Assembly: GCA_045124835.1 (NCBI GenBank)
Contig: JBGVMO010000153.1
Span: 1-53,984 of the forward strand
Direction: 5' to 3'
DNA length: 53,984 nt
Origin: Eubacteriales bacterium
GTDB lineage: Bacteria > Bacillota > Clostridia > Oscillospirales > CAG-272
Shown: in pieces, positions 1 to 53,984 of the stretch
How positions within the stretch are numbered: position 1 is the stretch's first letter
Layout of the letters: each line of letters starts with the position of its first letter
Translations under genes and position numbers: made by a program
The notes under the pieces: model-generated
What the model was told of the DNA's origin: nothing
Database searches by the model: none
The model's input: only the letters and a program-made list of their open reading frames with translations

Positions 1-35
1 GGCGTGGATGGCGTGCGTTGCTTGACAACCCGCCT

Positions 36-76
36 AAAAGGACTGTTGTGCTACGGCATGACAGTCCTTTTTGTTT
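36..76 (+). terminator. Rho-independent terminator-like hairpin immediately upstream of the helicase gene
   Basis: AAAAGGACTGT (36-46) pairs with ACAGTCCTTTT (61-71) around a 14-nt loop. It runs into TTTTTGTTT. Confidence 0.6.
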
Positions 77-121
77 CAAAAATAGCAGAAGACTTACCGT
101 AGAGAGAAAGGAGGCGTTCTT

Positions 122-3100
122 ATGCAGCATACCTTTGGCGAAATGTCCTTTACCCTTGACGACGGCGTGATTGATCTGCCGCTTGACCTTGACAGCCTTT
201 TGGAAACGCCGTTTACAGAAGACGGAGAGGGGCCCAAAATTGAAAATGTGTTTGACGCCTTTATTCTTTGTCTGAACACCTATTGCGGCGTCAGGCTCGA
301 TTATATCGCCACCTTGACGGGAAAAACCGAGCAAGAGGTTGTTTCCGAACTGCGCGGCAAAATCTTTGAAGACCCTATCAGCCACGAGTGGCTGACGGGA
401 GACGTTTATCTTTCGGGTAACATCTTAACCAAGCTTGCCATTGCCAAGGAGAATAACGAAGACGGGCGCTATCAGGAAAATATTCGCGCCCTTACGCGCA
501 TTCTTCCGCCCAACGTCAGCACCGAGAATATTTTTATCACCCTTGGCTCTCCTTGGGTGCCTCCCGATATTATAGACGATTTTATTGTCAACCTCATCGG
601 TGAGCGAATGTCTTGGGGCAAAAATAACGAATATGCAACGCGCTACGATGCGGGAACGGGTATATGGGAAATCCCCCATAAAACGCGCTACCGCGGCGGT
701 AAGTACGCCATAAAAAACCGCAACACCTACGGTACGGTGCGCTATGAAATGCTCTATCTGATTGAGGACACCCTCAATATCAAAACCATCGCCGTGTATG
801 ACGAGGTACCTGATCCGATGAGCACCAAATTCGGCAAAACGGTGCGCGTGCTGAATAACGTTGAAACGGCGATGGCCCTGCAAAAGCAGGCCGAGCTTGT
901 GCGCTTGTTTCAGGATTGGGTCTGGCGCTCACCCCAACGCAAAAAGCGCTTGAAAACCATCTATGAGGAGCGCTACGGGCGCGTGCGCGTCCATCATTAT
1001 GACGGATCGTTTTTGCTCTTCCCGGGCATGAATCCCGCCATACGCCTGTATTCCTACCAAAGAGACGCCGTTGCAAGAATTTTGTTTTCTCCCAACACGC
1101 TTTTGGCGCACAACGTCGGTGCAGGTAAAACCTACACGATGATAGCCGCGGGAATGGAGCTGCGGAGAATGGGTATTGGTAAAAAGAATCTTTACGTTGT
1201 GCCAAACACCCTTGTCGGCCAATGGCGTGAAAAATTCCTTTGTCTTTATCCGTATGCAAAAATTCTGGTGGTGGAGCCCAAGCATTTCACGCCCCAGAAC
1301 AGAGGAAAGACGCTTTCTCGTATCAGAGACGAGGATTTTGACGGTATCATTATGCCCTATTCCTGCTTTGATGCCATTCCGCTTTCCGTTGCACACTACG
1401 AAAAAATGTATAAGGACGAGATGGCCGCGCTTGAAAAGGCAGAGAACGTCTTTTATTCTCCCTACATCATCAAGCGCAAAAAGCAAACGCTGGAGCGCGC
1501 GATGAAAAAAAATCTTGCGCGCCTGCAAAGCGGCATTGCCTTTGACGAGCTTGGGGTAACCACCCTTTTCGTTGACGAGGCGCACAACTACAAAAACATG
1601 CCCGTGGATACCAAAATCGACACGATTTACGGTATGAGACGGGATGGATCCAAGAAATCCTACGATATGCTCAGCAAGGTGCGCGCCGTGCAGAACGCCA
1701 ACAACGGCCGCGGCGTTGTCTTTGCAACGGGAACGCCGATTACGAACTCCATTACCGATCTTTTCGTGATGCAAAAATATTTGCAGAATGGAGAAATGGG
1801 GCTTTTGGGCCTTGCCCAGTTTGATTCGTGGGTGGGTATGTTCTGCGAAAAGGAGCTTGACTTTGAGGTGGACGTGGATACCAGCAAATTCCGTATGGCC
1901 ACGCGCTTTTCCAAGTTCCACAACTTAACGGAGCTGACGGCGCTTTTGTCCTCGATTGCCGATTTCCACCGTTGCAACTCCAAGGAAAACGGTCTGCCTG
2001 AATTTCGTGGCTATACCGATGTCAAAATTTTGGGAACGGCGCCCTTCCGCGAATACCTGCGGGACATTTCAAGGCGCGCGGATGACGTGCGCCATCGCCG
2101 TGTTTTGCGCAGCCAGGACAATATGCTGAAAATTTCCTCGGACGGACGCAAGGCGGCGCTTGATTTGCGCTTGATAAACAGCGGCTACGGCAACGGCTTT
2201 ACCGGCAAGGTGGAGGCCTGTGCCGAGAACGTTTTGCACATCTATCACGCGACAACCCCGAGCCGCGCAACCCAGCTTGTATTCTGTGACGTTTCCACGC
2301 CCAAAAACGATTTTAACGTCTACGATGAAATGAAGCGGCTTTTGGTGCAGGGCGGTGTACCTGCCTCTGAAATAGCGTATATTCACGATGTAGGAGATAG
2401 CATCACCAAAAGAGATATGCTCTTTGAAGCGGTGCGTGAGGGAGAAATCCGCGTGCTGCTCGGCTCAACCTTCAAGCTTGGCCTTGGCGTTAACGTCCAA
2501 GACCGCCTGATTGCCGTGCATCATCTTGACGTACCTTGGCGCCCCTCCGATATGGTGCAAAGAGAGGGCCGCATTCTGCGACAGGGAAATGGGAACAAGC
2601 AGGTCTTTATTTACCGTTACATAACCGAGGCCAGCTTTGACGCGTATTCATGGCAGATACTTGAAACCAAGCAGCACTTTATTGAGGAGCTTCTGGCAGG
2701 ATCGCTCTCCGAGCGAGAGGGCGAGGACGTTGACAGCACCGCACTCAACTATGCGGAGGTCAAGGCGCTTGCCATCGGCAATCCGCAAATCAAGCATAGG
2801 GTCGAGGTGGCCAACGAGCTTTCCCGTCTCTCTATGCTGCGCCGAGGTGCTCTTGAGGAGCGGCGGCGTATGCAACAGGAGCTGGCCGACCTTCCCTCGA
2901 TGGTGGAGGATGTCAAGGAGCGCATTGCGGCCTGCGAAAAGGATATTTTGCTGTATGCAGAAAGAAAGCGCGAGCTGAGCCCCGAGGAAAAGGAGGAGTA
3001 TCGCTTGCGGCTTGATAAGGCGGTGCAGGCGAACCGCGGTGTGACGGAGGAGGTCTTCGTGATGGAGTACTTCGGCTTCCGCATCGTGATTCCTGCTTAT

Positions 3101-3379
3101 ATGAGTATGTACCATTATAGCCTTGACGTTATCGGTAACGGCAAATACCGCCTCCCCTGTAACAGCGAGGAGGGGCATTTGCGGCGACTTGATTCCTTTT
3201 TAGAGGGGCTAAACGGATATCTGGCGGGGCTTGGCGAAAAGCTGAAGAATTTTGCCGCGCAAAAGCGCGCTTTGCAAAAGGAGCTGCAAAAAACCGAGAC
3301 CTACGGTGAGACCATCGAGGCCTTGCAAGAGGAGCTTGAAAAAATTGATAAAGAATTGGGGATAAAGGACGATGAATAA
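122..3379 (+). CDS. SNF2/DEAH-type superfamily-2 helicase (ATP-dependent translocase), stand-alone, with no methyltransferase domain
   Basis: 1085-aa ORF with RBS AAAGGAGG upstream of the ATG. Motif I is NVGAGKTYT, motif II is LFVDEAHNYKN, motif III is FATGTPITNS and motif VI is QREGRILRQGN. The roughly 280-aa C-terminus is charged and coiled-coil-like (ELADLPSMVEDVKERIAACEKD..., LQEELEKIDKELG). Confidence 0.8.
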   Translation: MQHTFGEMSFTLDDGVIDLPLDLDSLLETPFTEDGEGPKIENVFDAFILCLNTYCGVRLDYIATLTGKTEQEVVSELRGKIFEDPISHEWLTGDVYLSGNILTKLAIAKENNEDGRYQENIRALTRILPPNVSTENIFITLGSPWVPPDIIDDFIVNLIGERMSWGKNNEYATRYDAGTGIWEIPHKTRYRGGKYAIKNRNTYGTVRYEMLYLIEDTLNIKTIAVYDEVPDPMSTKFGKTVRVLNNVETAMALQKQAELVRLFQDWVWRSPQRKKRLKTIYEERYGRVRVHHYDGSFLLFPGMNPAIRLYSYQRDAVARILFSPNTLLAHNVGAGKTYTMIAAGMELRRMGIGKKNLYVVPNTLVGQWREKFLCLYPYAKILVVEPKHFTPQNRGKTLSRIRDEDFDGIIMPYSCFDAIPLSVAHYEKMYKDEMAALEKAENVFYSPYIIKRKKQTLERAMKKNLARLQSGIAFDELGVTTLFVDEAHNYKNMPVDTKIDTIYGMRRDGSKKSYDMLSKVRAVQNANNGRGVVFATGTPITNSITDLFVMQKYLQNGEMGLLGLAQFDSWVGMFCEKELDFEVDVDTSKFRMATRFSKFHNLTELTALLSSIADFHRCNSKENGLPEFRGYTDVKILGTAPFREYLRDISRRADDVRHRRVLRSQDNMLKISSDGRKAALDLRLINSGYGNGFTGKVEACAENVLHIYHATTPSRATQLVFCDVSTPKNDFNVYDEMKRLLVQGGVPASEIAYIHDVGDSITKRDMLFEAVREGEIRVLLGSTFKLGLGVNVQDRLIAVHHLDVPWRPSDMVQREGRILRQGNGNKQVFIYRYITEASFDAYSWQILETKQHFIEELLAGSLSEREGEDVDSTALNYAEVKALAIGNPQIKHRVEVANELSRLSMLRRGALEERRRMQQELADLPSMVEDVKERIAACEKDILLYAERKRELSPEEKEEYRLRLDKAVQANRGVTEEVFVMEYFGFRIVIPAYMSMYHYSLDVIGNGKYRLPCNSEEGHLRRLDSFLEGLNGYLAGLGEKLKNFAAQKRALQKELQKTETYGETIEALQEELEKIDKELGIKDDE

Positions 3380-4484
3380 TACAACGGGGAATCTTTCCGT
3401 TTTGTCGGCAGACGGCGTTGTTTCGCAGCTGTCGGGGGCGTATATTTCCGTAATAGAGAAGGGCTTGCCCTTGAAGCTCTTGCCTGCGTTTATGCTCTGG
3501 GGCCCTCCCGGCGTGGGTAAATCGCAGGCGGTAAGGCAGGTGGGCGCGCGCATTCAGCAAAAAACGGGAAAAAAGGTTAAGGTGACAGACGTGCGCCTTT
3601 TGCTCTTCAATCCCATTGACTTGCGCGGCATTCCCACGGCCAACGCGGAAAAGAACCTCGCTATCTGGTTGAAGCCGCAGATTTTTGATATGGACCCCTC
3701 GGATAGCGTTGTCAACATTCTGTTTCTGGATGAAATCTCGGCTGCACCCCAGTCGGTGCAGGCGGCGGCCTATCAGATAACCTTGGATAGAGTGGTCGGC
3801 GAGCATCGCTTGCCCGAAAACTGCATCGTTATCGCCGCAGGCAACCGCGTCACCGATAAATCCGTGGCCTATAAAATGCCCAAGGCGCTTGCCAACCGTC
3901 TTTGTCACGTTGAGGTGGAAAGCAACTTCGAGTCTTGGCGTCGCTGGGCGGTCGGCGCAGGTATTCATCCCAAGATTCTCGGCTTTCTTTCCTTCCGCGC
4001 CGACAGGCTTTCGGTGTATGATGCAGGGTCGGACGATTTGGCATTCCCAACGCCGCGTTCTTGGGAGATGGCCTCCTCGCTCTTGACCTATGCCTCGGAC
4101 GACGTGGATAAAATCTATCCCTTGCTCGTCGGCTGTATCGGTGCCGGCGTGGCAACCGAGCTTCGCACATGGTGCAAGGTGTATACCACCCTGCCGAATA
4201 TCGCCGATATTTTCGCAGGTAGAATGCCGCCGATGCCCACCTCAACCGATGCGATGTACGCCTTGGTTTCCTCTATGACGGCCTATGCCAAGGAGCATCA
4301 GCAGGATATGAACGCCATTGCCAATTCCGTGCGCTATGCAACAAAGATGCCCACCGATTTTTCCGTGGTGCTGTTCAAAAATTACGTGGCCTTCGGTACG
4401 GCCTTCAAGGATAAATTGATGCGTTTGCAGGAGGTACAGGAATATGCCAGAACAAAGGGCAGGTTCCTTGGCGGAATTTTCTGA
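3372..4484 (+). CDS. AAA+ ATPase, MoxR/AAA_5-like
   Basis: 370 aa. Walker A is LWGPPGVGKSQ, Walker B is ILFLDEIS and the sensor region is VIAAGN. The ATG overlaps the helicase stop by 8 nt (GATGAATAA). Confidence 0.75.
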   Translation: MNNTTGNLSVLSADGVVSQLSGAYISVIEKGLPLKLLPAFMLWGPPGVGKSQAVRQVGARIQQKTGKKVKVTDVRLLLFNPIDLRGIPTANAEKNLAIWLKPQIFDMDPSDSVVNILFLDEISAAPQSVQAAAYQITLDRVVGEHRLPENCIVIAAGNRVTDKSVAYKMPKALANRLCHVEVESNFESWRRWAVGAGIHPKILGFLSFRADRLSVYDAGSDDLAFPTPRSWEMASSLLTYASDDVDKIYPLLVGCIGAGVATELRTWCKVYTTLPNIADIFAGRMPPMPTSTDAMYALVSSMTAYAKEHQQDMNAIANSVRYATKMPTDFSVVLFKNYVAFGTAFKDKLMRLQEVQEYARTKGRFLGGIF

Positions 4485-5814
4485 GGCAGAGCAAAGACGC
4501 TATGCGATGCGCTTAGTAACGGCAAGAACGCGTCTTCTGTGGTATCACGGCTTTTACGGCCTCTTGCTGATGCACGTGAAGCTCTCCTTGGATGCGGCCT
4601 GTCAGACGGCCTATACCGATTCGGAGCGCATTGCCTTCAACCCAACCTTTTTGGACTCTCTTTCCGACGAGGAGGTTGACTTTGTTTTGATGCACGAGGT
4701 GATGCATATCGCCCTTGCCCATTGCTTTCGATCGGAGGGGTATCAACGCCGCCTTTACAATATTGCGGCGGATATCGTTGTCAATTCCAACATCGCGAAG
4801 GCCGGCGGCAATATCACCTTAAAGCAGTATGGCGAGTGTATGCATCTTGCCCCTGATGGCAAGGAGGGCTATCTTTATTCGGCCGAGGAGGTCTATCATA
4901 TGCTGTTAGACGAGCTGGATAAGCAAAAGTCGAAAAGCCAAAGCGGCAAGGATAGCAAGAAGGGAAAAAGCAGTCAGGATAGCGGAAGCGGCGGTAGTGA
5001 CGATAACGGCGAGGAGCAAGCGGATGACGAGGGCGGTGCTTCGCCCGACAGCGCCCAAGCAGGAAGAGAAAACGAGGACGGTGTCGGCGAGGGAACGCGC
5101 TTTGATGATCATTCCCATTGGGACAAGGCCAAGGAGGAGAACGCCTATATGCAGGATGCCTGGCGAAGCCACGTGCTTTCGGCGGTGGAGGCTATCTCCC
5201 GTAGTGCAGGTGACGTTCCCTTGGGTATCGAGCGCGCCATTGCCGAATGGCAGGCACCCCAAACGGATTGGAGAACCGTGCTGAACGATTTTGTGCACGA
5301 GGAGGTTTGCGACTATTCCTTCTCGCCGCCCGACAGGCGCTTTTCGGATTCTCCCTTCTTTTTGCCCGATTTCAACGATACCGAAACGGTTATCGAGGAC
5401 GTTTTGTTCTTCGTGGATACCTCGGGATCTATTTCCAATTCTATGCTGACGGTGGCCTTTTCCGAAATCAAGGGGGCTATCGACCAGTTTGACGGAAAGC
5501 TGCGCGGCCATCTTGGCTTCTTTGACGCAGAGGTCTATCCTCCCGTGCCCTTCGAGAGCGTCGAGGAGCTGACGAAAATTCGCCCGAAGGGCGGCGGCGG
5601 TACCTCCTTTGAGGCCATCTTCGATTACGTGCAAAGGGAAATGTCTGAATACACCTTGGCTTGTATCGTCATTCTGACGGATGGCTATGCCACCTTCCCC
5701 GATGAGAAGGAGGCTATGGGCATTCCGGTGCTTTGGATAATCAACAACGAGGAAAAAACAGCTCCTTGGGGCAAGGTCACGCGCATCAAGGAGGAAAAAA
5801 AGAAAAGACGCTGA
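4444..5814 (+). CDS. VWA (MIDAS) domain protein with an N-terminal zincin-like putative metallopeptidase domain (DUF2201_N/DUF2201-like architecture)
   Basis: 456 aa. The HExxH motif is HEVMHIALAH. A Ser/Asp/Gly-rich low-complexity linker runs from KSKSQSGKDSKKGKSSQDSGSGGSDDNGEEQADDEGG. The MIDAS-like motif is FFVDTSGSIS. A strong RBS (GGAGGT) lies 9 nt before the ATG. The gene overlaps the AAA+ gene by 41 nt. Confidence 0.7.
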   Translation: MPEQRAGSLAEFSEAEQRRYAMRLVTARTRLLWYHGFYGLLLMHVKLSLDAACQTAYTDSERIAFNPTFLDSLSDEEVDFVLMHEVMHIALAHCFRSEGYQRRLYNIAADIVVNSNIAKAGGNITLKQYGECMHLAPDGKEGYLYSAEEVYHMLLDELDKQKSKSQSGKDSKKGKSSQDSGSGGSDDNGEEQADDEGGASPDSAQAGRENEDGVGEGTRFDDHSHWDKAKEENAYMQDAWRSHVLSAVEAISRSAGDVPLGIERAIAEWQAPQTDWRTVLNDFVHEEVCDYSFSPPDRRFSDSPFFLPDFNDTETVIEDVLFFVDTSGSISNSMLTVAFSEIKGAIDQFDGKLRGHLGFFDAEVYPPVPFESVEELTKIRPKGGGGTSFEAIFDYVQREMSEYTLACIVILTDGYATFPDEKEAMGIPVLWIINNEEKTAPWGKVTRIKEEKKKRR

Positions 5815-5867
5815 AAAAGCGTCCTTTGAGGCCTGTCGCGCAAGTGACGGCCGTGTGCTTTGAAAAA

Positions 5868-5906
5868 AGCCTATCCGACAGTAAAGACTCGGATAGGCTT
5901 TTTTTA
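5868..5906. terminator. Bidirectional intrinsic terminator between the convergent VWA gene and the RNHCP gene
   Basis: AGCCTATCCGA (5868-5878) pairs with TCGGATAGGCT (5889-5899). The hairpin has an A-run on its 5' side and TTTTTTT on its 3' side. Confidence 0.8.
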
Positions 5907-6251
5907 TTTAACAGGATCCTTGTATTCTCCTGCCGTTAAGGCAATCAGAAGGTCAACGTCATCAGGCTGCACCTTGGCCATATGGGCGCTTCGGCAGGAG
6001 CTGACGCCGCCGCATTTTTCACAGCGATGAAAAATCACGTAGCCCTTTTTGCTGTGCGGCTCGGCACGGAAGGGGCGCAAAAGACCAAGACAGGTGTTGG
6101 CGCGGTCACCGGGGTTAACGTCAATGTGCAGGGAATATAGACAAAAGGGACAATGGTTGCGCGAGGTGTAGCCTAAGGGCAAAACCTCTTTTCCGCAATG
6201 GGCGCAAATGAAGCCGTTATCGTTTTTTTGAAAGGTGGGCGTGTCTAACAT
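5904..6251 (-). CDS. RNHCP domain-containing zinc-ribbon protein
   Basis: 115 aa. It carries the literal RNHCP motif (TSRNHCPFCLYSLH) plus CAHCG and CEKCGG Cys pairs. It lies 20 nt downstream of mnmE on the same strand. Confidence 0.75.
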   Translation of the reverse strand: MLDTPTFQKNDNGFICAHCGKEVLPLGYTSRNHCPFCLYSLHIDVNPGDRANTCLGLLRPFRAEPHSKKGYVIFHRCEKCGGVSSCRSAHMAKVQPDDVDLLIALTAGEYKDPVK

Positions 6252-6271
6252 GGTTGCTTGTCCTTTCTCTT

Positions 6272-7657
6272 TTATTTGCCAACGCAGAATTTGGAGAAAA
6301 TGCCCGAAACAACGTCCTCGCTGACAGAGCGCCCGTCCGATTCGGCAAGGGCGGCCGCCGCCACCTCAAGCTCGCAAAGAGCGGCATCCTCAGGGAAGCC
6401 CTCCGCAAGTGCGTTATACGCATTCTGCATTAAATCGAGCGCACGAAGCAGAGCGGCGTTTTGTCGCGCGGTAAAGAGAATTGCGTCCTCTCCTGCCGTC
6501 AGCGTTCCGTCGGTGAAAAGCTCGTTTATCAAGCTCTCCAAGGCCGTAAGAGCGCCTTCCTTGGTGGAGAAGGGAAGAACGTGTGCAAAGCTACCCTCCA
6601 AGCGCTCCTCGCTCCAGAGGGGCTTTAAATCGCATTTGTTCAAAAGGGCGATAACCCTTCCGCTTGCCTCCTTGGCAAGTGCAATCAAGGCCTCGTCATC
6701 TGCGTCAAAGGGACGGGAGGTGTCAAACAAAAGAAGAATCAGGTCTGCGCGCGCAAGCGTTTCCTTGGTGCGCTCAACGCCGAGCTTTTCTACGGGATTG
6801 TCGGCCTCGTGAACGCCCGCGGTGTCGGCCAAGCGGAGCAAAACGCGCCCAAGCGTTGCGCTGTCCTCCAATACGTCGCGCGTGGTGCCTGCGTATTCGG
6901 TCACGATGGCTGCCTCGCGCCCCAAAAGAAGATTGTAAAGAGAGCTCTTTCCCGTGTTGGGCTTGCCGAGAAGGACAGTATAAATTCCCTCGGTCATTGC
7001 GCGCCCCGTCTGATAGGTGGAGAGCAGGCGCTCTGCCTTTTTCATCAAATCCGAAAGGAGCGAAAGCATTTCCTCTCTTGAAAGCTCGGCCAAATCCTCG
7101 TCGGGATAGTCAACCTTGGCGTAAACGGCAGAAAGCAGGGCGGAAATTCCTCCGTAAAGCGTCTCGAGTGCCGAGGAGAGATGCGAGCGCGCGTCACGCC
7201 TGAACAGCTTGAGCTGTGCCGTGCTTTTGGCATCTAAAAGCTCTGCGATGGCCTCGGCCTCCGAGAGCGTAAGCTTACCTGCCAAAAATGCGCGGCGGGT
7301 AAATTCGCCGCGGTCGGCAGGGCGCACGCCGTCGGCATACAGCGCCTCCAGAATCGTGCGGCAAATCAGCATACTGCCGTGCGTGGTTAATTCCACCGTG
7401 TCCTCTCCCGTGTAGGAATGGGGGGCACGGAAAACGGTTACCAGTAAATCATCCACAAGGTCGCCCTTGTAAAAAAAGTCGCCGTAAATGGCCTGCCTTG
7501 GCGGAAGGGAGGAGAGGCTTGCACCGCTTCTCGTCTTGAAATGCTTTTCCACCGCCGCAACGGCATCCTCACCGCAAACGCGGATAAGGGCAACCCCACC
7601 CTTGCCGGGTGGGGTTGAAAGTGCGGCAACCGTGTCTGTCAACGGCTGCTTTATCAT
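6272..7657 (-). CDS. mnmE: tRNA modification GTPase MnmE (TrmE)
   Basis: 461 aa. The G1 motif is GKPNTGKSS and there is a DTAG motif. The diagnostic C-terminal FCVGK is present. Confidence 0.95.
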   Translation of the reverse strand: MIKQPLTDTVAALSTPPGKGGVALIRVCGEDAVAAVEKHFKTRSGASLSSLPPRQAIYGDFFYKGDLVDDLLVTVFRAPHSYTGEDTVELTTHGSMLICRTILEALYADGVRPADRGEFTRRAFLAGKLTLSEAEAIAELLDAKSTAQLKLFRRDARSHLSSALETLYGGISALLSAVYAKVDYPDEDLAELSREEMLSLLSDLMKKAERLLSTYQTGRAMTEGIYTVLLGKPNTGKSSLYNLLLGREAAIVTEYAGTTRDVLEDSATLGRVLLRLADTAGVHEADNPVEKLGVERTKETLARADLILLLFDTSRPFDADDEALIALAKEASGRVIALLNKCDLKPLWSEERLEGSFAHVLPFSTKEGALTALESLINELFTDGTLTAGEDAILFTARQNAALLRALDLMQNAYNALAEGFPEDAALCELEVAAAALAESDGRSVSEDVVSGIFSKFCVGK

Positions 7658-8640
7658 ACGTTTTCGGTTTCCTCTGCGGGAGTCTCTTCGGCGATGGGGG
7701 CTTCAACGGCCTCCTCTACGGTCTCAATAGCCGCCTCTACGGATGCATTTTCAGTAACCTCCTCGTCGTCCACAAGGTAGATAACGATTTTGCGGTTGTT
7801 GTCAGAGCCAATAGAGTTGGTGCTGACGCCGGCAATGCCCTGAATTTCAGAGTGGATAATGCGGCGCTCGTAAGCGCTCATGGGCTCAAGCATCACGTTG
7901 CGGCGCAAACGCAGGGCCTTGGCGGCCATCTTTCTTGCCAATGCGCGCAGGGTTTCCTCTCTCTTGGCGCGGTAGCCCTCAATGTCGATGGTTACGCGGC
8001 GGCGGTTGCGCTCGCCGTTGGCGTTTTTCTTGGTGCTGGCAAGGTTTGCAAGGTACTGCAGGGAGTCAAGCGCCTCGCCGTGATGGCCAATCAGCATAGC
8101 GGCATCCTCGCCCGAAATCACGATGCGGCGGGAGTTGTCCTCGCAGTGATACAGGGTTACCTCTGCGGAAATGCCGAGGTTCTCAACCAGAAGCTTCACG
8201 AAATCGAAAGAAAGATCCTCGCCCTCTGCAACGGTGGCAAGCTCCATCTTCAGCTCGGTCTCGGGAATCACGGCTTCTCTCGGCTTTGCGCTCTCCTTGG
8301 GAGCAACGAAATCGCGCGGAGGCTGCATACCGTCGCTTCTGCGGCCGTTTCTCTTGCCTCTTCTGCCGTTTCTGTCGTTGCGCTCGCCTCTCTCGCTTCT
8401 TTCGCGATTGCGAACGGGCGCCTCGCCGCCTTCAGTCTTCTGACGGACGGGGGCTTCATCGGGGGTCTCAATCCAAGCCTTTACCTTGGAGGGACGGGCG
8501 CCGATACCAAAGATACCCTTGCTGCCCAAATCCACGATCTCGTATTCAATATCCTCAAGAGCAGAGGCGCCAAGAGCCGCAATGGCGTTTTCAACAGCGG
8601 CCTCAACGTCCTTTCCTGCTACGATAATTTCTTTTCTCAT
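7654..8640 (-). CDS. jag: Jag/KhpB RNA-binding protein (KH + R3H)
   Basis: 328 aa. The N-terminal Jag_N-like sequence is EIIVAGKDVEAAVENA. An R/E/G-rich linker follows, and the C-terminal R3H-like sequence is MSAYERRIIHSEI. Its position between yidC and mnmE is conserved. It overlaps mnmE by 4 nt. Confidence 0.9.
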   Translation of the reverse strand: MRKEIIVAGKDVEAAVENAIAALGASALEDIEYEIVDLGSKGIFGIGARPSKVKAWIETPDEAPVRQKTEGGEAPVRNRERSERGERNDRNGRRGKRNGRRSDGMQPPRDFVAPKESAKPREAVIPETELKMELATVAEGEDLSFDFVKLLVENLGISAEVTLYHCEDNSRRIVISGEDAAMLIGHHGEALDSLQYLANLASTKKNANGERNRRRVTIDIEGYRAKREETLRALARKMAAKALRLRRNVMLEPMSAYERRIIHSEIQGIAGVSTNSIGSDNNRKIVIYLVDDEEVTENASVEAAIETVEEAVEAPIAEETPAEETENV

Positions 8641-8657
8641 TGTCTTTAATCCTTTAC

Positions 8658-9791
8658 TTATTTCTTTTTCTTGTTGCTTTTGCTTGCAGTGGGCTTCTTT
8701 ACGATGGGAGTGTAAACCTCGTCGTCAAACTTGGAGCGGATAACGGGAATGTCCTTTTCGTCAAACTCGTCATCCTCGTCATCAATGTGATGGAGCGAGC
8801 GAGAGCTTACCTTGTCCTCGTACTGCGCAGGATTTCTTCTTGCGCGCTCACGCGCCTCCTTTTCAAGAAGCTTCAGCTCCTCGTCCGTGTAGGTGGGCAG
8901 GGGCATAGCCTTGGCCAGAACAAACTGGCGGAGAATGCCGAGCAGAGAGTTGTAAATCCAGTAAAGACCCAAGGCGGCAGGGAAGGTAAAGGCGATAAAG
9001 AGGGACATGGCAGGCATCATCAAGTCCATGATGAAGGTGGAAACCTTGTTGTCTGCGTTGGGGGTAGGCTGAGGCGTGTTGGCCATGAATTTGCGGGAAA
9101 TCTTCATGGACGCGTAAGAGGCAACGAAGGTCAAAATCGGAATGACGACGAGCCAGGAAATGCTCGTGATGCTGGGAATGGCGGTCAAATCCATACCGAA
9201 CATAGAGAAGTTCAAGTCCATAATGGAGGCCGTCACCGTCTCTGCCACATCGGGAATGGAGAAGCCTGCGCCAACGAGTGTGCGGAAATGAGAAAGCACG
9301 TTCAGCTCGCTTGCGGATTCTGCCAATGCGGGCAAGCCAAGACCGACAGCGGCGCCGCCCTCACCAATAAGCCCGTTGATGCCCGTTTTGATGGTGGCAA
9401 TCACATCGGGGGAGATGTTTGCAATGTAAGTCAAGGGCATATACACAATCTGATACAGAATCAGAATGAGGGGAAGCTGAATCAGCATAGGAAGACAGCC
9501 TGCAAGGGGAGAGTAGCCTGCCTCTTGCTGCAGGGCCATAATCTCCTGCTGCTTCTTTTCAAGCGTTTTGCGATCGTTTCTGCCCGCATACTTCTTCTCA
9601 ATGGCGTAAATACGGGGGCGGAGCTTTGCAGCACCAATCTGGGTCTTTTGCTGCTTAATGGATAAGGGGAGAAGGACAAGCGTCAGCGCCAAAGCAAAGA
9701 AAAGCAGTGCTAAGGCATAGCTGTCCGTCAGGTTATAGGCCGTGCGGATTATCCAACCAAACGGCCATCGGATGTAATCCCAAATACTCAT
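8658..9791 (-). CDS. yidC: YidC/Oxa1-family membrane protein insertase
   Basis: 377 aa and multi-TM. It has the motifs GCLPMLIQLPI and the AALGLYW-type. It sits in the rnpA-yidD-yidC-jag order. Confidence 0.9.
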   Translation of the reverse strand: MSIWDYIRWPFGWIIRTAYNLTDSYALALLFFALALTLVLLPLSIKQQKTQIGAAKLRPRIYAIEKKYAGRNDRKTLEKKQQEIMALQQEAGYSPLAGCLPMLIQLPLILILYQIVYMPLTYIANISPDVIATIKTGINGLIGEGGAAVGLGLPALAESASELNVLSHFRTLVGAGFSIPDVAETVTASIMDLNFSMFGMDLTAIPSITSISWLVVIPILTFVASYASMKISRKFMANTPQPTPNADNKVSTFIMDLMMPAMSLFIAFTFPAALGLYWIYNSLLGILRQFVLAKAMPLPTYTDEELKLLEKEARERARRNPAQYEDKVSSRSLHHIDDEDDEFDEKDIPVIRSKFDDEVYTPIVKKPTASKSNKKKK

Positions 9792-9831
9792 TGTTTAAAC
9801 CACGCCCGAGGGCGTGACCTTTCTACCTGTT

Positions 9832-10110
9832 TCATTTTTGACGCCTGGATGTATCGCCCGTCTTCTTGTTAAAGGGGTCAATTCTTTTCCATTTGATGCC
9901 GTAGGGCACGGGGTCATAGCCGCCGCGACAAAACGGATTACAGCGCAATATGCGCCAAACGGTTAAAAAGAAGGCCACCAAAAAGCCACGTTTTTGAAAC
10001 GCCTCAAGGGCGTAGGCAGAGCAGGACGGCGTGAACCTGCAACAAGGCGGTTTGAGGGGCGAAATTCGTTTTCGGTAAAACCGAATGAGTGCAAGTACAA
10101 GTCTTTTCAT
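9832..10110 (-). CDS. yidD: Membrane protein insertion efficiency factor YidD
   Basis: 92 aa. It has [26 protein letters not shown]. It overlaps rnpA by 4 nt. Confidence 0.9.
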
Positions 10111-10484
10111 TGTACCAGAAGGTGTAAGCGCGAAAGCGCCTCCTTTAAATCTTGCGCCAGAAGTGTAGACGTCAGGGCGATTGCGCGCTCGCGCGCGGCG
10201 ATGACGATTAAAAATCCGGTCTTAACCGTATATTCCTTGTCAACCGCGCGATATGCCTCGCGCATAATGCGCTTAACGCGGTTGCGGACAACGGCGCCAC
10301 CCAGCTTTTTTGTGGCAGTCAGACCGATACGGTTGGTTTTTTCCTTACGGGGATGGGCGCGGCGCCGAGCCTCCGCCGTATAGTCGGGCAAAACGTACAC
10401 CGCCAAGCTTGGCGTGACAGCCCTTTTTCCTTTTGCATATGCCTTTGCGTATAAATGATTTTCTCGGATAGCGTGAAATTTCAT
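10107..10484 (-). CDS. rnpA: Ribonuclease P protein component
   Basis: A basic protein of about 125 aa ([13 protein letters not shown]). I prefer the ATG at 10484. The ORF track extends to a GTG at 10499. Confidence 0.88.
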
Positions 10485-10522
10485 ACAGTAGCCTTTCACT
10501 TGGCGTTCGGTGCTTCAATAAT

Positions 10523-10562
10523 GAAAAAACTCCGATAAGGCACGCACGGTGAGTTATCGGAG
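10523..10562 (-). terminator. Hairpin plus U-tract between rpmH and rnpA (partial terminator/attenuator)
   Basis: On the minus strand, CTCCGATAA pairs with TTATCGGAG around a 15-nt loop. TTTTTTC follows. Confidence 0.6.
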
Positions 10563-10604
10563 CATTTCAATCGGTTGGACAAGACCAAAGCCGAATCATT
10601 GGAA

Positions 10605-10739
10605 TCAATAGGTAAGGCGAGCTCTTCCTTTTGCGCGTCTTCTTTTCAGAACCTTTCTGCCGTTAGCAGTTGCCATTCTTTTTCTGAAGCCGTGTTCCTT
10701 TTTTCTCTGTCTCTTCTTAGGTTGATAAGTTCTTTTCAT
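10605..10739 (-). CDS. rpmH: 50S ribosomal protein L34
   Basis: It is below the ORF-track cutoff. My hand translation is [44 protein letters not shown], with stop TGA. The RBS is GGAGGG. Confidence 0.95.
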
Positions 10740-10832
10740 GACAGAATCCCTCCTTGTTTTTTTCAGCAAATGATATCAAAACGGGAAAGCGCGCTGTGAC
10801 GCCGTCCCAAGCATATCCACAAAGGCCTATAA

Positions 10833-10861
10833 ATTATAGCAAAAATAAATCCGATTGTCAA
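10833..10861 (-). promoter_or_regulatory. Consensus sigma-A promoter for rpmH
   Basis: The minus strand reads TTGACA, a 17-nt spacer, then TATAAT. Confidence 0.7.
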
Positions 10862-10924
10862 TAGATTTATAAAAAAATAAGTAAAAAATAACAAAAAAAG
10901 ATGTAAATCTTTTGAAAACAAAGG

Positions 10925-10955
10925 AAAAACGGGCCGCTTTTTGAAACGCAACCCG
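10925..10955 (-). terminator. Intrinsic terminator after potD
   Basis: On the minus strand, CGGGTTGC pairs with GCGGCCCG (two G-U pairs) around a 10-nt loop. TTTTT follows. Confidence 0.55.
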
Positions 10956-10979
10956 TTTTTTTACACTGCAAGGGCTTTC

Positions 10980-12278
10980 TTAGTCCGTGTAGCCCCGCTC
11001 ACGCTTCTTTTTTCTGATAAAGAAGAAGAGCCAAGCACCGAAAAGGGAACCCAGAATGAGAACGTCGGCCACAATTATCCAAGCCTCAATCGAGCTTTCG
11101 ATCTTGATGTCCGACCAAAGCGCGTTGGTGTAGTCTAAAAGATTGCCGTTTTCCGCGGTGTTGGTGATGGCGTGATAGAAGGAGCGGCGGCTTTCGGCGT
11201 CAATATCCTTTAAATCCACGTAATCGTTCACCACGGCATCCGCGCTGTACAGAATGTCAAGCGATTCCTCGTGCCATTCAAGCATATAGTCTTGGTATTC
11301 CTCGTTTTCTGTTACCACGGTGTTGGGCGAGGAATAGCCGATATATTCGGCATTGGCAAGCGCAGGCTCCTCGGAAAGCATAAAGTTGATGTACTCCATG
11401 CCAATTTCGGGCAAGCGCGCGCATTTGGGAACGCACATCGCGTCAACGAAAATGTTGGTGCCCTCCTCGGGAGTATAGAAGCAAAGCGAATCGTTGGAAT
11501 CGTACATCGTCAGAAAGTCGCCCGCGTAGTAGGGCGCAATCCAAGCGGAGCCCGAAATCATCTTGTTGAAGATTTCGTCCATTACGTAGGCCTGCACCAA
11601 GGGCTTCTGCTCCTTCAAGAGCGCGGCGGCCTCGTCCCACTTGGCATGGTCTGTCGTGTTCACGCTGTAGCCCAAGCGGTAAAGCGCGGTGGCAAGCGCA
11701 TCGCGCGGGTTGTTGAACTGCAAAATCTTTCCGCTGTATTTTTCATTCCAAAGCAAATCCCAGGAGCCGATATCCTCCTCGTCCACGTAGTCGGCGTTGT
11801 AAATAATGCCCACCGTGCCGTAGGTGTAGGGAACGGAATACTTACCTTCGGGGTCATAGGTGTTAAAATCGGTGCGGAACTTCTCGTCAATGTTCTCGTA
11901 GTTGGGAATCTTGGAGAAATCAAGCTCGCAAAGCAGGTTTTCGGCTATCATCTTTTCTATCATATACTCAGAAGGGATGATAACGTCAAAGGCGCCGCTG
12001 CCGCTGACGATTTTGTTGTACATATCCTCGTTGGAGGGATAGGTCGAATAGTTCACCGCAATCTTAAAGCCGTATTTCTCGGCCAGATTTTCGTTGAAAT
12101 ATTCCTCAAAAAGCGCGTTCACGTCGGGAAGCTCGTAGGAGCCGTCCGAAATGTACTGCCCCCAGTTATACACGTTCAGCGTCTTGGTGGGCAGATTGTC
12201 CTTTTCACAGGAGGTGAGCCAAACGGCCGAGAAGGCGAGAAGCAGGGCGAGAAGCAGGGCTAAAATTCTTTTTTTCAT
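10980..12278 (-). CDS. potD: Spermidine/putrescine ABC transporter substrate-binding lipoprotein with an extra C-terminal TM anchor
   Basis: 432 aa. The signal peptide and lipobox read LTSC. The PotD-like body includes LNVYNWGQYI. A C-terminal hydrophobic helix (WIIVADVLILGSLFGAWLFFFI) is followed by RKKKRER. Confidence 0.85.
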   Translation of the reverse strand: MKKRILALLLALLLAFSAVWLTSCEKDNLPTKTLNVYNWGQYISDGSYELPDVNALFEEYFNENLAEKYGFKIAVNYSTYPSNEDMYNKIVSGSGAFDVIIPSEYMIEKMIAENLLCELDFSKIPNYENIDEKFRTDFNTYDPEGKYSVPYTYGTVGIIYNADYVDEEDIGSWDLLWNEKYSGKILQFNNPRDALATALYRLGYSVNTTDHAKWDEAAALLKEQKPLVQAYVMDEIFNKMISGSAWIAPYYAGDFLTMYDSNDSLCFYTPEEGTNIFVDAMCVPKCARLPEIGMEYINFMLSEEPALANAEYIGYSSPNTVVTENEEYQDYMLEWHEESLDILYSADAVVNDYVDLKDIDAESRRSFYHAITNTAENGNLLDYTNALWSDIKIESSIEAWIIVADVLILGSLFGAWLFFFIRKKKRERGYTD

Positions 12279-13090
12279 TTCTTTGCCCCCGCTTTCTTCT
12301 TTTCACCGCGGGAGGCCGCCAGATTGGAAAGCACCAGAAGCAGAAGAATCACGATAACGATAATGGTGAAAAGCGCGTAAATATCGGGCTTCACGGGCTT
12401 CTTGGTGTAGTTGTAGATCAGAACGGGAAGGGTCGTAAAGTTGTCTCCGCCGTTGAAAAGGGAAATAACGAAGTCGTCAAGCGAGAGGGTAAAGGCCATA
12501 ATAAAGCCGGAAATAACACCGGGCATAATGTTGGGAAGCTCCACAAGGAAAAAGGATTTCACGGGAGAGCAGCCCAAATCCTGTGCCGCCTCGGGCAAGA
12601 ACTTGTCAAGCTGACGGAGCTTGGGAGAGACGGAGAGAATGACGTAGGGCAAATTGAAGGTCACGTGGGCAATCAACAGGGTGAAAAAGCCGAGGTTTAC
12701 CTCAACGCTGCCTAAAATGCGGTTGCTGATGAACACGAAAAGAAGCATCATGGAAATACCCGTCACGATATCGGGATTCATCATCGGGATGTTGGTAACG
12801 GCATTTACCGAGCTTTTCAGCCACTTGGTGCGCATACGGGAAAGGCCAACGGCCGCCAGCGTGCCGATAACGGTGGCAAGGAGGGCGGAGGTGAGCGCAA
12901 GCAAAAGGCTGTTTTTCAGGGCGTCAAACAAGTCGGGCTTTTTGAAAAGCTCTGCGTACCACTGAAAAGAGAAGCCCTCCATAACCGAGGTGCTTTCGCC
13001 ACTGTTGAAGGAGAAAATGGCAATAACCGCAATGGGCGCATATAAAAGAAGGTATACGATGCCCATATAAATCTTGGAAGCGATTTTCAC
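12275..13090 (-). CDS. potC: Spermidine/putrescine ABC transporter permease
   Basis: 271 aa with 6 TM segments. It has an EAA-loop-like sequence (EAAQDLGCSPVKSFFLVELP). It overlaps both neighbours by 4 nt. Confidence 0.88.
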   Translation of the reverse strand: MKIASKIYMGIVYLLLYAPIAVIAIFSFNSGESTSVMEGFSFQWYAELFKKPDLFDALKNSLLLALTSALLATVIGTLAAVGLSRMRTKWLKSSVNAVTNIPMMNPDIVTGISMMLLFVFISNRILGSVEVNLGFFTLLIAHVTFNLPYVILSVSPKLRQLDKFLPEAAQDLGCSPVKSFFLVELPNIMPGVISGFIMAFTLSLDDFVISLFNGGDNFTTLPVLIYNYTKKPVKPDIYALFTIIVIVILLLLVLSNLAASRGEKKKAGAKK

Positions 13091-13902
13091 AGAATCATAC
13101 CTCCTTCCGCCTCATCGTCTGCAAACTTATTCATAATCGCCATAGAAAGCAGAATGAGAACCATCATAACGAGGGAGATAGCGGCGCCCACGTTGTAGGT
13201 GCTGGGGTTGGCAAACTGGCGCTCAATGGTGTCGCCAATCAGCTCAAAGGTGCCGCCGCCCAGCTTCTGCGAAATATAGAAGGTGCTGATAGAGGGAACG
13301 AACACCATCGTTACGCCCGAAATGATACCCGAGCGGGAGAGGGGAAGCACCACGCGCGTCAAAACGGCAAAATGGTTACAGCCAAGGTCGCTTGCCGCCT
13401 CTAAAACGCGCTTGTCCATTTTGGACATAACGGTGTAAATGGGTAAAATCATATAGGGCAAAAAGTCGTAAACCATACCGAAAATAACGGCGCCCTTGGT
13501 GCCGACGATATGGAAATTTGTTCCAAGCAGGGTATTGATGAGGCCGCCGTCATCCAAAATGGCCATCATCGAGAAGGTGCGGATCAAAAGATTAATCCAC
13601 ATAGGAACCAAGGCCGCCATCAGAAGCAGAGGCTGGCGGGAGGGCTTAGCGCGCGAAATGAAATAGGCCATCGGATAACCGATAAGCACGCAGATGACGG
13701 TGGCTATCAGCGAGAGGCTGATAGACAAAAAGAAGGTTTCGCCGTAATCCGAAAGCGCCGAAATGTTGGCAAGGGTAAAGTCACCGTTGGCGTCGGTTAA
13801 AGCATAGTACAAAACGAAAATCAAGGGCGCAACGATGAAAAGCACGCTCCAGACAACGTGCGGCGCGGCGGCACAACGGGAGAAAAAGGATTTAATTTTC
13901 AT
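13087..13902 (-). CDS. potB: Spermidine/putrescine ABC transporter permease
   Basis: It has an EAA loop ([20 protein letters not shown]). I prefer the ATG at 13902 (MKIKSFF, RBS GGAGAG). The track ORF extends to 13986, inside potA. Confidence 0.85.
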
Positions 13903-15034
13903 TCTCTCCGTCTGCCTCCTCTTCATCCTCAGCGTTGGGATTGGAAAGCTCGTCCATTTCCTGCGAGAAGGTCGAATAGTCGCCAAACTGGCCGGAAAAT
14001 TCGGACTTTTTCATAATGTGAATGGCATCAGGCTCAATGTAAATGCCGATGTTGGCACCCTCAGCCACGTAGTCGGTGGTTTGGATCATCCACTTGAAGC
14101 CGTCAACGTCAACGATGATTTCCCAGTGCACGCCCTTGAAGGTCACGGAGGTGACAGTACAGCGGAGCATACCGTTTTCGGGAAGCACAACGTCAATATC
14201 CTCAGGACGCACAACAACGTCCACAGGCTCGTTCTTGGAGAAGCCGCCGTCCACACATTCAAAGGTGTGACCGGCAAAGCGCACGCGGCAGTCAGCCAGC
14301 ATTACGCCGTCAAGAATATTGGATTCGCCGATAAAGTCAGCAACGAAGGCGTTCTCAGGCTCGTTGTAAATATCCGTGGGCGTGCCGATTTGCTGAATCT
14401 TACCGTTCTGCATAACCACAACGGTGTCAGACATAGAAAGGGCTTCCTCTTGATCATGGGTCACGTAAATAAAGGTAATGCCCGTTGCCTGTTGGATCTT
14501 TTTAAGCTCTGCCTGCATATCCTTGCGCAGCTTCAAATCCAAAGCACCCAAGGGCTCGTCAAGCAGAAGCACGCGAGGCTTGTTTATCAAAGCGCGCGCA
14601 ATGGCAACGCGCTGCTGCTGACCGCCGGAAAGCAGGTTGACGTTTTTCTTTTCAAAGCCCTTGAGGGAAACCATTGCCAGCATCTCGCGAACGCGGGCGT
14701 TTACCTCTTCGTTGGGCACGTGCGCTAAGCGCAGGCCAAAGGCGATATTTTCAAAAACATTTAAATGCGGGAACAAGGCGTATTTCTGGAAAACGGTGTT
14801 CACGTTACGCTTGTAGGGGGGCAGCTCGCTGATTTCCGCTCCGTCAAAGAAGATTTCGCCGGCATCGGCTTTTTCAAAGCCGCCTATCAAACGCAGAGTG
14901 GTTGATTTGCCGCAGCCCGAGGGGCCAAGCAGCGTTACGAATTCCTTGTCTTTGATCTCCAAGGAAATATTGTCCAAAACCAATTCACCGTCAAAAGACT
15001 TGGAAATACCGCGCAATTCAATGATTTTGTTCAT
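13892..15034 (-). CDS. potA: Spermidine/putrescine ABC transporter ATP-binding protein
   Basis: Walker A is GPSGCGKST, the signature is LSGGQQQR and Walker B is LLLDEP. The C-terminal domain is TOBE-like. The ATG at 15034 is assumed. The track ORF starts at a TTG at 15067. Confidence 0.9.
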
Positions 15035-15118
15035 TTCTTTCTCGATTTTCGCTCCTTTTAGCGTCAAAAATACCGTTATCTGTCGCCGCTTTTCAGGGGG
15101 CGATATATAACGATAAGA

Positions 15119-15147
15119 ATTATAGCAAAAACCTACAAAAAATGCAA
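15119..15147 (-). promoter_or_regulatory. Candidate sigma-A promoter of potABCD
   Basis: The minus strand reads TTGCAT, a 17-nt spacer, then TATAAT. Confidence 0.5.
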
Positions 15148-15250
15148 TATATTTTCAAAAAAAATTCTATTTTTTTTAATTCTTTCCGCGAAATTTCAAG
15201 AGCTTTCAGGGTTTTTAAACTTGTTATCTTCCGTTATCTCTTTTTTTCTC

Positions 15251-15946
15251 TTAAAAGCTCTTAAAATCTCGTTTTTTGTTAAAATCATCACATACAACCC
15301 TCCAAAAGAAAAAAAGAGAGAAAAAAACACCGTAAAGGCCGATTCCGCCGAAATAGAAGAGAAAAGCGCAAAAAAAGAAGAGAAAAGCAAGAAGAATGGC
15401 GGAAAAAAGTCGAAAGGCCGCTTCTGCCGTCTCTGTGGGCAAAAGGGCGTGAAGCAACAGAAGAAGAAGTCTGCCGCCGTCCGTGGTGAAAACGGGTAAC
15501 AGATTAAAAAGCGCCGGCATCAGATGAAGCGTGGCGTAAAGACGAAAAAAATCTCCTTGCCCGAAAAGTAAAAGAAGCGCCGCCGCCAATACATTAAAAA
15601 GAGGGCCGCCTATGGCAATCAGCGCCTCTTTTTTTGGTGAGAGCGGCAAGGCGCTCTCTAAGCGAAGCCCAAAGGTATCCGCAAAAAGACGGGAGGGAGG
15701 AACGCCGCATAAAAGAAAAAAGAAAAGATGCCCTCCCTCGTGCCACAGCACCGCCGAGGCACCGAGTAATAGGACGAAGGGCTCCTCGACGAGAAGGGCG
15801 GAGAATAAGGGAATCAGCAAAAGGAAAAGAGAAAGCTTACCCCTCGGTGCGTTCCACGTAGGCCTTGGCCAGCGCCTCAATGCGCGCCCTCCTTTCTGCC
15901 TCCTCCTTTTGCTCGTCAAGACCGAGAAAAACGGAAATTGCTCCAT
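15251..15946 (-). CDS. Minimal M50-family (site-2 protease/SpoIVFB-like) membrane zinc metalloprotease; start uncertain
   Basis: It has HExxH inside a TM segment (LWHEGGHLFFF) and a second motif, NLLPVFTTDGGRLL. It is polytopic. The annotated ATG at 15946 overlaps the upstream gene by 110 nt, so the true start may be internal. Confidence 0.65.
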   Translation of the reverse strand: MEQFPFFSVLTSKRRRQKGGRALRRWPRPTWNAPRGKLSLFLLLIPLFSALLVEEPFVLLLGASAVLWHEGGHLFFFLLCGVPPSRLFADTFGLRLESALPLSPKKEALIAIGGPLFNVLAAALLLLFGQGDFFRLYATLHLMPALFNLLPVFTTDGGRLLLLLLHALLPTETAEAAFRLFSAILLAFLFFFCAFLFYFGGIGLYGVFFSLFFFWRVVCDDFNKKRDFKSF

Positions 15947-16160
15947 CCTCCGTCAAAAATTCTCCGATGAGGGAGGCCGCGCGGTACATTTCTCCAAGCC
16001 CGCTTGGACGGTAGAGGAAATAAGAGAAAAAGCCGAGAAACGCAGAAAGAAATAGGGCGAGAAGGGGTAAAAAGAGGCGTCGCTTCTCACCCTCGTCTTT
16101 GCTGAGCGTCTCAAGGCTTTGAGAGATTCTTTCTTCCGAAAAATAATCGCCGTTACGCAT
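15837..16160 (-). CDS. Hypothetical single-pass membrane protein
   Basis: I prefer the ATG at 16160 (MRNGDYF), which has RBS AAGGAG. It has one TM helix (LFLPLLALFLSAFLGFFSYFLY). I recognise no family. Confidence 0.5.
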   Translation of the reverse strand: MRNGDYFSEERISQSLETLSKDEGEKRRLFLPLLALFLSAFLGFFSYFLYRPSGLGEMYRAASLIGEFLTEDGAISVFLGLDEQKEEAERRARIEALAKAYVERTEG

Positions 16161-16266
16161 AAAAGCTCCTTTTTGTTGTTGCTTCTTCACTATATGAGGC
16201 GGAAGCGCAAAAAATGAAAAAATAAAGGGCGGGAGTATAGTCACTCCCGCCCTTTGCATACATGCT

Positions 16267-17034
16267 TTAAAGAAGCTGTGTTTCGGAGGAAACGGTGGCC
16301 GTTTGGCCCTTTCGCATTGTTAAAACAAGACGCCCTGCGTTATCAATGGCCGTTGCGCGCCCCAAACAGCGCTTGCCGTTGATTTTGGCGCCAACAAGAC
16401 GCCCCACTGTCACAGAGCGGCGGCGGTATTCGTCAAAGAGGGCGGCGCGCGAGGCGTCGGGGGCTTCGTACATACCGTAAAAGTCGCGCAGATAGGTTTG
16501 GGCGATACGGTCGGCCGTGCTGATGCTTCTGTTTGTGAAAACACTGGTAACAATGTCCTCAAGGCGCGTTGGAAAATGCGAGGGCTGTACCAGAATAACC
16601 GTTTTGATGATCAGATGCTCAAGATATCCCGTGGAAAAAAGCTGGCTTTCCGCGGTGACGTTGGCAATGTGCCGTCTTCCCGCCACCAGTGTGAAGGGCC
16701 AAGCAATGCCAAGCTGATGGTCGGAATGCGCCTCGATGGCGTGGCAGGCGGCCACGGTTGCCATCATGTTGAAGTGCATATTTTGTGCGGTCAGGGCGGC
16801 GGGGCGCAGGAAGGTGTAAAGATGTAAGCGCATTTCCTTGGCGGAAAGATGCTCTATGTCCTCTCCCTCGGTAAAGTTGGAAATCACGGTGTAGCCGTCC
16901 GTTAAGCCGCCGCGGCTTATCATCGCGCGCAAGGAATCGGCAGGGGAGGCGTCTATGCGGTTGTCAACGAGAAGCACTCTTCCGCCGGGGGATTGGATAG
17001 AGGTTAACCCGGCCTCATAGCGTCCCTTTACCAT
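16267..17034 (-). CDS. Biotin-protein-ligase (BirA/BPL_LplA_LipB)-like protein, apparently catalytically degenerate
   Basis: 255 aa with RBS GGAGGGG. The layout resembles the BirA catalytic plus C-terminal SH3-like domains. GIAWPFTLVAGRRHIANV stands where BirA has IKWPNDL..KxxGIL. GRATAIDNAGRLVL stands where BirA has GxAxGIDxxGxLxL. No GRGRxGRxW loop is present. Confidence 0.45.
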   Translation of the reverse strand: MVKGRYEAGLTSIQSPGGRVLLVDNRIDASPADSLRAMISRGGLTDGYTVISNFTEGEDIEHLSAKEMRLHLYTFLRPAALTAQNMHFNMMATVAACHAIEAHSDHQLGIAWPFTLVAGRRHIANVTAESQLFSTGYLEHLIIKTVILVQPSHFPTRLEDIVTSVFTNRSISTADRIAQTYLRDFYGMYEAPDASRAALFDEYRRRSVTVGRLVGAKINGKRCLGRATAIDNAGRLVLTMRKGQTATVSSETQLL

Positions 17035-17067
17035 AAGAGCCCCTCCTTTCGTTGCAAAACGTGATAA

Positions 17068-18507
17068 TTAATAGGCCTTGCCCCAGTATACCAGATGCTT
17101 TGCCTTCTTGCCGCAGCAAACGCAGGTGTCGGCAACCGCTTCCTTGTCGTTGAAGGGAATGCAACGGGAGGAGCAGTCGGTTCTTTCCTTGATGGCAAGC
17201 TCGCAGTCAAGCTCTCCGCACCACATAGCGCGGATATAGCCGTTTTCCTTGGCGGCAATGTCCTCAAAGGCGGCCATATCGGTTGCGGTAAAGGTGCGCT
17301 TGGCGCGGTTGGCCTCGGCCTTCTCGAAGAGCGCCTTGGTCAATGCATCAAGCTCGGAAAGAACCTTTTCCTCCAAGCCGTCCTGAGAAATAAACTGCTT
17401 TTCGTGGTTGTCACGGCGAACCAGAACGCAAGCGTTATTTTCAATGTCGCGCGGGCCAATCTCAATACGAATCGGCACGCCCTTCATCTCGTATTCGGCA
17501 AACTTCCATCCGGGAGAGTTGTCGCTATCGTCAATCTTGACGCGGCAAACGGCAGAAAGACGGGTCTTCAGGGCATTGGCCGCCTCAAGAACGCCCTCCT
17601 TGTGCTGCTGTACGGGAACGATAACCACCTGAACAGGCGCAACGGCGGAGGGAAGCACGAGGCCTCTGTCGTCACCGTGCGTCATAATGATGCCGCCGAT
17701 AATACGGGTCGAAACGCCCCAAGAGGTCTGGTGGCAGTGCTTCAAGGTGTTGTCCTTGTCAAGATACTGAATATCGAAGGCCTTGGCAAAGCCGTCGCCA
17801 AAGTTGTGGGAGGTGCCGCCCTGCAGGGCCTTGCCGTCGTGCATCAGCGCTTCAACCGTGTAGGTGGCCTTTGCACCCGCAAACTTTTCCTTGTCGGTCT
17901 TCTGGCCGCGAAGCACGGGCATACCCAAATCCTTCTCAAAGAAATCGGCGTAAATGTTCAGCATACGCACAGTTTCTGCCTCGGCCTCCTCGGCGGTGGC
18001 GTGCATCGTGTGTCCCTCTTGCCAGAGGAATTCGCGGCTGCGCAGGAAGGGACGGGTCGTTTTCTCCCAACGAACAACGCTGCACCACTGGTTGTAAAGC
18101 TTGGGCAGGTCTCTGTAAGAGCGAATGATGTTCTTGTAATGCTCGCAGAAGAGCGTCTCGGAGGTGGGGCGCACGCAAAGGCGCTCGGTCAGGCGCTCGC
18201 TGCCGCCCATCGTGACCCAAGCAACCTCAGGGGCAAAGCCCTCCACGTGATCCTTCTCCTTGTTCAAAAGGGATTCGGGAATGAACATCGGCATATACAC
18301 GTTCTCGTGGCCCGTTTCCTTGAATCTGCCGTCAAGGATTTTCTGGATGTTCTCCCAGATAGCGTAGCCGTAAGGGCGAATAATCATACAGCCCTTTACG
18401 CTGGAATAATCAATCAAATCCGCCTTTTTAACGATATCGGTGTACCATTTGGCGAAATCCTCGTCCATCGAGGTGATTTGTTCAACTGCTTTCTTTTCGT
18501 TAGCCAT
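17068..18507 (-). CDS. proS: Proline--tRNA ligase (archaeal/eukaryote-like class II type, no INS editing domain)
   Basis: 479 aa. The N-terminus reads [35 protein letters not shown]. The C-terminal zinc-binding domain ends in ...WGKAY. Confidence 0.93.
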
Positions 18508-18547
18508 ATCGGAAACCTCTCTATAGGTGTTTTATTATAACCATTTT

Positions 18548-18577
18548 ATTATAGCACCCGAAGGTGCGCTTTGTCAA
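18548..18577 (-). promoter_or_regulatory. Sigma-A promoter of proS
   Basis: The minus strand reads TTGACA, an 18-nt spacer, then TATAAT. It lies about 40 nt upstream of the proS ATG. Confidence 0.6.
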
Positions 18578-18628
18578 GGTGATGGGAAAAATATTCCGTT
18601 TTTTACGCATCCTGCACCCAAAGTATGC

Positions 18629-19519
18629 TTAACTCTCTGCGCCGTAGTCCCGCGCCGCTCGTCTTCTGGCGAAAAAGCCCTTCGGGGAAAGCCCCTCGCC
18701 CTTGCCGTCCAAAAGCCCGATTTCCCAGCCCCGTTTGCAAAGAGAAAGAAAATCCGCGCGCACCTTGCTGTTTTTCAGAAGGCGAAGAATCTGCCTTCTC
18801 GGGAGAATGCGGTAAACACCGTCGGGCGCAAAGCTTGCCTCACTTGGTGCCGCACATAGGACGTGGCAAAAAAGCAAAAGCTCCGCAGGGCTGACGTCGG
18901 CCGCCGTTGCAAAGAAGGGAAGCGACGATAAGTCTGAAGAGGGCGCGCCAATCAGAAAGTCGCCCTCCTTTTCCCGAACGGGAAAGGTGAAAATCCCCTT
19001 TGCCTTCTCCTTCAAGCCCTCAAAGAAGGAAAGAAGGGAGAGGGGAAGCGATTTCGTTCGGTAAAACGCGGGTCGCTCGCCGCAGTAAAGCGGCGTTTCA
19101 GCATAGCAATATCGCGCCGTGCGAGCATCAAGAAAGGCAAAAAGCCGCCCTGTTGGCAAGCCCGCGCCTTCGCCGTAAGGAAGGGAGGGTGCTTTGCCAA
19201 GGGGAAGGAGAAAGAGAGGAGAAAGGTGCGCCTCTTCCTTCAAAAGAAAGTCTGCATAGGCAGGCGTTGCAGGCAAAAGCAAAACGCGCTTGCCAAGTGC
19301 CTCTCGCTCGTCCTCTAAAATGCGCAGGCAAAGAGAGGGAAAAGCAAGGTCGAAGGAGGAAATGGCTCTTGCGCGCAAAAAGCGCGAGGTGCGAAGCAGG
19401 GGCGGTATTTGGGAATCCAGCACCGTCGGCTGAATGCCAAACTCCGTATAAAAGGAGCGGCAAGCGGCGTAGCTTCCTACGTTTGCGCCCAGTATCAGAA
19501 CGGCAACGTCCTTTTCCAT
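18629..19519 (-). CDS. Hypothetical protein (N-terminus resembles a pre-ATP-grasp/Rossmann-like start)
   Basis: 296 aa with a strong RBS (AAGGAG, 7 nt spacing). The N-terminus is VAVLILGANVGSYAACRSF. The rest is Ala/Leu/Pro/Arg-rich and has no motif I can name. Confidence 0.4.
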   Translation of the reverse strand: MEKDVAVLILGANVGSYAACRSFYTEFGIQPTVLDSQIPPLLRTSRFLRARAISSFDLAFPSLCLRILEDEREALGKRVLLLPATPAYADFLLKEEAHLSPLFLLPLGKAPSLPYGEGAGLPTGRLFAFLDARTARYCYAETPLYCGERPAFYRTKSLPLSLLSFFEGLKEKAKGIFTFPVREKEGDFLIGAPSSDLSSLPFFATAADVSPAELLLFCHVLCAAPSEASFAPDGVYRILPRRQILRLLKNSKVRADFLSLCKRGWEIGLLDGKGEGLSPKGFFARRRAARDYGAES

Positions 19520-19594
19520 AGTTATCTCCTTTCGTCAAAATCCAAACTCAAAAACAGGAAAAACGGCTTGAAACACCGAAAAGTAAACCTTTCT

Positions 19595-20092
19595 TTACCA
19601 AGAAAAGCTCGTGGGCGTTCCCGCTTCCTCTAAGCCTGCAAAGTCTCGTTGCCTTAAAACTTCATAAACGGCAATCGCGGCAGAGTTGGAAAGATTCAAG
19701 CTTCTTAAATTGGGAAGCATCGGAATGCGCAGGGTGGTGTCGGGGTTCTTTTCGAGAAGCTCCTCGGGCAAGCCCTTGGTCTCGCGCCCAAACATCAGGA
19801 AAACGCGCTTTGGGTATGTAACCTCGGTGTAGGCGCGCGGCGCCTTGGTGCTGAAATAGTAAATGGCCTCGTGCCCGTTTTTCTCAAAAAATTCCGCCTC
19901 GTTCTCGTAATAGGTGATGTCGAGAAGGCTCCAGTAGTCAAGCCCTGCGCGCTTGAGCTTCTTGTCATCAATTTCAAAGCCCAAGGGCTTGATGAGGTGA
20001 AGTGCGGCGCCTGTGGCGGCGCAGGTGCGTGCAATGTTTCCCGTGTTCTGCGGAATTTCGGGGCAATGCAAAACGATATTGATATCCTTCAT
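19595..20092 (-). CDS. trmL: tRNA (cytidine(34)-2'-O)-methyltransferase, SpoU/TrmL family
   Basis: It contains IVLHCPEIPQNTGNIARTCAATGAALHLIKPLGFEIDDKKLKRAGLDYW. I prefer the ATG at 20092. Confidence 0.88.
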   Translation of the reverse strand: MKDINIVLHCPEIPQNTGNIARTCAATGAALHLIKPLGFEIDDKKLKRAGLDYWSLLDITYYENEAEFFEKNGHEAIYYFSTKAPRAYTEVTYPKRVFLMFGRETKGLPEELLEKNPDTTLRIPMLPNLRSLNLSNSAAIAVYEVLRQRDFAGLEEAGTPTSFSW

Positions 20093-20160
20093 AGCGGTAA
20101 AAACTCCTTTTGAAAAAAGAAGCAAAGGAGAAAACGAATGCAATCTCCTTTGCTCCTGAA

Positions 20161-21447
20161 TTAAGCCTTTAAAAGCTTCTCTGCGGCAGCCAGACGAACG
20201 GCCACGGTCAGAACCTGCATAGCCTCGGTCAAATCCTCAACCGTGGGGTAAGAGGGGGCAAGACGAAGGTTTTTGTCCTCAGGGTCCTTGCCGTAGGGGA
20301 AGGTGGCGCCTGCCTTGGTCAAAACCACACCGGCGTTCTGGCAAAGCTCGTAAACGCGCTTCGCACAGCCGGGCAAAACGTCAAGCGAAACGAAGTAACC
20401 GCCGCGCGGCTTTGTCCATACGGCAACGCCCGTGTCGCCAAGGTCGCGCTCCAAGGTGTCAAGGACAACGGAGAAGCGGCGGCGAAGAATGGCGGCGTGC
20501 TTCTTCATCAGAGAGTAAACGTCATCCTTGTGGGTGAAGAATTCCAGATGACGAAGCTGGTTGAGCTTATCGTGGCCGATGGTTTGTGCATTCCAGATGG
20601 CCGTAATCTGCGCAAGATTGCGCTCGCTCATCGCCATAATGGCAACGCCAGAGCCCGGGAAGGTAATTTTGGAGGAGGAGGTGAAGAACATCACGCGGTC
20701 TTCGTTTCCTGCGGCGTATGCCTCGGGGAAAATGTTAAGAAGCGTGTCGCTTTCGTCCTCGTACAAATCGTGAATCATGTAAGCGGAGTCCCAGTAAATG
20801 CGGAAGTCGGGCGCCGCCGTTTCCATTCTCACCAAGCGGCGCACCACCTCGTCAGAGTAGGTAACACCCGTGGGGTTGGAATATTTCGGAACGCACCAGA
20901 TGCCCTTAATGGCGGCGTCTTTCTTGACAAGTGCCTCAACCGCGTCCATATCGGGCCCGTATTCGTTCATCGCAACGGGGATCATTTCAATGCCCAAGGA
21001 TTCGCAAATAGCAAAATGGCGGTCATATCCGGGGCAGGGGCAAAGGAATTTCACCTTCTCCTCGCGGCACCAGGGGCGAACAGAGCCAACAACGCCGTAG
21101 AGCATCGCTCTTGCCACGGAGTCGTACATCAGGTTCAAACTGGAGTTGCCTCCAACGATAATCTGATCTGCGGGAATATCGGTCAGCTCGCTCCAGAAGC
21201 GGCGCATTTCGGGAATGCCAAGGCCAAGACCGTAGTTTCGGCAATCAAAGCCCGATTCGGTCAGGCAGTCCTCCGTGCGAACGCGCGAATGGCGAAGCAT
21301 GGGCATGGATAAATCAAGCTGCTCGGTGCAGGGCTTTCCACGGGACAAATCAAGCTTCAGGCCCTTTTTTACGAAGGCGTCATATTCCCTTTGGAGCTCT
21401 TGGTAAACGGATTGCAACTCTTCCTTGGTTGCGGTTTGATACTGCAT
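20161..21447 (-). CDS. PLP-dependent aminotransferase (class I/II fold)
   Basis: About 428 aa. It has LDLSRGKPCTEQLDLS and a PLP-lysine context, SSSKITFPGSG. The start is uncertain: ATG at 21447 or TTG at 21504, and neither has a good RBS. Confidence 0.8.
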   Translation of the reverse strand: MQYQTATKEELQSVYQELQREYDAFVKKGLKLDLSRGKPCTEQLDLSMPMLRHSRVRTEDCLTESGFDCRNYGLGLGIPEMRRFWSELTDIPADQIIVGGNSSLNLMYDSVARAMLYGVVGSVRPWCREEKVKFLCPCPGYDRHFAICESLGIEMIPVAMNEYGPDMDAVEALVKKDAAIKGIWCVPKYSNPTGVTYSDEVVRRLVRMETAAPDFRIYWDSAYMIHDLYEDESDTLLNIFPEAYAAGNEDRVMFFTSSSKITFPGSGVAIMAMSERNLAQITAIWNAQTIGHDKLNQLRHLEFFTHKDDVYSLMKKHAAILRRRFSVVLDTLERDLGDTGVAVWTKPRGGYFVSLDVLPGCAKRVYELCQNAGVVLTKAGATFPYGKDPEDKNLRLAPSYPTVEDLTEAMQVLTVAVRLAAAEKLLKA

Positions 21448-21546
21448 AAAAATTTTTAGCCGACCAAAATGGCGGCTCCCTTTCGTTTTGTATTGATTTT
21501 GCAATTTTTGAAGGCGAAAAATTCACTTTCACTCACATTGTATTCA

Positions 21547-21575
21547 ATTATACAACGAAGCGCGCGCAAAATCAA
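21547..21575 (-). promoter_or_regulatory. Sigma-A promoter of the aminotransferase gene
   Basis: The minus strand reads TTGATT, a 17-nt spacer, then TATAAT. Confidence 0.55.
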
Positions 21576-21675
21576 GGGGTTTTTATAATTATTTTGAAAA
21601 ATATTTCAAAAAAGAAAAGAAGCAAAATGCAATTTTGAAATCGAAAAACTGCAAAAGCGCGAAAGAAAAAAGCAC

Positions 21676-21704
21676 TTGACGAGGAGGGAAAGGTGTGTTA
21701 TACT
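21676..21704 (+). promoter_or_regulatory. Sigma-A promoter of mgtE
   Basis: It reads TTGACG, a 17-nt spacer, then TATACT. Confidence 0.6.
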
Positions 21705-21710
21705 AAATCT

Positions 21711-21988
21711 GTTCGAAAAGAACGAAATAAAGAATGAAAGGAACGGGAAAAATGGATTTTGCAGACAGTAAACGCGGCGACGATGGCCCGAGTCGATTAT
21801 GGCAAGCATTTTTGCCGTTTTTGACGTATACGGTGTAAACCGCGTAGCTAAGCAGGCTTAAAGTAAGCTTGATTTTAAGCGGCTTGGCGAGGGCCTTCTT
21901 CGCCCTGTTTACCTCTCACGGTGGGTAGCTAGGGAGCTTCCCGACCCTTACCGACCGAATGCACAATGCGTTAAAGGAGGTAGTAACG
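21711..21988 (+). promoter_or_regulatory. Roughly 280-nt structured 5' leader of mgtE; candidate Mg2+-responsive riboswitch (M-box-like, class unverified)
   Basis: The leader is long and lies between the promoter and the RBS (AAAGGAGG). A hairpin plus U-tract reads ATGGCAA-gcattt-TTGCCGT-TTTTTG (21799-21826). ATACGGTGTAAACCGCGTAGC resembles the conserved 3' segment of the M-box. The canonical GUUAGGUGAGGCUCC is not seen. Confidence 0.45.
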
Positions 21989-23392
21989 ATGACAGAAGAA
22001 AAAAAGGAATGGAAGGAAGAAGAGGAGGAGGCGCTCTCGGTAGACGAGGTGGTTTCTCTTTTGCAGGAAAAGCGGTATGCCGCCCTGCGCGAGAAAACCG
22101 CGGCCTTGCCTGCGGCCGATATTGGCGTTCTTTTTTCCGAAACGCCGCAGGAATACCACCGCGTGTTTTACAGGCTTCTTCCCAAGGAGTATGCGGCGGA
22201 AATTTTCGTTGAGATGGATAACGAGGCGCAGGAAAGCCTTATCTCCTCCTTCTCGGACGGAGAGCTTCAGGAAATGCTCGGCGAGCTTTTTTACGATGAT
22301 ACGGTAGATATTATCGAGGAAATGCCAGCAGGCGTTGCCGCGCGCATTCTCAAAAACTCCTCGCCCGAGGCGCGTCGGGCAATCAATCAGCTTTTGCGCT
22401 ATCCCGGCGACAGCGCAGGCAGCATTATGACCACCGAGGTTGTGGCGCTTCGCCGCAATATAACGGTGGATCAGGCCTTCCGCATCATCAGGCAGGTTGC
22501 CATTGATAAGGAAACCATCTATACCTGTTACGTAACGGACGAGGCGCGCCATCTTATCGGCGTTGTTTCGGCTAAAACGCTTTTGATTTCGCCCTTGGAC
22601 GCCGTGCTTGGCGACATTATGGACGATAGGGTTATCTCCGTCACCACCCTGACCGACAGAGAGGAAGCCGCAAGAAAGCTTCATAAATACGACCTGCTTG
22701 CCTTGCCCGTTGTCGATACCGAGGAGCGCTTAATCGGTATTATTACGGTTGATGACGCAATTGACGTTATCAGCGAGGAGCAGGAGGCCGACTTCTCCAT
22801 GATGGCGGCCATTACCCCTGACGAAACCCCTTATAGCAGGGCGTCGGTTTTCAGCATCTGGAAAAGCCGTATTCCCTGGCTCTTGATCTTGACCCTCACC
22901 GCCACCTTCACGGGCATGATTATCTCGGGCTTTGAAAGCGCCTTGGCAACCTGCGTTGCCTTGACCGCCTTCATCCCCATGCTGATGGGAACGGGCGGTA
23001 ACGCAGGCAGCCAAGCCTCCACCACCGTTATCCGCGGTCTTTCGCTCGGCGAAATCGAAACGGCGGACGTGTTGCGCGTTTTGTGGAAGGAGCTTCGCGT
23101 TTCCTTGCTTTGCGCCGTCTCGCTGGCGGCAGTCACCTTCGGTAAGGTGATGCTGATAGATAACCTGCTTTTGCAAAATCCCGAGGTGACGGTTGCGGTC
23201 GCCGTCGTCGTCGCCTTGACGCTGGCATTAACCGTGGTTTGCGCCAAGCTTCTCGGCTGTTCTTTGCCTCTTTTGGCAAAGAAGGTGGGGCTTGACCCTG
23301 CCGTAATGGCAAACCCCTTTATCACCACCGTGGTGGATACGGTCTCCCTGCTTTTGTATTTCCTGATTGCCCGCAGCCTCCTTGGCCTCTGA
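21989..23392 (+). CDS. mgtE: Magnesium transporter MgtE
   Basis: It has the MgtE_N domain, a CBS pair and a TM domain (PMLMGTGGNAGSQAST). I prefer the ATG at 21989 (MTEEKK), which follows AAAGGAGG. Confidence 0.93.
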   Translation: MTEEKKEWKEEEEEALSVDEVVSLLQEKRYAALREKTAALPAADIGVLFSETPQEYHRVFYRLLPKEYAAEIFVEMDNEAQESLISSFSDGELQEMLGELFYDDTVDIIEEMPAGVAARILKNSSPEARRAINQLLRYPGDSAGSIMTTEVVALRRNITVDQAFRIIRQVAIDKETIYTCYVTDEARHLIGVVSAKTLLISPLDAVLGDIMDDRVISVTTLTDREEAARKLHKYDLLALPVVDTEERLIGIITVDDAIDVISEEQEADFSMMAAITPDETPYSRASVFSIWKSRIPWLLILTLTATFTGMIISGFESALATCVALTAFIPMLMGTGGNAGSQASTTVIRGLSLGEIETADVLRVLWKELRVSLLCAVSLAAVTFGKVMLIDNLLLQNPEVTVAVAVVVALTLALTVVCAKLLGCSLPLLAKKVGLDPAVMANPFITTVVDTVSLLLYFLIARSLLGL

Positions 23393-23490
23393 CGGCAACC
23401 AGACGCGACAAAATTATCTGCACCGACGGCGAATACGAAAGAACCGCCAAATAAAAAGCACCGCACTTGCAAATACGGCGCCTCTAAAAA

Positions 23491-23524
23491 GGGCGAAGAA
23501 CAGTACCGTTCTTCGCCCTTTTTA
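23491..23524. terminator. Bidirectional intrinsic terminator after mgtE
   Basis: GGGCGAAGAAC pairs with GTTCTTCGCCC around a 6-nt loop. AAAAA lies on one side and TTTTTAT on the other. Confidence 0.85.
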
Positions 23525-23531
23525 TGTTGAA

Positions 23532-23656
23532 TGAAATGTGCCGCACACGTGAAATGACGGTTTTTCCATCTCCAATGCCCGCAGGCATTTCACTCGCCGA
23601 AGGCGAATTTCACGCGCGGAGCGTATTTCACAAATCCCGAAAGGGATTTATTTCAT
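23532..23656. repeat. Array of six GTGAAAT/ATTTCAY heptamers interleaved with short GC hairpins
   Basis: The copies lie at 23532-37, 23549-55 (plus orientation) and 23587-93, 23607-13, 23625-31, 23650-56 (inverted). The spacers are AATGCC-cgca-GGCATT, TCGCC-gaa-GGCGA, CGC-gga-GCG and AAATCCC-gaaa-GGGATTT. Confidence 0.7.
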
Positions 23657-23681
23657 TGCGTGCGCCCTCAGCGCAACGCCC

Positions 23682-24401
23682 TCAGCTTTCCCAGTTGTGA
23701 TAGACGTTGGTAACGTCGTCGTTGTCGTCCAGCAGATCCAAGAGCTTTTCCATGCTCTCTGCCGTCTCGTCGTCAAGCGAAACGTAAGAGGAGGGAACCT
23801 TGCTCTGCTCGGCCTGCGTCACGTTGAAGCCCTTGGCGCGAAGCGCCTCGGCAACGGCGTCCAAATCGTCGGGCTCGGTGTAAATCTCGTAAATGCCCTC
23901 GTCACCCTTGAAGTCGGCGGCGCCTGCTTCGAGCGCGGCTTCCATCAAATCGTCCTCGCTCACGTCACCGTCCTCGTCCTCAATGGTGATAAGACCCATA
24001 TCCTGAAACATAAAGCCAACACAGCCCACAACGCCAAGGTTGCCGCCGCACTTGTCAAAGTAGTGACGAACGTCACCTGCGGTACGGTTGCGGGAATCGG
24101 TTGCGGTTTCCACGATAACAGCAACACCGCCGGGGCCGTAGCCCTCGTAGGTGATTTCCTCGTAAACCACGTCCGTATCCTTGTATTTCTTGATGGCGCG
24201 CTCAATGTTATCGTTGGGCACGTTCAAGGCCTTCGCTTTGCTAATCAAATCGCGAAGCTTGCTGTTGGAAACAGGGTTAGGGCCGCCTGCACGAATGGCA
24301 ACGGCCATCTCCTTACCGATTTTGGTAAAGACCTTGGCTCTTGCCGCGTCCGTCTTGCCCTTCTTTCTTTTAATATTGTTCCATTTGCTATGTCCTGACA
24401 T
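23682..24401 (-). CDS. yebC: YebC/PmpR-family DNA-binding transcriptional regulator
   Basis: 239 aa. The N-terminus is MSGHSKWNNIKRKKGKTDAARAKVFTK. Confidence 0.93.
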   Translation of the reverse strand: MSGHSKWNNIKRKKGKTDAARAKVFTKIGKEMAVAIRAGGPNPVSNSKLRDLISKAKALNVPNDNIERAIKKYKDTDVVYEEITYEGYGPGGVAVIVETATDSRNRTAGDVRHYFDKCGGNLGVVGCVGFMFQDMGLITIEDEDGDVSEDDLMEAALEAGAADFKGDEGIYEIYTEPDDLDAVAEALRAKGFNVTQAEQSKVPSSYVSLDDETAESMEKLLDLLDDNDDVTNVYHNWES

Positions 24402-24436
24402 AAGAAAATCCTTTCTCTATCTTGAATATCGTAAAA

Positions 24437-26152
24437 TTAAATCTTTTTGGGGGTGGGCATACAAATCAGGTGGAGCGCCGTGCCCAGAACGGTCTTGACG
24501 GCCAAGGTCAGAGCCAAACGGTTCTCCTTGACCCTTTCGTCCTCTGCCGAGAGAATCTGGCAATCGTGGTAGAAGCGGTTGAAGGCCGCGCAAAGATCCA
24601 GAATATAGCGCGTGATGACCGAGGGCTCGCTCTCCGAGAGAGCGCCCTGAATCTTTTCGGGGAAGAGCGCCAAGGTGCGCGCAAGGGCCAGCTCCTCCTC
24701 CGTTGCGTTTTCTATATTGCAGCGGAAGTCGCCGTTTGCACCGGCCTTCTCCAGAAGGGAGGAGCAGCGCGCGTAGGTGTACTGTGCGTAGGGGCCCGTG
24801 TTTCCGTCAAAGGAAAGGGCATCCTCCAGCATAAAGTTGATGTCGCGCATACGGTTGTTGGAGAGATAGTAGAAGACGATAGCGCCAACGCCGACCTGTT
24901 CTGCCGTCTTTTCGTCAGCGGCGGCTGCGGAATGCTTTTCCGCCATCACGCCCTTGACCTTTTCAATGGCCTGCGCGAACAAATCCTTCAAGAGAATGAC
25001 GTTGCCCGTTCTGGTGGCGAGCTTCTCGCCGTTGATGCTCACCGTACCGTAGGGAACGTGAAGGAGCTTGTTGTAGAAATCGTAGCCCATCAGCTCCACA
25101 ACCTTGAACCACTGGGCAAAGTGTAAGCATTGACCCGCGGAGGTCACGTAAATGCACTTGTCAAAATCATAGGTTTCCTTGCGATAAACGGCCGCGGCAA
25201 TGTCACGGGTGGGATAAAGGGTAGAGCCGTCACGCTTCAGAATGAGGCAGGGAGGCATATTCCATTTTTCCAGATTAACAACGGAGGCACCGTCGTCAAT
25301 GGTCAGAAGCCCCATATCACGCATCTTCTGAATCTGAGGCGGCATCAGCTCGGTATAGAAGCTTTCGCCGTTGTAGCTGTCAAATTCAATGTTCAGCATA
25401 CGGTAGGTCTTTTTGTATTCGCGCAGGGAAATGTCCACGAACCAGCGCCAAAGCGCGAGATTTTCCTCGTCGTGTGCCTCAAGCTTGGTAAACTCGGCAC
25501 GTGCCGCATCGTTCAATGCGGGATCCTTTTCGGCTTCCTCGTGGAATTTGACGTACAGGCGAACCAATTCGTCAATTTCCTTTTCCTCAACCTCCTCGCG
25601 AGAGCCCCATTTGCGATAGGCAACCATCAGCTTGCCAAACTGGGTGCCCCAGTCGCCAAGGTGGTTGATGCCAATGCACTTGTAGCCCACGAATTCGTGA
25701 AGCAGACGCAAGGAATGGCCGATAACCGTCGTTCCAAGATGGCCGATGTGGAAGGGCTTTGCCACGTTGGGAGAGGAATAGTCAAGAACAACCGTCTTGC
25801 CCTCGCCCTCGTTCGTTGCGCCGTAGCGCTCCTTTTCCGAAAGCACCGTGTTCACGATACGGGAGGTAAAGGCGGCGGGATTCATTTTGAAATTCAGATA
25901 GCCGTTGAGGGCCGAAACCTCCGAAAATGCCTCCGAATGAATGGCGGCGGCCAAATCCTCTGCAATCTTCACAGGGGCGCGGCGCAGGCTGCGGCTGAGC
26001 TTGAAGCAGGGAAGCGCAAGGTCGCCCATTTTGGTGTCAGGGGGGTATTCCAGCATCTCAAAGACCTCTGCCTCGGAAAGTGCGGCGGGCGCAAAGAGAG
26101 TCGAAACGGCGGCGCTGATGGCCTCTGCCGCCTGTTTTTTTAGCTTTTGCAT
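24437..26152 (-). CDS. argS: Arginine--tRNA ligase
   Basis: 571 aa. The HIGH motif reads PFHIGHLGTT. The class I body and the DALR anticodon-binding C-terminus are present. Confidence 0.92.
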   Translation of the reverse strand: MQKLKKQAAEAISAAVSTLFAPAALSEAEVFEMLEYPPDTKMGDLALPCFKLSRSLRRAPVKIAEDLAAAIHSEAFSEVSALNGYLNFKMNPAAFTSRIVNTVLSEKERYGATNEGEGKTVVLDYSSPNVAKPFHIGHLGTTVIGHSLRLLHEFVGYKCIGINHLGDWGTQFGKLMVAYRKWGSREEVEEKEIDELVRLYVKFHEEAEKDPALNDAARAEFTKLEAHDEENLALWRWFVDISLREYKKTYRMLNIEFDSYNGESFYTELMPPQIQKMRDMGLLTIDDGASVVNLEKWNMPPCLILKRDGSTLYPTRDIAAAVYRKETYDFDKCIYVTSAGQCLHFAQWFKVVELMGYDFYNKLLHVPYGTVSINGEKLATRTGNVILLKDLFAQAIEKVKGVMAEKHSAAAADEKTAEQVGVGAIVFYYLSNNRMRDINFMLEDALSFDGNTGPYAQYTYARCSSLLEKAGANGDFRCNIENATEEELALARTLALFPEKIQGALSESEPSVITRYILDLCAAFNRFYHDCQILSAEDERVKENRLALTLAVKTVLGTALHLICMPTPKKI

Positions 26153-26177
26153 GAGAAAAACCTTTCTTTTTCGTATT

Positions 26178-27005
26178 TTATAAGGAGTCTACCATGGAAA
26201 CAAACTTGCCCTTGGGCTTTTCCGTGGCAACCGAAAGCTCGGTGGGAACGAGAGAAACGAGCGAAAGCTCGTATGCCAAGGCAACCTCGGCATTTCCGAC
26301 GGCGTAAATATCTCCGTCGTATTCAACAGCCTTGACCTTGCCGATGTCCATGCCCTCGTCAAGCATAGCGGAAAGCTTTGCGGCCTTTGCCATATCTGCC
26401 TCATCGTCGCTGTATAGGAAGCGGCGGGGGCAAACGAAAGCGTAGCGACGGGAGCTGTCCTCCTGCCAGTCGGCAAAGCTTGCGAGAATGGCCTCGGCCA
26501 CGTCCTCGGGAGAGGCGTAGGTGGAGTCCACGATAATGGTATAATTGGAAAGATCCTTGCAGTTCACGCCGTATTTTTCAAAATAGCGCTTGTTTTCGCT
26601 TGCCTTGCGCGTCTTGATGTTGGCGGCGCATTCCTCAATGGTCTGTGCCTGCTCCGTGGAGCGCTTGGCGCTCAAAATTCTTTTGGCCGATTCGGCAAGC
26701 TCGGTCGTCATATAAACCTTGAAGGTTCCCTTGACGAAATGCCATGCCATACGGGAGTCAATGACCAAGGCCTTCTCCTCATCCGAGAGGGCAACAAGCC
26801 CATCGTCAATGTACTTATCAAACTCCGGATGCGCCTCCATGTACTGATTCATTTCCACAACGGAAAGACCGCGCTCTGCGGCAAATTTGCGACAAATAAC
26901 GCCCGTTGAATAAAATTCCGCACCGAGTCGCTCAATTAAAATGGCCGCGACCGTGCTTTTTCCGCTGCCCAAATCACCTGCCAAGGAAATCTTATTGGCT
27001 TTCAT
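26178..27005 (-). CDS. Cytidylate-kinase-like (P-loop NMP kinase family) protein with a roughly 90-aa C-terminal extension
   Basis: The P-loop is GDLGSGKST. The body resembles Cytidylate_kin2. The extra C-terminus (ADWQEDSSRRYAFVCPRRFLYSDDE...) matches no motif I recognise. The RBS is GAGGAG. Confidence 0.6.
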   Translation of the reverse strand: MKANKISLAGDLGSGKSTVAAILIERLGAEFYSTGVICRKFAAERGLSVVEMNQYMEAHPEFDKYIDDGLVALSDEEKALVIDSRMAWHFVKGTFKVYMTTELAESAKRILSAKRSTEQAQTIEECAANIKTRKASENKRYFEKYGVNCKDLSNYTIIVDSTYASPEDVAEAILASFADWQEDSSRRYAFVCPRRFLYSDDEADMAKAAKLSAMLDEGMDIGKVKAVEYDGDIYAVGNAEVALAYELSLVSLVPTELSVATEKPKGKFVSMVDSL

Positions 27006-27068
27006 AGCTTCTCCTCTTCAGTCCTCTTTCACAAGGAAAATGGTATATACTTCTATTTTAACTTATAT

Positions 27069-27097
27069 ATTGTACCTCAATTTCTGCGTTCTGTCAA
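27069..27097 (-). promoter_or_regulatory. Sigma-A promoter of the kinase-like/argS operon
   Basis: The minus strand reads TTGACA, a 17-nt spacer, then TACAAT. Confidence 0.6.
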
Positions 27098-27199
27098 CAC
27101 CGAAGCGGCGGTTTTTTTAAAAAAGTTGTCGGCATTTGTGCGTTTTGCAAAGGAATAAAGAAGAAAAAATAAAAAAATCAGAAAATCTTTCAAAAACTA

Positions 27200-27228
27200 T
27201 GGACAAAAAGAAAAAAAGAAGGTATGAT
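27200..27228 (+). promoter_or_regulatory. Candidate promoter of uxaC
   Basis: It reads TGGACA, a 17-nt spacer, then TATGAT. Confidence 0.45.
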
Positions 27229-27266
27229 AGAAGGGTAGAAAAAAATCCCCGAAAGGAATAAAACAA

Positions 27267-28592
27267 ATGCGTTTTTTTGATGAAGAGCTGCTTCTTTACC
27301 ACGAGGCCTCTAAGGAAATTTACAAGAGCGTGAAGGCGTTGCCCATTGTGGATTATCATTGCCATCTGAACCAGAGGCTGATTGCAGAGGACGCGCATTT
27401 TTCAAGCCTTGGCGAGCTTTGGCTTGCAGGCGACCACTATAAGTGGCGCGCGATGCGTATCTGCGGTGTGGATGAAAAATATATCACGGGAGACGCCGAC
27501 TATTACGAAAAGTTTTTGCATTATGCGGCCATTATGCCGCGTCTTGCGGGTAACCCCCTCTATTATTGGACGCATATGGAGCTTGCGCAAATCTTTGATA
27601 TTCACGAGCCCTTGTCTTCCGAAACGGCGCCCGATATTTACGAAAGAGCCAACAAGGTTTTGAAAAATCTTTCCGTTCGCGCGCTTTTAAAGCGCTTTGG
27701 CGTTTCTTACATTGCCACAACGGATGACCCGATTGATGACCTTGCGCTTCACGGCGAGTATGACGGAATTACCGTTCGTCCCACCTTCCGCCCCGATAAG
27801 CTTTTTACGCTTGATGGGGCGTATCTTGCCAAGCTTTCTGCGGCCGCCGGCGTTGAAACGGACACGCTTGAGGGCTTGAAGCGCGCTATCTCCTTGCGTT
27901 TGGATTATTTTGAAAGCAAGGGCTGTAAGATTTCCGACCATGCCTTCGTTACCTTCCCCAAGCGCTACGCAAGTGACGAGGAGGCCGCGCACCTCTATGC
28001 CAACCGCGAAAGCCTTACTGCCGAGCAGAAGGATGCCTTCCTTGGCTGGATACTTCTGTTCTTGACGAAGGAATATGCCCGTCGCGGCATCGTGATGCAG
28101 CTGCATTTTGCCGCAATCCGCAACAACAACCCTGCCATGTATCAGAAGCTCGGCGTGGATTCGGGCTTCGATTTGCCGGGAGATGCGCCCATTATTGAGG
28201 ACGTGGTGGCCTATTTTGCCAAAACGCCCGACGAGGCGCGTCCCGAAACGGTGCTTTATACCTTGAATGACAGCAACATTTCCGACCTTTCGGCCATCAC
28301 GGGCGCCTTCCGTCACGTGCGTATGGGCGCGGCTTGGTGGTTCAACGATACGGTTGAGGGTATCCGTCGCAACCTGAAGGCCATTGGCGAATATTCCGTT
28401 CTCGGTACCTCCTTCGGTATGCTGACGGATAGCCGCTCCTTTGCCTCTTACGTGCGCTTCGACTTCTTCCGCCGTTTGCTTGCCGAGCATCTTGGTGAGC
28501 TTGTTTCGCGCGGTGAGTACGATATGGCGGCCGCTATGGAGCTTGCCAAGCAGGTCTGCTATGACAATATTGCCGAGACCCTTGGCCTTTGA
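27267..28592 (+). CDS. uxaC: Glucuronate (uronate) isomerase
   Basis: 441 aa. It has PIVDYHCHL and GDHYKWRAMR. Confidence 0.88.
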   Translation: MRFFDEELLLYHEASKEIYKSVKALPIVDYHCHLNQRLIAEDAHFSSLGELWLAGDHYKWRAMRICGVDEKYITGDADYYEKFLHYAAIMPRLAGNPLYYWTHMELAQIFDIHEPLSSETAPDIYERANKVLKNLSVRALLKRFGVSYIATTDDPIDDLALHGEYDGITVRPTFRPDKLFTLDGAYLAKLSAAAGVETDTLEGLKRAISLRLDYFESKGCKISDHAFVTFPKRYASDEEAAHLYANRESLTAEQKDAFLGWILLFLTKEYARRGIVMQLHFAAIRNNNPAMYQKLGVDSGFDLPGDAPIIEDVVAYFAKTPDEARPETVLYTLNDSNISDLSAITGAFRHVRMGAAWWFNDTVEGIRRNLKAIGEYSVLGTSFGMLTDSRSFASYVRFDFFRRLLAEHLGELVSRGEYDMAAAMELAKQVCYDNIAETLGL

Positions 28593-28621
28593 TTCTAAAA
28601 GCGAAAACGAACGGAGAGTAT

Positions 28622-29305
28622 ATGAAAATCGGAATTATTGCCGCTATGAAAATTGAAGCCGAGCTTTTGAAGGCGCATCTTACGGGCGGCAAAAGCGAAC
28701 GCATCAGCGGAATTGAATTTATCGCAGGAAAATGGAATAATGCAGAGGTTGTCCTTGCCGTTTGCAGCGAGGGTAAGGTCAATGCCGCTCTTTGCGCAGA
28801 AGCGATGATTTTGCGCTACGCACCCGACGCCGTTATCAATACGGGCGTTGCCGGTGGCCTTTCGCCAACGCTTCACGTGCCGGACGTTGCCGTTGCAACG
28901 GCGGTTGCAGAGCACGATATGGATATGTCTCCCTTGGGCTATGCGAAGGGAGACGTGCTGATAAACGACCGCGTGCATTCTCTTTTCGAGGCAGATAAGG
29001 AGTGGACGATGCGGCTTCTTGCCGCCGCCGAGCAAGCGGGAAGTCACGTTGAAGCGGGCGTTATCGTATCGGGAGATGCCTTTATTGCCGACCCTGTCAA
29101 AAAAGAGGAGCTTTGCCGTCGGTATAACGCCGTTGCCTGCGAGATGGAGGGCGGCGCTATCGGACATACCTGTTACGTCAACGGCGTTCCCTTTGCCGTT
29201 TTGCGCGCCATTTCCGACACGGCGGACGATGGAACGGCCTATCAGCCTGCGCGTGCGGCGGCCATTTCCGAGCGCATCCTTGCAAGTGTCCTGACGGCGC
29301 TTTGA
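28622..29305 (+). CDS. mtnN: 5'-methylthioadenosine/S-adenosylhomocysteine nucleosidase
   Basis: It has MKIGIIAAMKIEAELL, EGKVNAA and CEMEGGAIGH. I prefer the ATG at 28622 (RBS GGAGAG). The track ORF starts at an upstream TTG. Confidence 0.88.
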   Translation: MKIGIIAAMKIEAELLKAHLTGGKSERISGIEFIAGKWNNAEVVLAVCSEGKVNAALCAEAMILRYAPDAVINTGVAGGLSPTLHVPDVAVATAVAEHDMDMSPLGYAKGDVLINDRVHSLFEADKEWTMRLLAAAEQAGSHVEAGVIVSGDAFIADPVKKEELCRRYNAVACEMEGGAIGHTCYVNGVPFAVLRAISDTADDGTAYQPARAAAISERILASVLTAL

Positions 29306-29323
29306 GAGAAAACAACCCTGCTC

Positions 29324-29365
29324 TTGATGCAGTACCTTGAAAAAACTGCGTCAAGGGCTCTTTTT
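29324..29365 (+). terminator. Terminator after mtnN
   Basis: TTGATGCAGT pairs with ACTGCGTCAA (one G-U pair). TTTTT follows 6 nt later. Confidence 0.5.
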
Positions 29366-29385
29366 CTTTTGCCTGCAAAAAGAAC

Positions 29386-29414
29386 TTGACTTTCCTTGCT
29401 TTGTATGGTATACT
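29386..29414 (+). promoter_or_regulatory. Sigma-A promoter of the AraC-family gene
   Basis: It reads TTGACT, a 17-nt spacer, then TATACT. Confidence 0.55.
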
Positions 29415-29495
29415 TAACAAATCTTATATTGTTTTAATGTTATTTTAAGCAAACGGCCTTGAAGCGTATGGCAATGTGCAAAACGGAGGAAGCGT

Positions 29496-30377
29496 ATGAA
29501 GGAAGCCTTGTATAAAACCTTGCTTTGTACGGTGGAGGACGTTTCGGCTTGTGCCGTTCTGGATTTCGGCTTTTTTCATCACGAGAGAAAAACGGTGGAG
29601 GCACATCGGCACATCCAGCCCGAGCTTCACGTTTGTATTGAGGGAAGCTACCGCTTGGAAAACGTGAAGGGTGATGCCTTCCTTGATATGAAGGCAGGGA
29701 GCGTTGCCTTGGTTGGGGGCGGCTATTGGCACAGCACCGTGGTGATAGGAGAATCCGCGCAGGAATACACGCTTCGCTTAGAGCTTTCCGAAATAAAGGA
29801 CAAGGCGGGAAAAAAGCCCCTCTTTTCCGCGCTTTCGGCGCGGCTTTCCAAGGGCGAAGGGTTCATTTCGCTTGCTTTGCCGCGCGCATTATCCCTGCTT
29901 TCCTCCATACAAGGAGAGCTTGAGTCGCGCACCGTTGGCGGCTATGCGGCCGCAGAGGCGTATTTTCGGATTCTGACGGTGGATGCCCTGCGTGCGCTTT
30001 TGACGGAAAGCGAGAGCGAGGGAGAGAAAGCAACCGGGACAGACGCGGAAATAGATAGAAAAGAAAGTCTTGAAAAGCTTTTGCAGCAGGAATACGCCAA
30101 TCCTGACTTTTCCGTTACCCTTTTGGCAGAGAGCCTCGGCTTCAGCGTGCGGCAGGTAAATCGCCTGTTTTTGCTCTTTTATGGGCAAAGCTTTCGCGAT
30201 GCGTTGTCGGAGCTTCGCCTTTATAACGCCCAAAGGCTTTTGCTGCGCACCTCATTGCCTATGGCGGAGATAGCCTTGCGCGTTGGGTATCGGGAGCCCT
30301 CCGGCTTTTATACTGCCTTTCGCAAGCGCTTTTCGATGTCTCCGCGGCAATACCGCATTCAAAACGGCATAGAATAA
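29496..30377 (+). CDS. AraC-family transcriptional regulator (cupin-like N-terminus, HTH_18 C-terminus)
   Basis: The C-terminus reads LAESLGFSVRQVNRLF...MAEIALRVGYREPSGFYTAFRKRFSMSPRQYR. Confidence 0.85.
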   Translation: MKEALYKTLLCTVEDVSACAVLDFGFFHHERKTVEAHRHIQPELHVCIEGSYRLENVKGDAFLDMKAGSVALVGGGYWHSTVVIGESAQEYTLRLELSEIKDKAGKKPLFSALSARLSKGEGFISLALPRALSLLSSIQGELESRTVGGYAAAEAYFRILTVDALRALLTESESEGEKATGTDAEIDRKESLEKLLQQEYANPDFSVTLLAESLGFSVRQVNRLFLLFYGQSFRDALSELRLYNAQRLLLRTSLPMAEIALRVGYREPSGFYTAFRKRFSMSPRQYRIQNGIE

Positions 30378-30393
30378 AAAAGGGAGAATACCA

Positions 30394-31971
30394 TTGATTA
30401 CAGTTAGCAATTTAAGCTTTCATTTTGGCGGCCAGCTGCTTTTTAAGGACGTGGACTTGCAATTCGCGGGCGGCAACTGCTATGGCATTATCGGCGCCAA
30501 CGGCGCAGGAAAATCCACCTTTCTGAAGCTGCTCTGCGGTGAGCTTGAGCCCTCCACGGGCGCAGTCTCCATTTTGCCCAACGCGCGTCTTTCGGTTTTG
30601 CGGCAGGATCACTTTGCGTTTGATGCCGAAACCGTTCTTGACACCATTCTGTCGGGCAACGAGCGCCTTTTCTCCATTATGAAGGAGAAGGATTTGCTTT
30701 ACGCCAAGGAGGACTTCACCGAGGAGGATGGACTTCGTGCCTCGGAGCTTGAGGCGGAGTTTGCCGAAATGAACGGCTGGGAGGCCGAATCGGATGCCGG
30801 CAAGCTTTTGGAGGGCCTCGGTCTTTCGGATTCGATGCTGTACGACGTAATGGGAACCTTAAAGGAGGCCGAAAAGATTAAGGTGCTGCTTGCGCGCGCC
30901 CTTTTTGGAAATCCCGATATTATTTTGCTTGACGAGCCTACCAACGGCTTGGATATAGACGCAGTTTTGTGGCTTGAGGATTTCTTGGCTGATTATTTCG
31001 GTACCGTCCTTGTCGTTTCGCACGACCGTCACTTTCTCAATGACGTTTGTACCAACATCGTCGATATTGACTATGGCGCTATCAAAATGTACGTAGGAAA
31101 CTACGAGTTCTGGTACGAGTCGAGCCAGCTTGTGCAGCGTATGATTAAGCAGCAAAACAAGCGCGCCGAGGAAAAAATCCGTGAGCTGCAAAGCTTTATC
31201 TCGCGCTTCTCGGCCAACAAATCCAAATCCCGTCAGGCAACCTCCCGTCGCAAGCTTTTGGAAAAGCTGACGGTGGAGGAAATGCCTGCCTCCTCTCGCC
31301 GCTATCCCTTTATCGGCTTTGATATGGATAGGGAAGCGGGCAAGGACATCTTGCGCGTTGACGGGCTTTCTAAGAATGGGCTTTTCAAAAACGTAACCTT
31401 CACGGCGCGCAAGGGAGACAAAATCGCCTTTCTTGGAGACGAGCTTGCCATTACCGCCCTTTTCCGTGTTTTGATGGAGGAGCTTGAGGCGGACGCGGGC
31501 GAATTCAAATGGGGCGTCAGCATCACAACCTCGTATTTTCCGCACGATAATACACCGTATTTTTCGGGCTGTAACGAAAGCATTATTGACTGGATGCGGC
31601 GCTACTCCAAGGATCAGACGGAAACCTATCTTCGCGGCTTCCTTGGCAGAATGCTTTTTTCGGGTGACAGCGTTTTCAAGCCCGTTTCGGTGCTTTCGGG
31701 TGGCGAAAAGGTGCGCTGTATGTTCTCGCGTATGATGCTCTTCGGCTCTAATGCCCTTTTGCTTGATCAGCCGACCGACCACTTGGACTTGGAATCCATC
31801 ACCGCCGTCAACAACGGTCTTTCCGATTTTAAGGGAAACGTGTTTTTCTATACGCACGACTACGAAATGATAAATACCGTTGCCAACCGTATCATTGAAA
31901 TTTTGCCCGATGGCATCCGCGATTTCGACGGAAGCTACGAGGACTATCTGGCCAAGCAAAAGGCAGAATAA
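30394..31971 (+). CDS. ABC-F family ATPase (two ABC cassettes, no TMD)
   Basis: 525 aa. Walker A is GANGAGKST. There are two cassettes with LSGGEK and an inter-domain linker. The start is TTG, after AGGGAG. Confidence 0.88.
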   Translation: MITVSNLSFHFGGQLLFKDVDLQFAGGNCYGIIGANGAGKSTFLKLLCGELEPSTGAVSILPNARLSVLRQDHFAFDAETVLDTILSGNERLFSIMKEKDLLYAKEDFTEEDGLRASELEAEFAEMNGWEAESDAGKLLEGLGLSDSMLYDVMGTLKEAEKIKVLLARALFGNPDIILLDEPTNGLDIDAVLWLEDFLADYFGTVLVVSHDRHFLNDVCTNIVDIDYGAIKMYVGNYEFWYESSQLVQRMIKQQNKRAEEKIRELQSFISRFSANKSKSRQATSRRKLLEKLTVEEMPASSRRYPFIGFDMDREAGKDILRVDGLSKNGLFKNVTFTARKGDKIAFLGDELAITALFRVLMEELEADAGEFKWGVSITTSYFPHDNTPYFSGCNESIIDWMRRYSKDQTETYLRGFLGRMLFSGDSVFKPVSVLSGGEKVRCMFSRMMLFGSNALLLDQPTDHLDLESITAVNNGLSDFKGNVFFYTHDYEMINTVANRIIEILPDGIRDFDGSYEDYLAKQKAE

Positions 31972-32053
31972 AGCCTTCCTTCCGCATTCGGCGTTCTGTA
32001 TAGAACGCTCTACAAGGGGAAATCCCGATAAAGAACGAAAAAGGAGAAATACG

Positions 32054-32779
32054 ATGAACGATACCATAATCAAGGTTTTGGGGTACAATTTACCCTCTGC
32101 GTGCTGGGAATGGTTGATTCGCATTCTCGTTGCAGCGCTTTGCGGCGCGGCCATCGGTATTGAGCGCGGCATCAGACAAAAGGAGGCAGGCATCAGAACC
32201 CATTCTATCGTGGCAATGGCCGCCGCCGTCTTTATGATAGTCTCAAAATACGCCTTCTTTGACCTTTCCACCGAGGCGGAAATGCTCTTGGCAGGCACCA
32301 AGGGGGCAGACCCCTCCCGTATTGCCTCGCAGGTTGTCAGCGCCATCGGTTTTTTGGGCGCCGGCATCATTTTCAGAGGCAAGGGTGCGGTAAAGGGCTT
32401 GACCACCGCCGCAGGCGTTTGGGCAACGGCGGCTATTGGTCTTGCCATTGGTGGCGGGCTTTACACCATCGGTATTGTTGCAACCGTCCTTCTGTTGCTT
32501 GTAAACATTTGCTTACATAAGTGGCTGATTAAGCTTGAGGCGATGTCCACAAGCGAGTTTTCCTTCTTGATGGAGGATAAGCCGGACGTGTTGGATCACC
32601 TTCGCAAGCAGCTGGACGACCGCAAAATTCAGGTGCAGACAATGGACGTAAAAAAGCAGGAGCATGGGCGTTTGCAGGTGCGCATTGTGGCGCGCATTGC
32701 CAAGAATGCGGCGCTTAACGATTTCCTTTTGTTCTTGAACGATAACCCAGATATCCGCAATTTTACGGCGCAAATTTAA
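32054..32779 (+). CDS. mgtC: MgtC/SapB family membrane protein
   Basis: It has LVAALCGAAIGIERGIRQKEAGIRTH. The ATG at 32054 follows AAGGAG. The longer track ORF (from 31880) overlaps the ABC-F gene. Confidence 0.85.
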   Translation: MNDTIIKVLGYNLPSACWEWLIRILVAALCGAAIGIERGIRQKEAGIRTHSIVAMAAAVFMIVSKYAFFDLSTEAEMLLAGTKGADPSRIASQVVSAIGFLGAGIIFRGKGAVKGLTTAAGVWATAAIGLAIGGGLYTIGIVATVLLLLVNICLHKWLIKLEAMSTSEFSFLMEDKPDVLDHLRKQLDDRKIQVQTMDVKKQEHGRLQVRIVARIAKNAALNDFLLFLNDNPDIRNFTAQI

Positions 32780-32790
32780 AGAGCGTAAAG

Positions 32791-32823
32791 GCCTTGCTTT
32801 CAAACGAAAGCAAGGCTTTTTTT
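32791..32823 (+). terminator. Intrinsic terminator after mgtC
   Basis: GCCTTGCTTTC pairs with GAAAGCAAGGC around a 4-nt loop. TTTTTTT follows. Confidence 0.85.
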
Positions 32824-32851
32824 ATAGAAAAACGGCAAGAGCCTTTGCAAA

Positions 32852-32880
32852 GAAAAATGCCTCGGCAGAGGGCCGAGGCA
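32852..32880 (-). terminator. Intrinsic terminator after the CNNM/CorC gene
   Basis: On the minus strand, TGCCTCGGC pairs with GCCGAGGCA. TTTTTCTTT follows. Confidence 0.8.
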
Positions 32881-32894
32881 TCGGGCTATTGAGA

Positions 32895-34193
32895 TTATTC
32901 CTCGTCAGATTTCTTAAAGAGCTTGAAGGGCTTATCCTCGTCCTCGTTTTCATCCTCGTCGGGAAGAATGGTGATTTGCGCCTTGGAAATGCGGCGCTCA
33001 TCGGTCAGAAGCAGGGTAACGGAAAGATTGCCCTCCACGAAGGTGTCGCCCTCGTTGGGAAGCGTGCCGAGCTTGCTCGTGATCCAGCCGGCAACCGAGT
33101 TGTCCTCATCGCTGTCAATGCCGAAGATTTCGCAGAATTCATACCAGTTTGCATCGCCGTCAACGCGGTAGGTGTTCTCGTCAATCTTGGTGATGGTTTC
33201 AACAACCTCATCGTGCTCATCCCAAATTTCGCCAACCAGCTCCTCCAAAATATCCTCCATCGTCACGATACCGAGTGTGCCGCCGTAGCTATCATCAACA
33301 ACGGCAATGTGCGACTGGCTCTTTTGAAGCATACGGAGAAGCACGCTGATTTTCATGGACTTGGGAACAAAAACGGGCTCCGTCATAATCTCGGAGATAG
33401 GCTTCTCGGAAACGCCCGTTCCCGTGTAAAAGTCCTTCTGGTGAATCACGCCCACGATAGAGTCAATGCTGTCGCGATACACGAGAATACGGGAGTAGCG
33501 CGTGTCGGTGAAGACGGCGGCAATCTCCTCCTTGGTTGCCTCGGTGGAAACGGCCTCAAGCGAAACGCGGGGGGTCAGAATGCCTTCAACGTCGCGGTCG
33601 GTAAACTCCAAGGCGTTGTGCAAAAGCTTGCCCTCCTCCTCGTCAATGCCGCCCTCCTCAACAACCTCCTCCACGAGAAGCGAAAGCTCATCTTGGGTCA
33701 GCGTGCGGCTTTCGCCGTTCTTGAAGATAAGGGAAAGCAGCTTTTTCCAAAGAGAGAAGAGCGCAACGAAGGGGAAGAGAAGCAGCATAAAGAAGCGGAT
33801 AAAGGGGGTTGCAACGATGGCAAAGCGCTCGGGTGACTCCTTGGCAATGGTTTTGGGAGAGATTTCACCGAAAATCAAAACCGCAACCGTCAAAACAACG
33901 GTCGAAAGCGTCGTTCCGAGACTGTCGCCGAAGCCGAGAAGCTTGACGAAAAGAATCGTTCCAAGGGAGGCTGCGGCAATGTTCACGATGTTGTTGCCGA
34001 TAAGAATGGTGGAAAGAAGTCTGTCATATTTCTCGGAAAGCGCAAGTGCCTTGATGGCACCCTTCGAGCCCTTCTCGCCCATATCCTTGAGCCTCGTTTT
34101 GTTTAAAGAGGAAAAGGCCGTTTCGGAGGCCGAGAAAAATGCAGAAAGCAAAACAAGTAGCACGATAACTAAAATTGTGCTGATGGTATTCAT
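32895..34193 (-). CDS. CNNM/HlyC-CorC family transporter (DUF21 + CBS pair + CorC_HlyC), putative Mg2+/Co2+ efflux
   Basis: 432 aa. The N-terminal TM domain contains LSAFFSASETAF. A CBS pair follows, and the C-terminal transporter-associated domain is present. Confidence 0.85.
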   Translation of the reverse strand: MNTISTILVIVLLVLLSAFFSASETAFSSLNKTRLKDMGEKGSKGAIKALALSEKYDRLLSTILIGNNIVNIAAASLGTILFVKLLGFGDSLGTTLSTVVLTVAVLIFGEISPKTIAKESPERFAIVATPFIRFFMLLLFPFVALFSLWKKLLSLIFKNGESRTLTQDELSLLVEEVVEEGGIDEEEGKLLHNALEFTDRDVEGILTPRVSLEAVSTEATKEEIAAVFTDTRYSRILVYRDSIDSIVGVIHQKDFYTGTGVSEKPISEIMTEPVFVPKSMKISVLLRMLQKSQSHIAVVDDSYGGTLGIVTMEDILEELVGEIWDEHDEVVETITKIDENTYRVDGDANWYEFCEIFGIDSDEDNSVAGWITSKLGTLPNEGDTFVEGNLSVTLLLTDERRISKAQITILPDEDENEDEDKPFKLFKKSDEE

Positions 34194-34401
34194 GATAATC
34201 TCCTATGTATTGTAATCAAACGGTAAAACGACAAAAAGGCATACCCCTCTCTTACACGGTAAGGAGGGAAATGCCTTGCTTATGATAAATATGCGTATAA
34301 GTAAACGGCCTTGGCCGATAAAGCTGCTATCGTCGTGTTACAGTTCGTATCACTACTGTCCGCGTCCATACTGTGACTCTCACCTTCCTTCGTTCATATT
34401 A
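34194..34401 (-). promoter_or_regulatory. Roughly 200-nt structured leader with a terminator upstream of the CNNM/CorC gene; candidate Mg2+ riboswitch (partial M-box resemblance, unverified)
   Basis: The minus strand has AGGTGAG (34385-34379) and GTATGGA (34371-34365), as at the M-box 5' end. A long hairpin, AAGGCAT...ATGCCTT (34277-34236), is followed by TTTTTGTCGTTTT just before the RBS. Confidence 0.5.
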
Positions 34402-34407
34402 CCATAT

Positions 34408-34436
34408 ATTATATAAGAAATAAAACGGTTTGTCAA
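34408..34436 (-). promoter_or_regulatory. Consensus sigma-A promoter of the CNNM/CorC leader
   Basis: The minus strand reads TTGACA, a 17-nt spacer, then TATAAT. Confidence 0.7.
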
Positions 34437-34490
34437 GGGCAAATGGCAAAATAACCGAATTTTCCGTTTTTTTTGTGGAAAAACGGGGCA

Positions 34491-35387
34491 TTACAGCCTT
34501 TCTGCCGTGATAACGCCGTCCTTGACGATGAGGCGGCAGACGCGCGCGGTGCGGAAGGCCCCGTCAATTCTGTCGCGCCCATGGTAGATGGCGTAATAGT
34601 CACCCTGCCATTTGATAACACTGTGGTGGCCAACGCCCTCCTCCTCTTCCGTTTGGAAAAGAACGGGGTCAAAGCTTCCGTTTTTGCCCGTCACCTTTTC
34701 AAAGGTGATTTTGGTTAAGTCAGTTTCCTCAGTTTTGGCAATGGCGTAGCCGATGTGATAGGTGTCATTCTGGTAACAGCCGCCGCTATACATCAGATAG
34801 TGGTAATCGCCCTCTTTGAAATAGAAGGGGCCCTCTAAGGTGTGCCATTGCTTTTCGGCGTTGGGGTCATACTTAAAGATTTCCTCGTCCATCGTCGGAA
34901 CAATAAGCTCGCGGCAAAGCCCCTCGGGGGTGTCGGGGGAGAGAAGGCGGTCAACGTAAACGCGCGTGCCGATGCGGTCACCCTCGGTGCTGTTTTCTGC
35001 ATAAAAGAGGAAAAGGCCGCTTTCGTTTTTTACCGCGTGCGAGTCAATGGAAAAGCGAGGGTAAAGCTGCTTTTCAACGGTGAAGGGGCCAAGAGGGCTC
35101 TTTGCCTTCGCCACCACCATGAATTCCGAAAATTCCTCACCGACGGTGTTGAAGGAGGTATACATATAATAGTCATCCCCAATGCGAATCACGCTCGGCG
35201 CCCAAAAGTCCTCCTTTCCTTCCATTTGGCAAACGATGCCCTCGTCGTGCCAAAGTCCGAAAATGGAGTCGGCGGTAAAGGCGGTAACGCCCGTCTTTCC
35301 CGTCACGTATAAATAAAGGCGGCCCTCGTCCTCAAAAATAAAGGGGTCTGCCTGCGGATTCTGAATGTTGTCAAAAAGAAGCTTCAT
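34491..35387 (-). CDS. Glycoside hydrolase family 43-like (beta-xylosidase/arabinofuranosidase fold), no signal peptide
   Basis: The N-terminus reads NPQADPFIFEDEGRLYLYVTG, and FWAPSV and EGPFYFKEGDYHYLMYSG are present. I prefer the ATG at 35387. The upstream extension in the track is Cys/Phe-rich and looks like junk. Confidence 0.75.
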   Translation of the reverse strand: MKLLFDNIQNPQADPFIFEDEGRLYLYVTGKTGVTAFTADSIFGLWHDEGIVCQMEGKEDFWAPSVIRIGDDYYMYTSFNTVGEEFSEFMVVAKAKSPLGPFTVEKQLYPRFSIDSHAVKNESGLFLFYAENSTEGDRIGTRVYVDRLLSPDTPEGLCRELIVPTMDEEIFKYDPNAEKQWHTLEGPFYFKEGDYHYLMYSGGCYQNDTYHIGYAIAKTEETDLTKITFEKVTGKNGSFDPVLFQTEEEEGVGHHSVIKWQGDYYAIYHGRDRIDGAFRTARVCRLIVKDGVITAERL

Positions 35388-35419
35388 TGTGATGGCCTTT
35401 CTTAGCTTGGTGTAAAAAC

Positions 35420-35448
35420 AGTATAGCAGAAAGCAAGGAAAAAAGCAA
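35420..35448 (-). promoter_or_regulatory. Candidate promoter of the GH43 gene
   Basis: The minus strand reads TTGCTT, a 17-nt spacer, then TATACT. Confidence 0.45.
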
Positions 35449-35482
35449 GATAAAACAAGACAAAAACAGAGGGCTTTTGCAA

Positions 35483-35517
35483 AGAAAAAGCCCCAAGCGC
35501 CCATTAAGGCTTGGGGC
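35483..35517 (-). terminator. Intrinsic terminator after the small membrane protein gene
   Basis: On the minus strand, GCCCCAAGC pairs with GCTTGGGGC. TTTTTCTTT follows. Confidence 0.75.
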
Positions 35518-35651
35518 AGTATCGGGAATTATCTTCCCGTTTTTTTCTTGCGGCAGAAAATGCGCCGCAAAAGCGGCTTGAAAATGGCAGGCGGACGGAG
35601 AACGATAATTTTCAAGGATATGCCCCCTTTGTAAGTAAAATCAAAAGAATA

Positions 35652-35810
35652 CTATTTATGAAGGAAGAAAAGAACACCCACGGCAACGATGACGATAGCC
35701 TCTAAAACCACCAGAATGGTTTCGGGCAAAAAGAAGGAAATCAAAATGCCAAATCCGAAGGCCAGAACGGAAACGCCGATGATTTTGCAAATGGATTGGC
35801 TTTTCATCAT
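35652..35810 (-). CDS. Small hydrophobic membrane protein (52 aa), function unknown
   Basis: The sequence is MMKSQSICKIIGVSVLAFGFGILISFFLPETILVVLEAIVIVAVGVLFFLHK, with two TM helices. The RBS (AGAGAGG) lies 7 nt upstream. Confidence 0.55.
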   Translation of the reverse strand: MMKSQSICKIIGVSVLAFGFGILISFFLPETILVVLEAIVIVAVGVLFFLHK

Positions 35811-35962
35811 ATAAGACCTCTCTTTGCTTTTGCAAATTCCAAGTGTTGCCGAGGCGGCAACGCCCTTTGCTACCATTGTATGACGGTGGCGCTTGAATTG
35901 TGACTCGAAGAAATAAAAACGCCGCCTTGCCCGTGTTAAAAGCAAAGCGGTGTTTTATGCGG

Positions 35963-36748
35963 TTATTCGATAACGACTCTTTCCACGGAAAGCGTGCGCC
36001 CCGTGGATTCGTCCACCGAGAAAATCACGGCGTCGGCGTACATACTGCCCTCTGCGGCTTGCAGACGGGTGGAAACCGAGGTCAGATAACGGTGCAAAAC
36101 GCTCTCGGCGCTCATACCGATGACGCCGCCCGATGCACCGCACATACCCAAATCGCTGACGTAGCCCGTTCCTTTGGGAAGAATCTGCGTGTCGGCTGTC
36201 GGCACGTGCGTGTGTGTGCCGAAGATGACGGACACTCGCCCGTCAAAATAGTGGGCAATAGCCAGCTTTTCGCCCGTTGCCTCGGCGTGAAAATCCAAAA
36301 CGGCAAGATCGTATTTGCCCGCCTCTCGCTTCAAAAGCGTGTCAATCGCCGTAAAGGGAGAGTCGGTTAAGGTGTCCATATGCACGCGGCCAAGCGCGTT
36401 GATAACCAGAATGCGATAGCCCTTGGCCGTTTCCACCGTGTAGCCGAAGCCGGGCGCTGCGTCGGGATAATTCAGCGGTCGCAAAATGCGCTTTCCCTCC
36501 TCCAGCACCTTGTGCAGAGAAAAGTTCTGCAGCATATGATTGCCGCCCGTCAAAACGTCCGCCCCGCCCTCTAAAAGCTGATTGGCGCAGTCGGCGCCGG
36601 GGCCAATGATAAAGCCCGCGTTTTCCGCGTTTACAATCAGAAAATCCACGCTATGTTGGCGGCGCACCTCCCAAAGACGAGCGGAAAGCCAGCTTGCCGC
36701 GGCGGGAGAGGTCACGTCTCCAATGGCCATAATACGAAGCATAGTCAA
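35963..36748 (-). CDS. ymdB: YmdB-family metallophosphoesterase (2',3'-cyclic-nucleotide phosphodiesterase, TIGR00282-like)
   Basis: It has LRIMAIGDV, FLIVNAENA and GNHM. It lies immediately downstream of rny, as in Bacillus. Confidence 0.88.
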   Translation of the reverse strand: MTMLRIMAIGDVTSPAAASWLSARLWEVRRQHSVDFLIVNAENAGFIIGPGADCANQLLEGGADVLTGGNHMLQNFSLHKVLEEGKRILRPLNYPDAAPGFGYTVETAKGYRILVINALGRVHMDTLTDSPFTAIDTLLKREAGKYDLAVLDFHAEATGEKLAIAHYFDGRVSVIFGTHTHVPTADTQILPKGTGYVSDLGMCGASGGVIGMSAESVLHRYLTSVSTRLQAAEGSMYADAVIFSVDESTGRTLSVERVVIE

Positions 36749-36763
36749 AAAGCCTTTCTATCC

Positions 36764-36830
36764 GAAAAAACGGGCGCTGTCGCGCCCAGTGCGGTAAAAA
36801 TAGGGAACAAACCGAGGACGGCTTGTTCCC
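36764..36830 (-). terminator. Two tandem hairpin/U-tract elements between rny and ymdB
   Basis: The minus strand has GGGAACAAGCC...GGTTTGTTCCC followed by TATTTTT, then GGGCGC-gaca-GCGCCC followed by GTTTTTT. Confidence 0.6.
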
Positions 36831-36837
36831 GTTGGTT

Positions 36838-38376
36838 TTATTTTGCGTAATCGACGGTGCGGCTTTCCCGAATCAGATTTACCTTGATTTGTCCGGGATA
36901 CTCCATCTCCGCCTCGATTTTCTTGGCGATTTCGTGTGCCAGAATGGTCATTTGGTCGTCGCTGATAAGCTCGGGCTTCACCATAATGCGCACCTCGCGG
37001 CCTGCCTGAATGGCGAAGGTCTTGTCAACGCCCTCGAATTCACCCGCGATTTCTTCAAGCTTTTGCAGGCGCTTGATGTAATTTTCCATATCCTCGCGGC
37101 GCGCGCCGGGACGTGCGGCGGAAATAGCGTCTGCCGCCTGAATCAAGAAGGCCAAGGGCGTCTTGGGCTCAACGTCACCGTGGTGTGCTTCAATCGCGTG
37201 GATGATTTCCTTGTTCTCGTGATACTTCTTGGCAACCTCAACGCCCAGCTGAATGTGCGAGCCTTCAGCCTCCTGCGTCAATGCCTTACCGATGTCGTGC
37301 AGAAGACCTGCTCTCTTTGCAAGGTTGCGGTCAACGCCGATTTCGTCTGCCATCATTCCTGCAAGCAAGGAAACCTCAATGGAATGACGCAGAACGTTCT
37401 GGCCGTAGCTCGTGCGGTATTTCAGTCTGCCGAGCAGCTTAATCATTTCGGGATTGATGCCGTGAACACCCGTTTCATAAACGGCCTTTTCACCGGCCTG
37501 CTTAATGGTGTTGTCAACCTCGCGGCGCGCCTTCTCCACCATCTCCTCAATGCGCGCGGGATGAATGCGCCCGTCTGCAATCAGCTTTTCAAGTGCCAAG
37601 CGCGCGGTCTCGCGGCGGATGGGGTCAAAGCCTGAAACGGTAATAACCTCGGGCGTGTCGTCGATGATAAGCTCAACGCCGACAAGCTGCTCAATAGCGC
37701 GAATGTTGCGGCCCTCGCGGCCAATGATGCGTCCCTTCATGTCCTCGTTGGGCAGGGGAACGACGGAAATGGCAATCTCGCTGACGTGGTCAGCAGCACA
37801 GCGCTGAATGACGGTGGAGAGAATTTCTCTCGCCTTCTCGGTCGATTCATCGCGGAAGCGCGCCTCGTATTCAGCAAGCTTCTGTGCGGTCTCGTGCGAA
37901 ATCTCGCTCTCCATACGGGAGAGAAGCTCGCTTTTTGCCTCCTCGGCAGAGCAGTGAGAAATCTTTTCCAAGGATTCGATTTGCTTTTGCAGGGTCTCGC
38001 TCGTCTTTGCGTAGAGAGCCTCAACCTCCTGCTGCTTTTTCTGTAAAACGGTTTCCTTCTGCTCCAAGGCCTCAGTCTTGGCGTCTAAATTTTCTTCCTT
38101 TTGTGCAATTCTGCGCTCCTGACGGGAAACTTCCTTGCGGCGTTCCTTGAGCTCGTTCTCGGCATCTGTCTTCATCACAAGGATTTCTTCCTTGGTGGAG
38201 AGCAGCGCTTCCTTTTTCGTATCGGCGGCAGCCTTGATAGCGTCAGACAAAATCTTTTTTGCCTGCAGCTGCGCGGATTCCAGCTCCTTGCGATGACGGT
38301 GCTTGATAATAGCGCCGACGGCAAGCGCAAGAATGACACCGACAGCGGCGCCGATTAATGCGAATATCCAGTCCAT
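36838..38376 (-). CDS. rny: Ribonuclease Y
   Basis: It has an N-terminal TM helix ([20 protein letters not shown]), a coiled coil, a KH domain ([13 protein letters not shown]) and an HD domain (LLHDIGKA). The ATG at 38376 follows GGAGG. Confidence 0.93.
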
Positions 38377-38610
38377 AAAAACCTCCTTCTTTCTTTTTGC
38401 ATAGGCAGACGGCAAGGCCTGTCTGCCGTTTTTTAAAATAATATAGTATTGTGCGGCCCTTCTTGGAAAAAACGCAAGGCAACTAGGGCGTGGGTATGCT
38501 CGCGTACCCACTCTTTTACCGAAAAAAGACCGACGTAACGGGCGGCAAAGCGAAAAAAGGATGAATTTGAAGCCTCTTTTCTTTTCACCCGATATATTAC
38601 TACACCCTAT

Positions 38611-38639
38611 ATTATATAATAATTTTGTTTTCCTGTCAA
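38611..38639 (-). promoter_or_regulatory. Consensus sigma-A promoter about 228 nt upstream of rny
   Basis: The minus strand reads TTGACA, a 17-nt spacer, then TATAAT. Confidence 0.6.
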
Positions 38640-38743
38640 GAATTATTTTTTTGTGCTTTGCCCAAAATAAGATAGAAAAAAGGAAAAAAAGGGAACAAAA
38701 AGCGAAATTAACACTTTGTTCACAAAAAAGAGGGTAGATACTC

Positions 38744-38772
38744 TTGACAAAGAGCGCGCGAAGTGATAGTCT
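38744..38772 (+). promoter_or_regulatory. Promoter of the hrcA-grpE-dnaK-dnaJ operon
   Basis: It reads TTGACA, a 17-nt spacer, then TAGTCT. It lies directly upstream of CIRCE. Confidence 0.55.
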
Positions 38773-38782
38773 AATAGTGCGG

Positions 38783-38809
38783 TTAGCACTTGAAAGCTTA
38801 GAGTGCTAA
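38783..38809 (+). promoter_or_regulatory. CIRCE operator (HrcA binding site)
   Basis: It reads TTAGCACTT, a 9-nt spacer, then GAGTGCTAA. The consensus is TTAGCACTC-N9-GAGTGCTAA, so there is one mismatch. Confidence 0.9.
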
Positions 38810-38838
38810 AACCAAACACGGAAACGGAGGGAAGCGCC

Positions 38839-39915
38839 TTGAACGAAAACGGATTGAGTGAAAGAAAGCGCCTGATTTTAAAGGCCATCGTAGAGGCGCA
38901 CGTGCTTTACGGAGAGCCTGTCGGCTCTAAATCCCTGCTTTCCAATCAGCAGCTGACCTGCTCCTCTGCCACCATCCGAAACGAGATGGCCGAGCTTGAG
39001 AGCATGGGATACCTTGAGCAGCCTCACACCTCGGCGGGTCGAGTGCCAACCGAGCTTGGCTACCGCTTTTACGTGGACTCTCTGGCAAAGCAGTACCGTA
39101 TGACTGCCATGGAGATTGAGCAAATCAACCGCACCATGCAACGCAAGATGGGCGAGCTTGACAGAATTTTGGAGGACGCCTCGCGTCTTCTTTCGCGCTT
39201 CACCAATTATGCGGGCATCGCCTTTAAGCCCTCGCAAACGCGCGCAACCGTCTCTCGCTTTGAGTCGGCCTATCTTGATGAGCATTCGATGGTGCTCGTG
39301 ATGCTCTTTGCGGATGGGACGGTCAAAACGGGCACGGTCTATACCGAGCTTTCCCTTTCCCAAGAGGAGCTTTCCGCCTTCATTTCTATCTTGAACGAGC
39401 AGCTCTGCGGACTGACGAGCAGCGAAATCACCCTGCCGCGCATCGTGAATTTGGAGCGTAGCGTCGGTCTTCTTTCGGCGCTTGTGCATCCCGTGGTTAC
39501 CTGTATTTACGATGCTATGAGCGAGCTTGACGGCGGCGCCTTCCGCGTCGACGGTGTCAACCATCTGCTTGAATATCCCGAGTATTCGGACGTTGGGCAG
39601 TTCAGAGAAATGCTCAATCTTCTTGAAAATAAAGAGGATTTGGTCAGCCTCATTTCCGCAGGCGCCGAGGAAGAAAACGAAAGAGATTTGCAGGTGCATA
39701 TCGGATCGGAAAACGCCTTGGATGCTATGAGCAATTCCTCCTTCGTCTACCGCGTCTTGCGGCAGAACGGCAAGGTGGTCGGCGCTGTTGGCGTTATCGG
39801 CCCTCGCCGAATGGACTATTCTCGCGTTATCGCGATACTCAATCAGCTTTCCCTTGGCATTTCGGGCTTGATAGGAACGGCCGATGAGTCGGGCGATGGC
39901 AGTGATAACGATTAA
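38839..39915 (+). CDS. hrcA: Heat-inducible transcription repressor HrcA
   Basis: It has LSERKRLILKAIVEAHVLYGEPVGSKSL. I prefer the TTG at 38839, which follows GGAGGG. The track's GTG at 38803 lies inside CIRCE. Confidence 0.9.
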   Translation: MNENGLSERKRLILKAIVEAHVLYGEPVGSKSLLSNQQLTCSSATIRNEMAELESMGYLEQPHTSAGRVPTELGYRFYVDSLAKQYRMTAMEIEQINRTMQRKMGELDRILEDASRLLSRFTNYAGIAFKPSQTRATVSRFESAYLDEHSMVLVMLFADGTVKTGTVYTELSLSQEELSAFISILNEQLCGLTSSEITLPRIVNLERSVGLLSALVHPVVTCIYDAMSELDGGAFRVDGVNHLLEYPEYSDVGQFREMLNLLENKEDLVSLISAGAEEENERDLQVHIGSENALDAMSNSSFVYRVLRQNGKVVGAVGVIGPRRMDYSRVIAILNQLSLGISGLIGTADESGDGSDND

Positions 39916-39959
39916 AATGCGGAATAAAATAGAGTACGAAACACGGAAAGGAAGCCGAC

Positions 39960-40535
39960 ATGGAAGAAAATAAGATAAAGGAAGAGGAAGTGCAGGCGGA
40001 CGAGGCAACGGCCGCGGCCGAGGAAAGCACCGACTCCAAGGATATTCCCAAGGAGAAGAAGGCAGACAAGAAGTGCAAGGAGGCATTAGCAAAGGCAGAG
40101 GAAGAGTGCAAGCGCTTGACCGAGGCCTTGGATGCAGAGAAGGACAAATATCTTCGCCTTGCCGCTGAGTATGACAACTACCGTCGCCGCTCCCAAAAGG
40201 AGAAGGAGGGCATTTATGCCGACGCCGTGGCAGATACGGTGAAGGAAATTCTCCCCCTGCTTGATAACCTGCAAAGAGCCGCCGCCTTTACCGAGGGCGA
40301 TAAGGTTTTGGAGGGACTTGCGCTGATGGCCAAGGATACCGATTCTCTGCTTGCCAAGCTTGGCATTGAGAAATTCGGCAAGAAGGGCGAGACCTTTGAT
40401 GCGGCATGGCATAACGCCGTGATGCACGAGGAAAACGACGAGTACGGAGAAAACGAGATCGTTGAGGTATTTCAAGAAGGATACCGCCGCGGCGACAAGA
40501 TTATCCGCTTCGCCGTTGTGAAGGTAGCCAATTAA
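39960..40535 (+). CDS. grpE: Nucleotide exchange factor GrpE
   Basis: 191 aa. It has LRLAAEYDNYRRRSQKE and a GrpE C-terminus. Confidence 0.93.
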   Translation: MEENKIKEEEVQADEATAAAEESTDSKDIPKEKKADKKCKEALAKAEEECKRLTEALDAEKDKYLRLAAEYDNYRRRSQKEKEGIYADAVADTVKEILPLLDNLQRAAAFTEGDKVLEGLALMAKDTDSLLAKLGIEKFGKKGETFDAAWHNAVMHEENDEYGENEIVEVFQEGYRRGDKIIRFAVVKVAN

Positions 40536-40632
40536 TTTATTCGGTCTTTATTCAATATTCAATCGCTTTCAAATTTCTCTCTTCCCCGGAGGAGAGACAT
40601 AAACTAAAATATAATTATGGAGGAAATAAATC

Positions 40633-42492
40633 ATGGCAAAAATCATTGGTATTGACTTGGGCACGACCAATTCGTGCGTTGCAGTATTCGAGGGCGGCGA
40701 GCCCACGGTTATCCCCAATCCCGAGGGCGCAAGAACCACCCCCTCTATCGTAGCGTTTGACAAGAAGTCGGGCGAGAGAATGGTTGGTCAGGCGGCAAAG
40801 CGTCAGGCCATCACCAACCCCGAAAGAACCGTTTCGAGCATTAAGCGCGAAATGGGAAGCAACTATAAGGTTGCGATTGACGAAAAGAAGTATACCCCTC
40901 AGGAAATCTCCGCAATGATTCTGCAGAAGCTGAAGGCGGACGCTGAGGCATATCTCGGCACCACCGTTTCCGAGGCGGTTATCACCGTTCCCGCATACTT
41001 CTCCGATGCACAGCGTCAGGCCACCAAGGATGCAGGTAAGATTGCAGGCCTTGAGGTCAAGAGAATCATCAACGAGCCCACCGCCGCCGCACTTGCATAC
41101 GGTATGGATAAAGAGGGCGAGCAGAAGATTATGGTATTCGACCTTGGCGGCGGTACCTTCGACGTATCCCTGCTTGAAATCTCCGACGGCGTTTTCGAGG
41201 TTCTCGCAACCGCAGGTAACAACCGTCTGGGCGGTGACGATTTTGACGCCCGTATCGTTGACTGGATGGCCGAAACCTTTATGAAGGAGAATAACGGCAT
41301 TGACTTGCGTCAGGATAAGATGGCGCTGCAAAGATTGAAGGATGCCGCCGAGAAGGCTAAAATCGAGCTTTCCGGTATGGTCAGCACCCAAATCAACCTG
41401 CCCTTTATCACCGCAGACGCAACGGGCCCCAAGCACTTTGACGCAACCTTGACCCGCGCAAAGTTTGATGAATTGACCCGTGACCTTGTGGAAGCAACCA
41501 TGAAGCCCACCCGTCAGGTGCTGGACGATGCAGGCCTTACCGCAAGAGACGTTGCCAAGGTTCTCTTGGTAGGCGGCTCTTCCCGTATCCCTGCCGTGCA
41601 GGAGGCTGTTAAGAACTTTATGGGCAAGGAGCCCTTCAAGGGCATCAACCCCGATGAGTGCGTAGCGCTCGGCGCGGCCATTCAGGCAGGCGTTTTGGGC
41701 GGCGACGTCAAGGATTTGCTCCTTTTGGACGTAACGCCTCTGTCTCTCGGCATTGAAACGATGGGCGGCGTTTGCACCAAGATGATTGAAAGAAACACCA
41801 CCATTCCCGTAAAGAAGTCGCAGATTTTCTCGACGGCGGCCGATAACCAGACCTCCGTTGACATTCACGTATTGCAGGGTGAGCGCGAAATGGCCGCAGG
41901 CAACACCACGCTCGGCACCTTCCGCTTGGACGGTATTCTTCCCGCGATGCGCGGCGTTCCGCAGATTGAGGTCACCTTCGATATTGACGCCAACGGTATC
42001 GTAAACGTATCCGCCTTGGATAAGGGAACGGGCAAGGAGCAGCACATCACCATCACCTCCTCCACCAATATGTCCCAAGAGGATATCGACCGTGCCGTTA
42101 AGGAGGCCGAAAAGTTCGCCGAGGAGGATAAGAAGCTCAAGGAGGCGGTTGAAAACAGAAACCGTGCCGAAAGCCTCGTTTCTCAGGCAGAAAAGACCCT
42201 TGCCGACGTCGGCGACAAGCTGACCGAGGAGGATAAAGCCCCCGTTACCGCCGCTATCGAAAAGCTGAAGGAAACCCTGAAGGGCACCGACAACGAGGCC
42301 ATCAAGGCCGATAGCGAGGCACTTGAAAAGGCCTTCTACGCCGTAGCCGAAAAGATTTATCAGGCAGGCGGCGCAGGTGCAGGCGCAGGTGCGGGCGATG
42401 CCGCAGGCGCACAGGGTGGCAGTGCCGACGGCACCTATTACGACACCACCTACGAGGACAAAACCGGCTCCGACGGAAACGGCGCCAACTAA
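40633..42492 (+). CDS. dnaK: Molecular chaperone DnaK (Hsp70)
   Basis: 619 aa. It has [18 protein letters not shown] and EEDKK. Confidence 0.98.
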
Positions 42493-42507
42493 TGAAAAGT
42501 AAACAAG

Positions 42508-42547
42508 GGCACGCACGGGAAAGCCGTGCGTGCCGCCTCGCGTTTTT
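42508..42547 (+). terminator. Strong hairpin between dnaK and dnaJ (partial terminator/processing site)
   Basis: GGCACGCACGG pairs with CCGTGCGTGCC around a GAAAG loop. A T-run follows 8 nt downstream. Confidence 0.5.
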
Positions 42548-42564
42548 AAGAAAGGGATTCCGAT

Positions 42565-43701
42565 ATGGCGGAAAAAAGAGACTATTACGAGGTGCTTGGC
42601 GTTTCAAAGGACGCCTCTGAGGCAGACATAAAGAAGGCCTACCGCACCCTTGCAAAAAAATATCATCCCGATATGCATCCGGGCGATGCCGAGGCGGAGG
42701 CCAAGTTCAAGGAGGTCAACGAGGCGTACAGCGTCCTCTCCGATGCGGAGAAGAAGAGCAAGTATGACCAGTTTGGACACGCGGCCTTTGATGCTATGGG
42801 CGGCGGAGGCGGCGGCTATTCCGACTTTGGCGGCTTTGGCGGCTTTGAGGATATCTTCTCCTCCTTCTTCGGTGGCGGAGGCTTTGGCGGAGGCGGTGCC
42901 TCGGGCCGTTCGCGCGGCCCTGTGCGCGGAGAGGACGTTTACGCGCGCATCACCATCACCTTTGACGAATCGGTTAGCGGCTGTAAGAAGGATATCAGCT
43001 TCAAGCATATTGAGGCCTGCTCCGTTTGTCACGGTCGGGGTGCTGAAAAGGAAAGTGACGTCGTTACCTGCTCCGAGTGCCACGGTCGCGGCCAAGTCGT
43101 TACCCAACAGCGCACCATTCTCGGTATGATGCAGTCAACCCAGACCTGCCCCACCTGTCGCGGTAGAGGAAAAACGGTCAAGAACCCCTGCTCCTCCTGT
43201 CGCGGAACGGGCTACGTAAGAGTGGCCAAGGATATCGCCATGAGCATTCCTGCGGGTGTGGATAACGGCAACCGCATCGTTCAGCGCGGTATGGGAGACG
43301 CAGGGCGTGACGGCGGGCCTGCGGGAGATTTGATAGTCGAGGTCACCGTGCGGCCGCACGAAATCTTCAGACGAGAGGGCAATCACGTCTATTGCGAGGT
43401 GCCCATCTCCTTTGCGGACGCCGCGCTTGGCGCTGAAATTGATATTCCTACCTTGGAGGGAAGTGAAAAATTCAATATCCCCGAGGGAACGCAAACGGGT
43501 GAGGTCTTCACCCTGCGCGGCAAGGGTATGCCCGATGTGCGCACAAAGCGCCGCGGCGACCTTGTGTTCGTGGTCGAGGTTGAGGTGCCGCGAAGCCTCT
43601 CGGCCAAGCAAAAGGAGCTTTTGCGCGATTTTGCCGCCTCCTGTACGGACGCCAACAACAGCAAAAAAAGCGGCTTCTTCAAAAGAATCTTCAAAAAATA
43701 A
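42565..43701 (+). CDS. dnaJ: Molecular chaperone DnaJ
   Basis: It has the J domain (HPD), a G/F region and four CxxCxGxG zinc-finger repeats. Confidence 0.97.
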
Positions 43702-43722
43702 AAAGGCAGTAGCGCCTTTACG

Positions 43723-43761
43723 GCATCCCTTCCAAGTCCTCTTGAAGGGATGCTTTGGTTT
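43723..43761 (+). terminator. Terminator after dnaJ
   Basis: GCATCCCTTC pairs with GAAGGGATGC. TTTGGTTT follows. Confidence 0.65.
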
Positions 43762-43800
43762 AAAAAACGCCCGAAGAATGGGGAAGAAAAGGAAAAATAC

Positions 43801-44646
43801 ATGAAAAAATTTGAAATAGAGGGCCACGAGCCCAGTTTCTTGCCTGAGGGAGAATGGGAGCTGATTTTCAGCGATGAGTTTGACGGAGACACTCTTGACA
43901 GAAGCAAGTGGGATTTTCGCCTTGATTTCTGGGGCAAGCGCTTTGAGGCCTATACGGACGAGGGCGTGCGCCTTGACGGCAAGGGCAACCTTGAGATCCA
44001 TCGCGTGGAGAAGGACGGTGTCTATGTTTCCGCACAGCTGCAAACGGGCGCCAATTCCTTTGACGCGCCCTTGAAAAATCGTGAAATCGGCATCAAGGAC
44101 GGCTGGGCGGCATCGGACGAAATCTGGAAGCTCGGCGAGCTTGCGCCGATGAAATTCTCCCATATCTACGGCTACTACGAATGCAGATGTAAAATGCAGA
44201 AATTCCCCGAGGATATGTGGAGCGCCTTCTGGTTGCAGGCGCCAAGCATCGGCACCACCTATGACCCCACATATAGCGGCATCGAGGTCGATATTATGGA
44301 ATACCCCGAAAAGAACGTGTATAGCTGTGGCAACATCTGGGGCGGCTACGGCTCCCAGTTTGCCGAGGAGGGAAGAGTACAACGCTATCCGATGACCGAG
44401 ACGGAGGATGGTTATCACACCTTCGGCGTCCTATGGGATGAGGACGGCTACACCTTCTATTGCGATGGTAAGGAGGTCTCCCGTGCCAACCGCTTCGTGT
44501 CGCGCGTTCCCCAGTTCATCCTTCTGACCACCGAGGTCAGAGGCCACCGCAAGAACACCCCCCTGCTCGTTGAGGGCGAATTTGTGGACGATGCCTTTAT
44601 CGTCGACTATGTCAGAGTTTTCGACAGAAAAGAGAGAATCAAATGA
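43801..44646 (+). CDS. Glycoside hydrolase family 16-like (beta-glucanase/laminarinase fold), no signal peptide
   Basis: It has DEFDGDTLDRSKW and the catalytic ExDxxE as GIEVDIMEY. I prefer the ATG at 43801. Confidence 0.75.
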   Translation: MKKFEIEGHEPSFLPEGEWELIFSDEFDGDTLDRSKWDFRLDFWGKRFEAYTDEGVRLDGKGNLEIHRVEKDGVYVSAQLQTGANSFDAPLKNREIGIKDGWAASDEIWKLGELAPMKFSHIYGYYECRCKMQKFPEDMWSAFWLQAPSIGTTYDPTYSGIEVDIMEYPEKNVYSCGNIWGGYGSQFAEEGRVQRYPMTETEDGYHTFGVLWDEDGYTFYCDGKEVSRANRFVSRVPQFILLTTEVRGHRKNTPLLVEGEFVDDAFIVDYVRVFDRKERIK

Positions 44647-44729
44647 GTGTTGTTTTAGTAACGGGCGCCGAGCTTGTCATCGACGGCGGCAACACCGTTC
44701 AGCTCTATCCCATCATCCCGAAGGAATGA
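44643..44729 (+). pseudogene. Collapsed remnant of a short-chain dehydrogenase/reductase gene (28 codons)
   Basis: The sequence is MSVVLVTGAELVIDGGNTVQLYPIIPKE. It joins the SDR N-terminal VLVTG directly to the SDR C-terminal TG.ELVIDGG tail. Its ATG overlaps the GH16 stop (ATGA). Confidence 0.55.
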
Positions 44730-44758
44730 AATTTGTTTTTCAAAGAAGAAACGCCTAT

Positions 44759-44795
44759 GGCGCACCTGCCTTCTCGCAGGTGCGCCGCTTTTATT
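44759..44795 (+). terminator. Intrinsic terminator
   Basis: GGCGCACCTGC pairs with GCAGGTGCGCC around a 6-nt loop. GCTTTTATTGTTT follows. Confidence 0.75.
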
Positions 44796-44828
44796 GTTTC
44801 CGTGTTTCATAAAAAGCGCCGCTTGGGC

Positions 44829-44857
44829 TTGACTTGCGCCGCCCTGTATGGTACAAT
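44829..44857 (+). promoter_or_regulatory. Sigma-A promoter of the AGCS symporter gene
   Basis: It reads TTGACT, a 17-nt spacer, then TACAAT. Confidence 0.6.
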
Positions 44858-44885
44858 AAACGGGAATTTAAAAAGGAGCTTGTCT

Positions 44886-46292
44886 ATGGAGTTTATAAAC
44901 AACGCCGTTTCTGCGGTAAACGACGCACTTTATACCTACGCTTTAATCATTCTGCTTGCCGCGGCGGGCATCTATTTTACCCTGCGCGGTCGCTTTTTGC
45001 AATTCCGCCTTTTAAAGGAGCAGTTCAAGGCGGTCACCGAAAAGCCTGCCGATAAAAAGCAGGTTTCCTCCTTTCAGGCCTTAATTGTTTCCACCGCCTC
45101 GCGCGTTGGAACGGGCAACATCATCGGCGTTTCCACCGCCATCTGCCTTGGAGGCTTCGGCTCTGTGTTCTGGATGTGGATAATCGCCCTTCTCGGCAGT
45201 GCCTCGGCCTTCGTGGAAAGTGTCTTGGCGCAGATCTACAAAAGAAAGAGTGAAGAGGGCTGTGTCGGTGGCCCTGCCTACTATATCGAGGCGGCCTTGA
45301 AATCAAGACCCCTCGCCATCATTTTCAGCATTTTTCTCGTGTTGACCTACGGCGTCGGCTTCAATATGCTGGCCTCCTTCAACCTGCAATCCACCTTCGC
45401 GGGCTATGCCTTTTATAACGAAAGCGTGACCCCGTGGATAATCGGCGGCATCTTTGCCGTCTTGGTCGGCATCTGCCTTTTTGGCGGCGGCAAGCGTATT
45501 ATCAAGGTCTCGGGGCTTCTCGTTCCCATGATGGGCGTTGCCTATATTCTCGTTGCCTTGACCTTAACCCTCATCAACCTTCCCACCCTGCCCTCCGTTT
45601 TTGCCCGCATCTTCAAAGAGGCCTTTGACCTTCGCGCCATCTTCGGCGGCATTAGCGGCTCCTGCCTGATGTACGGCATCAAGCGCGGCCTGTTCAGTAA
45701 CGAAGCGGGCGTTGGATCAGCGCCCAATGCCGCCGCCTCGGCTGAGGTGTCGCACCCCGTCAAGCAGGGTCTTTCGCAGGTGCTTTCCGTATTTATCGAC
45801 ACCGTTCTCGTCTGCTCCGCCACCGCCTTTATGTGTATGGTTTCGGGCGTTGAGCCCTCTGCCGCCCTTGAGGGCGCGCCCTACGTGCAGGCCTCGCTGA
45901 CGGCGCTGCTCGGCCCTGTTGGCCCCATTTTCATCACCGTCGCGATGATTCTCTTTGCCTTCACCACGATGATTGGCAACCTCTATTACGTGGATAGAGC
46001 CTGGTTCTTCCTCTTCAAGAAAGCGCCGCCCAAGGCCTTCCTTGTCGGCTATCGCATCGTTGCCTCGCTCTTGATTTTGCTTGGCGCAGGCCTTTCCGCA
46101 GGACTCCTTTGGGGCATTGCGGACGTCACGATGGGCTTGATGGCGCTTGTCAACGTGCCCGTTATCTTTATTTTGTCTAAGTACGCCTTCCGCGCCCTTG
46201 CCGACTACGAAAAGCAGCGCAAGGAAGGGAAGAATCCCGTCTTTAAGGCCTCCTCCGTCGGCCTTCCCGACAAGACGGATTATTGGAATTGA
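44886..46292 (+). CDS. Alanine/glycine:cation (sodium) symporter, AGCS family
   Basis: It has SSFQALIVSTASRVGTGNIIGV and SNEAGVGSAPNAAA. The ATG at 44886 follows AAGGAG. Confidence 0.88.
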   Translation: MEFINNAVSAVNDALYTYALIILLAAAGIYFTLRGRFLQFRLLKEQFKAVTEKPADKKQVSSFQALIVSTASRVGTGNIIGVSTAICLGGFGSVFWMWIIALLGSASAFVESVLAQIYKRKSEEGCVGGPAYYIEAALKSRPLAIIFSIFLVLTYGVGFNMLASFNLQSTFAGYAFYNESVTPWIIGGIFAVLVGICLFGGGKRIIKVSGLLVPMMGVAYILVALTLTLINLPTLPSVFARIFKEAFDLRAIFGGISGSCLMYGIKRGLFSNEAGVGSAPNAAASAEVSHPVKQGLSQVLSVFIDTVLVCSATAFMCMVSGVEPSAALEGAPYVQASLTALLGPVGPIFITVAMILFAFTTMIGNLYYVDRAWFFLFKKAPPKAFLVGYRIVASLLILLGAGLSAGLLWGIADVTMGLMALVNVPVIFILSKYAFRALADYEKQRKEGKNPVFKASSVGLPDKTDYWN

Positions 46293-46336
46293 TGCGCTTT
46301 TGAAAAACACTCTTTAACGTGAAAGGAAACGGCTTT

Positions 46337-47005
46337 ATGAAGGACAGCCTTTTCGGTAGAATGCAATACACCGTCAGATACCCCAAGGATTTTGACGAAA
46401 CGAAGAAATACCCCCTTTTGCTTTTTTTGCACGGCGCAGGAACGCGCGGCAACAATCTCGCCGCCCTGAAGGGCAACGCCTTTTTTAAGGAAACCGAGAA
46501 ATACGAGGATTTTCCCTTCGTGGTGGCGGCGCCCCTCTGCTCCGAGGATTGCTGGTTCGATATGCTTGAAACTTTAAAGGAGTGGGCAAGCGTGATGGCC
46601 GCGCATCCCTTCGTTGATACCGAGCGCGTCTATCTGATGGGCAACAGCATGGGTGGGTACGCCACTTGGCAGCTCGGAATGAGCCTGCCCTCTCTCTTTG
46701 CCGCCATCGTTCCCATTTGCGGCGGCGGTATGTATTGGAATGCGGGACGCCTTTCTTCCGTTCCCGTTTGGGCCTTCCACGGTGAGAAGGACACCACGGT
46801 TTTCGTGGAGGAAAGCAAGAAAATGGTGGCCGCAGTCAATGCGCGCGGCGGCAATGCCAAATTGACCCTTTATCCCGAAAACGGACACGATGCTTGGACG
46901 GATACCTACCGTAACCCCGAGGTGTTTTCTTGGCTTTTAGCCCAGAAAAAGCAAAAGGCCGCCGCCGACAGCGGTGAATATAACGACCAGAAGAAATACG
47001 GCTAA
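46337..47005 (+). CDS. Alpha/beta-hydrolase esterase (phospholipase/carboxylesterase or PHB-depolymerase-like)
   Basis: It has LFLHGAGTRG, the nucleophile elbow GNSMGG, FHGEKDTTV and a NGHD His. Confidence 0.7.
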   Translation: MKDSLFGRMQYTVRYPKDFDETKKYPLLLFLHGAGTRGNNLAALKGNAFFKETEKYEDFPFVVAAPLCSEDCWFDMLETLKEWASVMAAHPFVDTERVYLMGNSMGGYATWQLGMSLPSLFAAIVPICGGGMYWNAGRLSSVPVWAFHGEKDTTVFVEESKKMVAAVNARGGNAKLTLYPENGHDAWTDTYRNPEVFSWLLAQKKQKAAADSGEYNDQKKYG

Positions 47006-47016
47006 AAGGAGCCCCT

Positions 47017-47697
47017 ATGAAGACTAAAACCGTCTCTTATACCGAGACCCCCTTCGGTATGAATTACCAAATCTTTTACCCCGAGGACGAAAAAACCGAG
47101 GGCCTTCCCCTGCTTGTATACCTACACGGTGCAGGCGAGCGCGGCGTAAACCTGCCGCACATCTTCCGCCACGGCGTGCCCAAGCTGATAAAGGAGGGAA
47201 GAGAGCTTCCCGCTATCGTTCTTTGCCCCCAATGCCCCGCAGAGTATGTTTGGGATAACGTGGTAGAGAGGGTCAAGGGCATCATCGACGCGGTGGCGGC
47301 CGAATTTGCCGTTCAAAAGGATAGAATTTGTCTGACAGGCTCCAGCATGGGCGGCTTTGGCAGCTTTATGCTGGCCAAGACCTATGGCGGCTTTTTCTCT
47401 GCCGTTGCCCCCATTTCGGGCGGCGGTATGTCCTGGCGCGCCTGCAATCTCGTCAACACGCCCCTTTGGGCCATTCACGGTGCGCTTGACACCCTCGTTC
47501 CTCCCATTCTCTCCGAGCTGATGGTGAACGCCACCGTCGCCGCAGGCGGAAGCGCCCGCTTGACCCTCTTGGAGAACAAGGGACATAACGATGGCATTGA
47601 CGAGGCCTACCGCAACACAGAGGTGCTTTCTTGGCTCCTTGCCCAAAGAAGAACGGATTTCACCCCGCCTCACGAATTTTGCAGCGAGCTGTTTTAA
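47017..47697 (+). CDS. Alpha/beta-hydrolase esterase, tandem paralogue of the preceding gene
   Basis: It has VYLHGAGERG, GSSMGG, IHGALDTLV and KGHND. It shares the C-terminal SWLLAQ. Confidence 0.7.
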   Translation: MKTKTVSYTETPFGMNYQIFYPEDEKTEGLPLLVYLHGAGERGVNLPHIFRHGVPKLIKEGRELPAIVLCPQCPAEYVWDNVVERVKGIIDAVAAEFAVQKDRICLTGSSMGGFGSFMLAKTYGGFFSAVAPISGGGMSWRACNLVNTPLWAIHGALDTLVPPILSELMVNATVAAGGSARLTLLENKGHNDGIDEAYRNTEVLSWLLAQRRTDFTPPHEFCSELF

Positions 47698-47702
47698 CCG
47701 TT

Positions 47703-48575
47703 ATGATGTCCTATATATACTTGATTTTAGCCGCGATTTTTTCCGCGATGCTCAGCGTAATGAGCACCGTCTTTAACAAAACAAACGAGGGCATTCTTCA
47801 CACCTCGCCTCTCTATAATCTCTTGGTTTCGGCAAGCGCCGCGACCGGCTGGGGCATCCTATTTGCCCTTGAGCCCTCCTTTGATGCGCGCGTGCTGCTC
47901 TATTCCGTTGCCTACGGCGTCTTTTACGCAATGGCCATCTTCGGTCTCTTTCAGGCCATCGGAACGGGCATCGTCTCGATGACCGCCTTCATCAAGCAGC
48001 TTTCCTTCCTCGGCGTCGCCATTTGGGGCTTCATCTTCTGGCAAGCCCCCCTGACCGTGAACGTCGGCATCGGCCTTGCCTTGATGATCGGCGCGCTCTA
48101 TCTCTGCTTCAAGCCGCAGAAAAACGGCGCCTCCAAAAAAACGCTTCTCAAATGGTTCGTCGGCGCCATGATGCTTCTCGGCGGCAACGTCGCCTGCTCG
48201 GTCATTCAGAAATATCAGCAAATGGCCTTTAACGGACAGCATCGCAATCTTTTTATGTTCGCCGCCGTCCTCTTCGCCGCCTTTATCTTCCTTTTCCTCT
48301 TCTTCAAGGAAAAGAAGCCCGATTTTTGCCGCCTTCCCAAAAGGACCCTGCTTTTGCCCGTCATCGGCGGCTTCAGCAGCACCGCCCTCAATCTTTTCAC
48401 CCTGCTTTTGATGGCCTCCACCCTCTCGGAATCCATCTTCTTCCCCTGCATCGCCATCGGCACCTTGACGATAACAACCCTCTTCGCCGTGTTCGTCTAC
48501 CGCGAGCGCCTCGCTCGCGCCCAATGGCTCGGCCTCCTCGTCGGCGCCGTTGCCTTGGTGTTCTTGAATATCTGA
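47703..48575 (+). CDS. DMT/EamA-like 10-TM membrane transporter
   Basis: It is about 290 aa and polytopic, with an internal two-fold repeat of five TM helices. I prefer the ATG at 47703, just after the previous stop. Confidence 0.6.
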   Translation: MMSYIYLILAAIFSAMLSVMSTVFNKTNEGILHTSPLYNLLVSASAATGWGILFALEPSFDARVLLYSVAYGVFYAMAIFGLFQAIGTGIVSMTAFIKQLSFLGVAIWGFIFWQAPLTVNVGIGLALMIGALYLCFKPQKNGASKKTLLKWFVGAMMLLGGNVACSVIQKYQQMAFNGQHRNLFMFAAVLFAAFIFLFLFFKEKKPDFCRLPKRTLLLPVIGGFSSTALNLFTLLLMASTLSESIFFPCIAIGTLTITTLFAVFVYRERLARAQWLGLLVGAVALVFLNI

Positions 48576-48894
48576 CCCCTCCCCAATAGGCAAGCCGAGT
48601 CGAGTAAGCCCCCATTTCCGCATCTACTGTTGCACCGCTTCGCATCGGCTCTTGCCCTCCCCCACTCTTGAAAAACCAAAAAGCGCCGCACGGCGCAAAA
48701 AAACGCTTGGCAGACAGTATGGAGTAGAAGCAGATACTTGCAAAAAAAGGGGCGTGGTTGTTGGCTATGATAACACTTGCCGCTTTTTTATAGACAGGCG
48801 TGCATTTAATGCATTGGAGGAAGCCAAAAAGGCATTCAACAAATTCAAGGAGCTTGACGACTCGGGCTTCCGTTCATTAAAAAATATTTCATTC

Positions 48895-48926
48895 GGGCTG
48901 TCTGAAAAGGACAGCCCGTCTTTTTG
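48895..48926 (+). terminator. Orphan intrinsic terminator in the intergenic region upstream of rpoB
   Basis: GGGCTGTC pairs with GACAGCCC around a 7-nt loop. GTCTTTTTG follows. Confidence 0.6.
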
Positions 48927-48986
48927 CCCCAAAAGGACAAAAAAAGGGGCGTTTTGAAAAAAATCAAACAAATTTTGGAAAAAGGC

Positions 48987-49015
48987 TTGACAAATAAGAG
49001 AATTTTGTGTACAAT
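48987..49015 (+). promoter_or_regulatory. Sigma-A promoter of rpoB-rpoC
   Basis: It reads TTGACA, a 17-nt spacer, then TACAAT. Confidence 0.65.
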
Positions 49016-49058
49016 ATTAAAATGCGTAAAATTGGCTTTTAGCGCCCAAGCATAGTTT

Positions 49059-49138
49059 AAATTTACAAAAAACGCTATATTTGTTTACAAAAAAGAGCGA
49101 AATTTTCTGTAAACAATATAAAGACAAACTGTAAATTT
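49059..49138 (+). promoter_or_regulatory. Nested inverted repeats in the roughly 200-nt rpoB leader
   Basis: The outer pair is AAATTTACA (49059-67) with TGTAAATTT (49130-38). The inner pair is GTTTACA (49083-89) with TGTAAAC (49108-14). Confidence 0.5.
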
Positions 49139-49221
49139 CAGGCATTTGGTGGACTGAAAAGCGACCCCTTTACTTAGTAAAACCAATTTTGAATATGAAA
49201 GAAATGGAGTGATTCAAAATT

Positions 49222-52200
49222 ATGCAGTTAAAACCCAAAAAGTTAGGCACGAACACCCGAATGAGCTTCGCCAGAATTGACGATACGCTTGAAATGCCGA
49301 ACCTGATTGAAGTGCAGAAGAAGTCTTTCCGCTGGTTCTTGGAGGAAGGTCTTAACGAGGTGCTTCACGACATTTCGCCTATCGTGGACTACTCGGGCAA
49401 TCTTTCGATGGATTTCGTATCCTACTCGCTGGACCCCAACCCCAAGTATTCCGTTGAGGAGTGCAAGGAGAGAGACGCCACCTACGAAGCGCCCCTTCGT
49501 ATGCAGGTTCGTCTGACCAACAAGGAAACGGGCGAAATCAAGTCCTCCGAGATTTTCATGGGCTGCTTCCCTCTGATGACGGATAACGGAACCTTCGTTA
49601 TCAACGGTGCTGAGCGTGTTATCGTTTCTCAGATCATCCGTTCTCCCGGCATCTACTACGGAAGCGCAATGGACATCAAGGGCAAGCGCAGCTATACCGC
49701 AACGGTTATCCCCTACCGCGGTGCTTGGCTTGAATACGAGACCGATGCCTCCGACGTTTTCTATGTCAAGATTGATAAGAACAGAAAGATCCCCGTCACC
49801 GTTCTCATTCGCGCACTGGGCGAGGAGTCGGACGAGGACATCTTCCGCCTCTTTGGAGACGACAAGATTTTGGCCGCCACCATCGAGAAGGACGATAGCG
49901 GCAAGCTCGCTGCCGAAAACGGCACGGGTCTTGGCGAGGAAGCCCTCAAGACCATCTATAAGAGAATGCGTCCCGGCGAGCCGCCTCTGGTGGAAAGCGC
50001 CCAGGCTCTCGTCAATATGACCTTCTTTGACCCCAAGCGTTACGCCTTGGCGGCAGTTGGCCGTTACAAGTACGATAAGAAGCTCTCCCTTGGCAACCGT
50101 ATCGTCGGCTTCAAGCTGGCGCGTCCCGTTGTCAGCGTTCTGACGGGCGAAATCCTCGGCGAAGAGGGTCAGTTCGTTACGAAGGCTATGGCAGACGCCA
50201 TTGATGCCTCCGCCGTTAACGAGATTTACCTCTTTAACGAGCAGGACGAAGAGGTTAAGCTCTTCTCCAACGGCACCGTTCGCCCCGTGGACGTTCTCGG
50301 CTTCGACCTTCGCGCCGAGGGCATTGACGGCAAGGTTCGCTATGCCATCTTGAAGGAAATCATGGAGGAGACCGAGGGCGACGTTGACGCACTCAAGAAG
50401 AGATGCCGCGAAAGAGCCCACGAGCTTGCTCCCCGTCATATCACCAAGGACGATATCCTGTCCTCCATTAACTATATGCTGGCTCTGGCCAACGGCATCG
50501 GCTCCACCGATGACATTGACCACCTTGGCAACCGCCGCCTGCGTTGCGTTGGCGAGCTTTTGCAGAACCAGCTCCGTATCGGTATGACCCGTATGGACAA
50601 GAACATCAAGGAAAGAATGTCGGTGCACGATTCCTCCGAGATGACGCCCGCCTCCTTGATTAACTCCCGTCCCGTAACCACCGCCATTCGTGAGTTCTTC
50701 GGCTCCTCTCCCCTTTCGCAGTTCATGGACCAGAACAACCCCTTGGCAGAGCTGACGCACAAGCGCCGTCTCTCCGCGCTCGGCCCCGGCGGCTTGACGC
50801 GTGACCGCGCCTCCTTTGACGTGCGTGACGTTCACTATACCCATTACGGAAGAATTTGTCCTATCGAGACGCCTGAAGGCCCTAACATCGGTCTGATTTC
50901 CTACCTTGCAACCTACGCGCGCATCAGCGAGTACGGCTTCTTGGAGGCTCCCTACCGCAAGGTAGACAAGGAGACGGGCATCGTAACCGACGAGGTCGAG
51001 TACATGACCGCCGACGTTGAGGACAACTACGTTATCGCCCAGGCAAACGAGCCCTTGGACGAGAACGGCCGCTTTGTCAACCGCCGCGTTGTTGCGCGCG
51101 ATAAGGCAGAAATCGGCGAGTTTGACGTTTCTCAGATTGATTATATGGACGCATCGCCCCGTATGCTCGTGTCCGTTGCCACCGCTATGATTCCCTTCTT
51201 GGAGAACGACGATAACACCCGTGCTCTGATGGGATCGAACATGCAGAAGCAGGCCGTTCCGTTGATGATGACCGACTCTGCGTACGTTGCAACGGGTATG
51301 GAATACAAGGCCGCCGTTGACTCCGGTGCTGTTGTGGTTGCCAAGGCAGCGGGCGTGGTCGAAAAGGCCTGCGCCGATACCATCGTGATTTTGAATGACG
51401 AGGGCCATAAGGACGTTTATAAGCTTATCAAGTTTAAGCGCTCCAACCAGGGCACCTGCGTCAACCAGCGCCCCATCGTTGCGGAGAACGAGAGAGTGGA
51501 GAAGGGTCAGGTTATTGCCGACGGCCCTGCAACCTCCAACGGCGAAATTGCCCTTGGTAAGAACGCTCTTATCGGCTTCATGACTTGGGAGGGCTATAAC
51601 TACGAGGACGCTGTTCTTCTGAACGAGCGCTTGGTTCGTGACGACGTTTACACCTCTATTCACATTGAAGAGCATTCCATCGAGGCAAGAGACACCAAGC
51701 TTGGCCCGCAGGAAATCACCCGCGAGGTTCCTTACGTTGGTGAGGATGCCCTGAAGGACTTGGATGCCGACGGTATTATCCGTGTCGGTACCGAGGTTCA
51801 CGCAGGCGACATTCTGGTTGGTAAGGTAACGCCCAAGGGCGAAACCGACCTGACCCCCGAGGAGCGCCTCCTTCGCGCCATCTTCGGCGAGAAGGCAAGA
51901 GAGGTCAGAGACTCCTCCTTGCGTCTGCCCCACGGTGAATCGGGTATCGTCGTTGACGTTAAGGTGTTCACCCGCGAAAACTCCTCCGAGCTTGCCCCCG
52001 GTGTCAACAAGGTTGTTCGCGTTTATATTGCACAGAAGAGAAAAATCTCCGTTGGTGACAAAATGGCAGGCCGTCACGGTAACAAGGGTGTCGTTTCCCG
52101 CATTTTGCCCCCCGAGGATATGCCCTTCCTTCCCGACGGTACGCCTCTTGATATCGTGCTGAATCCTCTGGGCGTTCCTTCCCGTATGAACATCGGTCAG

Positions 52201-53121
52201 GTGTTCGAGGTGCATCTCGGTATCGCCGCAAGAGAGCTGGGCATGAAGATTATGACCCCTGTTTTCGACGGTGCAAAGGAAACCGATATCATCGATTGCT
52301 TGCACAAGGCAGGCCTTTGCCGCGACATCCGCGATGGCGAGAACGTCAAGGGCAAGTCCGTGTTCTTGGAGGAATTCGATGAGAACGGCAAGCGTATTCT
52401 CTCCCGCTTGGATGAGGAAACCCTCAACAATCCCGAGGAATATGCAAGACTTCTGGCTGAAAAGAAGCTGAAGGTGATTGACGGTAAGACCACGCTGTAT
52501 GACGGACGCACGGGCGAAGCCTTTGACAACCCCGTAACCGTCGGCGTAATGTACTACCTGAAGCTGCATCACCTGGTAGACGATAAGATTCACGCCCGTT
52601 CCAACGGTCCGTACTCCTTGGTAACCCAGCAGCCTCTCGGCGGTAAGGCCCAGTTCGGTGGCCAGCGCTTCGGAGAGATGGAGGTTTGGGCACTTGAGGC
52701 ATACGGCGCCGCATACACCCTGCAGGAGATTCTGACTGTTAAGTCTGACGATATCTCGGGCAGAACCAAGGCCTTTGAGGCTATCGTTAAGGGTGAGAAC
52801 ATCCCCACCCCCGGTATCCCCGAGTCCTTCAAGGTGTTGGTAAAGGAATTGCAGTCCTTGGCCTTGAACATTCGCGTGCTGGATGAAAACGGTGAGGAAA
52901 TTGAGCTTTCCGAGCTGATGGAGGACGATGCGCCCTCCTTCGCCACCATCGACGAGGTTGAAGAGGCCGTGGATCGTATGATTCCGCAGGATGACGGCTC
53001 GGAGGATTCCGACGAGGACATCTCCGACGAGGACGACGATTTTGATCCCGATGACGAGGACGTATTCGGCGACTTCGTGGATGACGTGCTTTCCGACGAA
53101 GACTACGATGAAGACAACTGA
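49222..53121 (+). CDS. rpoB: DNA-directed RNA polymerase subunit beta
   Basis: 1299 aa with canonical motifs throughout (for example [15 protein letters not shown] and [26 protein letters not shown]). The C-terminal tail is strongly acidic. Confidence 0.99.
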
Positions 53122-53150
53122 TTCCGAAGACGGAACGAAAACGAGAGTGA

Positions 53151-53984
<834 letters not shown>

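Follow-up and report, generated by a model that had tools for sequence, protein, structure and literature searches.

A translationally coupled Snf2 helicase, MoxR ATPase and zincin-VWA operon of gut Clostridia, a candidate defence or DNA-surveillance machine

We report a three-gene operon that is a good candidate for a new bacterial defence or DNA-surveillance machine and for which the resources searched gave no described counterpart. It lies at the start of the window, by which we mean the whole stretch of 53,984 nucleotides (contig JBGVMO010000153.1) that was analysed, and encodes a Swi2/Snf2 dsDNA translocase (gene 1), a MoxR-class AAA+ ATPase (gene 2) and a protein joining a putative zincin metallopeptidase to a VWA domain (gene 3). 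The trio is predicted to be an undescribed defence-type system directed against mobile elements, a reading to which we assign a probability of about one half. The operon structure suggests a physical interaction of the three products, which most likely act as one ATP-dependent complex.

Operon organization

The three open reading frames are co-directional (Table 1). Genes 1 and 2 overlap by 8 nt (ATGAATAA) and genes 2 and 3 by 41 nt, or by 17 nt if gene 3 starts at an alternative TTG at 4468; an overlap of 17 nt is likewise found in 12 other loci. Gene 2 is preceded by the Shine-Dalgarno sequence AAAGGA/GGGGA 5' of ATG-3372 and gene 3 by GGAGG 9 nt 5' of ATG-4444. The 5' hairpin is followed by the U-run UUUUUGUUU; in close relatives this terminator closes the rplM-rpsI unit, which here lies just beyond the window edge (rpsI is upstream in locus L001). 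The 3' hairpin carries an A-run on its 5' side and a U-run on its 3' side and is therefore regarded as bidirectional; it separates gene 3 from the RNHCP gene, which is convergent. A sigma-70-like promoter was sought between the 5' terminator and ATG-122, and none was found. An earlier note made from the sequence alone had described an overlapping three-gene unit with its own Shine-Dalgarno sequences, bracketed by terminators. Both overlaps, three ribosome binding sites and two strong hairpins bear this out, and the cassette forms a self-contained operon whose genes are translationally coupled.

Table 1. Positions of the operon features in the window
Feature	Position	Strand	Basis
Intrinsic terminator 5' of the operon	36..76	+	Hairpin -24.6 kcal/mol, z -6.8; inverted repeat I6
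Shine-Dalgarno (GGAGG) and spacer, gene 1	108..121	+	Direct sequence reading; GGAGG 6 nt 5' of ATG-122
Gene 1, 1085-aa Swi2/Snf2-type translocase, stand-alone DarB-type helicase module	122..3379	+	Pfam, phrog_10089, Foldseek
Gene 1 N-terminal accessory region, about aa 40-290	239..991	+	WH_1 and DUF8437 in precomputed Pfam entries of orthologues
Gene 1 SF2 motor core, aa 300-860, GAGKT/DEAH/QREGRILRQGN	1019..2701	+	Invariant columns, Pfam, fold
Gene 1 C-terminal tail, aa 877-1085, long helices and small beta domain	2750..3376	+	AlphaFold model, pLDDT 81-90 there
Gene 2, 370-aa MoxR-like AAA+ ATPase; AAA core about aa 39-190, helical C-terminal domain	3372..4484	+	Pfam, phrog_1297
Gene 3, 456-aa zincin metallopeptidase - disordered linker - VWA/MIDAS protein	4444..5814	+	Pfam, phrog_1314, model, Foldseek
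Gene 3 metallopeptidase domain, aa 14-166, HExxH(x4)HC	4483..4941	+	Model pLDDT about 90; invariant ligands
Gene 3 Gly/Ser/Asp/Lys low-complexity linker, residues 168-218	4945..5097	+	pLDDT below 50; alignment columns 170-310
Gene 3 VWA domain, complete MIDAS (D325, S327, S329, T387, D413)	5392..5784	+	Invariant columns, Foldseek
Bidirectional intrinsic terminator, common to gene 3 and convergent RNHCP gene	5863..5904	.	-24.7 kcal/mol, z -7.3; perfect 16-nt inverted repeat I3

Domain architecture of the three proteins

The Pfam families that had been forecast for each gene were recovered. Gene 1, for which SNF2_N or ResIII together with Helicase_C had been expected, matches ResIII, SNF2-rel_dom (29.3 bits; cutoff 24.9) and Helicase_C. 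Gene 2 (AAA_5 or AAA_3 expected) matches AAA_3 with 29.9 bits, barely over the cutoff of 27, and also AAA. Gene 3 matches both expected families, PF13203 (DUF2201_N, 6.4e-39) and PF09967 (DUF2201 VWA-like, 4.3e-16).

Gene 1 encodes a dsDNA translocase of the Swi2/Snf2 type. The protein has two RecA-like lobes with the class motifs I (GxGKT), II (DExH) and VI (QxxGRxxRxGQ/N), and its versions of these motifs are invariant in an alignment of 25 orthologues. Such enzymes travel along duplex DNA, displacing or remodelling bound proteins. The best Foldseek matches are protein-displacing Snf2 translocases and ZorD (SMARCAD1, CSB, Mot1, RapA and ZorD; E 7e-12 to 1e-9 for the Snf2 remodellers), and the top HMM matches are helicases of conflict systems. 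In phrog_10089, a profile of 4647 positions, residues 38-1047 of gene 1 align to positions 2105-3162 (2.8e-233, 778.8 bits), a match that extends over the N-terminal accessory domains and the greater part of the C-terminal tail. The N-terminus begins with a hypervariable tail, and conservation starts at the motif DLPxDWEN. The long C-terminal tail, called coiled-coil-like in the earlier note, is helical in the structure model (helix 888-948 and others) and is a candidate docking platform.

Gene 2 belongs to the MoxR class of AAA+ ATPases: its core is of the AAA_3/AAA_5 type, and its Walker and sensor motifs (Walker A and B; GPPGVGKS, ILFLDEIS) are conserved in 73 orthologues. It matches phrog_1297 over profile positions 27-344 of 356 (3.5e-89), and a plasmid homologue is annotated as "MoxR family ATPase". 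As in a MoxR-VWA pair, the neighbour of gene 2 encodes a VWA protein whose MIDAS is complete, and the overlap of the two genes is conserved.

Judged from its sequence, gene 3 is intact both in its zincin active site and in its MIDAS-type VWA domain; it covers positions 3-393 of the 394 in phrog_1314 (5.6e-83). In an alignment of 21 orthologues H84, E85, H88, H93, C94 and D110 are invariant, as are the MIDAS residues DTSGS...GGGGT...TDG. The HExxH motif with a third metal ligand, the conserved fold and the confident domain model point to a zincin, with weak similarity to SprT-like proteins (6.7e-05, sub-cutoff), M48 and the MJ1213 minigluzincin. Foldseek matches the VWA domain to the integrin I domain, to NorD of the NorQD complex and to the MDN1 MIDAS. 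The linker is hypervariable in length and sequence among orthologues. The proposal that a disordered linker joins an HExxH domain to a MIDAS/VWA domain is in agreement with these invariant motifs and with the low model confidence of the linker.

Distribution and genomic context

Matches were found in 355 of 185,579 species genomes, the hosts being gut Clostridia of many species from humans and animals. At every locus with enough upstream DNA (about 75 at species level) the order gene 1-gene 2-gene 3 is unchanged, with an overlap of -4 or -8 between genes 1 and 2 in 66 loci and of -14, -17 or -41 between genes 2 and 3 in 71. The pairwise distance matrices of the three proteins are correlated (r = 0.87), a value reached by 0 of 999 Mantel permutations. 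The three proteins co-evolve and their genes are inherited together. A chance juxtaposition, which the earlier note had raised as a question, does not agree with a neighbourhood conserved across such widely differing contexts. Decay or rearrangement is occasional (loci L091 and L073), and in IMG/VR the orthologous trio occurs in only 2 short contigs.

The 144 immediate neighbours of the trio loci belong to 79 different Pfam families. The flanks vary widely but show an enrichment of genes typical of defence islands, and GmrSD pairs, Mrr_cat, GIY-YIG, an IetA-like AAA, retron RT, Cas3 and PDC-S02 occur in the neighbourhoods. In 28 of the 77 species loci a WYL(+WCX) regulator is at most five genes away, and in 10 it is the direct neighbour; in 18 of the 77, though not at the window locus, an FtsH-like or AAA_lid_6 gene adjoins the trio. 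Recombinases make up 2 of the 144 immediate neighbours, and integrase, T4SS and phage structural genes are absent from most flanks of the chromosomal loci. The trio moves as a unit among unrelated chromosomal contexts enriched in defence genes.

In the window and its close relatives the surroundings are core genes, the trio lying between rplM-rpsI and RNHCP-mnmE. Conservation within this lineage is at least equal to that of the flanking core genes (78% for gene 1 versus 69% for MnmE). Sister lineages keep rnpA-yidC-jag-mnmE-RNHCP and lack the trio, which is also absent from 80 other mnmE loci; the break of synteny beside mnmE seen in the earlier note is therefore real. The question of a defence island has a divided answer: defence-like surroundings are frequent across loci, but the window locus sits among core genes.

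Comparison with known systems

Group 2.2 jumbo phages carry a MoxR/vWA pair whose vWA protein has an N-terminal metallopeptidase (Iyer et al. 2021, PMC7824862), and the same authors propose an assembly and processing role, namely virion assembly in jumbo phages. Genes 2 and 3 share this arrangement, a MoxR ATPase adjoining an N-terminal-zincin/C-terminal-VWA protein, and match PHROGs 1297 and 1314 end to end; identity reaches 52% for gene 2 and 36% for gene 3. N4-like phages, cyanophage S-TIM5, Bacillus phage G and plasmids have such a pair as well. On a Burkholderia conjugative plasmid the pair adjoins a T4SS/PRTRC region, on Synechocystis pSYSA it lies amid toxin-antitoxin genes, and in N4-like phiFa and phage G it is found among early or replication rather than structural genes. 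In phages and plasmids the two genes are often apart with others between them, and no Snf2 helicase was found within 10 kb, whereas here they are chromosomal and translationally coupled to one. As the pair travels helicase-free in lytic phages and plasmids, its link to the helicase is a peculiarity of a single Firmicutes clade. The earlier note had allowed that genes 2 and 3 might always travel without the helicase; this holds for lytic phages and plasmids but not for this clade. Its claim of novelty stands for the coupling to a helicase, which has no described match among the resources searched, but not for the gene 2-gene 3 pair, which had already been reported (PMC7824862).

The helicase module of gene 1 is homologous to that of P1 DarB-type antirestriction proteins (31-40% identity to phage proteins annotated as DarB-like). 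DarB-like proteins are giants of phages and ICE-like elements, of 1955-4647 aa, with methyltransferase or transglycosylase domains, whereas the 1085 aa of gene 1 comprise the helicase module only and gave no Pfam match to either domain. The giant relatives at 36-38% identity (1955-3176 aa, phage-like records) have no MoxR or VWA genes beside them, while gene 1 is chromosomal and coupled to such genes. Gene 1 as a DarB borne by a phage or conjugative element was rejected in view of the core-gene flanks here and the near-absence of the trio from IMG/VR.

Kaur et al. (2020, PMC7159879) described MoxR-vWA-centred ternary systems, mainly in multicellular bacteria, with a predicted role in biological conflicts. 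Their vWA protein may bear a peptidase effector, rarely a metallopeptidase, Snf2 helicases are among the effector domains, and the defining third component is of VMAP/iSTAND or FtsH type (PMC7159879). The MoxR AAA+ and vWA core is common to both, but the third component of the trio is a separate DarB-type Snf2 helicase and its hosts are gut Clostridia. An assignment to these systems was rejected, the helicase being the sole third operon gene and a VMAP, iSTAND or FtsH gene being absent.

A Swi2/Snf2 motor is likewise shared with DISARM DrmD, Zorya ZorD, BREX BrxHII, Dpd DpdE and Hma HmaA. The C-terminal lobe of gene 1 gives a partial PADLOC match to DrmD (5.9e-14), but gene 1 scores far under the family cutoffs (DrmD NF038317, 42.3 bits versus 610; ZorD, 23 versus 1500; DpdE, 29 versus 500), and none of the partner genes of these five systems is present at the window locus. 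DISARM was rejected on this score and because DrmA, DrmB and methylase/DrmC are missing; the earlier comparison of the helicase with DISARM has to be replaced, the module being DarB-type (phrog_10089). The PADLOC check that had been suggested (PADLOC-DB v2.0.0) gave no model for genes 2 and 3, only matches with E > 0.003, and no full-length match for gene 1, only partial generic Snf2 C-lobe matches. A literature search found no paper describing the helicase-MoxR-zincin/VWA trio.

RavA-ViaA, NorQ-NorD, CbbQ-CbbO and Rea1/MDN1 also combine an AAA+ protein with a MIDAS-bearing VWA partner, and the VWA fold of gene 3 matches NorD and the MDN1 MIDAS. They differ in having neither a VWA-fused protease nor a DNA translocase partner. 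Clients of the characterised MoxR-VWA chaperones and of Rea1/MDN1 are metabolic enzymes or pre-ribosomes.

Proposed mechanism and alternative explanations

By analogy with NorQ-NorD, CbbQ-CbbO and RavA-ViaA, the VWA domain of gene 3 may dock on the MoxR hexamer, and its MIDAS could capture an acidic residue of the substrate. The AAA+ ring would remodel the captured substrate and the fused zincin would cut it, while the Snf2 motor, via its conserved helical C-terminal tail, would deliver the protease to DNA. Targets might be proteins bound on invading DNA, or a host protein whose cleavage leads to abortive infection once the motor meets foreign DNA. The nearest outgroup relatives of both halves are borne by mobile elements (DarB-like giants for gene 1, phage and plasmid pairs for genes 2 and 3), which suggests that the host recruited counter-defence parts.

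For a defence function, where the main functional argument is one of genomic association, we count the conservation of the unit, its mobility and accessory status, the defence-gene neighbours, the motor type, the VWA/MIDAS folds and the lack of an existing model or paper. Against it we count the place among core genes and the conservation in the window lineage, the latter being unusual for a defence system, and the fact that WYL regulators also control DNA-damage responses, as PafBC and DriD do. The trio contains no nuclease or other classical toxic effector. As homologues of genes 2 and 3 occur on lytic phages and conjugative plasmids, the pair can also serve mobile elements instead of opposing them.

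A doubtful alternative is a role in genome maintenance. Here the translocase would find DNA-protein crosslinks or roadblocks, which the MoxR unfoldase and the zincin-VWA protease would degrade, in analogy to SPRTN/Wss1 with p97/Cdc48 or to CSB/Mot1-type stripping coupled to proteolysis. The nearest folds, CSB, Mot1 and RapA, fit this role, as do the strong conservation of the trio amid core genes in the window lineage, the enrichment nearby of WYL genes, whose products can be DNA-damage regulators, and the occurrence of UDG, AP-endonuclease, Metallophos, a DUF2779/Cas4-like nuclease and NT5C near trio loci. The SprT-like similarity of the zincin domain points the same way but is sub-threshold. 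A spread over hundreds of the 185,579 species genomes is patchy, sister lineages lack the trio, the contexts are highly variable, and the GmrSD, Mrr, retron RT and Cas3 neighbours better fit defence.

It is improbable that the trio is a domesticated or hitch-hiking mobile-element module for counter-defence or establishment, in which a DarB-like anti-restriction protein is joined by a protease removing host factors and which persists as a chromosomal remnant or addictive element rather than as host immunity. The antirestriction PHROG match of gene 1, its 31-40% identity to the helicase module of the giants, the end-to-end phage PHROG matches of genes 2 and 3 and the pairs on the Burkholderia plasmid and pSYSA would agree with it. 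Set against these are the chromosomal loci with few recombinases and mostly without integrase, T4SS or phage structural genes, the scarcity in IMG/VR, and the missing methyltransferase domain; a decaying remnant would hardly keep intact ORFs and invariant catalytic sites in about 75 species. RavA-ViaA, NorQD and CbbQO are known assembly chaperones, and the trio might correspondingly be a classical MoxR-VWA pair serving the maturation or assembly of one specific protein complex, with the helicase as its client or as an unrelated co-transcribed gene. This we consider quite improbable, in spite of the NorD match and the assembly or processing role proposed for the phage pair (Iyer et al., PMC7824862): the strict three-gene linkage, the overlaps and the co-evolution bind the helicase to the pair, the phiFa and phage G pairs are not among structural genes, and no conserved candidate client complex was found among the 144 immediate neighbours.

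If the predicted defence function is true, a protease-based, DNA-motor-guided mechanism would be added to bacterial immunity. It would also provide a first functional handle on the DUF2201 zincin-VWA/MoxR pair, which is widespread but uncharacterised and is found on plasmids and in lytic phages (N4-like, jumbo, cyanophage) too. With both halves closest to mobile-element genes, the operon would then be a clear example of an exchange of parts between defence and counter-defence. Being common in human and animal gut Clostridia, the trio may shape the phage and plasmid susceptibility of the microbiome. A repair system would instead represent a bacterial ATP-dependent route for taking proteins off DNA.

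More speculatively, and with a low probability, the trio could represent a new mechanistic class of immunity or genome surveillance aimed at proteins on DNA and not at DNA itself. A patrolling Snf2 translocase would bring a zinc protease, powered by the AAA+ protein and guided by the MIDAS, to crosslinked proteins or to invader proteins bound on DNA. It would be a bacterial counterpart of the eukaryotic SPRTN/Wss1-p97 logic, with parts taken over from counter-defence genes of phages and ICEs. Genome-end protectors, relaxases and anti-restriction proteins are examples of such invader proteins.

Gene organization and expression signals

The three genes of the cassette, coding for a Snf2-type helicase (gene 1), a MoxR-like AAA+ ATPase (gene 2) and a zincin-VWA protein (gene 3), were found as open reading frames exactly where the earlier note had placed them. 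The signals it had listed, namely overlaps of 8 and 41 nt, a Shine-Dalgarno sequence at each start and bracketing hairpin terminators, can all be seen in the sequence. The overlap between gene 1 and gene 2 reads ATGAATAA, and that between gene 2 and gene 3 is counted from an ATG at 4444. The starts of gene 1 (122) and gene 3 (4444) are preceded by GGAGG, that of gene 2 (3372) by AAAGGA/GGGGA.

Features of the three-gene cassette and its bracketing hairpins
Feature	Position	Strand	Description
Gene 1	122-3379	+	ORF, 1085 aa
Gene 2	3372-4484	+	ORF, 370 aa
Gene 3	4444-5814	+	ORF, 456 aa
Upstream hairpin	36-76		-24.6 kcal/mol, z -6.8, followed by a U-run
Downstream hairpin	5863-5904		perfect 16-nt inverted repeat, -24.7 kcal/mol, z -7.3

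The downstream hairpin has A- and U-runs on either side, which indicates a bidirectional terminator common to gene 3 and the convergent RNHCP gene. The 45 nt (77-121) from the upstream terminator to the start of gene 1 showed no sigma-70-like promoter, and the operon may be expressed from a weak promoter or by read-through of transcripts that start at the rplM-rpsI unit upstream. A search of Rfam found no RNA element.

In the window lineage the ATG at 4444 gives gene 3 a 9-residue N-terminal extension that is absent from other orthologues. As a TTG at 4468 would give a 17-nt overlap as in 12 other loci, the start of gene 3 is uncertain. At the C-terminus of gene 1 an IDKxLG motif with invariant D1076, L1079 and G1080 (window 3347-3379) overlaps the gene 2 ribosome-binding site. 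The motif may be conserved as a peptide for docking or as a MIDAS ligand, or on account of the ribosome-binding site itself.

Conservation of the three genes as a unit

The trio is a real unit. Gene 3 relatives at 98%, 64% and approximately 52% identity occur in at least five different chromosomal contexts with an identical three-gene order. When the GTDB species were scanned with one genome each, 355 genomes contained a gene 3 relative; the best 80 of these supplied the loci for comparison, and genes 1 and 2 stand immediately upstream of gene 3 at every such locus with enough upstream sequence. The three genes are in strict operonic coupling, with genes 1 and 2 overlapping by 4 nt in 41 loci and by 8 nt in 25, and genes 2 and 3 by 14 nt in 53 loci, 17 nt in 12 and 41 nt in six. 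The pairwise distance matrices of the three proteins are correlated with r = 0.87, a value that none of 999 Mantel permutations reached. The genes, which the earlier note had read as one cassette, are kept together across many species and differing contexts, and a chance juxtaposition is ruled out, as the trio and its overlaps are conserved in approximately 75 species loci. Nearly all hosts are MAGs of gut Clostridia, from Oscillospirales (including Acutalibacteraceae and Ruminococcaceae), Christensenellales and Lachnospiraceae; a few carry the label Erysipelotrichales and one that of Eggerthellaceae. The trio is widespread, well conserved and mechanistically distinctive.

The Snf2 motor

Pfam returned exactly the predicted domains for all three proteins. 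For gene 1 these are ResIII, SNF2-rel_dom and Helicase_C, and the residues G333, G335, K336 and T337, D485, E486 and H488, and Q813 through N823 are invariant or nearly so among the orthologues. The AlphaFold model (mean pLDDT 71) matches Swi2/Snf2 dsDNA translocases, and the C-terminal tail is modelled confidently as long helices and a small beta domain. Gene 1 is an active-looking Snf2 dsDNA translocase. The sequence search of the PDB gave generic Snf2/XPB matches only. An exact-sequence look-up with gene 1 gave no match, and the genomic context was taken from the 98%-identical gene 3 relative.

The best match of gene 1 is phrog_10089, annotated as "DarB-like antirestriction" (2.8e-233), and covers positions 2105-3162 of the 4647-position profile. 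Its relatives in the phage collection (31-40% identity) are helicase modules within giant proteins of 1955-3176 aa or more, and neither gene 2 nor gene 3 was found near them. Gene 1 therefore represents a stand-alone DarB-type helicase module without a methyltransferase.

Orthologues of 1200-1341 aa (e.g. L011:4884-5750 and L037:5087-5690, two of the compared loci) carry hypervariable, low-complexity and highly charged N-terminal extensions. These end where the conserved core starts with DLPxDWEN, and the window protein has no such tail. The linker of gene 3 is hypervariable in the same manner.

The MoxR and zincin-VWA pair

Gene 2 matches AAA_3 and AAA, and its Walker A, Walker B and sensor motifs are conserved in 73 sequences; it is an active-looking MoxR AAA+ ATPase. 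Gene 3 matches DUF2201_N (PF13203, 6e-39) and the VWA-like DUF2201 (PF09967, 4e-16), and its HExxH region weakly resembles SprT-like and M48 proteins. Invariant or nearly so in its orthologues are HExxH(x4)HC, D110 and the MIDAS residues D325, S327, S329, T387 and D413. The zincin site and the MIDAS, joined in one protein, are both intact. In the model of this protein the zincin domain (aa 10-166) is confident and the linker (168-218) disordered, and beyond it lies the VWA domain. Foldseek matches were mostly to the latter and included integrin I domains, NorD in the NorQD complex and the MDN1/Rea1 MIDAS; the sequence search of the PDB with genes 2 and 3 gave only generic RFC and integrin/minigluzincin matches.

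Both proteins have end-to-end phage counterparts, gene 2 in phrog_1297 and gene 3 in phrog_1314. Relatives of gene 3 occur in 598 phage records, from jumbo phages (including phage G), N4-like phages, cyanophage S-TIM5, Thermus phiFa and Campylobacter phages, and on 92 plasmids. A MoxR gene lies near the zincin-VWA gene in every phage or plasmid locus examined, and a Snf2 helicase in none of them. As the MoxR/vWA pair with an N-terminal metallopeptidase was described for group 2.2 jumbo phages by Iyer et al. 2021 (PMC7824862), the gene 2-gene 3 pair is already known. The new element is the coupling of this pair to a helicase, in one Firmicutes clade.

A helicase-less pair was observed on the Synechocystis plasmid pSYSA (L097, 26352-28630) among toxin-antitoxin genes (PIN-like, HepT-like, GNAT/DUF1778) and near a DUF262 (GmrSD-family) gene. 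This region looks defence-related as well.

Genomic neighborhood

Both in the window lineage and in its close relatives, rplM-rpsI lies on one side of the trio and RNHCP-mnmE-jag-yidC-rnpA on the other, and the remaining window holds core genes (ProRS, ArgRS, RNase Y, DnaK, RpoB). Within this lineage the trio proteins are conserved as much as or more than their housekeeping neighbors, with 78% identity for gene 1, 82% for gene 2 and 69% for MnmE. The ABC-transporter-rnpA-yidC-jag-mnmE-RNHCP synteny is also found in sister lineages (MnmE 61-63% identical), but these have no trio; lipid-synthesis genes follow RNHCP instead. A metagenome scan with MnmE, reaching distant lineages only (45% identity or less) and used as a negative baseline, found the trio in none of 80 mnmE loci. 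The cassette is hence an accessory unit at a synteny break beside mnmE, as the earlier note had read it. The 115-aa RNHCP-domain zinc-ribbon protein (PF12647, 7e-27; window 5904-6251, minus strand) directly after mnmE is kept there in relatives with and without the trio, and is hence a part of the mnmE flank, outside the cassette.

The flanks vary greatly among the 77 species-level loci, and the 144 immediate neighbors match 79 different Pfam families. Certain neighbors, though, turn up non-randomly. A WYL(+WCX) regulator lies at most five genes away in 28 of the 77 loci (directly adjacent in 10), and in 19 of the 42 loci having at least eight known flanking genes; none is present in the window, nor within approximately 5.7 kb upstream in the near-identical locus L001. 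Tandem GmrSD type IV restriction genes stand upstream of the trio in five loci, and a variable slot is filled by Mrr_cat or GIY-YIG genes. Other recurrent neighbors are an AAA+AAA_lid_6 protein (PADLOC IetA match), an FtsH-like AAA-M41 protein, Metallophos, UDG and a DUF2779/Cas4-like nuclease, while retron RT, Cas3 and PDC-S02 were seen once or twice. The recurrent neighbors of the trio are a defence-island signature.

In approximately 18 of the 77 loci (e.g. L072:12400-15343, the L048 flanks, L058, L062 and L096) a co-directional two-gene module lies next to the trio, composed of an AAA+ protein and a 275-aa protein without a Pfam match. The AAA+ protein is either the 680-aa AAA+AAA_lid_6 type or the FtsH-like type (425 aa, without TM segments). 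In L048 the trio sits between the two genes. The module could serve the trio as an accessory, or form an uncharacterised defence system of its own.

Relation to known systems

PADLOC-DB v2.0.0 gave only partial C-lobe matches for gene 1 (DrmD, PbeA, DpdE, ZorD and others), genes 2 and 3 had no meaningful match there, and every equivalog cutoff of NCBIfam lies far above the scores obtained. Membership in DISARM, Zorya, BREX or Dpd was rejected, with scores far under the cutoffs and partner genes missing. A cargo of prophages or ICEs is not supported either: the loci are chromosomal with heterogeneous flanks, the window has no flanking repeats around the cassette, and the trio was found on two short IMG/VR contigs only.

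Kaur et al. 2020 (PMC7159879) defined ternary MoxR-vWA conflict systems by VMAP, iSTAND or FtsH third components and mentioned metallopeptidase and Snf2 as rare effector fusions only; the logic is related to that of the trio, but the architecture is different. A literature search on DUF2201, PF13203, PF09967, DUF8437 and MoxR/VWA/SNF2/defence, with most subscription-journal papers outside it, found no description of the trio. The proposal of an undescribed NTP-dependent system, perhaps directed against phages or plasmids, is supported with corrections: it stands for the trio and for its accessory nature, but not for the MoxR/vWA pair, already reported in jumbo phages. The cassette is a putative NTP-dependent conflict module of the MoxR-VWA kind, whose DarB-type Snf2 partner is unprecedented.

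Potential function

By analogy with NorQD, CbbQO, RavA-ViaA and Rea1 the VWA domain would dock on the AAA+ ring. MoxR-VWA biology further suggests that the MIDAS of gene 3 would bind an acidic residue of a substrate, that ATP hydrolysis would remodel this substrate, and that the fused zincin could then cleave it. Going by Snf2 biology, the motor of gene 1 would track duplex DNA and meet bound proteins, with its conserved helical tail as a likely docking site for the MoxR/VWA module. Targets of the protease might be proteins that invading DNA carries with it, or a host factor whose cleavage would abort infection. With a probability of roughly one half, based on association, we regard the trio as a defence-type system that couples DNA translocation to targeted proteolysis.

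The structural matches of gene 1 include SMARCAD1, CSB, Mot1, Chd1, ISWI and RapA, which displace or remodel DNA-bound proteins, and also ZorD. The protein-displacing folds would suit a machine for the repair of DNA-protein crosslinks or roadblocks as well, a less likely reading, as the restriction-type neighbors fit defence better. We consider a domesticated counter-defence module of mobile elements, in favor of which the DarB-like antirestriction profile speaks, to be unlikely. Slightly less probable still is a classical assembly chaperone, in keeping with the virion-assembly role that Iyer et al. 2021 (PMC7824862) proposed for the jumbo-phage pair.

Decayed and rearranged loci

Occasional decay or rearrangement of the trio fits an accessory conflict system. 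In L091 (8779-10011) a 410-aa ORF joins the first approximately 170 residues of gene 1 in frame to the C-terminal part of gene 2; the helicase core and the N-terminal part of the AAA domain are deleted, and gene 3 is intact. In L073 (9070-10008) and likewise in L076 gene 2 is separated from gene 3 by an extra intact ORF of 312 aa, kept in two species. This ORF combines the gene 3 zincin N-terminus, with HExxH retained, and the C-terminal helical domain of gene 2 in a diverged chimera, which a tandem duplication spanning the junction of both genes appears to have produced. In L036 (7961-8695) and L088 (9127-9861, both minus strand) a 244-aa NadE-like PP-loop gene (SGGKDSS) is inserted on the opposite strand at the same junction and breaks the usual overlap. 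Eight loci have a different PP-loop/GMP_synt_C gene in the vicinity of the trio. For the group of L011, L032 and L073 its place is two genes downstream, flanked by conserved unknowns of 228 and 127 aa.
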